DNA from: an uncultured Actinomycetes bacterium
Lineage (GTDB): Bacteria > Actinomycetota > UBA4738 > HRBIN12
NCBI GenBank assembly: GCA_963831325.1
Contig: CAWHQA010000004.1
Coordinates: 20,029 to 84,028, forward strand
DNA length: 64,000 bases
Direction of reading: 5' to 3'
Shown: positions 1 through 64,000 of the stretch, one piece after another
How the letters are laid out: the number at the start of each line of letters is the position of its first letter
Position numbering within the stretch: position 1 is the first letter of the stretch
Program-made: the position numbers and the translations under genes
The notes under the pieces: generated by a model
Told to the model about the DNA's origin: nothing
What the model saw: only the letters and a program-made list of their open reading frames with translations
Databases searched by the model: none

Positions 1-311
1 TGTGCATCCGCGTCCTCGGCGGCTCGGGTCGTCGTTACGCGGGGGTCGGCGACGTGATCGTCGGCACCGTGAAGGACGCCCTGCCCGGCGGCGGCGTGAA
101 GAAGGGTGAGGTCGTCAAGGCCGTCGTCGTGCGCACGGCCAAGGAGCGCCGGCGCCCCGACGGGTCGTACATCCGCTTCGACGACAATGCCGTCGTGATC
201 ATCACCGACCAGAGGAACCCGCGCGGCACCCGCATCTTCGGACCGGTGGCCCGGGAGCTGCGCGAGAAGCGGTTCATGAAGATCATCTCGCTCGCACCGG
301 AGGTGCTGTAG
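1..311 (+). CDS. rplN: 50S ribosomal protein L14 (5' truncated by window edge)
   Basis: Frame from nt 3 reads [24 protein letters not shown]...RFDDNAVVI...[13 protein letters not shown]...[10 protein letters not shown]. Confidence 0.98.
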
Positions 312-314
312 CCG

Positions 315-653
315 ATGCCAGGGGTCGACATCAGGAGAGACGACACGGTCCGCGTGATGGCGGGCAAGGATCGCGGCAAGGAAGGCCGCGTGGTGCGAGT
401 CATGCCCGGCGAGGGCCGGATCATGGTCGACGGCGTCGCGCTCGCGAAGAAACACCAGCGCGCGGCAGGCAGGGCGAGCGGCTCCAGCCAAGCGATCCAG
501 CAGGGCGGCATCATCGACGTCGAGATGTTCATCGACATCTCCAACGTGCAGCCGGTCTGCTCGAGTTGCGGCAAACCGACGCGCGTCGGGCACAGGATCG
601 AGAACGACGGCACCAAGGTGCGCATCTGTCGGAAATGCGAGGCGGAGCTATGA
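315..653 (+). CDS. rplX: 50S ribosomal protein L24
   Basis: KOW motif [24 protein letters not shown] end, spc operon order. Confidence 0.97.
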
Positions 654-1228
654 CCGACGACTACACGCCGAGGTTGAAGCAGCGCTTCCGCGACGAGCTC
701 GTGCCCGCGTTGCAGTCGGAGCTCGGCCTCGACAACGTGATGCAGGTGCCGCGCCTGGACAAGATCGTGGTGAACATGGGGATCGGTGACGCGGTGAAAG
801 ACGCGCGTATGCTTGACGCTGCGGTCGAGGATCTCACGATCATCACGGGCCAGAAGCCCGTCGTCACCAAGGCGCGCAAGTCGATCGCAGGATTCAAGCT
901 CCGCGAGGGCATGCCGATCGGCGCCAAGGTCACGTTGCGAGGCGATCGCATGTGGGAGTTTTACGACCGCCTGGTGTCGCTCGCCCTGCCGCGCATCCGG
1001 GACTTCCGGGGCATGGGGCCGCGCTCGTTCGACGGTCACGGCAACTACACGATGGGCGTCACCGAGCAGCTGATCTTCCCGGAGATCGATTACGACAAGG
1101 TGGCACAAGTGACAGGCATGGACATCACGATCGTGACCACCGCGACAACCGACGACGAGGCACGCAGCCTGTTGGTCGCGCTCGGCTTCCCGCTCGCGGG
1201 GCTCGAGCAAGCCGCGCAGGCAGGCTAG
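650..1228 (+). CDS. rplE: 50S ribosomal protein L5
   Basis: ATG overlaps rplX stop; [41 protein letters not shown]. Confidence 0.98.
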
Positions 1229-1239
1229 GAGATACACAC

Positions 1240-1425
1240 ATGGCCAAGAAGGCATTGAAGAACAAGCAACAGCGCCAGCCGAAGTTCCGCGTGCGCGGAT
1301 ACACACGGTGCCAACGATGTGGACGCGCCCGCGCCGTGTACAAGCGGTTCCTGTTGTGCCGGATCTGCTTCCGCGAGCTGGCGCACGCGGGTGAGCTTCC
1401 GGGGGTGACGAAGGCGTCATGGTGA
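1240..1425 (+). CDS. rpsZ: 30S ribosomal protein S14, type Z (zinc-binding)
   Basis: 61 aa MAKKAL...RCQRCGR...[23 protein letters not shown]; RBS AGGAGA. Confidence 0.97.
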
Positions 1426-1844
1426 CCAAGCAACGGCGGTTCTCGAGCAACGTGAACGACCCGGTCGCCGACCTCCTCACGCGTATCCGCAACGCGAACC
1501 TCGCGTTCAAGGACGAGCTGGCGGTGCCCGTGTCCAAGGTGAACGGGGCCGTGCTCGGCATCCTCGAGGCCGAGGGGTACATCGAGGGGTTCGAGCGCGA
1601 CGGCGAGGGAGTGCATCAGGCGTTCCGCGTGCGCTTGAAGTACAGCAAGCAGCGCCAGCGCACGATCAGTGGCATCACCCGCATCTCGACGCCAGGCCGC
1701 CGGGTGTACACGGGGCGGGACAAGCTGCCACGGGTGCTCGGTGGGCTCGGTATCGCGATCGTGTCGACATCGCAGGGAGTCATGACCGACAAGGACGCTT
1801 CCCGCAAGGGCATCGGTGGCGAGGTGCTGGCCCACGTCTGGTAG
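1422..1844 (+). CDS. rpsH: 30S ribosomal protein S8
   Basis: [45 protein letters not shown]; start uncertain (1419, 1422 or 1452). Confidence 0.96.
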
Positions 1845-1867
1845 GAAGCGATGAAGGAACGGACACG

Positions 1868-2419
1868 ATGAGTCGGATCGGAAAGCAGCCCATAGAGATC
1901 CCGAACGGGGTCGACATCACGGTGGGAGAGGGCAACCTCGTCACGGTGAAAGGTCCTCGCGGCGAGCTCTCGCAGGCGATGCACGCCAACATGAAGATCG
2001 TGGTCGACGACGGCGCCGCCCGCGTCGAACGCCCCGACGACCAGGGTTTCAACCGCGGGCTGCATGGCCTTACGCGCTCCCTGGTGGCCAACATGGTCGA
2101 GGGCGTGACCAAGGGCTTCGAGAAGAAGCTCGAGATCGTGGGTGTCGGCTACCGGGCGGCCATGAAGGGGAAGGACATCGAGGTGCAGGCGGGCTATTCG
2201 CACCCGGTGATGGTGCCGGTGCCCGACGGCATCGAGTTCGAGGTCCCCGCTCCGACGCAGATCGTGGTGCGGGGCAACGACAAACAGGCGGTTGGCGAGA
2301 TCGCCGCCAAGATCCGGAAGATCCGCAAGCCCGAGCCGTACAAGGGCAAGGGCATCCGGTACGAGGGTGAGTACGTGCGCAAGAAGGCCGGCAAGGCCGC
2401 GAAGACAGGTGCTGCGTGA
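1868..2419 (+). CDS. rplF: 50S ribosomal protein L6
   Basis: MSRIGKQPI...[13 protein letters not shown]. Confidence 0.98.
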
Positions 2420-2766
2420 TGGCGAGGAACGAGAAGCGAGCGGCGCGAGAGCGCCGCCACACCCGGGTTCGCAAGAAGGTCGCCGGCGATGCCACGCGGC
2501 CTCGTCTGGCCGTGTACCGGTCGAACAAGTTCATCTACGCGCAGCTGATCGACGACGTCTCCGCTCGCACGCTCGCCCAGGTGAGCGACCGCGAGGTCTC
2601 GGGCGACGACAAGACGTCGCGCGCGAAAGCCGCCGGCGAGCTGCTGGCGAGCCGGGCGAAGAGCGCCGGCATCGAGCGCGTCGTGTTCGACCGCGGCGGT
2701 CGGCTGTACCACGGCCGGGTCGCCGCGCTCGCCGACGGTGCGCGTGAGGGAGGACTCCAGATCTGA
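2419..2766 (+). CDS. rplR: 50S ribosomal protein L18
   Basis: [32 protein letters not shown]. Confidence 0.97.
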
Positions 2767-2767
2767 C

Positions 2768-3418
2768 ATGAGCAGGCGATACGACTCGAATCAACAGGAC
2801 CGCAGCCCGTTCGAGGAACGGGTGATCTCGATCAACCGAGTGGCCAAGGTCGTCAAGGGCGGTCGTCGGTTCTCGTTCGCCGCGCTCGTCGTCGTGGGTG
2901 ACGGAGCCGGTCGGGTCGGGCTGGGGTACGGCAAGGCCAAGGAGGTTCCCGCCGCGATCGCCAAGGGCGTCGAGGAGGCCCGCAAGGCCATGTTCGATGT
3001 GCCGATGATGGGCACCACCATCCCGCATGAGGTGATGGGCGAGGCGGGCGCGGGCGTGGTGATGTTGAAGCCCGCCGCTCCCGGAACTGGCGTGATCGCC
3101 GGGGGACCCGTCCGCGCGCTCGTCGAGGCTGCGGGCATCAAGGACATCCTGTCCAAGTCACTCGGCAGCTCGAACCAGATCAACATCGTGAAGGCGGCTG
3201 TCGCCGGGCTTCAGTCGCTTCGCAGACCCCAGCAGGTCGCGGCCCTGCGAGGTCGCGACGTGCACGAGGTCGCGCCCAAGCCCATGCTCGAAGCTGTTGC
3301 CGCAGCCGAGGTGCGTCTCCAGGCCGCGCGTACGGCGGCGCTCGAAGAGGTCTACTCCGACCAACCGTCGTCGCGCGACCAGCGCCGCGGACAGGGACCG
3401 CGCGGGGGCCGTCGATGA
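2768..3418 (+). CDS. rpsE: 30S ribosomal protein S5
   Basis: [34 protein letters not shown]. Confidence 0.98.
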
Positions 3419-3603
3419 GCCGGCTCAAGGTGACGCAGGTGCGCAGCGTGATCGACCGGCCGCGAGACCAGAAGGACACGGTCCGCCGGCTCGGCCTGCA
3501 CCGCATCAACGACACGGTCATCAAGGACGACCGCCCGGAGATCAGAGGCATGATCGACAAGGTCCGCCACCTCGTGAACGTCGAAGAGGTCGAGGGCGCC
3601 TGA
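3415..3603 (+). CDS. rpmD: 50S ribosomal protein L30
   Basis: LKVTQVRS.I...TVRRLGL...[12 protein letters not shown]. Confidence 0.97.
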
Positions 3604-3629
3604 GGCCGCCTTCAAGGAGAGGAACCCAC

Positions 3630-4070
3630 ATGAAGCTCCACCACCTGAAGCCCGCCGAGGGCGCGAAGAAGGCCCGCAAGCGCGTGGGGCGAGGCCGGGC
3701 CGGCGTGCGTGGCAAGACCGCGGGGCGCGGCACGAAGGGGACCGGCGCCCGCAAGAACGTGCCCGCGTGGTTCGAGGGCGGCCAGATGCCGTTGCAGCGA
3801 CGCGTGCCCAAGCTCAAGGGCTTCACCAACGTGAACCGCGTGGAGTACGCCGTGGTCAACGTGGAATTGCTCTCGAAGTATTACGAGAGCGGCGAGGTCA
3901 CACCCGATGCCCTGATCGCGCACGGTCTCGTGCACAAGGACATGCCGGTCAAGGTCCTCGCTCGTGGTGACATCGATCACGCGCTCACGGTGAAGGCACA
4001 CGCGTTCTCCGAAGCGGCGAAAGCGAAGATCGAGCAGGCCGGCGGGCGCGCCGAACTCATCGAGCGCTAG
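3630..4070 (+). CDS. rplO: 50S ribosomal protein L15
   Basis: [35 protein letters not shown]; RBS AAGGAGAGG. Confidence 0.98.
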
Positions 4071-4093
4071 TTGCCGGGGTACGATAGACGCCC

Positions 4094-5377
4094 GTGCTGA
4101 AAGCTTTCCTCAACGCGTTCCGGCTTCCGGACCTTCGAAACAAGATCCTCTTCACGCTGTTCATCATCGCCGTCTATCGGTTCGGGTCTTACGTGCCGGT
4201 GCCGGTGGTCGACTTCGCGCGCATCCGCTCTGCGCTCGATGCGGGCGAGGGCGGCTTCCTGCAGTTGATCAACCTGTTCTCGGGCGGCGCGCTCGGGCAG
4301 ATGGCGGTGTTCGGGCTCGGCATCATGCCGTACATCACGAGCTCGATCATCATGCAGCTGCTGACCGTGGTGATCCCGAAGCTCCAGACGCTGCAAGACC
4401 AGGGCGAGATCGGCGTCAAGAAGATCAACCAATACACGCGGTATGTCACGGTCGTTCTTGCGATCCTGCAGTCGACGGGCATCGTCTTCCTGTTCCACTC
4501 CGGGGGCACGGGGCTGCCCGATCCTTTCCCGACCGGCACGTTCACCCCTCCGAACATCGCGCTCATCGTGCTCACACTGACCGCGGGCACGGCCATGATC
4601 ATGTGGCTGGGCGAGCTCATCACGCAGCGGGGCGTCGGCAACGGCATGTCGATCCTGATCTTCACGAGCGTCATCGCATCGCTGCCGGGTGAGGGCAATG
4701 CCATCCTGCGGCAGGGTGGCCCCCTCAAGTTCTCGGTGATCATGTTGATCGGTCTCGGCATCATCGTGGCGGTCGTGTTCATGGACCAAGGGCAGCGCCG
4801 CATCCCGATCCAGTACGCCAAGCGCATCGTCGGGCGCAAGATGACGACCGGTGGCAGCACCTACCTGCCACTCAAGGTCAATCAGGCGGGCGTGATCCCG
4901 ATCATCTTCGCGACGTCGGTGATGTACATGCCGGTGCTGCTCGGCAGTATCGTGCCGTGGCAGGGCTTCCAGAGCTTCGTCACGAAGTACCTCAACGCCA
5001 ACGACCCGACGTACGTGTACATGGTTGTGCTGGCGACGATGATCGTCTTCTTCGCCTACTTCTACACGGCCATCAGCTTCGATCCGGTGAAACAGGCTGA
5101 CAACCTCCGCAAGCAAGGCGGGTTCATCCCCGGCATCCGCCCGGGCGGGCCGACCGCGACCTACCTCAACGACATCCTCGTACGCATCACGCTGCCGGGC
5201 GCCCTGTTCCTCGCTGCCATCGCACTCGTGCCGACCATCGTGTTCCGCTTCTGGGACTTCCAGCAGTTCCCGTTCGGTGGCACGTCGGTGCTGATCGCGG
5301 TCGGGGTGGCGCTCGAGACGATGAAGCAGATCGAATCCCAGCTGCTCATGCGGCACTACGAAGGTTTCCTGAAGTAG
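4094..5377 (+). CDS. secY: Preprotein translocase subunit SecY
   Basis: LGIMPYITSSII.QLL, WLGELIT.RG.GNG.S, GFIPGIRPG, FGGTSVLI; multi-pass hydrophobic. Confidence 0.98.
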   Translation: MLKAFLNAFRLPDLRNKILFTLFIIAVYRFGSYVPVPVVDFARIRSALDAGEGGFLQLINLFSGGALGQMAVFGLGIMPYITSSIIMQLLTVVIPKLQTLQDQGEIGVKKINQYTRYVTVVLAILQSTGIVFLFHSGGTGLPDPFPTGTFTPPNIALIVLTLTAGTAMIMWLGELITQRGVGNGMSILIFTSVIASLPGEGNAILRQGGPLKFSVIMLIGLGIIVAVVFMDQGQRRIPIQYAKRIVGRKMTTGGSTYLPLKVNQAGVIPIIFATSVMYMPVLLGSIVPWQGFQSFVTKYLNANDPTYVYMVVLATMIVFFAYFYTAISFDPVKQADNLRKQGGFIPGIRPGGPTATYLNDILVRITLPGALFLAAIALVPTIVFRFWDFQQFPFGGTSVLIAVGVALETMKQIESQLLMRHYEGFLK

Positions 5378-5383
5378 GCGCCG

Positions 5384-6034
5384 ATGCGGCTGGTGCTGCT
5401 CGGACCTCCGGGGGCTGGCAAAGGAACGCAGGCCCAGCAGTTGATCGAGCGCTTCGACATCCCCCAGATCTCGACCGGTGACATCCTGCGTGAGCACGTG
5501 CAGCGGGGCTCCGGCCTCGGCATCAGGGCGCGCGCGTACATGGACCGAGGCGAGTACGTGCCCGACGAGCTCGTGGTGCGTATGGTCATGGATCGCCTTG
5601 CACACGCCGACGCAGAGCCCGGCTTCATCCTCGACGGGTTCCCGCGTACCGTGCCCCAGGCTGATGCGCTCGAGGCCGCCCTCGACCAGGTCGGCAGGCC
5701 GTTGTCGGCGGTGCTGCGGTTCGCGATCAGCGACGACATGGCCGTTCGGCGCCTCTTGAACCGGTGGACCTGCCCCGCGTGCAAGCGCACATACAACATG
5801 GAGTTCAAGCGCCCCGCGAACGACCGCGTCTGCGACGCCGACGGCACGGAGCTCGAGCGCCGCTCCGACGATGACGAGCTCACGGTGCGACGTCGGCTCG
5901 CCTTGTACCGCGAGCAGACCGCGCCCCTCGAGGCCTTCTACCGAGAGCGGGATCTGCTCATCGAGATCGACGCCGAGGTGCTCGAAGGCGAAGTCGCCGA
6001 TCGCACGACCCGCGCGCTCGAGGACCGCACATGA
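5384..6034 (+). CDS. adk: Adenylate kinase (long, LID-containing)
   Basis: GPPGAGKGTQ P-loop, ISTGDILR, LDGFPRT, CxxC...CxxD lid. Confidence 0.97.
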   Translation: MRLVLLGPPGAGKGTQAQQLIERFDIPQISTGDILREHVQRGSGLGIRARAYMDRGEYVPDELVVRMVMDRLAHADAEPGFILDGFPRTVPQADALEAALDQVGRPLSAVLRFAISDDMAVRRLLNRWTCPACKRTYNMEFKRPANDRVCDADGTELERRSDDDELTVRRRLALYREQTAPLEAFYRERDLLIEIDAEVLEGEVADRTTRALEDRT

Positions 6035-6792
6035 TCATCCGGAAGTCTCCGCAGGAGCTCGATCGCATGCGGCGCGCCGGGCGTATCGTTGCCGGCACGA
6101 TCTCGGCCGTGCTCGATGCTGTTCGCCCAGGTGTGACCACGGCCGATCTCGACGAGGTCGCCGAGACCTACATCCGCGGGCAGAACGCGACGCCGTCGTT
6201 CAAGGGCTACCGAGGCACGTATCCGGCAACGATCTGCGCATCGATCGACAGTGAGATCGTGCACGGCATCCCCTCTGCGGCTCGCACGCTCGAGGAAGGT
6301 CAGCTGCTCTCGCTCGACTTCGGTGCGATCTGGGACGGGTTCCACGCGGACTCAGCCGTCAGCGTGTTCGTGGGTGGGGTGTCACCGAGCGAGGAAGCGG
6401 CGAGACTCATGAAGACCACCGAGGAAGCGCTGGACGCGGGCATCGCCGCGGTGCAGCCTGGTGGTCGTCTGTCCGATATCGGCCACGCGATCGAATCGGT
6501 GGCCGGGTCGGCTGGCCTCGGCATCGTGCGGGAGTACGGCGGGCACGGCATCGGCCGCTCGATGCACGAGGATCCGTTCATCCAGAACTTCGGCCGGCCC
6601 GGCCGGGGACCGGAACTGCGCCCAGGGCTCGTGATCGCGATCGAACCGATGCTGATGCTCGGTGACGAGCGGACCCGCGTGCTGGCCGACGAGTGGACCG
6701 TCGTGACCGTCGACGGTTCCCTGGCCGCTCACTTCGAGCACACCGTGGCCATGACCGAACACGGTCGTGAGGTGCTCACCCTCCGCGACTGA
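6031..6792 (+). CDS. map: Type I methionine aminopeptidase
   Basis: [34 protein letters not shown]. Confidence 0.97.
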
Positions 6793-6802
6793 CCTGCTGT
6801 CA

Positions 6803-6832
6803 TGGACGTTTCCGCTGGTCGGCCCCTATACT
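6803..6832 (+). promoter_or_regulatory. Putative sigma-A promoter for infA-rpmJ-rpsMK
   Basis: TGGACG-N18-TATACT in the map-infA intergenic region. Confidence 0.6.
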
Positions 6833-6914
6833 GACCTCTCGCGCCTCCCGGAGGGTGTTGCCGCACGTCCCGGGCGTCGGGGCGAGAACCCGTTCGAGAG
6901 GGAACTGCTGGAGC

Positions 6915-7133
6915 GTGCCGAAGAAAGACGCGATCGAGGTCGAGGGAACGGTCATCGAGCCGCTGCCCAACGCCATGTTCCGGGTTGAGCTCGAGAACGG
7001 ACACAAGGTGCTGGCTCACATCTCCGGGAAGATGAGGATGCACTACATCCGCATCCTGCCCGGCGACCGGGTGCTGGTGGAGCTTTCGCCGTACGACCTC
7101 ACACGAGGCCGTGTGGTGTACAGATACAAGTAG
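6915..7133 (+). CDS. infA: Translation initiation factor IF-1
   Basis: 72 aa from GTG: [36 protein letters not shown]...PYDLTRGR. Confidence 0.98.
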
Positions 7134-7163
7134 GCGGGCGCGACTCGATAGGGTGATGAGCAG

Positions 7164-7277
7164 ATGAAGGTCCGACCCAGTGTCAAGAAGATGTGCGACC
7201 GGTGCCGCGTGATCCGGCGCAGGGGCAACATCTTGGTCATCTGCACGAACCCACGGCACAAGCAACGACAGGGCTAG
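7164..7277 (+). CDS. rpmJ: 50S ribosomal protein L36 (not in ORF track)
   Basis: Manual translation [37 protein letters not shown]. Confidence 0.97.
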
Positions 7278-7292
7278 GAGCGAGGAGCAGGC

Positions 7293-7673
7293 ATGGCTCG
7301 GATCGCAGGCGTCGACCTTCCGCGTGACAAGCGGCTCGACATCGCGCTGACCTACATCTATGGCATCGGCGACCCCGGTGCGAAGGCGATCGTGACGGGA
7401 TCCGGCGTCGATGGCGCGACCAAGGTGCGCGACCTCGCCGAGGACGAAGTGCTCAAGATCCGCGCGTACATCGATGCGAACCACAAGGTCGAGGGTGACC
7501 TTCGGCGTGAGGTAGCCCAAGACATCAAGCGCAAGATCGAGATCGGGTGCTACCAGGGTGTCCGTCACCGGCGAGCGCTGCCGGTACGGGGTCAGCGCAC
7601 GCACACGAACGCTCGCACCCGGAAAGGCCCGAAGAAGGCGATCGCCGGCAGGAAGAAGGCGACCAAGAAGTAG
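7293..7673 (+). CDS. rpsM: 30S ribosomal protein S13
   Basis: [13 protein letters not shown]...[17 protein letters not shown]. Confidence 0.98.
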
Positions 7674-7711
7674 CGTCCAGCTAGGACGACGACGTAGGGA
7701 GCTGCACACGC

Positions 7712-8104
7712 ATGGCGAAGCCGAAAGTGAAGAAGACCAAGCGTCGCGAGAAGAAGCACGTCGTTCACGGACAGGCACACATCACGTCGACGTTCAACAA
7801 CACCATCGTCACCATCACCGACCTGCAGGGCAACACGGTGTCGTGGGCCAGTGCCGGCAACGTCGGTTTCAAGGGTTCGCGCAAGTCGACCCCGTTCGCG
7901 GCGCAGCTCGCCGCCGAGAAGGCCGCGCGCGCGGCTCAGGAGCACGGGTTGCAGAAGGTCGATGTGTTCGTGAAGGGCCCAGGTTCCGGGCGCGAGACGG
8001 CGATCCGTTCGCTGGCCGCGGCTGGACTCGAGGTCACAGGCATCCAAGATGTCACGCCGGTGCCGCACAACGGCTGCCGGCCGCGCAAGCGCCGCCGGGT
8101 CTAG
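7712..8104 (+). CDS. rpsK: 30S ribosomal protein S11
   Basis: [37 protein letters not shown]. Confidence 0.98.
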
Positions 8105-8196
8105 CCGGGCGGCGCACCCCGCGGCGATCCGGTCGCCGCGGGAAATACGACGCGGGGTAGGAATGGATGATCCCCCGCCGAAGGAGGAACCACCGC

Positions 8197-9126
8197 ATGT
8201 TCATCGTCGCAAGGCCTCAGATCTCCGAAGAGGTCGTCTCGCCGATCCGCTCTCGGTTCGCGATCGAGCCGCTCGAGCCGGGGTTCGGCTATACCGTCGG
8301 CAACTCACTCCGTCGCACGCTGCTCTCGTCGATCCCCGGCGCCGCCATCTCGTCGGTGCGCATCGATGGCGTGCTCCACGAGTTCTCGACCGTCCCGAAG
8401 GTGACCGAGGACGTCACCGACATCATCCTGAACCTCAAGGAGCTGGTGGCTCGGTCCGAGCTCGAAGAGCCGACCACCGTCTACCTGAAGGCCAAAGGTC
8501 CGGCCGAAGTCACGGCCGGCGACATCGCCCCGCCGGCGGGAGTCGAGGTGTTGAACCCCGACCTGCACATCGCCACCCTCGGCAAGGGTGCGAGCCTCGA
8601 GATGGAGATGACGGTCGAGCGTGGTGTCGGCTACCGCATGGCCGACAAGAACAAGAAGCCCCGCGATCCGATCGGCGTGATCCCGGTCGACTCGATCTTC
8701 TCGCCGGTACGCAAGGTGAGCTACGCGGTCGAGAACACACGTGTGGAGCAGATGACCGACCGCGACCGCTTGATCCTCGACGTCGAGACCGACGGCTCGA
8801 TCACGCCTCGTGAGGCGGTGGCTTCGGCCGGTGGCACCCTTCTCGAGCTGGTCACGCTCTTCAGCGAGCTGGCCGAGGCCGCGAGCGTCACCGTCGGGCC
8901 TGCTGAGGACGACGAGGTGCCGGGGGACTACGGCATCACCATCGAGGAGCTCAACCTGTCGGTGCGCTCCTACAACTGCCTCAAGCGCGAGGGTATCAAC
9001 GCCGTTGGCGACCTGGTGTTGAAGAGTGAGTCCGAGCTCATGGACATCCGCAACTTCGGTCAGAAGTCGATCGACGAGGTGAAGGCCAAGCTCGAAGAGC
9101 TGGGCCTCGGACTGCGGGAGGAGTAG
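8197..9126 (+). CDS. rpoA: RNA polymerase alpha subunit
   Basis: RBS AAGGAGG; [49 protein letters not shown]. Confidence 0.98.
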
Positions 9127-9129
9127 CAG

Positions 9130-9492
9130 GTGCCCAAGCCCAAGAAGGGCCCTCGCCTCGGATCGAACCCGGGCCATCAACGACTGTTGCTCGCAACGTT
9201 GGCGGCCCAGCTGTTCACGCACGAGGCGATCGACACCACCGAGGCCAAGGCCAAGGCGCTGCGCCCGTACGCCGAGAAGCTCATCACCAAGGCGAAGAAG
9301 GGCGATCTCGCCGCCCGCCGCGACGTGCTGAAGGACATCACCGACCGTGATGTGGTGGCGCGCCTGTTCCACGAGATCGGGCCGCGTTTCGAAGAGCGCA
9401 GCGGAGGATACACGCGCATCCTGAAGCTCGGGCCTCGCAAGGGTGACGCCGCGCCGATGGCGCGTATCGAGCTGGTCGATCGCGGCGACTAG
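9130..9492 (+). CDS. rplQ: 50S ribosomal protein L17
   Basis: [41 protein letters not shown]. Confidence 0.98.
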
Positions 9493-9542
9493 CGAGCAAG
9501 CCGACGGCGAGGAACGCCGCGGCCGTCGGGCATACTCGGGCG

Positions 9543-10307
9543 ATGCGTGAGCGCATCATCCGATTGTTGCTGGCTTACGACGGCACGGGGTTCCGAGGGT
9601 GGGCGGCTCAGCGCGATCCGGCCATCAGGACCGTCGAGGGGGTGTTCACCGAGGCGCTCGAAGCGCTGCTGAGGGAGACTGTTCGTCTCTCGGTGGCCGG
9701 ACGGACCGACGCCGGGGTTCACGCTCGTGGCCAGGTTGCCTCGTTCACTACGACCTCCGGTCGGGGCACACGCTCGATCCGCGATGCGCTCAACGGACGA
9801 CTCGGACCCGAGGCGGTGGTTCACTCGGCCACCGAGGTTCGAGCGGGATTCGATGCCCGCTTCTCGGCGACGGCTCGGGAGTATCGCTATCGGATCAACA
9901 TCGGCGATGTGCCCGATCCGTTCCTCGCTCGCTTCGAATGGCACCACCCGTGCGCTCCCGACCTTCGGGCCATGCGTGTCGCCGCTCGACACCTTGTGGG
10001 TGAGCGCGACTTCGCCTCTTTCTGCCGGCATCCGGGGGCGGGCAGGCCGACCGTGCGCGATCTCCAGCGGGCGAGCGTCATGCGTCACGGCGACGGTCTC
10101 GAGCTGGGATTCCGCGCGAACGCGTTCCTCCATCAGATGGTGCGCGCGCTGACGGGCACCCTCATCGCCGTCGGCCGGGGCGAGATCGACCCTGAGACGA
10201 TGCCGGCGATCCTCGACGCTCGGGATCGAGCTGCGGCGCGACACATCGCCCCGCCGCATGGGCTCACGCTCGAACGGGTCGTTTATGGCCGACGAGCACG
10301 CCGATGA
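9543..10307 (+). CDS. truA: tRNA pseudouridine(38-40) synthase
   Basis: AYDGTGF.GW, AGRTDAGVHA, FDARFSA, FLHQMVR. Confidence 0.97.
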   Translation: MRERIIRLLLAYDGTGFRGWAAQRDPAIRTVEGVFTEALEALLRETVRLSVAGRTDAGVHARGQVASFTTTSGRGTRSIRDALNGRLGPEAVVHSATEVRAGFDARFSATAREYRYRINIGDVPDPFLARFEWHHPCAPDLRAMRVAARHLVGERDFASFCRHPGAGRPTVRDLQRASVMRHGDGLELGFRANAFLHQMVRALTGTLIAVGRGEIDPETMPAILDARDRAAARHIAPPHGLTLERVVYGRRARR

Positions 10308-10331
10308 ACCTCGCGGACCTGCGCGTCTGCT

Positions 10332-10361
10332 TTGACGCCGCTGCGCTCGCGAGGGTAGTCT
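10332..10361 (+). promoter_or_regulatory. Sigma-A promoter of rplM-rpsI
   Basis: TTGACG-N18-TAGTCT, followed by a short leader with a GC hairpin (cggccggga...tcctggccg). Confidence 0.7.
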
Positions 10362-10402
10362 GACGCGTCGGCCGGGAGCCTTCCTGGCCGATATCCACGT
10401 CT

Positions 10403-10954
10403 ATGAAGACCTACTCTCCGAAGCCTGAGCACATCGAACGCCGCTGGTACGTCATCGACGCCAGCGGCAAGGTGCTGGGCCGCGTGGCGTCGGAGGCTGC
10501 AGCGCTGTTGCGGGGCAAGCATAAGCCGATCTTCGCTCCGCACATGGACACGGGCGATCACGTGATCATCGTCAACGCCGACAAGGTCGAGCTCACCGGC
10601 GGCAAGGAGTTGAAGAAGTTCGCGTACCGGCATTCCGGGTACCCAGGCGGCATCACGGCGACTCGCTATGACGACCTGATGCGGGACCGGCCCGTGTTCG
10701 CCGTCGAGAAGGCGATCAGAGGCATGTTGCCCAAGAACCGTCTCGGACGCTCGATGATCCGCAAGCTGCACGTCGTGCCCGGCCCGGAGCACCCGCATGC
10801 TGCGCAGCAGCCGGTCGCCTACACCCTGGGTGAGCCCCCGATGTGGCCGGGACTGCCGGCAAAGCGTGCTCCGAAGGCGCCGACCCGTGCGCCCGAGGCA
10901 CAGGCAACGACCGAACCGATCCCGGCCGCGACCACCGACGACACCGAGGAGTGA
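10403..10954 (+). CDS. rplM: 50S ribosomal protein L13
   Basis: [35 protein letters not shown]; C-terminal extension. Confidence 0.98.
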
Positions 10955-10958
10955 GTAC

Positions 10959-11354
10959 GTGGCTGTGACCCCCGCGAAGATCTCGACAGGCCGACGCAAG
11001 GAGGCCGTCGCACGGATCCGACTCGTCCCGGGCACCGGTGAGTTCGCGATCAACGGCCGGAACCTCGAGGAGTACTTCCCGACCCGCGTGCACCGCATGG
11101 TGGTGCAGTCCCCGTTGCGGTTGGCGGGTCGCGACAAGGAGTTCGACGTGGTCGCCACGATCAAGGGCGGTGGCGTGAGTGGTCAGGCCGGCGCCATCCG
11201 GCTGGGTATCGCGCGCGCCCTGATCGATCTCGATCCCGAGCTACGAGCGCAGATGAAGGCCGAGGGCTTCCTCACCCGCGACGCGCGTGAGAAGGAACGT
11301 CGCAAGTACGGGTTGAAGAAGGCCCGCAAGGCACCGCAGTACTCCAAGCGCTGA
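10959..11354 (+). CDS. rpsI: 30S ribosomal protein S9
   Basis: GTG after RBS GAGGAG; [37 protein letters not shown]. Confidence 0.98.
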
Positions 11355-11372
11355 GGCGGCGGGCGGGTCCGC

Positions 11373-11660
11373 TCACGCCTCCGGGGTGGCAGGCGCTGCC
11401 CTCGACGAGGGCTCCTCAGGCGAAGTTACCTCGAAGTCGTCGTCGAGGGCGTAGGCCCCGGAGCTCACTGCCTCGACCACCTCGAGCGCGGCAGCTTCGT
11501 CCTCGGCGGGCACCCAGACGTAGACCGAGCCGGCCCGATAGGGTCCCTCACCCTCTCCCTTCACCATGGCGATGATGCCCTCGGCCTCGAGGCGTCCCCG
11601 CATCATCTCGCCGGCGACGGGATCGGGGCTCGCGAAGACGCGAGCGAGTCGATCGTCCAT
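11373..11660 (-). CDS. DUF2007-like (putative signal-transducing) small protein
   Basis: A.VF...DPVAGEMMRGRLEAEGI....G...Y....VYVWVPAEDEAAA.E pattern; start 11660 or 11669. Confidence 0.7.
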   Translation of the reverse strand: MDDRLARVFASPDPVAGEMMRGRLEAEGIIAMVKGEGEGPYRAGSVYVWVPAEDEAAALEVVEAVSSGAYALDDDFEVTSPEEPSSRAAPATPEA

Positions 11661-11727
11661 GTCGACCATACTCGCATGAACCGCCCGGACGTGGTCTCCG
11701 AACGAGCGGGTCGTTGGTGGCGATTCT

Positions 11728-11785
11728 CATTGACGTTCGTCGATGCCTCTGTCAGAGTTGGTTCATGCATCGACGAACATCGATG
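11728..11785 (+). promoter_or_regulatory. ars promoter with two ArsR operator palindromes
   Basis: CATTGAC-GTTC-GTCGATG (11728-11745, overlaps -35 TTGACG) and CATCGAC-GAAC-ATCGATG (11768-11785); possible -10 CAGAGT at 11753. Confidence 0.7.
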
Positions 11786-11808
11786 GATCGCAGCGGCCGG
11801 ATCGACCC

Positions 11809-12183
11809 ATGACCGTGAGGCCGATCGCGCTGATCGAGGCCGCCGCGCAGTGTTGCGTGCCGATCGCCGCCGATGACATGACGACCAGCGAGGCCGCCAC
11901 GACAGCAGCTCTGTTCAAAGCATTGGGCGACCCGCATCGGGTGCGCATCGTGAACCTGCTCGCGACGGTGCGCCAGGCCGTGTGCGTGTGCGACCTCACC
12001 GAGTTCCTCGGCCTGTCGCAGCCCACCGTGAGCCACCACATGCGGAAGCTGGTCGATGCGGGGCTACTCACGAGGGAACAGCGCGGGGTCTGGGCCTACT
12101 ACTCCCTGCGCGGCGACGCGATCCGACGGCTGGGAGAGGTGCTGCGCTTCGGTCCGCAACGAGCAGAGGAAGGGGCACGATGA
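11809..12183 (+). CDS. arsR: ArsR/SmtB metalloregulator
   Basis: N-terminal CC, FKALGDP.R, CVCDL, LSQPTVSHH, RG.WAYY. Confidence 0.93.
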   Translation: MTVRPIALIEAAAQCCVPIAADDMTTSEAATTAALFKALGDPHRVRIVNLLATVRQAVCVCDLTEFLGLSQPTVSHHMRKLVDAGLLTREQRGVWAYYSLRGDAIRRLGEVLRFGPQRAEEGAR

Positions 12184-12941
12184 ACGAGCTACGGGATGAG
12201 GTTCGTGATCGCTACGCGGCGGCGGCGAAGGTCGTCGGCACCGGACGGGCGGCCGACGACAACGGGGCCGACATCACCAGCTGCTGCGAAGGGTGCGCGC
12301 CCGACGATGGGAACGGTACGACGCTCTACGATCCCTCGACCCGGGCCGACCTTCCTGAAGGAGCCGTGCTCGCGAGCATGGGCTGCGGCAACCCGACGGC
12401 CGTCGCCGAGCTCCACGAAGGTGAGACGGTGCTCGACCTCGGCTCGGGAGGCGGCATCGACGTGCTGCTGTCGGCGAAGCGAGTGGGCGCGGCGGGCAGG
12501 GCGTTCGGTGTGGACATGACCGACGAGATGCTCGAGCTGGCTCGCGCGAACGCTGGGAAGGCCGGTGCCGAGAACGTCGAGTTCCTGCGGGGGTTCATCG
12601 AGGAGATCCCCTTGCCCGATGGCAGCGTCGACGTGGTGATCTCCAACTGCGTGATCAACCTGTCGACGGACAAGCCGAAAGTGATCGACGAGATGTTCCG
12701 GGTGCTGAGACCGGGCGGCAGGCTCGGCGTCAGTGACGTCGTCGCCGATGATGAGCTCACGCCTGCCGATCGGGGAGAGCGAGGTTCATACGTGGGCTGC
12801 ATCGCGGGCGCCCTGTCGTTCGCCGAGTACCGATCCGAGCTCGAGCGAGCCGGCTTCAGCGACATCGAGGTCACGTCCACGAACGAGATAACGAACGGCA
12901 TGCACAGCGCGATCGTGCGAGGTGTGAAGCCCTCGCGGTGA
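12180..12941 (+). CDS. arsM: Arsenite S-adenosylmethionine methyltransferase
   Basis: SCC, MGCGNP, VLDLGSGGGID, ISNCVINL, GCIAGA (conserved Cys set). Confidence 0.92.
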   Translation: MNELRDEVRDRYAAAAKVVGTGRAADDNGADITSCCEGCAPDDGNGTTLYDPSTRADLPEGAVLASMGCGNPTAVAELHEGETVLDLGSGGGIDVLLSAKRVGAAGRAFGVDMTDEMLELARANAGKAGAENVEFLRGFIEEIPLPDGSVDVVISNCVINLSTDKPKVIDEMFRVLRPGGRLGVSDVVADDELTPADRGERGSYVGCIAGALSFAEYRSELERAGFSDIEVTSTNEITNGMHSAIVRGVKPSR

Positions 12942-12960
12942 CCTTCGTCGGAGGGACCCG

Positions 12961-13362
12961 ATGAGCGAGACGCCGGAGGTGCTCTTCGTCTGCGTGCACA
13001 ATGCCGGTCGGAGCCAGATGGCGGCCGGGCTCCTCGCGCACCACGCAGATGGAAGGGTCGTGGTGCGCTCGGCGGGCAGCACGCCCGCCGATGAGATCGA
13101 TCCAGCCGTGGTCGAGGTCATGAGCGAGCTCGGCATCGACATCACCGCTGCCTTCCCGAAGCCGATCACCGACGATCTCGTGCGAGCATCCGATGTGGTG
13201 GTCACGATGGGATGTGGCGACGCATGCCCGATCTACCCCGGGAAGCGCTACGAGGATTGGGACCTCGAGGATCCTGCGGGCAAGGACGTGGAGGCCGTCC
13301 GTTCGATCAGAGACGAGATCGAGCGTCGCGTTCGATCACTGTTGCCCGAGCTCGTGCCCTGA
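12961..13362 (+). CDS. arsC: Arsenate reductase (LMW-PTP family)
   Basis: VLFVCVHNAGRSQMA, MGCGDACP, DW.LEDP. Confidence 0.93.
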   Translation: MSETPEVLFVCVHNAGRSQMAAGLLAHHADGRVVVRSAGSTPADEIDPAVVEVMSELGIDITAAFPKPITDDLVRASDVVVTMGCGDACPIYPGKRYEDWDLEDPAGKDVEAVRSIRDEIERRVRSLLPELVP

Positions 13363-13408
13363 ACAGGAGGGAGTGCGCAGGCACTCGTCGCTGGGGTAGC
13401 CTCGCGCC

Positions 13409-14737
13409 GTGACGCAGCGGCTGTTCGGCACCGATGGCGTACGAGGTCTGGCGGGCACCGAGCTCACCGAAGACCTGGCGTACCGCCTTGGCCGCGCCGG
13501 TGTGCTCGTGCTCGGGCGCAGGGGGCAGGGCCATCCCTCGTTCGTCGTCGGGCGCGATCCGCGCACGTCGGGCGAGTGGCTCGAAGACGCACTCGTCGAA
13601 GGGATCAGGGAAGCGGGCGGCGATGCCATCATGGCCGGCGTCGAGCCGACGCCGGCGATCGCGTTCCTCGTGACCGACCTTCAAGCCTCGAGCGGTGTGG
13701 TCATCTCTGCCTCCCACAACCCGCCCGAGTACAACGGCATCAAGTTCTTCGATCCATCCGGCACGAAGCTTTCCGACGAGATCGAGGATGAGATCGAGGC
13801 GGCGCTCGACGAGATCAGCCCGGCGCCCGCCCGGTCCGGAGACACCCTGCCGATCGGCGATGGGCGAGCGCGGTACCTCGCGCATCTGATCCAAGGGGCA
13901 TACGCGAGGCTCGACGGCATGTACGTCGTCATCGACTGCGCTAACGGTGCCGGATCGGAGCTCGCGCCCTCACTGCTGCGGCAGCTCGGCGCCAACGTCC
14001 ATGCGATCCACGCCGATCCCGACGGCAAGAACATCAACGACGGCTGCGGTGCGCTCTATCCCGAGGTCGTCGCGAACGAGGTCGTGCGACTCGGGGCCGA
14101 CGCCGGCGTCTCGCTCGACGGCGATGCCGATCGCGCCCTGTTCTCAGACTCCGACGGCGCGATCGTCGACGGCGACCAGGTGTTGGCCGCCTGCGCGCTC
14201 GCCCTCCGCGAACGTGACGCGCTCACCGCGAACACTGTGGTGACCACTGTGATGGCGAACCTCGGCTTCCACCATGCGATGCGCGAGGCCGCCATCGACG
14301 TCGTCTCGTCGAGGGTCGGCGATCGGTACGTCGTGGAGGACATGCGGCGCACCGGTGCGGTCATCGGCGGCGAGCAGTCGGGACACGTGATCTTCCGCGA
14401 CCTGGCGGCCACGGGCGACGGAACGCTGACGGCGATCCGCTTCCTATCGATCGCTGCCGCCTCAGGCCGAACGGTCCGCGATCTGGCGTCGGTCATGCAC
14501 CGGTATCCCCAGCGCATGATCAACGTCGACGTCGCCGATCGTTCGATCGCCGAGACCGGTGTCGTGCGCAACGCGGTCGCCGAGGCGGAAGCCGCGCTCG
14601 GCCTCGAGGGACGGGTGCTGGTGAGGCCCTCCGGCACCGAACCGCTCGTGCGCGTCATGGTGGAAGCCGGCTCCGAGGACCTTGCGAGCGAGCACGCCGA
14701 GCGCATCGCGGACGTCGTGCGAGCCGCCGCAAGCTGA
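13409..14737 (+). CDS. glmM: Phosphoglucosamine mutase
   Basis: LFGTDGVRG, ISASHNP, DGDADR, GGEQSGH, RPSGTEP. Confidence 0.97.
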   Translation: MTQRLFGTDGVRGLAGTELTEDLAYRLGRAGVLVLGRRGQGHPSFVVGRDPRTSGEWLEDALVEGIREAGGDAIMAGVEPTPAIAFLVTDLQASSGVVISASHNPPEYNGIKFFDPSGTKLSDEIEDEIEAALDEISPAPARSGDTLPIGDGRARYLAHLIQGAYARLDGMYVVIDCANGAGSELAPSLLRQLGANVHAIHADPDGKNINDGCGALYPEVVANEVVRLGADAGVSLDGDADRALFSDSDGAIVDGDQVLAACALALRERDALTANTVVTTVMANLGFHHAMREAAIDVVSSRVGDRYVVEDMRRTGAVIGGEQSGHVIFRDLAATGDGTLTAIRFLSIAAASGRTVRDLASVMHRYPQRMINVDVADRSIAETGVVRNAVAEAEAALGLEGRVLVRPSGTEPLVRVMVEAGSEDLASEHAERIADVVRAAAS

Positions 14738-14799
14738 AGCTGCTGCGGCGGCGCTCGGGACGCCGCTCGCTGGCCGAGAGCCCCTGTAAGGTGAGTCGG

Positions 14800-16629
14800 A
14801 TGTGCGGCATCGTGGGGTACGTGGGGCCCGACGAGGCCCTTCCGATCATCGTCGGGGGCCTCCGGCGGCTCGAATACCGTGGGTATGACTCGGCGGGCGT
14901 CGCCGTGCTCGATGGTGACCTTCGCGTCGTCAAGCGCGCGGGCAAGCTCGTCGAGCTCGAGGCGGCGCTGGGTGCCGAGGCCCCGCCGACCGGGTCGGTC
15001 GGCATGGGGCACACTCGGTGGGCGACGCACGGGGCGCCCACCGACCGCAACGCCCACCCGCACCTCGATTGCACCGGTCGGGTGGCCGTGATCCACAACG
15101 GCATCGTCGAGAACTTCCAGTCTTTGCGCGCTCGGCTCGAGAAGGAAGGGCACGCCCTCGTCTCCGAGACCGACACGGAGTGCGTCGCGCACCTGATCGA
15201 AGAGAAGCTCCGCTCCGGACGCTCATTGACCGAGGGCGTGCGAGACGCGGTACGCGAGCTCGAGGGCGCCTACTCACTCGTCGTCTGCTCGCTGCAGGAT
15301 CCCGAGGTGCTGGTCGGCGTGAAAGTGTCGTCGCCGCTGATCGTGGGGGTCGGCGACGGCGAGACGCTGCTCGCCTCAGACATCCCGGCCGTGCTCGACC
15401 GCACGACCACCGTGATCCCACTCGACGAGGGCATGGTGGTCGAGGTTCGGAGAGGGAGCGCGACCTTCACCGACCTCGAGGGTGTGCCGCTCGACCCGGA
15501 GCCGATCACGGTCGACTGGGATGTCTCGCGCGCTCGGAAGGGAGGCTACGACACGTTCATGCGCAAGGAGATCGACGAGCAGCCGGCCGCGATCCGCGAC
15601 ACGCTCGTCGGCCGAACCGTCGGAGGGCGGCTGGCGCTCGACGAGCTCCATGTGAGCGACGACGTGCTGCGCGAGGTGAGCAAGGTGTTCGTGGTCGCAT
15701 GCGGCACCGCCTTCCATTCGGGGCTCGTCGCGAAGTACGCGATCGAGCACTGGACCCGCTTGCCGGTCGAGATCGAGATCGCGAGCGAGTTCCGCTACCG
15801 CGATCCGGTGCTCGGGCCGGACACGCTCACCCTCGCCGTCTCGCAATCCGGCGAGACGATCGACACCCTGGAAGCCGCACGCCACGCCCGACGTCAGGGC
15901 TCGCAGGTGATCGCCGTGACGAACACCGTCGGATCGTCGCTCGCGCGTGAAGCCGATGGCGTGCTCTACACACACGCCGGGCCGGAGATCGGGGTCGCCG
16001 CGACCAAGACGTTCGCGACCCAGATGGTCTCGCAGTATCTGGTGGCGCTCTACCTGGCGCAGGTGCGCGGCTCGAAGTTCCCGGAGGAGATCGCCGAGGT
16101 GCTCGCCGAGCTCGACGAGCTGCCGGCCAAAGTGCAGCGCGCCATCGGTCTCGACGAAGAGGTGCTCGAGCTCGCGGAGCGCTACCGCGACGCCCGAGAC
16201 GTGCTGTTCATCGGCCGGCACACGGGCTACCCGGCCGCACTCGAGGGCGCCCTCAAGCTCAAGGAGCTCAGCTACGTGCATGCAGAGGGCCACCCTGCGG
16301 GCGAGCTGAAGCACGGCCCTATCGCCCTGATCGAGGAAGGTGTGCCGGTGGTGGCGGTCGCCACGCAGTGCCACGTCTACCCGAAGATGCTCTCGAACAT
16401 CCAGGAAGTGCGCGCCCGCGGCGCCCGAGTGATCGCGGTCGCCACCGAGGGCGACACCGAGATCGGCGCTCTCGTCGACCACGTGCTCGAGGTGCCGGCG
16501 ACACCCGAGCTCATGTCGCCCGTCGTCGTCACCGTTCCCATGCAGCTGCTCGCGTACCACGTGGCCACGCTGCGCGGCTGCGACGTCGACCAGCCTCGCA
16601 ACCTCGCGAAGAGCGTCACGGTCGAGTAG
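14800..16629 (+). CDS. glmS: Glutamine-fructose-6-phosphate transaminase
   Basis: MCGIVG, LEYRGYDSAG, GHTRWATHG, SQSGET, PRNLAKSVTVE. Confidence 0.98.
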   Translation: MCGIVGYVGPDEALPIIVGGLRRLEYRGYDSAGVAVLDGDLRVVKRAGKLVELEAALGAEAPPTGSVGMGHTRWATHGAPTDRNAHPHLDCTGRVAVIHNGIVENFQSLRARLEKEGHALVSETDTECVAHLIEEKLRSGRSLTEGVRDAVRELEGAYSLVVCSLQDPEVLVGVKVSSPLIVGVGDGETLLASDIPAVLDRTTTVIPLDEGMVVEVRRGSATFTDLEGVPLDPEPITVDWDVSRARKGGYDTFMRKEIDEQPAAIRDTLVGRTVGGRLALDELHVSDDVLREVSKVFVVACGTAFHSGLVAKYAIEHWTRLPVEIEIASEFRYRDPVLGPDTLTLAVSQSGETIDTLEAARHARRQGSQVIAVTNTVGSSLAREADGVLYTHAGPEIGVAATKTFATQMVSQYLVALYLAQVRGSKFPEEIAEVLAELDELPAKVQRAIGLDEEVLELAERYRDARDVLFIGRHTGYPAALEGALKLKELSYVHAEGHPAGELKHGPIALIEEGVPVVAVATQCHVYPKMLSNIQEVRARGARVIAVATEGDTEIGALVDHVLEVPATPELMSPVVVTVPMQLLAYHVATLRGCDVDQPRNLAKSVTVE

Positions 16630-16638
16630 CGTCGCGGC

Positions 16639-18004
16639 ATGCACCTGGTGATGCCTCGTCACCGTCACGCCGCCAGGTTCGCCGTCGCGCTCGTCGTGGC
16701 GCTGTCCGTGTTCTCGTTCGCTGACGGCCCCGCACATGCGTGTTCGTGTGCGTCCGGCGACCCTCGCGATGCGTTGCACGACTCCGACGCGGCGTTCGTC
16801 GGAGCGTTGAAGTCGAGGGACGACAACGGCGATGGCAGGAGTGTCTACACCTTCTCGGTGAGGAGATCGATCAAGGGCGGGCTCGGCTCACCGGTGGAGG
16901 TGGAGTCGGCGACGGACGGGGCCACCTGTGGGTTCGAGGTCAGGGTGGGACGGCGCATCGGCATCTTGCTGCATCGCCAAGGTGATGGCGACTGGTCAGG
17001 AGGGCTCTGCACCCAGATCGATCCAGACGTGTTGATCGCGGCGGGGCGGCCCTTGCCGCGGCCGGACGGTGAGGGGCCGATCAGGCTCATCGTGGGCGGC
17101 AACTTCGGCGAGGCTCGCGTGCTCGCCCTCGACGGGTAGGTCGCACGCTCGGGTATGGATACGGCGACGGCGCCGTGCTTTCGGTCGCGATGTGCCCCGG
17201 CATGACCCGGTTCGTGGAGTCCCTCGCGCTCGGTCGCACCGGGTCTCTCGTCGTGCGCGACACCGCGACGCTCGAGGTGGTGCGCGAGGTGCCGCTGATC
17301 AACGGCAGGTTCCCGAGTATCTACGAGGTCGCGTGCTTGTCTGACGACGCCGAGCTGCTTGCAGCCATCGACGCGCGCAGAGGCGTGACAACCGTTCACG
17401 TCGTGCGAGGCTCCCGCGAACGTGTAGCGTTCAGCGGCGATCACACGCAGGCGTGGTTCCAGGGCGCACGTGCCTACGTCAGATCGGGCAGCGCCGTTGC
17501 ACGGCTCGGGCTGTGGGGCGGCTCGCTCGAGCCGGTCGCACAGGTCCCCACCGGGCTGGATTCGATCGCGGTCAGCTACGACGAACGTCACGTCGGCGGG
17601 GTGCTCTACGGAGGGTCGCGCCGAGGGGAACCGCCGAGTGAGGTGGTCGCGGTCCGTTCGGTCGACGGAGCGACTGATGTCTTCGCGCTCCGGGGGTGGA
17701 ACGACTCCGGCGACGTGCACTGGCTCGACGATCAACACCTCGTGTACCTTCCAGGTGGCGCCGATGACGATCGCGCTCACGTGTTCTCGCTTCCCGGGCT
17801 CGTGAGGGTCGGGGGTTTCCGAGGGTGGTACACCACACGTCTTCCATCGTGCACGGGTGTGCCCGTGGCGTGGGGTGGGGCACGCTGTTCAGCGCCTGCC
17901 TTCCTGACGGCCCTGTCCGAACGATGGATCTCCTCGGTCCAGAGACCTTCGCCGCGGTGTCGGTGTCGGGGCGGATCATGCCGGCGCCGTCACTCTCGCG
18001 CTGA
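16639..18004 (+). CDS. Secreted protein with N-terminal TIMP/NTR-like domain and C-terminal beta-rich region (two frameshifts, ~17138 and ~17838)
   Basis: Signal peptide ending AHA, then CSC; ORFs 16639-17139 and 17175-18065 join with a 1-nt shift; a better-coding frame ends at TGA 18004. Confidence 0.6.
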
Positions 18005-18074
18005 CCGCGGCATCGGGGTCGCCGGTCGCCCAGGGGGGCATGAATCGGGTCGCGCCTGGCTCTAAGCTTCCCGA

Positions 18075-18449
18075 GTGGAGATCGTCGGGCTCGGCGTCGA
18101 TATATGTGAGATCGCGCGCATGGAACAAGCGCTTGCTCGCCATCCGACGATGCGGGTGCGCGTCTTCACCTCCGATGAGATCGCGTACTGCGACTCGAAG
18201 GCGCGTCCCGCAGAGTCGTACGCAGGCCGTTTCGCTGCTCGCGAGGCAACCATCAAGGCGCTCGGCGGCTACCGAGGCAAGCGCTGGCATGACATCAGCG
18301 TCGGACGCGCCCCATCGGGGGCGCCGAGCATCGTCCTCGACGGTCTCGCCCGGCGCCGCGCCGATTCGCTCGGTGTCGAGCGCGTGCTCATCACCTTCAC
18401 GCACGAGAAGACGAATGCGGTCGCGTTCGCGGTCGCTGTGAGTTCATGA
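18075..18449 (+). CDS. acpS: Holo-ACP synthase
   Basis: GLGVDI, F T..E, AGRFAAREA.IKALG, G.P, ITFTHE. Confidence 0.93.
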   Translation: MEIVGLGVDICEIARMEQALARHPTMRVRVFTSDEIAYCDSKARPAESYAGRFAAREATIKALGGYRGKRWHDISVGRAPSGAPSIVLDGLARRRADSLGVERVLITFTHEKTNAVAFAVAVSS

Positions 18450-18479
18450 GCGCCGGCGCGAGGTCGATCGGGGGACTCG

Positions 18480-20030
18480 GTGAAGCCTGTCCTCACGCCA
18501 CAGGAAGCCGCCGAGCTCGATCGCGAGACTCAAGCGAGCGGCGTTCCTGCACTCGAGCTGATGGAACGCGCGGGCCGGGCCGTGGCTCGGGCGGCGGTCG
18601 AGGTCGCCGGTCGTACCTACGGGACCCGGGCGGTCGTCGTCTGCGGCTCCGGCAGCAATGGGGGCGACGGCTTGGTGGCTGCGCGGCACCTGACCCGATG
18701 GGGTGTGAAGGTTGAGGTGTGCTCCCTCGAGTCGCCGGGGGATCGTTCGGGCTCCGCGGCAGCGAACGGCGCCCGGCTGGGGGAGCAGGGGCTCACCGAC
18801 CGAGTCTGCTCACCCGCCAACCTCGCAGATGTCCTCGTCGATGCCGATGTCGCTGTCGATGCGATCTTCGGGACCGGCTTCCACGGCCGACCTGAAGCGG
18901 TCTGGGCAGACGCGATCGCCGAGCTCAACACCTCACCCGTGCCCGTGGTCGCTGTCGACGTGCCGTCGGGGATCGACGGTGCGACCGGCGAGGCTCGCGG
19001 CGAGGCGGTGTGGGCGGTGCTCACCCTTGCGTTCGGTGCGGCCAAGGTCGGAACGGTCCTCCTGCCCGGCGCCGAGCATGCCGGCACCGTCCGTGTCGTC
19101 GACATCGGCCTCAACGAACCGATGCGCTTCGGGGTCGGACTCACGGAGCCACAGGATGTCGCGGAGATGCTCCCCGTTCGAGAGCTCGGGGGACACAAGA
19201 GGAGCTCCGGCGTGTTGCTCGTCGTCGCGGGGTCCCGAGCGATGACGGGTGCTCCGGCGCTGATCGCACGAGCGGCTGGACGCGTCGGGGCTGGGCTCGT
19301 CGAGGTGGCGACGCCGCAGGGGATCGTCTCCACGGTCGGGTCGCAGGCGACCGAGGCGATCTTCCTGCCGGTGGCGGAGACCAGCGAAGGCACAGCCTCG
19401 TTCGACGCGCTCGATCAGCTGCTCGAGGCAGCCGAGCGAGCCGACGCCGTGGCGATAGGACCCGGACTCACACGCCACGACGAGACTGCGAAGCTCGTTC
19501 GCGCCCTGATCGACCGCTGCCCCGTGCCGGTCGTGCTCGATGCGGACGGTCTGAACGCGTTCGAGGGCGACGTGGAGCGTCTGGGAAGGCGAGCAGGCGA
19601 CGCCGTCCTCACGCCGCATGATGGCGAGTTCGCCCGCCTCATGCTCGCTTCGGTCGAAGAGATCGCGCCTGATCGCGTGGGCGCGGTACGAGCGCTCGCC
19701 TCGCGATCGGGCGCGACCACGCTGCTCAAGGGCACGAGGACCGTGATCGCGCCTCGCGAGGGCGTCGTCAGGGTCAATCCGACCGGGAGCGTAGCTCTGG
19801 CCACGGCGGGCACCGGCGACGTGCTCACCGGTGTGATCGGCGGACTACTCGCCCGCGGGCTCAGCACGGTTGATGCCGCGATCGCGGGCGCCTATGTGCA
19901 CGGGCTCGCTGGTGTGCTGGCGGGGCGCGCCCTGGGCGAGGGCGTCCTCGCACGCGATGTGGCCGAACGACTCCCAGAGGCCCTCGGGGCCGTCGCAGGC
20001 AAAGATCCGATGCGAGGAGCGCCTTCGTGA
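18480..20030 (+). CDS. nnr: Bifunctional NAD(P)H-hydrate epimerase/dehydratase
   Basis: LMERAG, GSGSNGGDG, DAIFGTG, AVDVPSG, DADGL, LTPHDGEF, TAGTGDVL. Confidence 0.95.
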   Translation: MKPVLTPQEAAELDRETQASGVPALELMERAGRAVARAAVEVAGRTYGTRAVVVCGSGSNGGDGLVAARHLTRWGVKVEVCSLESPGDRSGSAAANGARLGEQGLTDRVCSPANLADVLVDADVAVDAIFGTGFHGRPEAVWADAIAELNTSPVPVVAVDVPSGIDGATGEARGEAVWAVLTLAFGAAKVGTVLLPGAEHAGTVRVVDIGLNEPMRFGVGLTEPQDVAEMLPVRELGGHKRSSGVLLVVAGSRAMTGAPALIARAAGRVGAGLVEVATPQGIVSTVGSQATEAIFLPVAETSEGTASFDALDQLLEAAERADAVAIGPGLTRHDETAKLVRALIDRCPVPVVLDADGLNAFEGDVERLGRRAGDAVLTPHDGEFARLMLASVEEIAPDRVGAVRALASRSGATTLLKGTRTVIAPREGVVRVNPTGSVALATAGTGDVLTGVIGGLLARGLSTVDAAIAGAYVHGLAGVLAGRALGEGVLARDVAERLPEALGAVAGKDPMRGAPS

Positions 20031-21145
20031 CCCGCGTGCGGCCGACGTGGATCGACGTGGACCTCGACGCGGTCTCGCACAACGTTCGAGCGCTCTCGTT
20101 CGAGGGCAGCGAGGTGATGGCCGTCGTCAAGGCCGATGCCTACGGGCATGGCGATGTCGCCGTCGCGCGCGCAGCCATCGACGCGGGAGCGACCTGGCTC
20201 GGTGTCGCGCTGGTGGAGGAAGGACTCGGGCTCCGGTCCGCCGGCATCGCGGCACCGGTGCTGGTGCTGTCGGAGTGCCCGCCCGGTGCGGAGGTTGCCG
20301 CCGTCTCGGCGGGGCTGACGCTCACCCTGTGTTCCGACGTGGGTCTGTCTCGTCTCTCTGCGGTGGTGCCGACCATGCATGAGCCGATCGGCGTGCACGT
20401 CAAGATCGACACCGGCATGCACCGGGTCGGTGTCTGGCCGCCCGATGCGACGGCGCGGTTCGTCGAGCGCACGACCGCTGCGGGTCTCGTCCTCGATGGG
20501 CTGTGGACACACCTCGCATGTGCCGATAGCGACGAGGTGACCACGAAACGTCAGCTCGACCTGTTCTTCGAGACGGTCGAGCAGGTCCGGCGTGCGGGGA
20601 ACTCGCCGCGCCTGCTCCACGCGGCGAACACCGCGGGAGCGGTCGGCTTCCCCGTTGCGCGACTCGACCTGGTGCGCACGGGCATCGGCATCTACGGCGT
20701 CGCACCGGCGCCCGGGGTCGGCACTGAGCTCGGGTTGCGGTCCGCGCTCACCTGGCGCTCCGCGGTCGCCTTCGTGAAGCGGCTGACCGCTGGCACCCGT
20801 GTGTCGTACGGCCACCATGACGAGCTCGCCCGCGACGCGTGGGTGGCCACGGTGCCGGTGGGCTATGCCGACGGCTACCCTCGCATGCTGTCGTCGCGCG
20901 CCGATGTCTTGATCGGTGGCCGGCGATGCCGAGTGATCGGGAGCGTGACGATGGACCAAGTGATCGTCGACTGCGGAGATCTCGAGCCCGACCCGGGCGA
21001 CGAGGTGGTACTCATCGGTGCTCAGGGCTCAGAGAACGTCACGGCGTGGGAGCTGGCCGGTCACGCCGGCACCATCGCGTACGAGGTGCTTGCTCGCATC
21101 GGTACACGCGTGCCTCGCCGTCACCACCGCGAGGGCTCCCCATGA
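20027..21145 (+). CDS. alr: Alanine racemase
   Basis: AVVKADAYGHG (PLP Lys), KIDTGMHRVG, PVGYADG, IAYE. Confidence 0.97.
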   Translation: MTRVRPTWIDVDLDAVSHNVRALSFEGSEVMAVVKADAYGHGDVAVARAAIDAGATWLGVALVEEGLGLRSAGIAAPVLVLSECPPGAEVAAVSAGLTLTLCSDVGLSRLSAVVPTMHEPIGVHVKIDTGMHRVGVWPPDATARFVERTTAAGLVLDGLWTHLACADSDEVTTKRQLDLFFETVEQVRRAGNSPRLLHAANTAGAVGFPVARLDLVRTGIGIYGVAPAPGVGTELGLRSALTWRSAVAFVKRLTAGTRVSYGHHDELARDAWVATVPVGYADGYPRMLSSRADVLIGGRRCRVIGSVTMDQVIVDCGDLEPDPGDEVVLIGAQGSENVTAWELAGHAGTIAYEVLARIGTRVPRRHHREGSP

Positions 21146-22206
21146 GGAGGCGCACGGCTCTGATCACCGGTGGCGTCGCCGCCGGCGCGATCGCCGCCGG
21201 CGCCGTACGCCGCACGGTGCTTCACCGCCGGTCCGATCTCGAGCATCTCGATGGCCCTCTGTGGGATCTGCCGCCGGACGATCTCGGCCCGGTGCGCTCG
21301 TTCGACGGCACCCAGCTCGCGGTGCGCGCGGCGGGAGACCCCAAAGCGCCGATCTTGCTGTTCGTGCACGGGTTCAGCCTCGATATGACCACATGGCGAG
21401 AGCAGTGGGTCGATCTCTCGGCGGACCATCGCTGCGTGCTGATGGACCAGCGTGGTCACGGCGCGAGCGAGCACCCCACCGACGGCGACCTGTCGCTGCG
21501 CTCGATGGGTCGTGATATCGCAGCCGTGCTCGAAGCGGTCGCCCCGGGGCGCAGGGTCGTCATCGTCGGCCACAGCATGGGCGCTATCGCCGCACTCGCG
21601 ATGGCCGAAGTGCGCCCCGACCTCTTGGCGACGTCGGTCGCCGGCCTCGTGCTCGTCGGCACTTCCGCGTCGGAGCTCGTGCGTGGCGCGATGGGATCGA
21701 TCACGGACATCGTGCGACCGCGACTCGGGTCGCTGCTGACGGCCGCCCGGCGCGTCGACCGACTGCGCAAGGCGGTGCTCGCGAGTCCGACCGACCTGCG
21801 GGGCGCTGTCGTTCGCCTCACCCAGTTCGGCCCTGATGCTCCCCGCCACGTGGTCGACCATGTGGTCCAGCTCGCCGAGCGGGCTTCCTCGGAGGTGTGG
21901 ACCGAGGGGCTCGCCGAGCTCCTCGAGACCGACCTTCGTCATGTCTTGACGCGGGTCACGATGCCTGCCTTGGTGGTCGTGGGGGAACACGATCGGGTCA
22001 CGCCTGCGGCGAGCGGTGTGCAGCTCGCGGCTGCATTACCCGCGGGTCGATTCCTTCTGGTCGAGGGCGCTGGCCACATCGCGATGATGGAACGACCGGT
22101 GGCGCTCGATCGGGAGATCCGTGCGTTCGTACGCTCCGTGTTGCCCGGCGATCATGCGCCCCGCCCTCGTCGACGTGCGGCCTCGAAGGTGCGGGGAGAC
22201 CGATGA
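21142..22206 (+). CDS. Alpha/beta hydrolase
   Basis: HGF, DQRGHG, GHSMG, D..TP, AGH; typical actinobacterial alr-tsaE neighbour. Confidence 0.9.
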
Positions 22207-22847
22207 CCCGGACGCTGACCGAGGTTGGGGCGGAGGCAGCCGGGTGCACGAAGTGCCGACTCTCACAGGGTCGCACGCAGGTCGTGTTCGGCGTCGGGGA
22301 CCCGAGCGCGGATATCGTTTTCATCGGTGAGGGTCCCGGCTTCCATGAGGACAAGCAGGGGGAGCCATTCGTCGGCGCGGCAGGGCAGCTCCTCACGCGC
22401 ATGCTGGGCGAGATCGGGTTGACCCGTGAGCAGGTGTACATCTGTAACGTCGTCCTGTGCAGGCCACCGGGAAACCGTGATCCGCAGCCCGACGAGATCG
22501 AGGCGTGCACGCCGTGGCTCGTGGAACAGCTTTCGTTGATCCAGCCTCGCGTGGTCGTGACCCTCGGCAACTTCGCCACACGGTTCGTGCTCAACACCCA
22601 GACAGGCATCACGCGGTTGCGCGGCCAGGTGCACGAGTGGCACGGGCGCACGGTGATACCGACGTTCCACCCGGCAGCGATCTTGCACGGTGGCGGCGAG
22701 AAGTCGCGACAGTTCGAGATGCTGCGTGAGGACTTCCTGCTCGTGCGCAGAACGCTCGACGAGATGGACGTCGCCGAGGCCTCGCCGGCGGTGCGAGACG
22801 AGGCTGCCGTCGATGTGCCCGACCTGGACCAGCTGGAGTTGTTCTGA
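22203..22847 (+). CDS. udg: Family 4 uracil-DNA glycosylase (4Fe-4S)
   Basis: CTKC.L, GEGPG..ED, PFVGAAG, CRPPGNR, TFHPAA. Confidence 0.93.
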
Positions 22848-22849
22848 TG

Positions 22850-23341
22850 ATGCACATCGCGGTGCGGACGAGCTCGGCTGAGCAGACCCGTGAGGTCGCT
22901 GAGGCGCTGGCCTCTCTGTTGCGATCAAGAGACGCCGTGGTGCTCATGGGTGAGCTGGGCGCGGGGAAGACGACCTTCGCCCAAGGCGTGGCCCGTGGCC
23001 TGGGCATAGAGGAGCAGGTGTCCTCGCCGACGTTCACCCTGATCAAGGAGTACTCAGGCATCCTCGACCTCGCACACGTCGATGTGTACCGCCTCGAGAG
23101 GCTGCAAGACGTGGTCGATCTCGGGCTCGAGGAGCTGGGCGGTGGCGATGACGTCCTCCTCGTCGAATGGGGTGACACGATCGAGGAGCTGCTCCCCGAC
23201 GAGCGGCTGCGCGTCGAGCTCACCACCGAGGAGTCCGATGAGCATGTTCGAGCGATCTCGATCTCCGCCACCGGCGCCGGGTGGCGCGACCGGTTCGCCG
23301 AGCTCGAGGCCGCCGTGCTGCCATGGGCGGTGGACGCGTGA
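22850..23341 (+). CDS. tsaE: t6A biosynthesis ATPase TsaE
   Basis: [26 protein letters not shown]. Confidence 0.96.
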
Positions 23342-24039
23342 TCGTCGTCGGCATCGACACGTCGACACCGCAGACGTCCGTGGCCATCGGCACCGAGAAC
23401 GAGATCCTCGCCAAGGCCTCCGTGGCGGGCGCAGCGCGTCAGGAATCGGTCACGCCCTTGCTGAAAGAGCTCTTAGAACGAAGCGACCTCGCGCTGTCCC
23501 AGATCGGCGGCGTGGCGGTCGGCGTCGGGCCCGGGTTGTTCACGGGTCTGCGCGTGGGGGTCGCGACCGCCAAGACGCTCGCACAGGTTGCGAACGTGCC
23601 CGTCGTGGGCATCACGAGCCTCGACGCCCTGGCGTACGCGACCCGCTACTCGCCACGGCTGATCGTGGCGGTTATCGACGCCCGACGTCGGGAGGTGTTC
23701 TCCGCGATCTATCGAGCGGTGCCGGGTGGCATCGTGCGCGAGCGTGAGTACGAGGTGCATGCACCCGACCGGCTCGCCGCTGAGCTCCAGGCTATGACGG
23801 GTGAGGTGTTGGCCGTGGGCAACGGTGCGATGCTGTACCGACATGTGCTCGAAGAGATCGGGAGCCGCATCGAGTTCGCATCGTCCATCGCGGCACATCC
23901 AGAAGCCGCCGCCCTGGTCGAGCTCGCGGTGCCACGGCTCCTGCGAGAGGAGCACGATCGACTGTTCGACGTCGTTCCCCTGTACCTGAGGAAGTCGGAT
24001 GCTGAGATCGCGTGGGATCGGCGAGCACGGGGCCTCTAG
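23338..24039 (+). CDS. tsaB: t6A biosynthesis protein TsaB
   Basis: GIDTST, GPG.FTGLRVG, DARRREV, PLYLR. Confidence 0.96.
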   Translation: MIVVGIDTSTPQTSVAIGTENEILAKASVAGAARQESVTPLLKELLERSDLALSQIGGVAVGVGPGLFTGLRVGVATAKTLAQVANVPVVGITSLDALAYATRYSPRLIVAVIDARRREVFSAIYRAVPGGIVREREYEVHAPDRLAAELQAMTGEVLAVGNGAMLYRHVLEEIGSRIEFASSIAAHPEAAALVELAVPRLLREEHDRLFDVVPLYLRKSDAEIAWDRRARGL

Positions 24040-24550
24040 GGTCGAGATCGGGCGCATGCGCCGCAGGCACCTGCGCGGCGTCATGGCGATCGAACGCCAG
24101 GTCTACGCACGCCCCTGGAGCCCGAACCTCTTCATCGCGGAGATGACGGAGCCGAACGATCGCTGCTACCTCGTCGCGCGATTCGACAAGTCGATCGTGG
24201 GGTACGCGGGATTGATCTGCTACGGCGACGAGGCACACGTGACGAACATCGCGGTGGACCCCCAGCAACAGCGCCTCGGCATCGGGACCCGTCTGCTGCA
24301 CGAGCTTCTGACCCAAGCGATCGAGATGGGTGGCCACGCCGTGTCGCTCGAGGTTCGGGTCACGAACTGGGGCGCGCAGCGCATGTACGGCCGGTTCGGG
24401 TTCCGCCCGGTGGGTATCAGGCGCAACTACTACCAAGAGCTTCACGAAGATGCGCTCATCATGTGGACGGACGACATCCGGACTCGTCAGTATGCGAGCC
24501 GCTTGCAGGCGGTCGCGGTGTCGATGTCCGGACCGGTGGCGCCGGCGTGA
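23999..24550 (+). CDS. rimI: Ribosomal-protein-alanine N-acetyltransferase
   Basis: EAHVTNIAV, LEVRVTN, FGF...GIRRNYY, EDA.IM; lies between tsaB and tsaD. Confidence 0.93.
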   Translation: MLRSRGIGEHGASRVEIGRMRRRHLRGVMAIERQVYARPWSPNLFIAEMTEPNDRCYLVARFDKSIVGYAGLICYGDEAHVTNIAVDPQQQRLGIGTRLLHELLTQAIEMGGHAVSLEVRVTNWGAQRMYGRFGFRPVGIRRNYYQELHEDALIMWTDDIRTRQYASRLQAVAVSMSGPVAPA

Positions 24551-25554
24551 TCGCCCTCGGCATCGAGACATCATGCGACGAGACCGCGGTCGCCGTGGTC
24601 GAGGATGGGTTCGCGGTGCGCTCCAACCTGATCGCGTCGCAGGTGCTGCTGCATGAGCGGTTCGGAGGCGTCGTCCCCGAGGTCGCAGCCAGGGCTCACG
24701 TGGAAGCGCTGAATCCGCTGCTCGAAGAGACGCTGAACGAGGCGGGTGTCGGGTTCGACGAGGTCGATGCCGTCGCGGTGACGGCGGGCCCGGGGCTCGC
24801 CGGCGCGTTGCTGGTGGGTATGGCCGGCGCGAAGGCGATCGCTCTCGCGGCCGGCGCAGACCTGATCGGTGTGAACCACCTCGAGGGTCACTACTGGGCG
24901 AACTTCCTCGAGCACGGACCACCCGAGCCCCCCTACGTCACGCTGATCGTCAGCGGCGGCCACACGATGCTCGTGCACGTGCCGGAGATGTTCCACCACG
25001 TCGTGCTCGGGCAGACGCTCGACGACGCGGCAGGCGAGGCGTTCGACAAGGTCGCGCGGCTCATCGGACTGGGGTTCCCGGGAGGGCCGGCGCTCGACGC
25101 CATGGCTCGCCAAGGCGATCCGCATGCGATCAGGTTCCCGCGGGCGATGGAGGACTCCGGTGACTACGACTTCTCCCTGAGCGGGCTGAAGACCGCCGTG
25201 CTGCGTCACGTCAAGGCGTCGCATGCTGCGGGGCAGGATCTGCACCTTCCGGACCTGGCGGCGAGTTTCCAGGAAGCGGTCGTCGATGTGCAGGTCTCGA
25301 AGACGATCGCCGCGGCCACCGCCATGGGCGTGTCGACGGTGCTCCTGGGCGGCGGCGTGGTCGCGAACACGCGCCTGCGCGAACGGCTCGCTGCCGCCGG
25401 CGAGCGTGAGGGCATCCGGGTGTTGTTCCCGTCGATGCCGCTGTGCACCGACAACGCTGCGATGATCGCGTGCCTGGGAGCCGCGAGATGGGCTCGCGGG
25501 GAACGCGCCTCGCTCGACATCGCCGCCGATCCACAACTAGGGTTGAGCGTGTGA
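24547..25554 (+). CDS. tsaD: t6A threonylcarbamoyltransferase TsaD
   Basis: GIETSCDET, GGVVPEVAARAH, NHLEGH, SGGHT, DDAAGEAFDK, TDNAAMI. Confidence 0.98.
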   Translation: MIALGIETSCDETAVAVVEDGFAVRSNLIASQVLLHERFGGVVPEVAARAHVEALNPLLEETLNEAGVGFDEVDAVAVTAGPGLAGALLVGMAGAKAIALAAGADLIGVNHLEGHYWANFLEHGPPEPPYVTLIVSGGHTMLVHVPEMFHHVVLGQTLDDAAGEAFDKVARLIGLGFPGGPALDAMARQGDPHAIRFPRAMEDSGDYDFSLSGLKTAVLRHVKASHAAGQDLHLPDLAASFQEAVVDVQVSKTIAAATAMGVSTVLLGGGVVANTRLRERLAAAGEREGIRVLFPSMPLCTDNAAMIACLGAARWARGERASLDIAADPQLGLSV

Positions 25555-26495
25555 GCACGATCCTGGTGACCGGGGGCGCTGGGTTCATCGGTTCGCACCT
25601 CGCAGACCGCCTGTTGGCAGAGGGGCACCGCGTGATCAGCGTGGACGACCTCACGACGGGCCGTATCGCGAACCTCGTCGACGCTCGTGGGTATGGCAAG
25701 GAGTTCACGTTCTTCAACATGGACGTGCGTGCCGACGGCCTTCGGCCGCTGTTCGACCGGCACAAGCCCGAGGTCGTCTTCCACCTCGCGGCGCAGTCGG
25801 GTGTCCGACCGTCGATCGGCGATCCGGTGCTCGACGCGTCGATCAACCTCATGGGCACCCTGAACGTCTTGGAGTGCGCGGCCGGGGTCGAGACGCGCAA
25901 GGTCATCTATGCCGCGAGTGGCGGCACGATCTACGGCGAGCCGCGCCGTCTGCCCGCCAAGGAATCGAGCGCCCAAGGCTCGCACCCCCTCAGCCCGTAC
26001 GGCATCTCGAAGAAGGTCGTGCTCGACTACTTGGGCTTCTACCAGCGCTACCGAGGGCTCGAGTACACGGCGCTGGCGCTCGGCAATGTGTACGGGCCGC
26101 GGCAAGACCCACACGGTGAAGCGGGTGTGATCGCCATCTTCGCGTCGAAGATGCTGGCCGGCGAACCCGTGACGATCTACGGCGACGGCAACCAGACCCG
26201 CGACTACGTCTTCATCGACGACGTCGTGCACGCCTTCGTGCAGGCGATCGACCGCGGGCCGGGCAAGCTCGTGAACGTCGGCACGGGACTGGAGACGAGC
26301 GTCAACCATCTCTGTCGGTTGCTGGCCGAGATCGTCGGGTACGAGCAGGAGCCATCGTTCGGCGCCTTGCCCCCCGGTGAGCTGCGTCGCATCGCCCTCG
26401 ATATCGGCTCGGCGTCGCATTCGATCGCATGGAAGCCGTGGACCCATCTCGAGGACGGCCTCGCCGAGACGGTGGCCTACCTCAAGGGGGTGTGA
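25551..26495 (+). CDS. NAD-dependent epimerase (UDP-glucose 4-epimerase-like)
   Basis: TGGAGFIG, YGISK, NVYGPRQDPHGEAGV. Confidence 0.92.
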   Translation: MSTILVTGGAGFIGSHLADRLLAEGHRVISVDDLTTGRIANLVDARGYGKEFTFFNMDVRADGLRPLFDRHKPEVVFHLAAQSGVRPSIGDPVLDASINLMGTLNVLECAAGVETRKVIYAASGGTIYGEPRRLPAKESSAQGSHPLSPYGISKKVVLDYLGFYQRYRGLEYTALALGNVYGPRQDPHGEAGVIAIFASKMLAGEPVTIYGDGNQTRDYVFIDDVVHAFVQAIDRGPGKLVNVGTGLETSVNHLCRLLAEIVGYEQEPSFGALPPGELRRIALDIGSASHSIAWKPWTHLEDGLAETVAYLKGV

Positions 26496-26500
26496 CGGCG

Positions 26501-27361
26501 ATGGGTGACGCGCCCTCCGGAGTCGGTTCCCCCTCGGTGAAGGAGTTCTGGCGAACGTTCGCCTATGCCACCGGCGTCGACCCGACCTATGAAGCATGGG
26601 CCTTCGGTGGCGACGACACTCCCGCCCTCGCCACCGAGCTCGCGTTGCTCGTGCGCGATGGCCCCAAACGCGCGACGACCGGCTTGCTGGCCGACTACGA
26701 GCGCGAGGGTGAGGCCCTCCCGCAGGTCGGCGAACACAGCGTGATCCTTGACGGAGCGGGCGAGCCGGTCTGCATCATCCGCACGACACGGGTCGAGATC
26801 GTGGCGTTCGGTGAGGTCGACGAGGAGTTCGCCTGGGTGGAAGGCGAAGGAGACCGATCCCTCGAGTACTGGCGTGAAGCACATGTGCGCTTCTTCGCAC
26901 ACGAGGGCACGACGATCTCCGATGCCGATCTCGTGGTGCTGGAACGCTTCGAGCTAGTCTGGCCAGCGATCGCACCCGACGGCACCTTCGTGGTGCACGC
27001 GCTCGACGCCCCGCTGATCCCCGGCGAGCTCGACGCGGCGCAGATCCTGGCCGGCTCTCCCGAGGTGACCGAAGCACTGTTCACTGCAGCCTCCGACGAG
27101 CGGGTCGTGCGTGGCGTCTGGCGGATCACCGAGGGCACCGTCACCGACGTGGAGCAGGACGAGATGTTCGTTGTGCTCGAGGGGCGGGCGACGATCGAGG
27201 TCGAGGGGGGACCAACGATCGAGGTCGGGCCGGGCGACGTCTGCGTGTTGCAGCGGGGAGATCGAACCACCTGGACCGTGCACGAGGCGCTGCGGAAGGT
27301 CTTCCAGATCACGCTCCCCGAAGAAGAACACACCGCGATGCAGAGGCCTGATCTGTCGTGA
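26501..27361 (+). CDS. ASCH domain-cupin (DUF861/EutQ-like) fusion protein
   Basis: ASCH: G.KRATT, GEGDRSLEYWR..H; cupin: GVWRITEG...DEMFVVLEGRATI...GPGD; single open frame. Confidence 0.8.
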   Translation: MGDAPSGVGSPSVKEFWRTFAYATGVDPTYEAWAFGGDDTPALATELALLVRDGPKRATTGLLADYEREGEALPQVGEHSVILDGAGEPVCIIRTTRVEIVAFGEVDEEFAWVEGEGDRSLEYWREAHVRFFAHEGTTISDADLVVLERFELVWPAIAPDGTFVVHALDAPLIPGELDAAQILAGSPEVTEALFTAASDERVVRGVWRITEGTVTDVEQDEMFVVLEGRATIEVEGGPTIEVGPGDVCVLQRGDRTTWTVHEALRKVFQITLPEEEHTAMQRPDLS

Positions 27362-27632
27362 CCGAGACCACATCACGGGCCACGCCGGACGCAGGGGACC
27401 GTGGCTTCGTATGCTGGACGCCACACGATCTGGGCTTCGGCAGCCGAACGAGGTCGTTCGCGCGGGCGATTCTGCCCGAAGGGTCTAGTACCGTTGCCGT
27501 AGCCAAGAATGGCGAACATCGGGTATCACTACGCAACGCGAACCATTCCGACCGACGGACCCCCCGGCGTTGGCGGCCAGCGAGATCGGCCGGAGAGACG
27601 GGTCGGTTCGAATGACGAAAGGAACACGAGCG

Positions 27633-28619
27633 ATGCAGAGGCGAGCGGTCGTCGGCGGCGCCGGCGGATTCATCGGGCACCACATGGTCCGGTACCTGAA
27701 GGACAAGGGGTATTGGGTCCGAGGCGTCGACATCAAGGAACCGGAGTACGAGGCCTCGTCCGCCGATGAGTTCATGGTGCTCGACCTCCGTGAGTGGGAG
27801 AACTGCGTGAAGGCCACCGAAGGCGTCGAGGAGGTCTATCAGCTTGCCGCCGACATGGGTGGCATCGGCTACATCACCGGGAATCGGGTCGAGATCGCGC
27901 GCAACAACGTCTTGATCAATGCGCACATGCTCGAGGCGGCGTACAAGAACGGCGTCGAGCGTCACTTCTACAGCTCGAGCGCGTGCATCTACCCGATGTA
28001 CAAGCAACACGACCCAGACGTCACGCCGCTCAAGGAAGAGGATGCGTATCCGGCCGACCCCGAGGAGGGCTACGGCTGGGAGAAGCTCTACTCCGAGAAG
28101 CTCTGCCAGTACTACCAAGAAGAGGGAAAGCTCAAGACGCGAGTGGCCCGCTTCCACAACATCTACGGCCCCCTCGGCACGTACGAGGGTGGTCGCGAGA
28201 AGGCGCCCGCTGCGATCAGCAGGAAGGTTGCGCTCGCGGCCGACGGCGACGACATCGAGATCTGGGGCGACGGTCTGCAGACACGGTCGTTCACCTACGT
28301 CGACGACTGCGTCGAGGGCATCTTCCGTATCGCGCAGAGCGATCACTGGGAGCCGCTGAACCTCGGCTCCGACCGACTCGTCACGATCGACCAGCTCGTC
28401 GATCTCGTGAGCGACGTGGCCGGCAAGACGCTCGTGAAACAGCACGACCTCGACAAGCCACAGGGTGTGCGCGGTCGCAACTCCGACAACGACCGCTGCA
28501 AGGCGGCGCTCGGATGGGCTCCGGAGGTCACGCTCGAGGACGGTCTGAAGTCCACCTACGCGTGGATCGAGGGCCAGCTCGAATCGACCGGGCGGCTGCC
28601 GGTCAACGCCGCGAGCTGA
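27633..28619 (+). CDS. NDP-sugar epimerase, GDP-mannose 3,5-epimerase-like
   Basis: GAGGFIG, LAADMGG, SSSACIYP, YGWEK, RFHNIYGP, GREKAPAA, GVRGRNSDN. Confidence 0.88.
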   Translation: MQRRAVVGGAGGFIGHHMVRYLKDKGYWVRGVDIKEPEYEASSADEFMVLDLREWENCVKATEGVEEVYQLAADMGGIGYITGNRVEIARNNVLINAHMLEAAYKNGVERHFYSSSACIYPMYKQHDPDVTPLKEEDAYPADPEEGYGWEKLYSEKLCQYYQEEGKLKTRVARFHNIYGPLGTYEGGREKAPAAISRKVALAADGDDIEIWGDGLQTRSFTYVDDCVEGIFRIAQSDHWEPLNLGSDRLVTIDQLVDLVSDVAGKTLVKQHDLDKPQGVRGRNSDNDRCKAALGWAPEVTLEDGLKSTYAWIEGQLESTGRLPVNAAS

Positions 28620-28644
28620 CCCGAACATCGCTGTACCGCAAGGC

Positions 28645-28672
28645 CGAGGGGCCCCCTGCTGGGGGCCCCTCG
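28645..28672 (+). terminator. Hairpin terminator after the epimerase
   Basis: Perfect 12-bp stem cgaggggccccc-tgct-gggggcccctcg; no U-tract. Confidence 0.65.
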
Positions 28673-28735
28673 CGCGTTGCCCGATCCTCGTGCGTGACGG
28701 CCGTGTCAGTCCGATGGTAGCTGGGGTCCGCTGCG

Positions 28736-28762
28736 GGAACACGACCACCGACCGGCTCGTTG
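28736..28762 (+). promoter_or_regulatory. ECF sigma (SigH/SigR/SigE-type) promoter
   Basis: GGAAC-N17-CGTTG about 10 nt upstream of the dioxygenase start. Confidence 0.65.
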
Positions 28763-28771
28763 TCAGTAGGC

Positions 28772-29560
28772 GTGACCGACACCACGAGCACGATGCCCGC
28801 CCTCTACCTGGGCCACGGAGCTCCACCTCTGCTCGATGACCAGCGGTGGACGAGCGAGCTGAGCCGATGGGCCGGCGAGCTTCCGAGGCCGAAGGCCGTC
28901 TTGATCGTGTCGGCACACTGGGAATCGGCGCCGCTCACGCTCGGTGCGACCGAGACCGGCACGCCTCTGACGTACGACTTCTACGGGTTCCCTGAGCGCT
29001 TCTACCGCATGACCTACCGTTCGCCGGGCGCGCCCGGCCTGGCCGCCCGCGTGAAAGCGCTCATGCCCGACTCCGAGACCGTCGCCGAGGAGTCCAGCTA
29101 CGGACTCGACCACGGGGCGTACGTGCCGCTCATGGTGATGTATCCGCAAGCCGACGTGCCCGTGCTGCAGATCTCGATGCCGTCGCTCGATCCGCAGGGG
29201 CTGTTCGATCTCGGACGGCGGCTGCGACCGCTCCGCGACGAAGGCGTGATGATCGTCGGGTCCGGCTTCCTGACACACGGGCTGCCGTTCCTGCGCGACT
29301 GGCGGGCCGACGCCGCGCCCCCTGGGTGGTCGCGGGAGTTCGACCTGTGGGCGGCTGAGGCGCTCGAGCGGGGCGCCGTCGACGAGCTCATGGACTTCCG
29401 GCACAGCGCCCCCGGCATGCCGTACGCCCATCCCACCGTCGAGCACTTCGCGCCGCTGTTCGTGACGCTCGGGGCGGCGAGTGACCCCGAGGGTCCGCCC
29501 GACACCGTGATCGACGGTTTCTTCATGGGACTGGCGAAGCGCTCCGTGCAGATGGCTTGA
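28772..29560 (+). CDS. Class III extradiol dioxygenase (DODA/YgiD/LigB family)
   Basis: LYLGHGAP, SAHW, YDFYGFP, LDHGAYVPL, GSGF.THGL, AHPT.EHF.PL. Confidence 0.92.
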   Translation: MTDTTSTMPALYLGHGAPPLLDDQRWTSELSRWAGELPRPKAVLIVSAHWESAPLTLGATETGTPLTYDFYGFPERFYRMTYRSPGAPGLAARVKALMPDSETVAEESSYGLDHGAYVPLMVMYPQADVPVLQISMPSLDPQGLFDLGRRLRPLRDEGVMIVGSGFLTHGLPFLRDWRADAAPPGWSREFDLWAAEALERGAVDELMDFRHSAPGMPYAHPTVEHFAPLFVTLGAASDPEGPPDTVIDGFFMGLAKRSVQMA

Positions 29561-29582
29561 CCCGATGCGGCGTTCTTCGACG

Positions 29583-29640
29583 TTGACCCTCTGGCACTCT
29601 CGTGGCTATCCTGTTAGCACTCACCCAGCGTGAGTGCTAA
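29583..29640 (+). promoter_or_regulatory. groESL promoter with perfect CIRCE (HrcA operator)
   Basis: TTGACC-N18-TATCCT (29583-29612), then TTAGCACTC-N9-GAGTGCTAA (29614-29640); extra half site CTGGCACTC at 29591. Confidence 0.95.
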
Positions 29641-29684
29641 CGCCGACGGAACGGACCACCGACCGCAAGGAGGAGCAGAACACC

Positions 29685-31681
<1,997 letters not shown>

Positions 31682-31716
31682 GCTAGTCTGGTCAAGACTA
31701 GTAAGCATGCACCGCC

Positions 31717-31744
31717 GTGGGGCGGGCCTCCTGGCCCGCCCCAC
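31717..31744 (+). terminator. Hairpin terminator after groEL
   Basis: Perfect 12-bp stem gtggggcgggcc-tcct-ggcccgccccac. Confidence 0.7.
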
Positions 31745-31807
31745 TCGCATGCCGGGTGCTCGGACTGACTCGCACGACGGCCACGCGCGGGCCTACACTC
31801 GACCCCG

Positions 31808-32863
31808 ATGTTCGAGCGTCTGCTCCGCGACTGGAACGGTGAGCACGTCGTCATCCGTTTCGACGAGCCATCGGGTGCGTGGATGCTGATAGGCGTGCAT
31901 TCCACGGTGCTCGGCCCCGCGATGGGCGGCACCCGGTTGAAGGCCTACCGATCGCCGGATGAGGCGCTCGCCGACGTGCTGCGACTGTCGCAGGCGATGA
32001 CTATGAAGCAGGCCGCCGCCGGACTCGACCTCGGTGGCGGGAAGGCGGTCCTCGCCGTGCCAGAGCTTCCCGCTCCGGGCTCGCCTGAGCGGCGCGACCT
32101 CTTGCTTCGGTACGGAGATCTGGTCGCATCGCTGGGTGGCACGTACGTGACCGCGGCCGACATGAACACAGGCGAGGCCGACCTCGACATCGTGGGGGAG
32201 CGCACAACGCACGTGCTCGGTCGGTCGGTCGCCTGCGGGGGGTCGGGAAGCTCTGCGGGCGCGACCGCGCTCGGCGTCTTCCACGGCATCCGCGCGAGCG
32301 TTCGTCACGCGTTCTCGGACGGCGACCTGGCGGATCGATCCGTGCTCGTGCAGGGGGCCGGGGCCGTGGGCGCGCGCCTGGCTGAGCTGCTCCGCGACGC
32401 CGGGGCTCGGCTGGTGCTCGCCGACCTCGACGGCGACAGGGCCGCTCGTGTCGCGGAGCAGCTGGGTGGGTCGTCGACGCCCGCCCATCACGTGCTCGAC
32501 GCTGAGTGCGACGTCTTCTCTCCTTGCGCGACCGGCGGGGTACTCTCGGCTGAATCGATCCCGTTGCTACGGTGCCGCGTGGTCGCCGGCGCAGCGAACA
32601 ACCAGCTCGCCACCCCGTGGGACGCGGACCGACTGCGGGATCGCGGCATCCTCTACGCGCCCGACTACGTGATCAACGCCGGCGGTGTCATCCATCTCGC
32701 GGGGTATGAGCGACTCGGCTGGGACGATGCGCAGATGACCGCGCGTCTAGCCGGCATCGGCCAGACACTCACCGGATTGTTCGAGCTCGCGGATAGGGAG
32801 GGCATCACGCCCGCCTCGGCGGCCGACCGATCCGCGCGCGACCGCATCGCCGCCGCTCGCTGA
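31808..32863 (+). CDS. Leu/Phe/Val dehydrogenase
   Basis: HSTVLGPAMGGTR, MTMK, GGGKAV, QGAGAVG, GAANNQL, YAPDYVINAGG. Confidence 0.93.
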   Translation: MFERLLRDWNGEHVVIRFDEPSGAWMLIGVHSTVLGPAMGGTRLKAYRSPDEALADVLRLSQAMTMKQAAAGLDLGGGKAVLAVPELPAPGSPERRDLLLRYGDLVASLGGTYVTAADMNTGEADLDIVGERTTHVLGRSVACGGSGSSAGATALGVFHGIRASVRHAFSDGDLADRSVLVQGAGAVGARLAELLRDAGARLVLADLDGDRAARVAEQLGGSSTPAHHVLDAECDVFSPCATGGVLSAESIPLLRCRVVAGAANNQLATPWDADRLRDRGILYAPDYVINAGGVIHLAGYERLGWDDAQMTARLAGIGQTLTGLFELADREGITPASAADRSARDRIAAAR

Positions 32864-32876
32864 GACCTCAGTAGGG

Positions 32877-33275
32877 TCAGACGAACGGCTTCTGCTGGCC
32901 GCCGACGCCCATGCCCACCAGGAGGCCTGCGCCGAATCCACCGTTCACCGATGCGAGCAGCCAGAAGGGCCAGGCGGGGGCGCCATCGGGCACACCGAAA
33001 GCCGCGTTGACCGCGAACACCGAGGCCGTGCCGACCTCGAGCACGGCGAACGCCCATGACCACCACCACAGCTCGTCGATCCTCTGAGCCACCAGAACCA
33101 TCAGCAAGGCCAGCACGATGCCCATGACCGCCGCCGCCCGCACCCACACGTAGTCGTCGAGGACCGGTTGGCCGAACGCGCCCTCGAGTACCCAGCGGGG
33201 GAACAGTCCCGTTGCGAGACTCCATATGAACCAGAGCGCAGCCTGCACCTTCAGCGCTCGTCGCAGAAGCGTCAC
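32877..33275 (-). CDS. Hypothetical membrane protein (about 4 TM)
   Basis: GTG after RBS GAGGA; four hydrophobic, Trp-rich segments. Confidence 0.75.
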   Translation of the reverse strand: MTLLRRALKVQAALWFIWSLATGLFPRWVLEGAFGQPVLDDYVWVRAAAVMGIVLALLMVLVAQRIDELWWWSWAFAVLEVGTASVFAVNAAFGVPDGAPAWPFWLLASVNGGFGAGLLVGMGVGGQQKPFV

Positions 33276-33452
33276 GGATGCGTTCCTCGTCTCGTCGGCC
33301 TCGTCTCTTCGGCCAGTGCTGGCCCGCGGGGTGGGCCGGGTTTCGACCGGTTGATAGGATACGCGCACCGCAGAGGCACCCCCTCGCGTCAGCGCGTCGG
33401 CGCGCAGCCTCATCGCGGTCCGGCGGATCGTTCCGATACACGAGAGGACGCG

Positions 33453-33569
33453 GCATGACGGAAGCGCTCAAGCACCGAAGGGGTAGTGCATGACGGAAGC
33501 GCTCAAGCACCGAAGGGGTAGTGCATGACGGAAGCGCTCAAGCACCGAAGGGGTAGTGCATGACGGAAG
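33453..33569 (+). repeat. Perfect 35-bp tandem repeat (3 copies + 12 nt), each unit an RBS plus 12-aa mini-ORF
   Basis: Unit GCATGACGGAAGCGCTCAAGCACCGAAGGGGTAGT starts at 33453, 33488, 33523, partial at 33558; encodes MTEALKHRRGSA* with ATGA overlaps. Confidence 0.95.
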
Positions 33570-34957
33570 GACCCAGGGTCGCGATCATCGGCCTCGATTG
33601 CGGCGCCCCCCAGCTCCTGTTCGAGGATCTCGCCGACGAGGTGCCGAACCTGAAGAAGATCTTCTCCAACGGCATGTATGGCGACCTGGCGAGCATCACC
33701 CCCCCGATCACCGTGCCGGCGTGGGCATGCGCGATGACCGGCAAGACCCCCGGCCAGCTCGGCATCTACGGGTTCCGCAATCGCAAGGACACGAGCTACG
33801 ACGGACTGCAGGTAGCCACCTCGTTGAGCGTGAAGGAGCCCGCGGTCTGGGACGCGCTGGGCGCCGCCGGCAAACGGTCGCTGCTGATCGGGGTGCCGCC
33901 CGGCTTCCCGCCTCCGAAGGAGTTCCCGGGATGGCGTGTGGCCTGCTTCCTCACGCCGCCGAGCGCCGAGCGGTACGCGTTCCCGGCCGAGCTCGAGACC
34001 GAGATCGAGGAAGAGCTGGGGGAGAACGAGTACATCTTCGACATCCCGAACTTCCGTCAGCAAGGCGCCGACTTCGTGATGGATCAGATCTTCAAGATGA
34101 CCGAGCGACGCTTCCAGGTAGCTCGTCGGCTGATCAAGACCAAGCCCTGGGACTTCTTCATGATGGTCGAGATGGGCCTCGATCGGCTGCACCACTGCTT
34201 CTGGCAGTTCTACGACCCGAGGCATCCCTTGTACGAGGCCGGCAACAAGTACGAGACCGCGTTCCATGACTACTACCGCTATCTCGACAAGGAGATCGGC
34301 TCGATCCTCGAGGTGCTTCCCGAGGACGTGATCACGATCGCGATGAGCGACCATGGGGCCAGGCCGATGATGGGCGGTCTGTGTTTCAACGACTGGCTGA
34401 TCCAGCAGGGCTATCTGGTCTTGAAAGATCCTGTTCGCGAGATCACACCTATCGCGAAGGCCGACATCGACTGGCATCGCACGGTGGCATGGGGCGACGG
34501 CGGCTACTACGGGCGCTGCTTCCTGAACGTCAAGGGGCGTGAGCCGAGCGGCATCGTTGAGCCGGCCCGCTACGAGACGCTGCGGAACGAGATCATCGCG
34601 AAGCTCGAGGCGCTGCCCGGCCCAGATGGATCGCCGATGGGCACCAAGGTGCACAAGCCTCAAGACGTCTACCCCGAGGTGCGAGGCGTGGCCCCCGACC
34701 TGATCGTCTACTTCGGCGACCTCGATTGGCGCTCGGTGGGCGCCGTCGGCAACCCCAGCATCTACACGTTCGAGAACGACACCGGCACCGACGGCGCCAA
34801 TCACGATCGCACCGCGTTCTTCTCACTGGTCAACCTCCCCGGCCAGGCGAGAGGCCGCGTCGAGGGTATGAATCTGGTCGACGTAGGTCCGTCAGTGCTG
34901 TCCCTGTACGACATCGAGGCGCCTGCCGGCGCCGCCGGAAGGAGTTTCCTGCAGTGA
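33560..34957 (+). CDS. Alkaline phosphatase superfamily protein (nucleotide pyrophosphatase/phosphodiesterase type)
   Basis: IIGLDC, PPITVPAW...TGK.PG, DRLHH, SDHG, ANH. Confidence 0.9.
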   Translation: MTEGPRVAIIGLDCGAPQLLFEDLADEVPNLKKIFSNGMYGDLASITPPITVPAWACAMTGKTPGQLGIYGFRNRKDTSYDGLQVATSLSVKEPAVWDALGAAGKRSLLIGVPPGFPPPKEFPGWRVACFLTPPSAERYAFPAELETEIEEELGENEYIFDIPNFRQQGADFVMDQIFKMTERRFQVARRLIKTKPWDFFMMVEMGLDRLHHCFWQFYDPRHPLYEAGNKYETAFHDYYRYLDKEIGSILEVLPEDVITIAMSDHGARPMMGGLCFNDWLIQQGYLVLKDPVREITPIAKADIDWHRTVAWGDGGYYGRCFLNVKGREPSGIVEPARYETLRNEIIAKLEALPGPDGSPMGTKVHKPQDVYPEVRGVAPDLIVYFGDLDWRSVGAVGNPSIYTFENDTGTDGANHDRTAFFSLVNLPGQARGRVEGMNLVDVGPSVLSLYDIEAPAGAAGRSFLQ

Positions 34958-35601
34958 GCGAGCAGTCACGGACCGAGCAACAGGGCTTCACCGTCTGGTT
35001 CACGGGCCTCTCCGGCTCGGGCAAGTCGACGATCGCCGAGATGCTGTTCCACGAGCTGCGAGCGCGCGGGCTCAAGACCGAGATCCTCGACGGCGACGAG
35101 GTGCGCAAGAACCTCTCGAAGGGCCTCGGCTTCTCGAAGGAAGACCGCGACACGAACATCATGCGCATCGGCTTCGTCGCGAACCTGCTGACCCGCAACG
35201 GCGTCGCGACCATCTGCTGTCCGATCAGTCCCTACAAGGAGACCCGCGACGCCTGTCGCGAAATGATCGGCGAGTTCGTCGAGGTGTACGTGCACGCGAC
35301 GGTCGATGAGATCGCGGCGAACCGTGACCCGAAGGGCCTCTACAAGAAGGCGCTCGCCGGAGAGATCAAGGAGTTCACCGGCGTCAGCCCCGACGCGCCG
35401 TACGAGGCGCCCGAGCATCCGGAGATCAGGGTCGACACCATGTCGCAGAGCCCCGAGGAGTCGTTGGGGTACGTGCTGGGCCGTTTGAAGGAGCTCGGGC
35501 GCATCGACGACGACGCGGTGATCGTCACCGGCGACCGTGCCCACTCAGGTATGACAGACCTGCGTGTGAGCGAGGCCGGCACCGTCGTCAAGGAGCATTG
35601 A
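34954..35601 (+). CDS. cysC: Adenylyl-sulfate kinase
   Basis: WFTGLSGSGKST, LDGD.VR, LGFSKEDR, ISPY, RDPKGLY. Confidence 0.95.
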   Translation: MSEQSRTEQQGFTVWFTGLSGSGKSTIAEMLFHELRARGLKTEILDGDEVRKNLSKGLGFSKEDRDTNIMRIGFVANLLTRNGVATICCPISPYKETRDACREMIGEFVEVYVHATVDEIAANRDPKGLYKKALAGEIKEFTGVSPDAPYEAPEHPEIRVDTMSQSPEESLGYVLGRLKELGRIDDDAVIVTGDRAHSGMTDLRVSEAGTVVKEH

Positions 35602-37078
35602 CACGTACGACGCGATCGTGTGCGGCGGCGGCACCGCGGGCGCCGTCGTCGCTGCGCGACTCGTCGAAGCCAAGCGCCGGGTCCTGCTGCTCGAGGCAGG
35701 ACCCGACTACGGCTCGTTCGCTGCCGGTGGGTGGCCGGCGGAGCTGCTCGACTCGCGAACGCTCCCCTTCTCCCACGATTGGGGGTACACGTGCGGCGAC
35801 GAGCTCCCTGGTCGATCGCTCGACTACGAGCGTGCGCGGGTGATCGGCGGCTGTTCCGCCCACAACGGCTGCACCGTGTCGTGGGGACATCGCGCCGACT
35901 ACGACGGCTGGGCTGGGCTCGGGCTCCGCGGGTGGGCCGCTGATGACCTGGCGCCACTGTTCCACGAGGCGTCGTCGCGCCTTCGTGTGCGGCGGTTCTC
36001 CGATGACGAGATCGCGCCGTATCACGGCGCGTTCATCGAGGCCGGCGTCGCGATGGCTCTGCCGGAGATCGACGACCTCGAGTCGCTCGACGGCGTGCCG
36101 AGCGTGTGCGCGGAGCCCTCGAACAGCCCCGACGGCATCCGATGGAACGCCGCGTTTGCCTACCTCGACCCGCTACGTTCCCTGCCGGGGCTCGTCATCG
36201 ATGGCGACACGTTGGTCGACCGGGTGCTCGTGGAGAACGGCCGCGCGGTCGGGGTGACGGGCCGCGGGCGCGCAGGAGCCTTCGAGGCCCGGGCCGAGCT
36301 GGTGATCGTGACGGGCGGCACGTACGGATCACCCGCCATCCTGCTGCGCAGCGGCATCGGTCCCGCCGGAGAGCTCCGCGGGCTCGGCGTCGACGTGATC
36401 GAGGACCTGCCGGTCGGGCGCAACCTGCACGATCAGCCGAGCTTCGAGTTGCTCTTCTCGCCGAGCGATGAGCTCCTGCGCCGCACGGAGGAGTTCGAAG
36501 CGACCGGCCGCACCGTGCCCGACGAGCAGGGGTTCGCGAAGGGTGAGAGTGGGCGGGCGCAGGCGCTGGGGGAGCCGTTCGACCTGCACGTGTTCCCTGA
36601 GATCTCGCTCGACGGGCGCCTCGGTGTCTTCGTCGCGGTGCTGACGCCTCGCAGCCGCGGAGCGATGACGCTCCGCAGCCTCGATCCCTTTGCTGCTCCG
36701 AGACTCGATCACGCCTACCTGAGCGACCCTGAGGGCCACGACCTCGAGGCCCTGCTCGATGGTCTCGAGCTAGCTCGATCGTTCGCTGCGACCGAGCCCT
36801 TCGCCTCGATGCTCGACCGTGAGCTCGAGCCCGGCCACGCCGCCCCCGCGCGCCATGATCTCCGCGATGCGGTGCGCACCGGGGTGATCCACTACTGGCA
36901 CCCGGTCGGCACGTGCGCGATGGGCGCCGTGACCGACGCATCCGGGCACGTGCTCGGCGTCGACGGGCTTGTCGTCGCCGACGCATCGGTGATGCCGGCG
37001 GCTCCGCGAGCGACGACGAACGTGCCGACGGTGGTCGTTGCCGAGCGGATTGCGGGTTTCCTGACCGGGGCGCCATGA
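35598..37078 (+). CDS. GMC family oxidoreductase (choline dehydrogenase-like); start uncertain
   Basis: YDAIVCGGGTAG, LLEAG, IGGCSAHN, LLRSGIG, VGRNL.D, HPVGTC.MG; the first beta strand lies upstream of GTG 35618, so an indel near TTG 35598 is probable. Confidence 0.88.
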
Positions 37079-37223
37079 CCGGACCCCGGCCGGATGCCAC
37101 GCAGATGCCCTGAAGGTGTCTGTTACCCTGCTGACATGTAGGGAGTGACGCCCATCGGGGGACCGGTGGGCGTTCTGCGTTTCCGTTCAACGGTTCTCGG
37201 GCGAGGCAGGGGTGGGAGAAGGC

Positions 37224-38384
37224 ATGGAGTTCGAGATCGGCATCGGCAAGTCGGCCAGACGGGCATACGCGTTCGATGAGGTCGCGATCGTCCCATCGCG
37301 GCGTACCCGCGATCCCGAGGACGTGAGCATCGAGTGGGAGATAGACGCGTACACGTTCCCGCTTCCGATGATGGCGAGCGCGATGGACGCCGCGGTCTCA
37401 CCGACCACCGCGATCGCGATCGGCAAGCTCGGCGGGCTCGCATGCTTGAACCTCGAGGGTCTCTGGACCCGCTATGAGGATCCAGACCCGATCTACGAAG
37501 AGATCTCGTCGCTGCCCGACGAGAAGGCCACGCGGCGCATGCAGGAGCTCTACTCCGAGCCGATCAAGGAAGACCTGATCGGGCGCCGTATCGAGGAGAT
37601 CAAAGCGGGTGGCGTCACGACGAGTGCGTCGATCACGCCGCAGCGGGTGGAGCGCTACGCGAAGCTCGTGCTCGACTCCGGCCTCGACATCCTGGTGATC
37701 CAGGGAACGGTCGTTTCGGGCGAGCATGTGTCGAGCCAGCAAGAGCCGCTCAACCTGAAGGAGTTCATCCCGGCATTCGACATCCCGGTGATCGTCGGTG
37801 GCTGCGCCTCGTACGCGACCGCGCTCCACCTGATGCGGACGGGCGCCGTGGGCGTGCTCGTGGGCGTCGGACCGGGCAACGCGTGCACGAGCCGGGGCGT
37901 GCTCGGGGTGGGAGTGCCCCAAGCGACCGCGATCGCCGATGCCGCAGCAGCGCGGCGCGAGCACCAGCACGAAACCGGCCGGTACTGCCACGTGATCGCC
38001 GACGGCGGCATGCGCACCGGCGGCGACATCGCCAAGGCCATCGCATGCGGCGCCGACGCCGTGATGATCGGGTCGCCGATGACGCGCGCCTTCGAGGCGC
38101 CGGGCCGCGGCTTTCACTGGGGTATGGCGACCTTCCACCCGACACTGCCCCGGGGAGCTCGGGTGCAGACTCAGCAAGTGGCGTCGATCGAGGAGATCCT
38201 CACCGGGCCGGCGCACGAGAACGACGGCACGTTCAACCTTTTCGGCGCGCTCGCGACGTCGATGGCGACGACCGGCTACCAGACCATCAAGGAGTTCCAG
38301 AAGGCCGAGCTGGTGATCGCCCCATCGATCAAGACCGAAGGCAAGCTCTATCAGACCCAGCAGCACGTGGGCATGGGGCACTGA
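37224..38384 (+). CDS. guaB3: GuaB3-family IMP dehydrogenase
   Basis: [54 protein letters not shown]; no CBS domain. Confidence 0.92.
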
Positions 38385-38392
38385 CTTCAGTC

Positions 38393-39937
<1,545 letters not shown>

Positions 39938-40032
39938 ATCCGCTCGGGCCTGTCGAGAGTCGTGGGTAGGGTGCGAGTGCGGACTCGCGTGCGACACCTG
40001 ACCCAGAGGTTGGGAGAGAAGCCATCTTCGTC

Positions 40033-40105
40033 ACCGATACCGAAATCGGTATCGAAGGGGCGTCGGAGACTCACGCAACCGAACCGATATCGAATTCGGT
40101 ATCGA
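40033..40105. promoter_or_regulatory. Two palindromic operators upstream of the XRE regulator
   Basis: ACCGATACCGAAATCGGTATCGA (40033-40055) and ACCGATATCGAATTCGGTATCGA (40083-40105); 21/23 identical, 50-bp period. Confidence 0.7.
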
Positions 40106-40140
40106 CCGCGCCGGACCTTCCTGACTTCACAGCGATCATC

Positions 40141-40512
40141 ATGGCCGAGATCGCGGCTGCTGAAGCTGCAAACGAAATCTCATCCGCACGAGGTTCACCC
40201 ATCGGTGCCGGAGAGCTGGTTCTGACGGCGAGGGAGCTGGCAGGCATCTCGCAGCGGCAGCTAGCAGCCCGGTTGCACACATCACAGCCGACCATCGCCA
40301 CCATCGAGTCCGGGAATCGGATCCCGACGATCAGGACCCTCATGCGCGTCGCGCAGGCGACCGAGTTCGAGCTCGTGCTCGGGCTTCGCCCTCCAAGCGC
40401 CGTGGCGCCTAGGGTGCTCGGGGCGTTGGTGATGAGCGAGGAGGACGGCCTTGCCGACTATTTCATTGACCTCGCCGTCGCCGTTCGAGGGTCGGGTCCG
40501 CCCGGTCGCTAG
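40141..40512 (+). CDS. XRE-family helix-turn-helix protein
   Basis: ARELAGISQRQLAARLHTSQPTIATIESGNRIPTIRTLMRVA; start uncertain. Confidence 0.8.
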   Translation: MAEIAAAEAANEISSARGSPIGAGELVLTARELAGISQRQLAARLHTSQPTIATIESGNRIPTIRTLMRVAQATEFELVLGLRPPSAVAPRVLGALVMSEEDGLADYFIDLAVAVRGSGPPGR

Positions 40513-41129
40513 CCGACGACGCGGCGGGCGGTCACGATGAGGCGCTCGCTGCTCGAGTACTTCGGGTTGCAGGTGGTGAGCACGAGGGTCGGGCGAGGGG
40601 TCTGCGTGAGGACCCGGCCCGAGCCTTCCGAAGGGACCACGAACACCTCGTCCACTTCGTAGCGGAACGTGCCGTACCCGGTTCGCACCGTGATCTCATC
40701 ACCGGGTGCAAGCTGTTCGAGGTCGAAGAACGGCGCCTGGTACGTGGTTCGGTGACCGGCGATCCCCACCCTGCCCTTGTCGTCCCAAGGGTCGGCGGTG
40801 TCGGGGTAGTGGCCCGGGCCATCCTTCAGATCCTCGTAGCTCGTGCCCTGCACCACCATGAAGTTCAGGTCGATCGCCGCGATCTCGAGCTGCGCGTAGG
40901 CGTCACCGAGCGGTACCCGGTCGGGCGCCGTCGATGGGTCGGCCGGCTCCTCGACCTCGCGCTGGAACTCCGTCCGCAAGCGATCCTGAGCCTGGGCGGT
41001 GTGCAGTCCCGTGCCCCAGAGCGACCAACCGACATAGCCGGCGAACCCGGCGGCAGCCATCAGGCACGCCATGCCGAACCAGTGCACGATCGTGCGCCAT
41101 CCACCGCGTTCTTGTCGCTCTGCCGTCAT
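40509..41129 (-). CDS. Class E sortase
   Basis: N-terminal TM, GPGHYP, AGHRTTY, LVLTTCNP....ERLIV. Confidence 0.93.
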   Translation of the reverse strand: MTAERQERGGWRTIVHWFGMACLMAAAGFAGYVGWSLWGTGLHTAQAQDRLRTEFQREVEEPADPSTAPDRVPLGDAYAQLEIAAIDLNFMVVQGTSYEDLKDGPGHYPDTADPWDDKGRVGIAGHRTTYQAPFFDLEQLAPGDEITVRTGYGTFRYEVDEVFVVPSEGSGRVLTQTPRPTLVLTTCNPKYSSSERLIVTARRVVG

Positions 41130-41187
41130 GACCCAACCGTACCGTCACGCCCGGCCTGCGTCGCCCATGCCACCTACACTTGCCTGC

Positions 41188-43522
<2,335 letters not shown>

Positions 43523-43523
43523 G

Positions 43524-45003
43524 TCACCTCGAGAGCCGATCGAGCACGTTGCGCGTGACCCGCTCGACGATCGGATCGCCGCCCACGAGCCCGCAGGTCC
43601 AGTCGGTGACGCCGGCGTTGAAGACGGTGCCGCCGCCGTCGGCTTCGTGAACACGCCGATGCACGGCATGGTTGTTCGTCACCCGGTGTACCTGGTCGCG
43701 CCAGCCCGGCGCCGAACACGGCCATCGCGGTGTTCTCGAGCTCGCCCGGCTCGTGCGCGTACCGGCTCGGCTGCTCGTCCTGCGACCACAGCCGCGCCGG
43801 GGCGGTGGCCAGGATCTCGAGCCCGTCGGGCGCGCCGTCGGCTCCGGTCGGGACGGGCAGGCCGTCGGGACCGGTCGTGAGCTCGCACGCCGTCGACCTC
43901 GTAGGCCGACGATCGCGTCGGCGCGGCCGAGCTCGTCGCCGTAGCGCAGATCGGTGCCCTCGAACGCCCAGTGCTCGGGCCGCCACACCGTGTAGGCGCC
44001 GCGACCCGCGGGGCACGCCGAGGCCGTAGCGCGAGTAGCCGCCGCGGGTGAACGTGAGGCCGATCGTGCGCGTCTCCGGCCACGCGATGCGCCGGTCGCT
44101 CCACGCGCCGGTGAGGAGGCGCTCGTCGGGGGTGCCGACGACCGGGTCCTCGTCGGCCCGGTACTTGAAGCAGGTCATCGCGCGATGCGTCGTCGTCGAA
44201 CCGCACCTGCCAGAAGCACGTGTTCCCGCTGAGGATCGCCGCGTTGCCGCCGGCGTCGGTGAACGCGTCGAGCGCGTCGCGCATGCCCCACGACCAGTAC
44301 TCGTCGTGGCCGACCGAGAGGTAGCAGCCGGTGGCCGTCGAGCACCTCGGGATGCTGCTCGAGGTCCTCGGAGGTCGCGACATCGACCTCGTAGCCGCTC
44401 GACTCGGCCCAGCGGACGAAGTCGCGCTCCCACGTGGCCCAGCCCGAGCCCCCGCTCCACACGGACAGCCCCAGCGGTTCCGCCCACTCGAAGTACCAGA
44501 GCGCCTCTCGGTCGGGCTCGGGCTGCATCTTCCGGCGCATCGGCTCGCGGCTTGTCGAGGAAGCCGCGCGCCAGCGGGCGCTCGAACGAGACCCTGGTGC
44601 CGCCGGTGTAGAGGCTCGGTCCGCCCCAGTCGTTGTAGGCGTTCCACGTGGTGGTGGAGAGCACAAGGATCATCGGCGCTCGAGGAGCGTCCTGCGCAGG
44701 TCGCACGACCAGGAAGGCGTCGGCCCGCTCCTCGCCGGCCGTGAGCGTTACGGAGTAGTAGCCGCTCCGCCAGCCGTTGCCGACCGGGATCTCGAGCGCC
44801 GCGGGCCAGCCGCACCCGCTGGCCGAAGCATCGTCGGGGATCGGGTGGGCTTCGGCTCGCTGGTCGTTCGCGCGCCACACGACCTCGCGTTCGGCACCCT
44901 CCCGTGCGACTCGAACGTCGAACGCATCAGCGTCCGTCGAGACATGCAGAGGGAGTGACTGCCCGGGGATCGCCGATCGCGGGAAGCAGTACGCCTCGAG
45001 CAC
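43524..45003 (-). CDS. N,N-dimethylformamidase beta-subunit family protein (several frameshifts)
   Basis: WRSGYY, TTWNAYNDWGG, SFERP, SVGHDEYWS, SGNTCFWQVR, VFNAG.TDW across frames. Confidence 0.8.
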
Positions 45004-45009
45004 GCCCGA

Positions 45010-45174
45010 TCACCGGTAGAGGACGAGATAGCCGGCCACGAGGATCACCACGCCTGCAACGAGCGGTGCGATCACCCACCCCAGACCCAAGCGGCCACGG
45101 TAGGGTCCGAGCGTGCCGACCTTCGTCGTCGGCTTCAGGCCGGGCGGGCGGATCTGGATCTTCTTGCGAGCCAC
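45010..45174 (-). CDS. Small single-TM protein (54 aa), leaderless
   Basis: TACACT 6 nt before GTG; MARKKIQIRPPGLKPTTKVGTLGPYRGRLGLGWVIAPLVAGVVILVAGYLVLYR. Confidence 0.7.
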   Translation of the reverse strand: MARKKIQIRPPGLKPTTKVGTLGPYRGRLGLGWVIAPLVAGVVILVAGYLVLYR

Positions 45175-45203
45175 ATGTCCAGTGTACGGAGCGGGCTCGT
45201 GCC

Positions 45204-45600
45204 TCAGGGACACGACTCGACATGCAGGTACTGGCGGCACTCGTCGACGGAGAGCTCCCTCGTCACCTGCGTCCTCGCGATCCTGATCAACGCGTCGAGG
45301 TCCAGCTCCCAAACTCGGACAACGCCGTCGGGAGCGGCCGACGCGAGCTGTGTGCCGTCGGGACCGAACGCGACGCCAGTGACGAGGAAGTCGTGCCCGC
45401 GCAGCACCAGCTGCTCCGTTCCATCTTCCGCATCGAACAGTGCGGCATGCAGCAGGCGCCCCCCTCGCGAGCACGGTGGCCTGCAGCGAGGTCGCAACCT
45501 GCGACCGGGCGTCGAACGAGCTGCGTCGCCACAGAAGCGGATCGTTCACGTGGCGACGTGAGATGACCAGACCGACCTCATCTGCGACGGCTACGACCTG
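45204..45600 (-). pseudogene. C-terminal remnant of a WD40-repeat (STAND-associated type) protein
   Basis: LRGH...VTGVAFGPDGTQLASAAPDGVVRVWELD + RELSVDECRQYLH...CP tail; only 1-2 repeats, no plausible start. Confidence 0.7.
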
Positions 45601-45637
45601 TGCGATCGGCCGGTTGCCCGAACCATTCCCCGCTGAC

Positions 45638-46262
45638 CTAGCCGCCCTCCACGACATGAGTGACCGGTTGGCGCAGCACCGTCTTCATCTTCTCGGGCGC
45701 CACGCGCTTCGGATCCGACAGGTAGATCTCGTGGAAGGACTCGGTGGCGACGAGGTCGTGCTCGGGCAGGAAGTCGTGGTGCAGCCGCGCCATAGTGGGG
45801 ATCGCGTCCTCCTCGCGGCCGACGTGCATGATCTGGACGGACGTCCCCTCGTCGAACCGATCGAGCCTCAGGGTGTTCGGCGGTTCCCCGAGCCGTTCCG
45901 ACGCGGCGGTCCTCCCCCGGTCGAACAGCTCCTCATCGATCCAGTCGGCCATGACGATCATCTGCCGCCACATCCACTTCGCCCGGTCTCCCGAGATGAA
46001 GTCCTTCATGTCGTCGGCCCACCACAGGACCTCCAGCGGCGGTTCAGCGTAGCTCCCGCCCATCCGTTCGCGGGCGATCGGCTTGATCGGAGCGATCAGG
46101 GATAACAGCCAACGCGTGCCCAGGCGGAACACCTCGGGTGGAATGGTCCCCCGCCCCCTTCGATCATCACGAACTGCATCTCGGGCACGTGCACAAGGAC
46201 GAACCTGTCGGCCGGCGGTAGTAGAGCTCCTTCAGCCGCTGCAGCTCGTCGCTCGTGCTCAT
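45638..46262 (-). CDS. GyrI-like small-molecule-binding domain protein (homopolymer frameshifts near 5' end)
   Basis: RBS GGGAG + MSTSDE..KELY.PP, VP.MQFVMIEG.G, PPLE.LWW, WRQMI, QIMHVG, HEIYLSDP...PEKMKTVLRQP. Confidence 0.85.
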
Positions 46263-46355
46263 GGCGCTCTCCCTCGGCGCCGAGGATACCCAATGACGCG
46301 CCAGAGCTGGACGCCCCTGCAGAGCCACCGAATGCGCTGATCGGTACGGACTACC

Positions 46356-47704
46356 TCAGCTCACCCACCCGATACAGGCGCCACGGTCCGGTACCCCTTT
46401 CAGCTCGTGTTCCCCGGCGTCTTCGAAGATGAGGCCGCTCCCCGCAACCAGATCCTTGACCGTCTGGGAAACGAGCACCTGCGAGGGACCGGCGAGGGCG
46501 CCCACGCGGGCGCCGATCACCACGCCGAGGCCAGCCACGTCATCGCCCTCGATCGCGACCTCGCCTGTGTGCAATCCCGCCCGTATCTCGATCCCGAGGG
46601 GACCGACCGCCGCGGCGACCGCCGTCGCGCAGCGCACCCCGCGTGCCGGCCCGTCGAACGTCGCGAGGAACCCATCGCCCATCGTCTTGATCTCTCGTCC
46701 GCGGTACCGGGCGATCTGCGAGCGCACGATCTGATCATGACGAGCACGCACATCGCGCCAGCCGGCATCACCGAGCGCGGCCGCCTGCACGGTGGAGTCG
46801 ACCACGTCCGTGAACAGCACCGTCGCGAGGACGCGATCGAAGTCCGCCTGCTCGACGCGGAGCGACTCGACGAACGCCGCTATGTGGGGGACGAGATCGT
46901 CGAGCGGGTACAAGTGGTCGTCTCCTGGGAGTTCGACGATGCGCGCGCCGGGTGTGTGCTCCGCGGTGTACCGCCCCTCCTCGACCTTCGTCATGCGGTC
47001 GCCGGTCCGATGCAGGACGAGTGTCGGAGCCTGGACGGACGGGAGGATGTGGCGGACGTCGGTCTCCATCACCGCGCGATCGCGCGCGATCGCGTCTCCC
47101 GGGCTGGCGGAGAGCCGGAGCTGCCTCCCGTACTCTCGCACCGACGGTCTCGTCGTGCAGGAGCGACGGGGACAGCATCTCGACGACCTCACGGACGAAG
47201 GCGTCGGTGCCCCACGCATGCTCGACCCGTTCGAAGTACTCCTCGTACATCTCTCTGCTCCAGCGTCGCGGGGTAGTCGGGCGCCGGTGTTCCACGCACC
47301 ATCGGAGCCTGCACGATCACCCCCGACGTGCGATGCGGGTGCGTCGCGGCGAACGTGAAGCAGAGCGACGCGCCGCTCTCGATCCCGAACAGGAACGCAC
47401 GCTCCGACGACGCTGCGTCCATCACGGCGCGGATGTCGTCCATCTGCGCTTCGATCGTGGCTGCTTCGCCGGTCCACGAACGGTCCGACGTGCCGCTGCC
47501 ACGCCGATCGAAGACCAACACTCGGCCGATCGAGGCCAAGCCCCGAACGAACGAGACGAACGGGGGGAAGTCCCAGGCGGCTTCGATGTTGGAGTAGTCG
47601 TACGGGACGAACACGATGTCCACAGGACCGGAACCCACCACCTGGTAGCCCACGTGGATCCCGTCCGCCGCGCGCGCGTACCGTGTCTCGGGCGCTTGGG
47701 TCAT
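46356..47704 (-). CDS. Alpha/beta hydrolase + class III nucleotidyl cyclase, LipJ-like paralog 4 (frameshifts ~47270, ~47145, ~46380)
   Basis: [43 protein letters not shown]...IGARV, HELKGVP. Confidence 0.85.
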
Positions 47705-49033
47705 GACGTCACCCGGAAGAGGCGCCAGCGGTCGGGCACGCCCTTCAGCTCGTGCTCGCCTGCGTCCTCGAACGTGAGGCCCGAGCCGGCCACGAGATCC
47801 TTCACGGTCTGTGAGACGAGGACCTCCGAAGGTCGCGGCCAGCGCGCCCACCCGCGCACCGATCGCCGCAGTCGGTCCGCCGAGATGGCCGTCGATCACC
47901 TCACATTCGCCGACGTGCACGCCTGCGCGGATCTCGAGGTCGAGGTCCCGCACGTTCCTCGTGACCGCGTCGGCACACCTGACAGCCGCGGCTGGTCCCT
48001 CGAACGTGGCGTAGAAGCCGTCGCCCGCGGTGTCGACCTCGGCGCCGTCGAACGAGGCGAGCTCCGCTCGCACGAGCGCGTGATGCCGTTCGATGACCGC
48101 CTTCCACGCATCCACGCCGAGGCGGAAGGCGGTCTCCGTGGATCCCACGATATCGGTGAACAACACGGCCCTCAACGCACCACCCGCCGTTGCCGCTAGG
48201 GGAGTGACTCCGATGAAGTCCCTGATCGCAGTGACGAGGGGAGCCTGGTCCCCGGCGGCCGAGTAGCGCTCCGTGCCCGGCAAGGAGACGAGCCTCGCTC
48301 CCGGGATGGCCCGTGTCACATACTCGGCCTCCTCGATCCCCTCCTCGAACGCTCGGACGAGGCAGAGCGTCGGCACCGAGATCGAGGGAAGAACTTCACG
48401 GATGTCGGTCTCGTAGTAGCGACGAAGCAGCTCGACCGCGTCGCCCGGTGCTGCCCAGTGGCGCTGGAGGCGGGCGTACCATCGGATCAGGCTTCGGTCA
48501 CCGGCGAGCGACGGCGCAACCGCTTCCATGAACTCGGCCGCATTTGCGTCGGTTCCCCAACCTCGACGAACGGCCTCGATGTCGGCGTTCGCCTCTTCCT
48601 CGGTCGCCCCCCATGGATAGCCGTCGACCTTCGTCCCGCGAGCTACTGGATCGAAGAGGCACAAGGCCCGGACGCGACGTGGATGGGTCGCGGCGAACAA
48701 GGGGGCGACCACGTTCCCCGCACTGACGATGACCGTCGAGCGAGAGCCCGCCGCATCGAGCACCGCGACGATGTCCCGTGCCTCGGTCTCGAGATCGGGA
48801 AGGCCGGCGTATCGATCCGAGAGCCCGGTGCCGCGCATGTCGTGACGGATCACGCGCGAGAAGGTGTTCAGCTTCGTGGTCAACGCCGGGATCAGGGGAT
48901 GCTCCCACTGCAGCTCGAGCCCGCCGTTGAAGCTGTGGATCCACAGGATGTCGACGGGGCCATCACCCACGACGTGATACGCGATGTGCACCCCGTCCTC
49001 GGTGAGCGCGTAACGGGTCTCCGGGGCGTCCAC
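47701..49033 (-). CDS. Alpha/beta hydrolase + class III cyclase, paralog 3 (frameshift ~47833)
   Basis: [29 protein letters not shown]; corrected end ...[14 protein letters not shown], stop overlapping next ATG. Confidence 0.87.
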
Positions 49034-49034
49034 C

Positions 49035-50381
49035 TCAGCTAACCACCCGGTACAGGCGCCACGTGTCCGGCACGCCCTTCAGCTCGTGCTCGCCAGCCTC
49101 ATCGAACACGAGCCCCGACCCGGCCGTGAGGTCCTTCACGGTCGATGACACGAGCACTTCTGATGGACCCGCGAGCGCGCCGATCCGCGCGCCGATGGCG
49201 ACCCCGATGCCGCCGATCTTCCCGTCGATCAGGTCGCATTCCCCCGTGTGGACCCCGGCCCGGATCTCGAGGTCGAGCCGGTTGCTGGACGACGCGATGG
49301 TCAGCGCGCAGCGCACGGCGCGAGCCGGGCCGTCGAAGGTCGCCAGGAAGCCGTCTCCGGCGGTGTCGATCTCCACGCCGCGGTGTCGAGCGAGCTCCGT
49401 TCTCACGAGCGCGTAGTGATCCTCGAGGACGTTCCGCCATCGTGCGTCGCCGAGCTCTGCCGCGCGCGCGGTCGAACCGACGATGTCGGTGAAGAGCACC
49501 GTCGCCAGCGCTCGATCGGGATCGGGTCCTCGTCGGGTTCCCGTCAGGAACTCCTCGACCTCGTCGAGCAGGGCATCCTGATCACCCGCCCACGGAAGGT
49601 GGTCATCGCCGCTGAGCTCCACGAAGCGCGCACCGGGGATCCGCGAGCTCAGACTTCGTCCGGCATCGACCGATTCGATCGCGTCGCCCGTGCGGTGCAG
49701 CACCAGGGTGGGGACGGCGATGGAGGGCAGCACCGCGCGCATGTCGATGTCACGCCAGATCGACTCGATCGCCACGACCGCGGAAGGGCTCGCGGCGAGC
49801 CGTTGGTAGGTCACGAACCATTCCCGGACATGCGGGTCGTCGTACGCGCTCGGGGCGGCCCATCGCAGGATCGATTCGATGTAGTCCCGGTGCCCCCAGC
49901 CCTCGCCCAGCTCCTGAAGGTATCGCTGCCACTCGTCCGAGCTCCATGCCCACGGTTCATCGGGGGTGCGGGTGCCCACAGCCGAGGCTCCGTAGAGGAT
50001 CAGCGCCGACGCTCGATCGGGATGCGACGCGGCGAACAAGGCGCAGAGGTCGGCGCCGTCGGCGAAGCCGAAGAGCGCCGCTCGCTCGATGCCCGCGTCG
50101 TCGAGGACCGCGCGGAGGTCGGCGACGAGCACCTCGATCGGGGGCAGGTCGCTCGCGGAGAGGCGATCCGAGAGCCCCGTTCCGCGCCGGTCGACGACGA
50201 CGAGTCGCGAGAACGAGGCGAGCCGGCTCAGGAACCGTGCGTACCGAGGGTTCCCCCAGTTCAGCTCCAGGTTCGAGGCGAAGCCGGGAACGTAGACGAG
50301 CGCCGACTCGCTCTGCCCGATGAGCTGATACGCAAGCGCGATCCCGTCGTTCTTCGCGTAACGCGTCTCTGGGACGTCCAC
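49035..50381 (-). CDS. Alpha/beta hydrolase + class III cyclase, paralog 2 (intact, 448 aa)
   Basis: [50 protein letters not shown]. Confidence 0.93.
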   Translation of the reverse strand: MDVPETRYAKNDGIALAYQLIGQSESALVYVPGFASNLELNWGNPRYARFLSRLASFSRLVVVDRRGTGLSDRLSASDLPPIEVLVADLRAVLDDAGIERAALFGFADGADLCALFAASHPDRASALILYGASAVGTRTPDEPWAWSSDEWQRYLQELGEGWGHRDYIESILRWAAPSAYDDPHVREWFVTYQRLAASPSAVVAIESIWRDIDMRAVLPSIAVPTLVLHRTGDAIESVDAGRSLSSRIPGARFVELSGDDHLPWAGDQDALLDEVEEFLTGTRRGPDPDRALATVLFTDIVGSTARAAELGDARWRNVLEDHYALVRTELARHRGVEIDTAGDGFLATFDGPARAVRCALTIASSSNRLDLEIRAGVHTGECDLIDGKIGGIGVAIGARIGALAGPSEVLVSSTVKDLTAGSGLVFDEAGEHELKGVPDTWRLYRVVS

Positions 50382-50382
50382 G

Positions 50383-51727
50383 TCAGCCCGCCACCCGGTA
50401 CAAGCGCCAGCGGTCGGGGACGCCTTTCAGTTCGTGCTCGCCGGCCTCCTCGAACGTCAAGTCCGGATCCCGCCACGAGGTCCCTGACGGTCTGTGAGAC
50501 GACCACCTCCGAGGCGCCGGCCATCGCTCCGACGCGCGCTCCGATCACGACGGCCATGCCGCCGACCTTGCCGTCGATCGTCTCCACCTCGCCCGTGTGC
50601 ACGCCTGCCCGTACCTCGATGCCGAGGGGGGCGATGGCGGCGGCGATCGCGCCCGCACAGCGCACGGCCCGAGCAGGCCCGTCGAAGGTCGCGAAGAATC
50701 CGTCGCCCGCTGTGTCGACCTCGATGCCGCGGAAGCGGGCGAGCTGCCCGCGCACGCGACGATGGTGCGTCTCGAGCAGCTCCTTCCAGGCTCGATCCCC
50801 GAGCTCGGCGGCCTTCTCGGTGGAGCCCACTACGTCGGTGAAGAGCACGGTGGCGAGCGCGCGGTCGAGTCCGGCTTCCAGGTCGCCGAGGTCCACGACG
50901 AACCGTTCGACCTCGTCGAGGATGTCGTCCTGCGGGCCTACCCAGGGGAAGTGCACGCTGCCCGGCAGCTCGACGAACGTGGCGCCGACGATGAGCTCGG
51001 CGGTGCGCCGGCTCTCCTCGATCGGGAAGTCGAGATCGCCGGTCCTCGCGATCACGAGCGTCGGCACGTGGATCGATGCGAGCGCGTGTGTAGCGTTGAT
51101 CTCACGGTTCATGCGTTCGAGCGCGATCGCGGCGGAAGGGCTCGCAGATCGGCGCATGTAGGAGGCGAGCCACGTGATCAGTCGCTCGTCGCGCTCGAAG
51201 CCCGGCGCACCCCATGCCCCGATCTCGTGGCGGGCGAACTCTTCCGTTCCCCATGCCCCCTCCATGCGCTCGAGGTAGGCCGCGCCATCGTCCTTGTAGG
51301 CCGGCGACCTGATCGTGAAGTCGGCTGCGGTGCCGTAGAGCGCGAGGGCCACCGTTCGCTCCGGGTAGGTCGCGGCGAAGAGCATCGACATCGGACCGCC
51401 TTCGGACACCCCGAACACCACCGCCCTATCCGACCCTACGGCGTCCATCACGGCTCGCACGTCGTCCATACGCGTCTCGAGGTTCGGCAGGCGATCGTCG
51501 GGCACGCGGTCGGACAGGCCGACACCGCGCTTGTCGAACAGGATCAACCGCGAGAACGTGCTGAGGTTATCGAGGAACCTCGCGAAGTCCGGTTCCTCCC
51601 ACATCGCCTCGACGTTCGAGAGCCAGCCCATCACGAACACCATGTCGACGGGCCCGTCGCCGACGACCTGGTATGCGATGTGCACGCCGTCGGCGGCCTT
51701 CGCGTACCGGGTCTCTGGGATGCGCAT
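50383..51727 (-). CDS. Alpha/beta hydrolase + class III cyclase, paralog 1 (frameshift ~50460)
   Basis: [40 protein letters not shown]; corrected end ...WRLYRVAG*. Confidence 0.9.
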
Positions 51728-51747
51728 GCGTGGATACTCCGCCCGCG

Positions 51748-51796
51748 GCGCCCTGCGCCGCAAGCCGAGCAGTGGCACCCTGCGCCGCAAGCCGAG
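51748..51796. repeat. 22-bp direct repeat x2 (27-bp period) in divergent promoter region
   Basis: GCGCCCTGCGCCGCAAGCCGAG (51748) and GCACCCTGCGCCGCAAGCCGAG (51775), 1 mismatch. Confidence 0.8.
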
Positions 51797-51825
51797 ACCG
51801 TGCGCCATCGCTAGACTCAGCCGCG

Positions 51826-52237
51826 ATGGCGGCGACCTATCGCATCGTGGTGGCGAAACCGGGGCTGGATGGCCACGACCGGGGGGCCAAGGTGGTCGCA
51901 CGGGCGCTCCGCGACGCGGGGTTCGAGGTGATCTACACGGGCATTCATCAGACGGCCGAGCAGATCGCTGAGACCGCGATCCAGGAAGACGCCGACGCCG
52001 TTGGTCTGTCGAGCCACTCGGGCGCGCACATGACGCTGTTCCCGAAGGTGGTGACGCAGCTCCGCGAGCGTGGCGCCGGCGACATCCTGGTGTTCGGGGG
52101 CGGCGTGATCCCGGTCGACGACATCCCAACGCTGAAGGAAGCCGGCATCGCCGAGATCTTCACGCCTGGGGCGAACACGGGCGACATCGCCACGTGGCTC
52201 CGCGAGCACCTCGAGGACCCGTCCCGCTGCGAACTAG
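51826..52237 (+). CDS. Cobalamin-binding small subunit of an acyl-CoA mutase (IcmB/methylmalonyl-CoA mutase C-terminal domain)
   Basis: [13 protein letters not shown] (DxHxxG), QEDAD.VGLS..SGAH, GGG.IP, FTPG; likely true stop TAG 52235-52237 after a 1-nt indel (called frame runs to 52323). Confidence 0.92.
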
Positions 52238-52268
52238 TCCAGACTAGACTACCGATCCGAGGAGCTCC

Positions 52269-53414
52269 ATGGACCTGTACGAGCACCAAGGCAAGGAGCT
52301 CTTCCGTGCTCACGGCATCGTGACGCCGCGCGGCATCGTCGTCGAGACGGCCGAGCACGCCGCCGACGCCACGCGCGAGCTCGGCGGGCGCAGCGTGGTC
52401 AAGGTGCAGGTGCAGATCGGCGGAAGGGGCAAGGGCGGAGGCGTGGTGCTCGTCGACTCGCCCGAGCATGCAGCCGAGGAAGCCGCCCGCATGCTCGGCT
52501 CGGACTTCAAGGGCCATGCGGTCACGCAAGTGCTCGTCGAGGAGCTGTTGCCGATCGCCGGCGAGTTCTACACGTCGATGCTGCTCGACCGTTCCACCGG
52601 CGACTACCTCGCGATGATGACCGCCGAGGGCGGGATGGACATCGAGGAGCTCGCGAGAACGCGCCCCGAGGCGCTCCGCCGAGTGCACATCGACCCCATG
52701 CTGGGCATGAGGGCGTTCCACGTGAGGGAGCTGGTCGGCACGCTGCCGATCGGCGCACGTGAAGGCGCGGCCGACGTGCTCCGCCGCATGTACGAGCTGC
52801 TGGCGGAGCGCGACGCCACCCTCGTGGAAGTGAATCCGCTCGTGCAGCTCGACGACGGCTCGGTGGTCGCGCTCGATGCCAAGGTGACGATCGACGACAA
52901 CGCGCTGTTCCGTCACCCGGAGGTCGAGGCGTACGAGGACGCGTTCCCCATCGACCCGGTGCAAGCGCGGGCGAACGAGAAGGGCCTGCAGTACGTGAAG
53001 CTCGAGGGCAGCGTCGGCATCATCGGCAACGGCGCCGGCCTCGTCATGTCGACGCTCGATCTGGTCGCACAGGCGGGGACCAGGGCGGCGAACTTCCTCG
53101 ACGTCGGCGGCGGGGCGAGCGCCGACCAGATGGCGACCTCCCTCGAGGTGGTGCTGAGCGACCCTGCCGTGAAGGCGGTGCTCGTCAACATCTTCGGCGG
53201 CATCACCCGCTGCGACCTCGTCGCCCAAGGGGTGCTCGGCGCGCTCGAGCGGGTCGAGGTCACGGTGCCGCTCGTCGTGCGGCTCGACGGCACGAACGCC
53301 GAACAGGGGCGAGCGATCCTCGAGGAGGCCGCGCACCCGCAGATCGTTGTTGCGGTGACGATGCAGGAGGCGGCCGAGCGCGCTGCAGCCCTCGCGAGCG
53401 GACGCGCGGCATGA
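52269..53414 (+). CDS. sucC: Succinyl-CoA synthetase beta subunit
   Basis: [50 protein letters not shown]. Confidence 0.97.
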
Positions 53415-54281
53415 GCATCCTGGTCGGCGCCGACACGACACTGGTAGTCCAGGGGCTCACGGGCAAGGAAGGCACGTTCCACACGCTCCGCAACCGCGCC
53501 TACGGCACGAACGTCGCCGCGGGCGTGACGCCCGGCAAGGGTGGACAGCAGGTCGAGGGCATCCCTGTGTTCGACACGGTGGCCGACGCCGTGCGCGAGA
53601 TCGGGGTCAATACGAGCATGATCTTCGTGCCGCCACGATTCGCGGCCGAGGCGATCCTCGAAGCCGCCGACGCCGGTGTCGGCCTGGTCGTGTGCATCAC
53701 CGAGGGCATCCCGGTCAAGGACATGGCGCACGTGCGGAGCTATCTGCACGGCCGCGAGACCACGCTGGTCGGGCCGAACTGTCCGGGGGTGATCTCGCCC
53801 GGCGTGGCGAACGTCGGCATCATCCCGCCACAGGTGTGCATGCCCGGCAGGGTCGGGTTCGTGAGTCGATCGGGCACGCTCGTCTACCAGATCGTGCACG
53901 AGCTCACGCAACGCGGTATCGGCCAGTCGACGTGCGTCGGCATGGGCGGTGACCCGGTGCACGGCATCGGGTTCATCGAGGCGCTCACGGCGTTCGAGGC
54001 CGACCCCGAGACCGACCTGATGATCATGACCGGGGAGATCGGTGGTGACGACGAGGAGCGGGCGGCAGCCTACATCGCCGAGCACGTGAACAAGCCCGTG
54101 GTGGCCTACATCGCCGGGTTCGAGGCACCGCCGGGCAAGCGCATGGGCCATGCGGGCGCGATCGTGACCGGTTCCAAAGGTACGGCATCCGCCAAAGCCG
54201 AGGCGCTCGAGGCCGGCGGCGTGCCGGGTGGCTCGCACGCCGAGCCAGGTCGCCGAACTCGCACAGGCGGCGCTCGCATGA
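53411..54281 (+). CDS. sucD: Succinyl-CoA synthetase alpha subunit (frameshift ~54224)
   Basis: [40 protein letters not shown]; corrected end [19 protein letters not shown]. Confidence 0.96.
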
Positions 54282-55556
54282 CCCTCACCGAGGTCGTGCA
54301 CGTGCCGCCGACCTCGCTCACCCGCGACCTCATCGCGCTCGACACCTGTCGCGGTGCTCCGCGCGACGGCAGCTGCGCTCGCCGTCGCCGCGCTCGGCCA
54401 GGTGCCACCTTCGCTGTTCAACGTCGCCGGAGGGGGGCTGGCCGTCGAGACACAGCTTCGTGCGGGCTGGCTCTACACCATGGCCGGTCACGCGGTATCG
54501 ATCAGGGCGATCGGTTCGGGAGGCTCGGTCGACGGGGTGGGAACGGGTGTGGTCAGCCTGCGACTGGGCATGCTCACGATCGCGGCGGTCGCGATCGTCA
54601 TGCTCGTGACGGGTGCACGGGCGACGGCACGCAGGGTCGAAGACGCCGGCGCCAGACGCATCGTCGCCGGGGCGCTCCTCGCCGTGCCGTACGCGGTCTT
54701 GATCGGCGGTGTCAACGCCGGCGTCGGACTGCGCCTGGACACAGGCGGCGGTTTCCTGCCGAGCGCGACCACGTTCGCCGCCCCTGTATGGGAAGGGTTC
54801 GTGCTCCCGGGAGCCCTCGCTCTGGTCGCAGGCGCGCTCGGGGGATGGTCGGTCTCTCAGAGCTGGCATCGGCCCGCGGGCCGGGTCGCCCGCGCAGGGG
54901 TGTGGGGGTTCGGCTGGGCGATCGCGCTCAGCTTCGTCGGTGTGCTGGTCTTCGCGACCGTGCGGCCGGAGGGCCTCGAGCGCTACTCGGTCGAGATGTG
55001 GTCGGCCGGACCGCAGCGAGCGGCGCTCTACATCGGCCATCAGGCGCTGCTATTGCCCGATCAAGCGATGTGGGTGGTGGCGCCATCGATGGGAGCATGC
55101 GTGTCCCTGCGCGTCGACGAGGGCGCGCACGACGTGCTCTGTCTCGACCGCATCCCGCGCGCCCCCGACCCGGCGATCTGGCTGCTCTCCGAGCTCGGAC
55201 GGGTCGACGGATCGCCGCCGGTCGCGCCGATGCCGTGGCAGGCCTGGCTCTTCGTCGCCGTGCCCACGGCGGCGATCCTGCTCGGCTTCCGTCGACTGGG
55301 CCGTTCGGCACCGTCGTTCGTGCGGGCGGTGGCTCGAGGGCTCTTCGCCGGCGCGGTGTTCGCAGTGCTCGTGACTGCGACCTCGCTCGCCGGATCGCTC
55401 TGGCTCGCCGTGCAGGACGGCGACGCGACTCGCTCCGTCGCGCTCGGCCCCGACCCACTGATGACGGCGGCGGTCGCGCTGGCCTGGGGTCTAGGGGGTG
55501 GCGCCGTCGTCAGCGCTGCGAGCCACGCGTCGCGGCGGCTCAGCCGCCGAGGCTGA
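54278..55556 (+). CDS. Polytopic membrane protein, PerM/DUF6350-like (frameshift ~54344)
   Basis: About 9 hydrophobic segments; occupies the conserved actinobacterial sucD-X-purN position; ATGA overlap with sucD. Confidence 0.7.
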
Positions 55557-56300
55557 CCTCGGTGAAGTTCGTCTCGATCTGGGTGAACCTTCCCCATGCG
55601 GCTGCCCACCCGGCGTCGTCGCGCGGGTACCTCTCCACCGGCGTCGCCGGCGCCTGGCGATCCCAGATGCCGAAGAACGTGCGCCCGTAGCCGAGCAGAT
55701 ACCGCGAGCCCGAGTGGGTGTACTGCACGGCCGCCACGTCGTCGGGATCCATGACGATCGTCTCGGTGGGCGTCGCCGGGCCCGGTGATGGCGTGCTGCC
55801 GCCAGCTTGGTCGACGCCGGTGTTGTTCGGCTCGAGGGCGACGAATCGCAGCCACGCCTGACGCCATCCGTCGTCGGTTCGTGGGAATCGTTCCGAGGGC
55901 TGCGCCGGCGCCTGACGGTCCCAGATGCCGAAGACGTCAGCGGTGTAGCCGAGCACATACCGGTACCCGGAATGTGTGTAGCGGACGTCGCCGGCAACGG
56001 TCGCCGACTGCGGCACAACCGGGTCGCTCACGGGCGCGGGCTGCGCGTCTGTCGGCTCGTCCGCCACCACAGGTTGCGCGACGGTCGGCTCGTCCGCGAC
56101 CACTGGTTGCGAGGGGGACGACGGCCCCACGTCCGGGGTGGGTGAGGACGCCGGTTCCGACGGAGTGGGCGAGACCGGCCCCTGCGGGTCCGAGGAACTC
56201 GATGTGCCGCCGCCGGCTGCACAGTGAGGTCGCTGTGGCAGTAGCGGCACTTGATCGCCTCGGACTGGATCATCTCCGCGCAGTAGGGACATTTCTTCAC
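55540..56300 (-). CDS. Zinc-ribbon protein with two tandem ~55-aa domains (frameshift ~56220)
   Basis: RBS GAGGGG + KKCPYCAE.I...AIKCRYC; P/S linker; YTHSG.RY.LGY....[21 protein letters not shown] twice. Confidence 0.75.
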
Positions 56301-56418
56301 GGCGGTTCCCCTCGTGGTCGGGAGTCTGCTTGACCCAGGCAGGCTACCTGACTCGTCTCGGCTGACACATCTCGACGCGGGGTATCCCCGGTGGTCCGTT
56401 CGATACCATGCCCACGAG

Positions 56419-57027
56419 ATGGGGGAGCGCATCGCCGTGCTGGTGTCGGGCAACGGTACGAACCTGCAGGCGTTGCTGGACGACCCGTTCTGTGGTCCGC
56501 GCATCTCGCTCGTGCTGGCCGATCGCTCCGGCATCCGGGCACTCGAACGCGCGGAGGCTCGCGGAGTCGAGACGCTCGTGATCGAGCCAGCGGGGTTCGG
56601 GGAGCGGTCAGCCTTCGACGAGGCGGTCGCCGGGGCTCTGAAGCGGCACGGCGCCGATGCCGTCGTGACTGCCGGGTACATGCGGCTGCTTGGCCGTGCG
56701 GTGCTCGAGGTGTACGTGGGTCGGTGGCTGAATACTCACCCGTCGCTGCTGCCGTCGTTCCCAGGCATGCACGGTGTGCGCGACGCGCTCGGATACGGCG
56801 TCAAGGTCACCGGCGTGAGCGTGTTCCTCGTCGACGAAGGGGTCGACACGGGACCGATCGTGCTGCAGGAAGCGGTGGAGGTGCGCGAGGACGACGACTG
56901 GCGCTCACTCGAGTCGAGGATCCTCGAGGTGGAACATCGATTGCTGCCGACCGCGGTGCGGGCTCTGGTCGAGGGCCGCCTCGTGGTGGAAGGTCGGCAC
57001 GTGACGATCGTGGAAGCAGCCCGATGA
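56419..57027 (+). CDS. purN: Phosphoribosylglycinamide formyltransferase
   Basis: [38 protein letters not shown]. Confidence 0.96.
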
Positions 57028-58565
57028 GCGATGTGACGCCGGTGCGCCGCGCCATGCTGGCGCCCTACGACAAGTCCGGGTTGGCTGCGTTCGCGACGGC
57101 CTTGGTGGAACGGGGCGTGGAGCTGGTCGCCTCCGGTGGCACTGCGAGCGTGCTGATCGATGCGGGCATCGCCGTCACGTCCGTCGAAGCGGTCACCGGC
57201 TCTCCCGAGATGCTCGATGGTCGCGTGAAGACCTTGCATCCCGCGATCCACGCCGGCCTGCTTGCCGATCGTCGCAACCGTGAGCACATGCGCCAGCTCG
57301 ACCAGATCGGCATCGCTCCCTTCGACCTGCTGATCGCGGGGTTGTATCCGTTCCGCGAGACCGTCGCCGCCGGTGCAGGTTTCGACGACGTGATCGAGAA
57401 GATCGACATCGGCGGGCCGGCCATGGTGCGGGGGGCGGCGAAGAACTTCGAGTCGGTCGGAGTGGTGGTCGACCCAGCCCGTTACGACGCCGTGATCGAG
57501 GAGCTCGACCGTGAAGGCGGACTCACGCGTGGGACACGTGCGGAGTTGGCCGCGGCAGCCTTCGCTCATACGGCCTCCTATGACGCGGCGGTCGCCGCCT
57601 GGTTCGCCGAGCAGCGGGCCGGCGAGGAGCTCCCTTCGTACGTTGGCCTCGCCTTCGAGAAGGTCAGCGATCTTCGCTACGGCGAGAACCCGCACCAGCG
57701 CGGCGCCCTCTACCGCCAGGCGGCGGGCGCAGGGGTGCTCGGCGGCGCCCGAGTGCTGCAGGGCAAGGACATGTCGTTCAACAACTGGCTCGATGCATTC
57801 GCTGCCTACGAGCTCGCCGGAGCGCTGCCCGATGGTTCGGCGGTGATCGTGAAGCACAACAACCCGTGTGGGGCCGCGGCCAGGGGTTCGCCATCCGATT
57901 CCTATCGGGCAGCGTTCGAGTGCGACGAGGTCAGCGCCTTCGGTGGCATCGTTGCGTTCCACGGCGAGGCGGGCGTCGACGCGGCGACGGCGATGGCAGG
58001 GGTGTTCACCGAGGTCGTGATCGCCCCGTCGTTCACACCCGAGGCACGCCTCGCGTTCGCCGAGCGAACCAACCTGCGGGTGGTGGAGGCGCCGCTTCCC
58101 GACGGATCGGGCCTCGATGTGCGGCCGCTGCCCGGCGGCGCCCTCGTGCAGGATCGCGACGCCGTGAACGAGACGCGGGCAGATTGGAAGGTGGCGGGAA
58201 GCCGGGAGCCCACGGCGCAGGAGTGGGCAGACCTCGAGCTCGCGTGGACCATCGCGTGGCGCGTGAAGTCGAACACGATCGTGCTCGTGAAGGACGGCGC
58301 GACCGTCGGCGTCGGCGCGGGGCAGATGTCGCGCGTCGACTCGTCGTGGATCGCGACCCGCAAGGCCGGCGATCGCGCGAAGGGCGCCGTGGTCGCGAGC
58401 GACGCGTTCTTCCCGTTCCCGGACGCGCTCGAGGTTGCGGCCGATGCCGGTTGCACAGCCGTCATCCACCCCGGAGGATCGAAAGGCGACGAGGCCGTGC
58501 TCGCCGCCGCCGAGCAGCACGGCATGGCCGTTGTGCTCACCGGCACACGACATTTCCGTCATTGA
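57024..58565 (+). CDS. purH: AICAR transformylase/IMP cyclohydrolase
   Basis: GRVKTLHP, IDIGGP, LRYGENPHQ, KHNNPCG, KSN, GQMSRVD, ASDAFFPF, RHFRH. Confidence 0.97.
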   Translation: MSDVTPVRRAMLAPYDKSGLAAFATALVERGVELVASGGTASVLIDAGIAVTSVEAVTGSPEMLDGRVKTLHPAIHAGLLADRRNREHMRQLDQIGIAPFDLLIAGLYPFRETVAAGAGFDDVIEKIDIGGPAMVRGAAKNFESVGVVVDPARYDAVIEELDREGGLTRGTRAELAAAAFAHTASYDAAVAAWFAEQRAGEELPSYVGLAFEKVSDLRYGENPHQRGALYRQAAGAGVLGGARVLQGKDMSFNNWLDAFAAYELAGALPDGSAVIVKHNNPCGAAARGSPSDSYRAAFECDEVSAFGGIVAFHGEAGVDAATAMAGVFTEVVIAPSFTPEARLAFAERTNLRVVEAPLPDGSGLDVRPLPGGALVQDRDAVNETRADWKVAGSREPTAQEWADLELAWTIAWRVKSNTIVLVKDGATVGVGAGQMSRVDSSWIATRKAGDRAKGAVVASDAFFPFPDALEVAADAGCTAVIHPGGSKGDEAVLAAAEQHGMAVVLTGTRHFRH

Positions 58566-58609
58566 CCGACCTTGGTCGGGCGTCAGAGCACGCGGGTAGG
58601 ATTCGCCCC

Positions 58610-59476
58610 GTGACCGCCCGCATCCTCGACGGCAGGGCCATCTCGGAAGCGATCCGCTCGGAGGTGAGTGAACGGGTGCGCGCGCTCGCCGACAGGGGTG
58701 CGGTGCCCGGATTGGCTGCAGTGCTCGTGGGCGAGGACCAGGCTTCTCGCATCTACGTCGGAGCCAAGCACAAGGCGTGTGCCGACGTGGGGATCCGCTC
58801 CGAGCAGGTCGATCTGCCTGCCTACGTGACCGAAGGTGAGCTGCTCGCGACCCTGCGCCGCCTGAACCGCGACCCCGATATCCACGGGATCCTCGTGCAG
58901 CTGCCGATGCCGGCGCACCTGCACGAGCTCGAGGTGCAGCGCACGGTCGCGCCCGAGAAGGACGTCGACGGTCTGCACCCCTGGAACGTCGGCATGATGG
59001 TGCGCGGCGAGCCGACGTTCACGCCTGCGACGCCCTACGGCATCATCGAGCTGCTGTTGCGAGAAGGCGTCGAGCTCGAGAGTGCAGAGGTCGTCGTGGT
59101 GGGCCACGGGGGTCTCGTGGGCGCCCCGCTCTCGATCATGCTCGCGCACGACTCGATCCGGGGAAACGCCACGGTGACCAGCACCCACGTCAAGACCCGC
59201 GATCTGGCGACGCACACCAGGCGTGCCGACATCCTCGTCGTCGCCGCCGGGGTCCCGCAGCTGATCGGCGGCGACATGATCAAGCCCGGTGCGACGGTGG
59301 TCGACGTGGGTGTGCATCGCACGGCCGAGGGGCTGGTCGGCGACGTCAAGCACGACGAGGCGGTCGAAGTCGCGGGGGCCATCACTCCCGTGCCCGGCGG
59401 GGTCGGACCCATGACCGTCGCCATGCTGCTGGTGAACACCGTGACCGCTGCGGAGCAACAGGCGTACGGTCGGTGA
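58610..59476 (+). CDS. folD: Methylene-THF dehydrogenase/cyclohydrolase
   Basis: S.IYV..K, GILVQLP, KDVDGLHP, DVG, ITPVPGGVGPMTVAML. Confidence 0.96.
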   Translation: MTARILDGRAISEAIRSEVSERVRALADRGAVPGLAAVLVGEDQASRIYVGAKHKACADVGIRSEQVDLPAYVTEGELLATLRRLNRDPDIHGILVQLPMPAHLHELEVQRTVAPEKDVDGLHPWNVGMMVRGEPTFTPATPYGIIELLLREGVELESAEVVVVGHGGLVGAPLSIMLAHDSIRGNATVTSTHVKTRDLATHTRRADILVVAAGVPQLIGGDMIKPGATVVDVGVHRTAEGLVGDVKHDEAVEVAGAITPVPGGVGPMTVAMLLVNTVTAAEQQAYGR

Positions 59477-60423
59477 GCGCCGCTCGCGGGTCTGCCGGCG
59501 CGGCGCCCGCGGCAGGCCGGCTCGCCGCGATCCTGCGGTCCGGCTCGTTCGCGGTGACCGGTGAGATCGTGCCTCCTCGGGGTGCCGACGGTGCCGCGGT
59601 CACGGCACATGCTCGCGCGCTCGTCGGCTCGATCGACGCGGCGAACGTGACCGACAATCCGATCGCGAGCGCGCACATGTCGGCCGTGGCGGGCACGGCG
59701 TTCGTCTCGCGGGCGGGCGTCGAACCAACCCTGCAGCTCACCTGTCGCGACCGGAACCGGCTCGCGATCACGTCGGACCTGCTGGGAGCCTGGGCGCTCG
59801 GAGCGCGCAACGTGCTGTGCCTGTCGGGCGACCCCATGCATGTCGGTGACGACGCGGGCGCGCTCACGGTGACCGACGTGTCGGTGCTCGATGTCGTGGA
59901 AGGCGTACGAAGGTTGCGCGACGAGGGCCTCGCGATGAACGGCGCCGAGGTGGCCGATCCACCGCGGTACACGATCGGGGTCGCCGAGATGCCGTTGGCC
60001 GATCCCTACGATCCGGCCCACCTGGAGCGCAAGCTCACGGCCGGCGCCGACCTGCTCTTCACCCAGATCACCTACGACGTCGAGGCCCTCAGCGCCTGGG
60101 CAGATGGAGCTCGAGCCAGGGGAGTGTTCGAGCGGGCGTCGGTGCTGGTGGGCATCGTGCCGCTTCGGAACGCGAAGGGCGCTCGCTTCATGCAGGAGCA
60201 GCTTCCTGGCGTACGTGTGCCGCCGGCGATCATCGACGCGCTCGAGGCCGCCGGCGACGACGCCGCAGCGCTCGGGCTCGACCTCACGGTCGATGTGGTT
60301 CGCGGCATCGAGGAGATCGAGGGCATCGGCGGCGTTCACCTGATGGGCATGGGGAACGACGATGCTGTGCGAACAGTGGTGGAGCGAGCCGGGCTGTTCC
60401 CACGGCCGACCGGCGCTCTGTAG
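59473..60423 (+). CDS. metF: Methylenetetrahydrofolate reductase
   Basis: EIVPP, NVTDNP, QLTCRDRNR, LCLSGD, K..AGAD..FTQ, GVHLM. Confidence 0.88.
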   Translation: MSAARGSAGAAPAAGRLAAILRSGSFAVTGEIVPPRGADGAAVTAHARALVGSIDAANVTDNPIASAHMSAVAGTAFVSRAGVEPTLQLTCRDRNRLAITSDLLGAWALGARNVLCLSGDPMHVGDDAGALTVTDVSVLDVVEGVRRLRDEGLAMNGAEVADPPRYTIGVAEMPLADPYDPAHLERKLTAGADLLFTQITYDVEALSAWADGARARGVFERASVLVGIVPLRNAKGARFMQEQLPGVRVPPAIIDALEAAGDDAAALGLDLTVDVVRGIEEIEGIGGVHLMGMGNDDAVRTVVERAGLFPRPTGAL

Positions 60424-60432
60424 GCGTTCCTC

Positions 60433-62081
60433 ATGGGTCGGCCGACCGCACCCGCGACGCTGATGATCCGGAACGCTCGTGTCTACACGGTCGATGCCGA
60501 GCTGCCATGGGCAGACGCCGTCGCCGTCGAGGGCAACCGCATCTCGTGGGTCGGCGGCGACGAGGGTGCCGCCGCCAGGACCGGGCCCGGCACGGAGGTC
60601 ATCGACGCGGGCGGCTCGACGGTGCTTCCAGGGTTCATCGACTCGCACAACCACGTGCGACTCGGCTCGAATCCGCTGGAAGTCGGGCTCGCCGGGGCCT
60701 CGACGCTCGACGATGTGAAGGGGCGTATCCGGGCGCACGCTGAAGCCCACCCCGAGCACGCGTGGATCGAGGGTGTCGGGTTCAACTACTCCGTGATGCC
60801 CGGCGGGCGTCTGCCGACCTGGCGAGATCTCGAAGGGCTCACCGGCGGGCGCCCGGCGTTCGTGTTGACCTACGACGCGCACAACGCGTGGCTGAACCGT
60901 GAGGCGATGGAGCTCCTCGGCATCGACCGTCGCGGCACGACGCTCGCATGGGGCCACGCGCGTATCGACCAGGGGAACGGTGAGCCCACGGGCATCGTCG
61001 GCGACTTCGCCGTCATGGGAATCAGTCGGCTCGGTCAGCGAGCGCTCGAGGCGTTCCTCCCCGGGTACGAGCCCGGGCTGCAGTACGAGCGGACGCTCGA
61101 GAGCCTCGATATGGCCACGGCGTTCGGCATCACGACGGTCGTCGAGCCGCAGAACTCGCCCGACGATATGTGGATCTTCGAGCGCGCTCGTGACGAGGGC
61201 CGGCTGCGCTCACGGCTGGTTGCGGCGAGTTCCATCCGGTCGGTACGAGCGACGCTGATCGCGACGAGTTCGGATCCGTGCGCGAGCGATACGACGACGA
61301 TCGACTGCGTGTCGGACCCATCAAGCTCTACATCGACGACGTGGTCGAGCCGTGGACCGCCGCGATGCTGGAGCCCTACGCCAACAAGCCGGGGGAGCGA
61401 GGCGACACGTTCTGGCGGCCCGAGGAGTTCGCGGAGCTGGTGATCGAGCTCGAACGCAGAGGGTGGTCGTGCCACGTACACGGCACGGGCGATCGAGGGC
61501 TGCGGGTCGCACTCGACGGGTTCGAGGCGGCCAGGCGCGCCAATGGTGATACCGGCGCTCGGCACGGCATGGTGCACACCGAGTGCCTGCACCCCGGCGA
61601 CGTGCCGCGGTTCGGTGCTCTCGGCGTGATCCCGATCATGCAGCCGCGCCACTGCGCGCCTGAGATCGTCGCCGACTGGCGAGCCAACGTGGGTGAGCAG
61701 CGATGGCGGCACGCGTGGGCGTTCCGGAGCCTCCGCGACTCAGGGGCCACGCTCGCGTTCTCGAGCGACTGGAACGTCGCCGAGATGGACCCGATCGTCG
61801 GCATCTACACGGCGATGACCAGGGCAGACCTCGATGGCGTCGAGTCGTGGGTGCCCGAAGAGACGGTGGACCTCGAGGGCGCGATCCGCGCTTACACGAT
61901 GGGCGGCGCCCAGGTCGTCTCCGCGGAGGATCGACGCGGGTCGATCACCGCCGGGAAACAGGCCGACCTCGTCGTGCTGAGCGGCGATCTGTTCGCGGAA
62001 GCCGACGCCGACCCGAGGAACGTGCTCGATGTCCATGCGACGCACACGATCGTCGACGGGGACGTCGTGCACCGAACCTAG
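60433..62081 (+). CDS. Amidohydrolase 3 family (YtcJ/NfdA-like) protein (frameshift ~61228)
   Basis: PGFIDSHNH, H..WLN, K.YIDD, HGTGD, HTE, FSSDW, AYT..GA, G.I..GK.ADLVVL. Confidence 0.88.
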
Positions 62082-62127
62082 GATCCGGTGACGAAACGGC
62101 GTCGGAGTTCGAGTCTTCCCTTCGCAC
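62072..62127 (+). other. Degenerate 3' half of a tRNA-Leu(UAG) (pseudo-tRNA or att-site relic)
   Basis: Anticodon arm ccgaa-ccTAGga-tccgg, long variable arm, T-arm cggag-TTCGAGT-cttcc, acceptor-like cttcgcac; 5' half absent. Confidence 0.6.
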
Positions 62128-62145
62128 GAGGATAGGTTGGCGTCG

Positions 62146-62862
62146 ATGGCGACCTTCGTGATCGTCCACGGCGGCTGGGGTGGCGGTTGGGAGTGGCGTG
62201 CCGTGACGGACGCCTTGATCGCCATGGGTCATCGTTCATTCGCCCCGACCCTCACGGGGTTGGGAGAGAGATCACACCTGGTATCGCGCTCTATCGGGCT
62301 GGCGACCCACGCCGAGGACGTCGTTCAGGTGATCCGCTGGGAACGAGCTTCGGACGTGCTGCTGGTGGGGCACAGTTACGGAGGCATGGTGACGACCGCC
62401 GCAGCGTCGAAAGCCCCAGACCTGGTCAAGGGCATGATCTACGTCGACGCCTTCATCCCGGAAGACGGGCAATCCGAGACGGACCTGATCGACCCCGATT
62501 GGGTCGAGTCCATGCTCCTGACGCCGGCCCTCGACCGTGGAGACGGGTGGCTGGTCCCATTCCCTTTCCCAGACGAACTCGATGGCTACCCCGCCGACGT
62601 CGCCGATCGCTATCGGGGCAGCGAGCACCCGCTCGCGACGCTGACGGATCCTGCAGCCGTCGATCCTCGCGTCGCGATGCTCCCCTCCGCCTTCATCCAC
62701 TGCACCGCGAAGGCTCCCGATGAAGACATGTTCGCAGGGTTCGCTCAAGGAGCTCGGCAACGTGGCTGGCCCGTCGTGGAGATCCATAGCGGACACGATG
62801 TCCAGATCGAACGGCCGGACGCTGTGGCAGGAGCTTTGCACGACCTCGCCGCCTCGATGTAG
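62146..62862 (+). CDS. Alpha/beta hydrolase (esterase, methylesterase-like)
   Basis: VHGGWGGGW, PTLTG.G, VGHSYGG, YVDA, SGHD. Confidence 0.92.
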   Translation: MATFVIVHGGWGGGWEWRAVTDALIAMGHRSFAPTLTGLGERSHLVSRSIGLATHAEDVVQVIRWERASDVLLVGHSYGGMVTTAAASKAPDLVKGMIYVDAFIPEDGQSETDLIDPDWVESMLLTPALDRGDGWLVPFPFPDELDGYPADVADRYRGSEHPLATLTDPAAVDPRVAMLPSAFIHCTAKAPDEDMFAGFAQGARQRGWPVVEIHSGHDVQIERPDAVAGALHDLAASM

Positions 62863-62896
62863 GGACTAACTCTGACCTGCAATCCCAATGAGGTGC

Positions 62897-64000
62897 TCAC
62901 GGCTGGACGCCACCGACCGTGAGGGCGCGCAGGGTCCCGTCCGCGGCGGTCACGAACAGCGCTCGACCTTCCCAGTCCGCGGGCCCCTCGAGCGAGGATC
63001 CGATGCGGACGACCGCGGATGGGGAACAGGCTTCGTCGCAGGCCGTCGGGAACGCGTAGAGGTTCCCGTCGCTCGAACCGACGTAGACCACCCCCGCAGC
63101 CGTGATCACGGAGGATGTCGGGGAACCGTTGATCTCGCCGACCCAGAACGGGTCGCACGCTGCGCCGTCCGAATCGGCAACGTTCGGGAACGGCGGCCAA
63201 TCCTCCTCCGGGCGCGCCCGAGACGAACACGACGCCGCCGTCGACCGCCGGCGTCGTCGGCGCGTCAGCCCGAGCTCGCCATACCGCTCGGCACCGTCCC
63301 GGGCAATCAGCGCGGAACCCGTAGAGGTAACCGGTGCTCGATCCCACCACGACCAGCCGATCTCCGACCACCGGTCCGATCGACATGCTGCCGGCGAACT
63401 GCGATTGCGTCGGCTCACACACACGGTCACACCGCGTCGGGAACACGACCGTATCGATCGCCCAGGACCGTCCAGACGGAGCCGTCCGTGACTGCAGGAG
63501 CGACCGGCGACCCGGGCTGTCCGTACGACGTTATCCGCCCGGTCCATGCGGGATCGCACGGACCCGGAGGCACAGCTCTCGAACGCGAGCAGGCGGTCGT
63601 CGCCGGCGTTGACGTAGATCACGCCGTCCGCGACGGACGGCGGCGAACCGACGTCGTCTCCCGTGTACGCCTTCCACGACGGGAGGCACGTCGCGCCCTT
63701 GGTGCCGCAACCCGTCTCGAAGGCGGCGAGGACCCCAGCCGTGGTGTGAACCACCACCTCGTCTCCGAGGATCGCCGGCGCCGACACGATCGAGCCGCGG
63801 AGACGTCCCACCCAGACGACCTGGCCGCCTCGGACATCGAGCGCGTACAGCACACCCGATCCTGTCCCCACGAACACGCGGTCTTCGTGGACCACTGGCG
63901 CCGTCGGCGCGTCACCGACGCCGGCCGTCCACGCGACCTCGAGACGACCGACCGTGGAGCGGTCGATGGGAGGCGGCCGACCGATGCCCCAGCTCGGACA
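62897..64000 (-). CDS. PQQ-like beta-propeller repeat protein (5' truncated, internal frameshifts)
   Basis: Repeated P.V....V.VG...G.LYA(L/F)...W blades with Cys-rich loops. Confidence 0.85.
   Translation of the reverse strand, partial: CPSWGIGRPPPIDRSTVGRLEVAWTAGVGDAPTAPVVHEDRVFVGTGSGVLYALDVRGGQVVWVGRLRGSIVSAPAILGDEVVVHTTAGVLAAFETGCGTKGATCLPSWKAYTGDDVGSPPSVADGVIYVNAGDDRLLAFESCASGSVRSRMDRADNVVRTARVAGRSCSHGRLRLDGPGRSIRSCSRRGVTVCVSRRNRSSPAACRSDRWSEIGWSWWDRAPVTSTGSALIARDGAERYGELGLTRRRRRRSTAASCSSRARPEEDWPPFPNVADSDGAACDPFWVGEINGSPTSSVITAAGVVYVGSSDGNLYAFPTACDEACSPSAVVRIGSSLEGPADWEGRALFVTAADGTLRALTVGGVQP

Follow-up and report, generated by a model that had tools for sequence, protein, structure and literature searches.

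The window analysed here is a stretch of 64,000 nucleotides from an uncultured Actinomycetes bacterium (GCA_963831325.1, contig CAWHQA010000004.1, positions 20,029 to 84,028). It contains an array of four minus-strand genes, each with Abhydrolase_1 and Guanylate_cyc domains, whose outer limits (46356-51727) are exact, the ATG of paralog 1 being at 51727 and the stop of paralog 4 at 46356. In the following list, residue pairs such as D/K give the two base-contact positions (Lys/Asp in canonical adenylyl cyclases), and the Asn position lies four residues before the catalytic Arg.

50383..51727, minus strand: paralog 1, LipJ-like hydrolase-cyclase; D/K with V at the Asn position; S-D-H triad complete
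49035..50381, minus strand: paralog 2, LipJ-like hydrolase-cyclase of 448 aa; pair D339/K388, A395 at the Asn position, metal Asp D299 and D343, catalytic R399; nucleophile motif GFADG
47701..49033, minus strand: paralog 3, LipJ-like hydrolase-cyclase; D/H with A at the Asn position; hydrolase Asp and His gone
46356..47704, minus strand: paralog 4, LipJ-like hydrolase-cyclase; K/D with V at the Asn position; nucleophile motif GIESG
51728..51822, no strand: divergent intergenic region between paralog 1 and a B12-binding-domain gene; contains a 27-base direct duplication

Gaps of 1 nt separate paralog 1 from paralog 2 and paralog 2 from paralog 3, and the stop of paralog 3 overlaps the start of paralog 4 in an ATGA, although these junctions are valid only when the conserved C-terminal tails are read in shifted frames. 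Judging from this spacing, the four genes would form one operon and be transcribed together. All of them exceed the Pfam gathering score of 21.9 for PF00211 (29.7, 42.9, 22.5 and 37.0 bits for paralogs 1 to 4), the lower scores being due to frames that are pieces truncated by frameshifts. The earlier note had described four LipJ-like genes in a tightly coupled operon; the genes, outer coordinates and junctions stand, but in the window sequence as written only paralog 2 (49035-50381) is a single open frame.

The array is surrounded by housekeeping genes, namely a GyrI-like gene, a B12-binding mutase subunit, sucC/sucD and pcrA. Compared with the array L094, the intergenic region has 27 additional bases (51770-51797), a direct duplication that is missing in the sister genome G018. 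It was seen by eye and in the L094 comparison, and Tandem Repeats Finder returned no rows for 51650-51900. Scans of 45900-52000 found no sigma-70-like promoter, the intergenic region included, and no operon-end terminator, the lone terminator-like match (47541-47520) lying inside paralog 4; both outcomes are at chance level.

Five single-base indels in total interrupt the other three paralogs. One surplus base in paralog 1 (~50461-50466) puts its last ~28 codons out of frame, and one in paralog 3 (~47834-47838) does the same to the C-terminal ~45 codons. Paralog 4 has surplus bases at ~47263-47265 and ~47142-47144 and one base missing at 46383-46384. Set against orthologs from the related genomes G018 and G004, where the genes are intact, each of the breaks comes down to a single inserted or missing base; the surplus base of paralog 1 was seen in comparison with L094 and L093, and the same three indels of paralog 4 against L094, L100 and contigs of the independent sequencing runs X1, X2, X3 and X5. 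Contigs of 3-4 independent runs lack the surplus bases 47142/47144 and 47264/47265, and a 268-base run contig (1 mismatch and 3 indels against the window) has an indel at 46384 that restores the C-terminal frame of paralog 4. At the sites in paralogs 1 and 3 the run contigs gave no evidence, and the calls there come from comparison with orthologs. Among the 24 runs checked, the highest share of sampled words in any run was 0.19, and the run contigs are short pieces, mostly 90-95% alike, some from other paralogs or organisms, so we make no claim about habitat or abundance. The earlier note had passed through the frame breaks of paralogs 1, 3 and 4 without mention.

Taken as given, the window sequence would make three of the four genes young pseudogenes with genuine frameshifts. 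We consider this very unlikely. Besides the run contigs and the single-base size of each break, the neighbouring pcrA is split over two frames, a DMFA2-like neighbour is also broken, the sucD frame appears broken, and marker genes put the completeness of the genome at only 76% despite an assembly of just 38 contigs. Values of dN/dS were 0.12-0.14 for paralog 1, 0.13-0.17 for paralog 2, 0.14-0.16 for paralog 3 and 0.06-0.14 for paralog 4, with no surplus of replacement changes and selection equally strong on all four. Intact orthologs have none of the indels, the run contigs have none of those in paralog 4, and dN/dS lies between 0.06 and 0.17 for these genes; the breaks are thus probably errors of the assembly rather than signs of gene decay.

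The LipJ-like family is very large and has a fast turnover; a genome of the genus can hold as many as 16 matches, and the longest arrays have 8 genes. Orthologs of paralogs 1 (89-93% identical), 3 and 4 are intact in G018, and the pair state is preserved in orthologs of paralogs 1, 3 and 4, those of paralog 3 in G018 and G004 also being D/H/A. The syntenic array of G018 has no ortholog of paralog 2, and by this comparison the gene is an insertion. Its orthologs (95, 93, 84 and 82% identity) are located in other contexts and keep a positive charge at the second pair position (K, K, R, K). No syntenic copy of the whole four-gene array was found near the close ones, L011, L012, L023 and L062 matching across paralog 2 only, and no close ortholog at E <= 1e-170 was found among 37 genomes of the genus. 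In itself the four-gene array is nothing out of the ordinary, an expansion within a family already known, and it probably arose by unit-wise duplication and insertion. The family has grown enormously in this lineage of soil actinobacteria.

In every one of the proteins an N-terminal alpha/beta-hydrolase-fold domain is combined with a class III cyclase domain, and both metal-binding Asp residues (FTD and GDG) and the catalytic Arg are present in all four. Only paralog 4 has the canonical Lys/Asp pocket of adenylyl cyclases, in which Lys stands 4 residues ahead of the second metal Asp and Asp 11 residues ahead of the Arg. The guanylyl cyclase motif, defined in the available part of PMC7384201 as Glu with Cys/Ser/Thr/Gly, is absent, Asp standing with Lys or His instead; the same source agrees with the earlier note that guanylyl cyclases are acidic at the Lys position. 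In a gapless HMMER alignment of paralog 2 to Ma1120, D339 corresponds to K101, K388 to D157, A395 to A164 and R399 to R168 (Ma1120 numbering from the available part of PMC4215837). The residues named in the earlier note were thus read correctly and do occupy the base-binding positions.

We examined this pair in 270 proteins that are the best-scoring relatives of paralog 2 (sample 1) and in 120 that are the best-scoring relatives of a paralog 4 ortholog (sample 2), neither being a random draw from the family. In sample 1 the commonest states are D/K (50/270) and K/D (49/270), and Asp is the commonest residue at the first position (134/270). The two metal positions carry Asp in 262/270 each and the Arg position carries Arg in 258/270, while the pair positions are variable; of six catalytic positions followed on a 273-row tree, these two changed most often, with 65 state changes. 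The spacing before the second position is as in the window in 253 of the 270.

Wherever in the pair Lys occurs, it nearly always has an acid opposite. For a first-position Lys the partner is D/E in 50 of 52 cases in sample 1 and 89 of 89 in sample 2; for a second-position Lys the figures are 51/55 and 19/19. A basic residue at both positions was found in 2/270 and 0/120 proteins, against 15.3 and 14.4 expected if the positions were independent. Among phylogenetically independent pairs (n=22), 9.9 changed the same way, 0.1 the opposite way and 12.0 were unchanged (median p 0.002), and the coupling of the two positions holds under this phylogenetic control. D/K copies next to K/D copies recur in the arrays of other genomes (L063, L064/L065, L094 and L095, from 17 arrays, several of them related to one another), and in at least one natural chimera (P0285) a D/K-type cyclase core sits on a paralog 4-like body. 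In the open-access literature searched, we found no paper on a D/K-type class III cyclase and no measured activity for one. We propose an electrostatically coupled pair at the two base-contact positions, present family-wide in the polarities K/D and D/K, plus Lys-free states. The covariation that the earlier note had suggested looking for is therefore there, although the swapped pair, as one of the two commonest family states, is not peculiar to this operon. Likewise, the V or A reported in place of the transition-state Asn (V, A, A and V in paralogs 1 to 4) is correct but nothing unusual, since the position holds His in 199/270 homologs and Asn in only 7/270, and Ala occurs naturally there in active Ma1120 (PMC4215837, available part).

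The Ser-Asp-His triad of the hydrolase fold is S-D-H in paralog 1, A-D-H in paralog 2 (nucleophile Ser replaced by Ala), without Asp and His in paralog 3, and E(S)-D-H in paralog 4. Because it is complete in paralog 1 only, we regard the domain as probably a ligand-binding or regulatory module. Among the homologs of sample 1, S-D-H is found in 69/270.

Our best explanation, with a probability of about 0.5, is that the locus carries four functional sensor cyclases of the LipJ family in tandem, with frameshifts due to assembly errors and a coupled pair of two polarities. From their residues, all four are probably active purine-nucleotide cyclases, working as dimers. By analogy with Ma1120, paralog 4 (K/D) should make cAMP. 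For the D/K paralogs there are about even odds that they keep cAMP synthesis, with the donor and acceptor that hold the purine in mirrored order; a larger side-activity on GTP may come with it. Whichever way round they stand, Lys and Asp supply a single donor and a single acceptor, so the pair would suit a flipped adenine equally with guanine, and a 180-degree flip of a purine has been observed in the class III cyclase fold (PMC7384201, available part). The suggestion that D/K fits guanine or uracil can thus be kept for guanine as a possible fit, but adenine fits as well and uracil has no support. An acid at the first position counts against efficient canonical ATP binding, since K101E in Ma1120 loses 92% of adenylyl cyclase activity at pH 7.5 (guanylyl cyclase activity rises 3.6-fold; PMC4215837, available part). 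The sequence of the D/K copies is compatible with cAMP, with cGMP and with both as products.

A less probable reading, though one to be taken seriously, is that the D/K (and D/H) paralogs favour GTP or accept either purine; paralog 4 would then supply cAMP, and paralogs 1 and 2 would supply cGMP. Asp could accept from guanine N1-H and N2-H2 as the Glu of guanylyl cyclases does, with Lys donating to O6 (PMC7384201, available part), and the K101E mutant moves in the same direction. The frequency of Asp at the first position, the positive charge kept in paralog 2 orthologs, the recurrence of D/K beside K/D and the 13 cNMP-binding domains encoded in the genome are also consistent with it. However, the guanylyl cyclases known to us have Glu with Cys, Ser, Thr or Gly, and we know of none that uses Asp with Lys. 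The residue of Rv1900c at the Lys position is reportedly dispensable and does not contact the substrate, loose constraint accounts for the 65 changes of the pair more readily than as many switches of messenger would, and no cGMP-specific effector was identified. Even the Ma1120 mutants were at best dual-specific in the available part of PMC4215837. Extended to the LipJ family at large, for its members with Asp first, D/K and others alike, a guanylyl or dual-purine activity seems to us doubtful to a similar degree.

Class III cyclases work as dimers with shared active sites, and in translationally coupled genes the non-canonical copies could be catalytically dead partners that regulate paralog 4 or one another through heterodimers; paralog 3, with two triad residues lost and an odd D/H pair, would suit this role. 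We find it improbable, since all four paralogs keep the metal Asp residues and the Arg, which a dead partner could dispense with, and are under equally strong selection. Orthologs of paralog 2 are also found as solitary genes and so do not depend on an array partner. Heterodimers with combinatorial output, as imagined in the earlier note, are speculation.

That the D/K paralogs make cUMP or cCMP in a Pycsar-like manner is scarcely credible: it has a chemical argument in its favour (the swapped pair could bond uracil O4 and N3-H), but paralog 2 scores 13.9 bits (E 0.0065) with the PADLOC PycC model and the other three have no match, none of the neighbours is an effector gene, so that both the profile and the adjacent effector of a Pycsar system are wanting, and the closest relatives are purine cyclases. 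The cUMP proposed in the earlier note has no support.

How class III cyclases choose between ATP and GTP is still debated, and engineered swaps give mixed results. The LipJ-like family and its expansion are already known; the charge-swapped pair turns out to be common and co-varying across the family. It amounts to a natural experiment, with hundreds of homologs in either polarity, evolutionarily coupled and often with both kinds in one array, and the natural swap together with chimeras such as P0285 offers ready-made test pairs for polarity against product. If D/K makes cGMP, a great many guanylyl cyclases of bacteria would so far have escaped notice; were this true of the Asp-first members, soil Actinomycetota would run parallel cAMP and cGMP signalling from mixed K/D and D/K arrays, and cGMP would serve as a messenger in bacteria much more widely than is assumed. 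Should the D/K product be cAMP, a mirror-image version would have to be added to the textbook Lys/Asp rule.

With paralog 2 as query, the closest solved structures are the cyclase domain of Rv1900c (E 3.2e-47) and Ma1120 (E 2.6e-23). Rv1900c, or LipJ, of Mycobacterium tuberculosis (PDB 1YBT, 1YBU; NCBIfam NF058673) has the same two-domain architecture, is likewise non-canonical at the first pocket position and also lacks the transition-state Asn, having His there (PMC4886424, available part). It differs in being N/D/H at the three positions in the alignment, where paralog 2 is D/K/A, and in having 4 extra residues immediately before the second position. Against the NF058673 equivalog, paralog 2 scores 411.2 bits over the full length, below the curated cut-off of 800, and the window genes are therefore not LipJ orthologs, although they share the architecture.

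Cya2 has Gly at the second position. The class III guanylyl cyclases Cya2, RhGC and sGC resemble the D/K paralogs in having an acid at the Lys position of adenylyl cyclases, but this acid is Glu rather than Asp and the second position is Cys/Ser rather than Lys (PMC7384201, available part). Unlike the window genes, they have no hydrolase-fold domain.

Ma1120 of Mycobacterium avium (PDB 4WP3, 5D15 and others) matches over the cyclase domain alone (paralog 2 residues 288-447), where it aligns without gaps over both pocket positions. The available part of PMC4215837 describes no D/K version of it, natural or engineered. With K101/D157, Ala164 at the Asn position and Arg168, Ma1120 is active (same source) and resembles paralog 4 (K/D/V).

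Four paralogous genes (par1 to par4, par1 being the first in transcription order) were found on the minus strand, each encoding an N-terminal alpha/beta-hydrolase fold and a C-terminal class III cyclase domain, with Pfam matches to Abhydrolase_1/Hydrolase_4 and Guanylate_cyc above the cut-off in all of them. FTD, GDG and the catalytic Arg are kept in the four. They are listed with their pocket pair, i.e. the residue 4 before the second metal Asp and the residue 11 before the catalytic Arg.

Features of the hydrolase-cyclase array
46356-51727, minus strand: the four genes
par1: pair D/K; V at the Asn position; hydrolase triad Ser-Asp-His
par2, 49035-50381: 448 aa in a single frame; pair D/K; A at the Asn position; Ala at the nucleophile position
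par3: pair D/H; A at the Asn position; hydrolase Asp and His lost
par4: pair K/D; V at the Asn position; nucleophile motif GIESG

The top solved relative of par2 is the cyclase domain of Rv1900c/LipJ from M. tuberculosis (1YBT, E 3.2e-47), followed by Ma1120 of M. avium (E 2.6e-23). Judged by sequence, the four proteins have the LipJ architecture and are not LipJ orthologs, since the NCBIfam LipJ equivalog model aligns over the full length yet reaches just 411 bits, its cut-off being 800. A complete S-D-H triad occurs in par1 alone among the four and in 69 of the 270 best-scoring par2 homologs, so the hydrolase domain probably serves mostly as a binding or regulatory module. This role lends loose support to the "sensory" label of the earlier note.

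On re-reading, all residues and the array coordinates reported in that note proved correct, but its four-gene reading had silently repaired five frame breaks. Only par2 is a single open frame in the window. The frame of par1 is lost about 28 codons before the gene end, that of par3 directly after the catalytic Arg, and par4 changes frame twice in the hydrolase domain and once more near the C-terminus, the conserved tails of the broken paralogs running on in another frame. The tight junctions (1-nt gaps for par1/par2 and par2/par3, an ATGA overlap for par3/par4) hold only when these shifted tails are included. We think that the breaks are best explained as assembly errors, because several observations point the same way. 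The sister genome G018 carries a syntenic array at locus L094 (87-88% nucleotide identity, continuing into the B12-binding gene and sucC), in which the genes are intact (443-459 aa) and their junctions are of the types given above. Compared with this array, the window contains a single additional base at each of 50461, 47834, 47263 and 47144 and is one base short at 46383. Comparison with the related genome G004 (L093, and L100 with 94% identity to par4) points to the same sites. Contigs from independent sequencing runs lack one base at 47142/47144 in three of four runs and at 47264/47265 in all four, and a 268-base run contig with one mismatch to the window has three indels, of which that at 46384 restores WRLYRV; at the par1 and par3 sites the case is made by ortholog comparison alone. 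Genes around the array are broken too (41071-43522, 43495-45003, 53411-55690). The UvrD_C domain of pcrA is divided between two ORFs in different frames, the sucD ORF extends to 759 aa with Pfam matches confined to its N-terminal 269 residues, suggesting that the frame changes late, and in a DMFA2-like gene single surplus bases against G004 are found at 44324, 44546 and 45005-45006. Across the assembly as a whole, indels seem to occur about once every several hundred bases, and its marker-gene completeness is 76% despite just 38 contigs. Finally, each of the four paralogs has a dN/dS of 0.06-0.17 in comparison with its orthologs.

Orthology was assigned from a tree of 51 copies within the genus. 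Each grouping with one G004 copy, par1 joins G018 gene 1 (all D/K, V at the Asn position), par3 joins gene 2 (all D/H, A) and par4 joins gene 3 (all K/D, V). No partner of par2 was found in the G018 and G004 arrays of this tree; its close relatives, at 95, 93, 84 and 82% identity, are solitary in other contexts or lie in an eight-gene array, with pairs D/K, D/K, D/R and G/K. Compared with G018, the array has thus gained a whole gene unit between par1 and par3, and the fourth G018 gene is absent here. Highly conserved 3' ends and 5' starts border each junction, which would favour unit-wise unequal recombination. At the nucleotide level, the par4 gene is 94% identical to its G004 copy (L100, contig C63; dS 0.13-0.17), whereas par1 and par3 are 82% and 79% identical to theirs (L093, contig C37; dS 0.65-0.69), on a different contig; neighbouring array genes therefore differ in history. 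Over most of its length, the database protein P0285 shares 74-97% identity with the par4 ortholog (in 40-column windows), while the final ~120 residues, in which both pocket positions lie (D/K), are par1-like. It is a natural chimera, which suggests that entire cyclase cores are exchanged among paralogs by recombination.

Two further features flank the array. At 45638-46132 (minus strand), 223 bases downstream of par4, there is a gene for a GyrI-like small-molecule-binding domain, where G018 has its fourth cyclase gene. The 95-base divergent spacer between par1 and the B12-binding-domain gene contains a 27-base direct duplication at 51743-51797 (two copies starting CTCGGCTTGCGGCGCAGGG), present as one copy in G018.

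The pair does fall on base-binding positions: the HMMER alignment of par2 with Ma1120 is gapless across both sites and equates D339 with K101, K388 with D157, A395 with A164 and R399 with R168 (numbering according to PMC4215837). In ATP complexes of the class III fold, such Lys and Asp touch adenine N1 and N6 (PMC7384201). Against Rv1900c, HMMER sets a 4-residue gap exactly at the pocket site, and counting back from the Arg leaves the equivalence unchanged; the spacing seen here is common to 253 of the 270 homologs.

In those homologs (120 from a word-indexed search plus 150 representatives at 50% identity), the two metal Asp and the Arg hardly vary (262, 262 and 258). The swapped pair is family-wide rather than particular to this operon: D/K occurs in 50 and K/D in 49, followed by D/D (20), N/D (19), D/A (16), D/G (14), D/R (11) and many rarer states. 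A first-position Lys stands opposite Asp/Glu in 50 of 52 cases and a second-position Lys in 51 of 55; a base at both positions was observed twice against 15.3 expected under independence. The intact par4 ortholog of G018 served as query for a second sample of 120 proteins, none identical to a sequence of the first; here K/D is found in 88 and D/K in 19, with no base/base pair (14.4 expected). Each sample consists of the closest relatives of its query and was not drawn at random from the family. The D/K covariation that the earlier note proposed to look for is thus present in both, and it holds on phylogenetic contrasts. On a FastTree tree of 273 rows, built without the two pocket columns, the three-state pair label changes at least 65 times; over 22 independent contrasts, a second-position base goes with a first-position acid in 9.9, against in 0.1 and without difference in 12.0 (median p 0.002). 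In the reverse direction the association is weaker (7.8 vs 0.7, median p 0.03). The D/K state goes together with Ala two residues past the first position and with His at position 323 of par2. By these alignments, a pocket Lys needs an acid on the opposite side in either orientation, while Asp can stand alone. Two side chains that face each other across a purine edge would be expected to show such coupling, and the coupling does not specify which purine. No description of this coupling was found in the open-access literature searched.

For the product of the D/K copies, we give mainly cAMP a probability of about 0.5. The D/K pair would read adenine N6-H2 and a ring nitrogen with the base turned over, and a base flipped by 180 degrees is described for an Ma1120 mutant (PMC7384201). 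A GTP-preferring or dual enzyme is possible, if less probable: Asp first and Lys second could take hydrogen bonds from guanine N1-H/N2-H2 and give one to O6, and Ma1120 K101E lost 92% of adenylyl cyclase activity at pH 7.5 while guanylyl cyclase activity rose 3.6-fold, although the mutants were at best dual-specific (PMC4215837). Against this reading, known guanylyl cyclases have Glu and a small residue, and the pair switches state much more frequently than the messenger could plausibly have changed. The Rv1900c residue at the Lys position reportedly neither contacts the substrate nor is required. The guanine fit proposed earlier agrees with the hydrogen-bonding pattern, but turned-over adenine could fit equally. 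That the D/K copies are inactive partners is unlikely. The transition-state Asn is indeed missing (V, A, A, V), which is no anomaly here, the position being His in 199 and Asn in 7 of the 270; active Ma1120 has Ala there, and restoring Asn lowered its activity (PMC4215837). A pyrimidine product, the cUMP of the earlier note, found no support and is very improbable. The natural two-polarity pair turns the guess about GTP/ATP specificity into a clean experiment.

More than 8000 database clusters match at E <= 1e-20 and 5664 cluster representatives (50% identity) at E <= 1e-30. Among 31 related genomes, 26 yield matches at E <= 1e-60, as many as 16 in one genome, and the tandem runs comprise three to seven. 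In another Actinomycetota MAG, one contig (L063:58-10027) carries eight intact tandem LipJ-like genes with largely alternating pairs (D/K, K/D, D/K, K/D, G/D, G/K, K/D, D/K), the sixth being an 82% ortholog of par2. For its size, the genome under study (2.9 Mb, 76% complete) has a very dense cyclic-nucleotide network: at least 10 LipJ-like loci, of which five carry the D/K pair together with V or A at the Asn position, 13 cNMP-binding domains, and about 15 additional cyclase domains located in long ORFs of up to ~1200 aa. Taken by itself, the array is an ordinary representative of a family that is already known and greatly expanded; what goes beyond an ordinary array is the two-polarity coupling of the base-contact residues, which is family-wide and phylogenetically robust.
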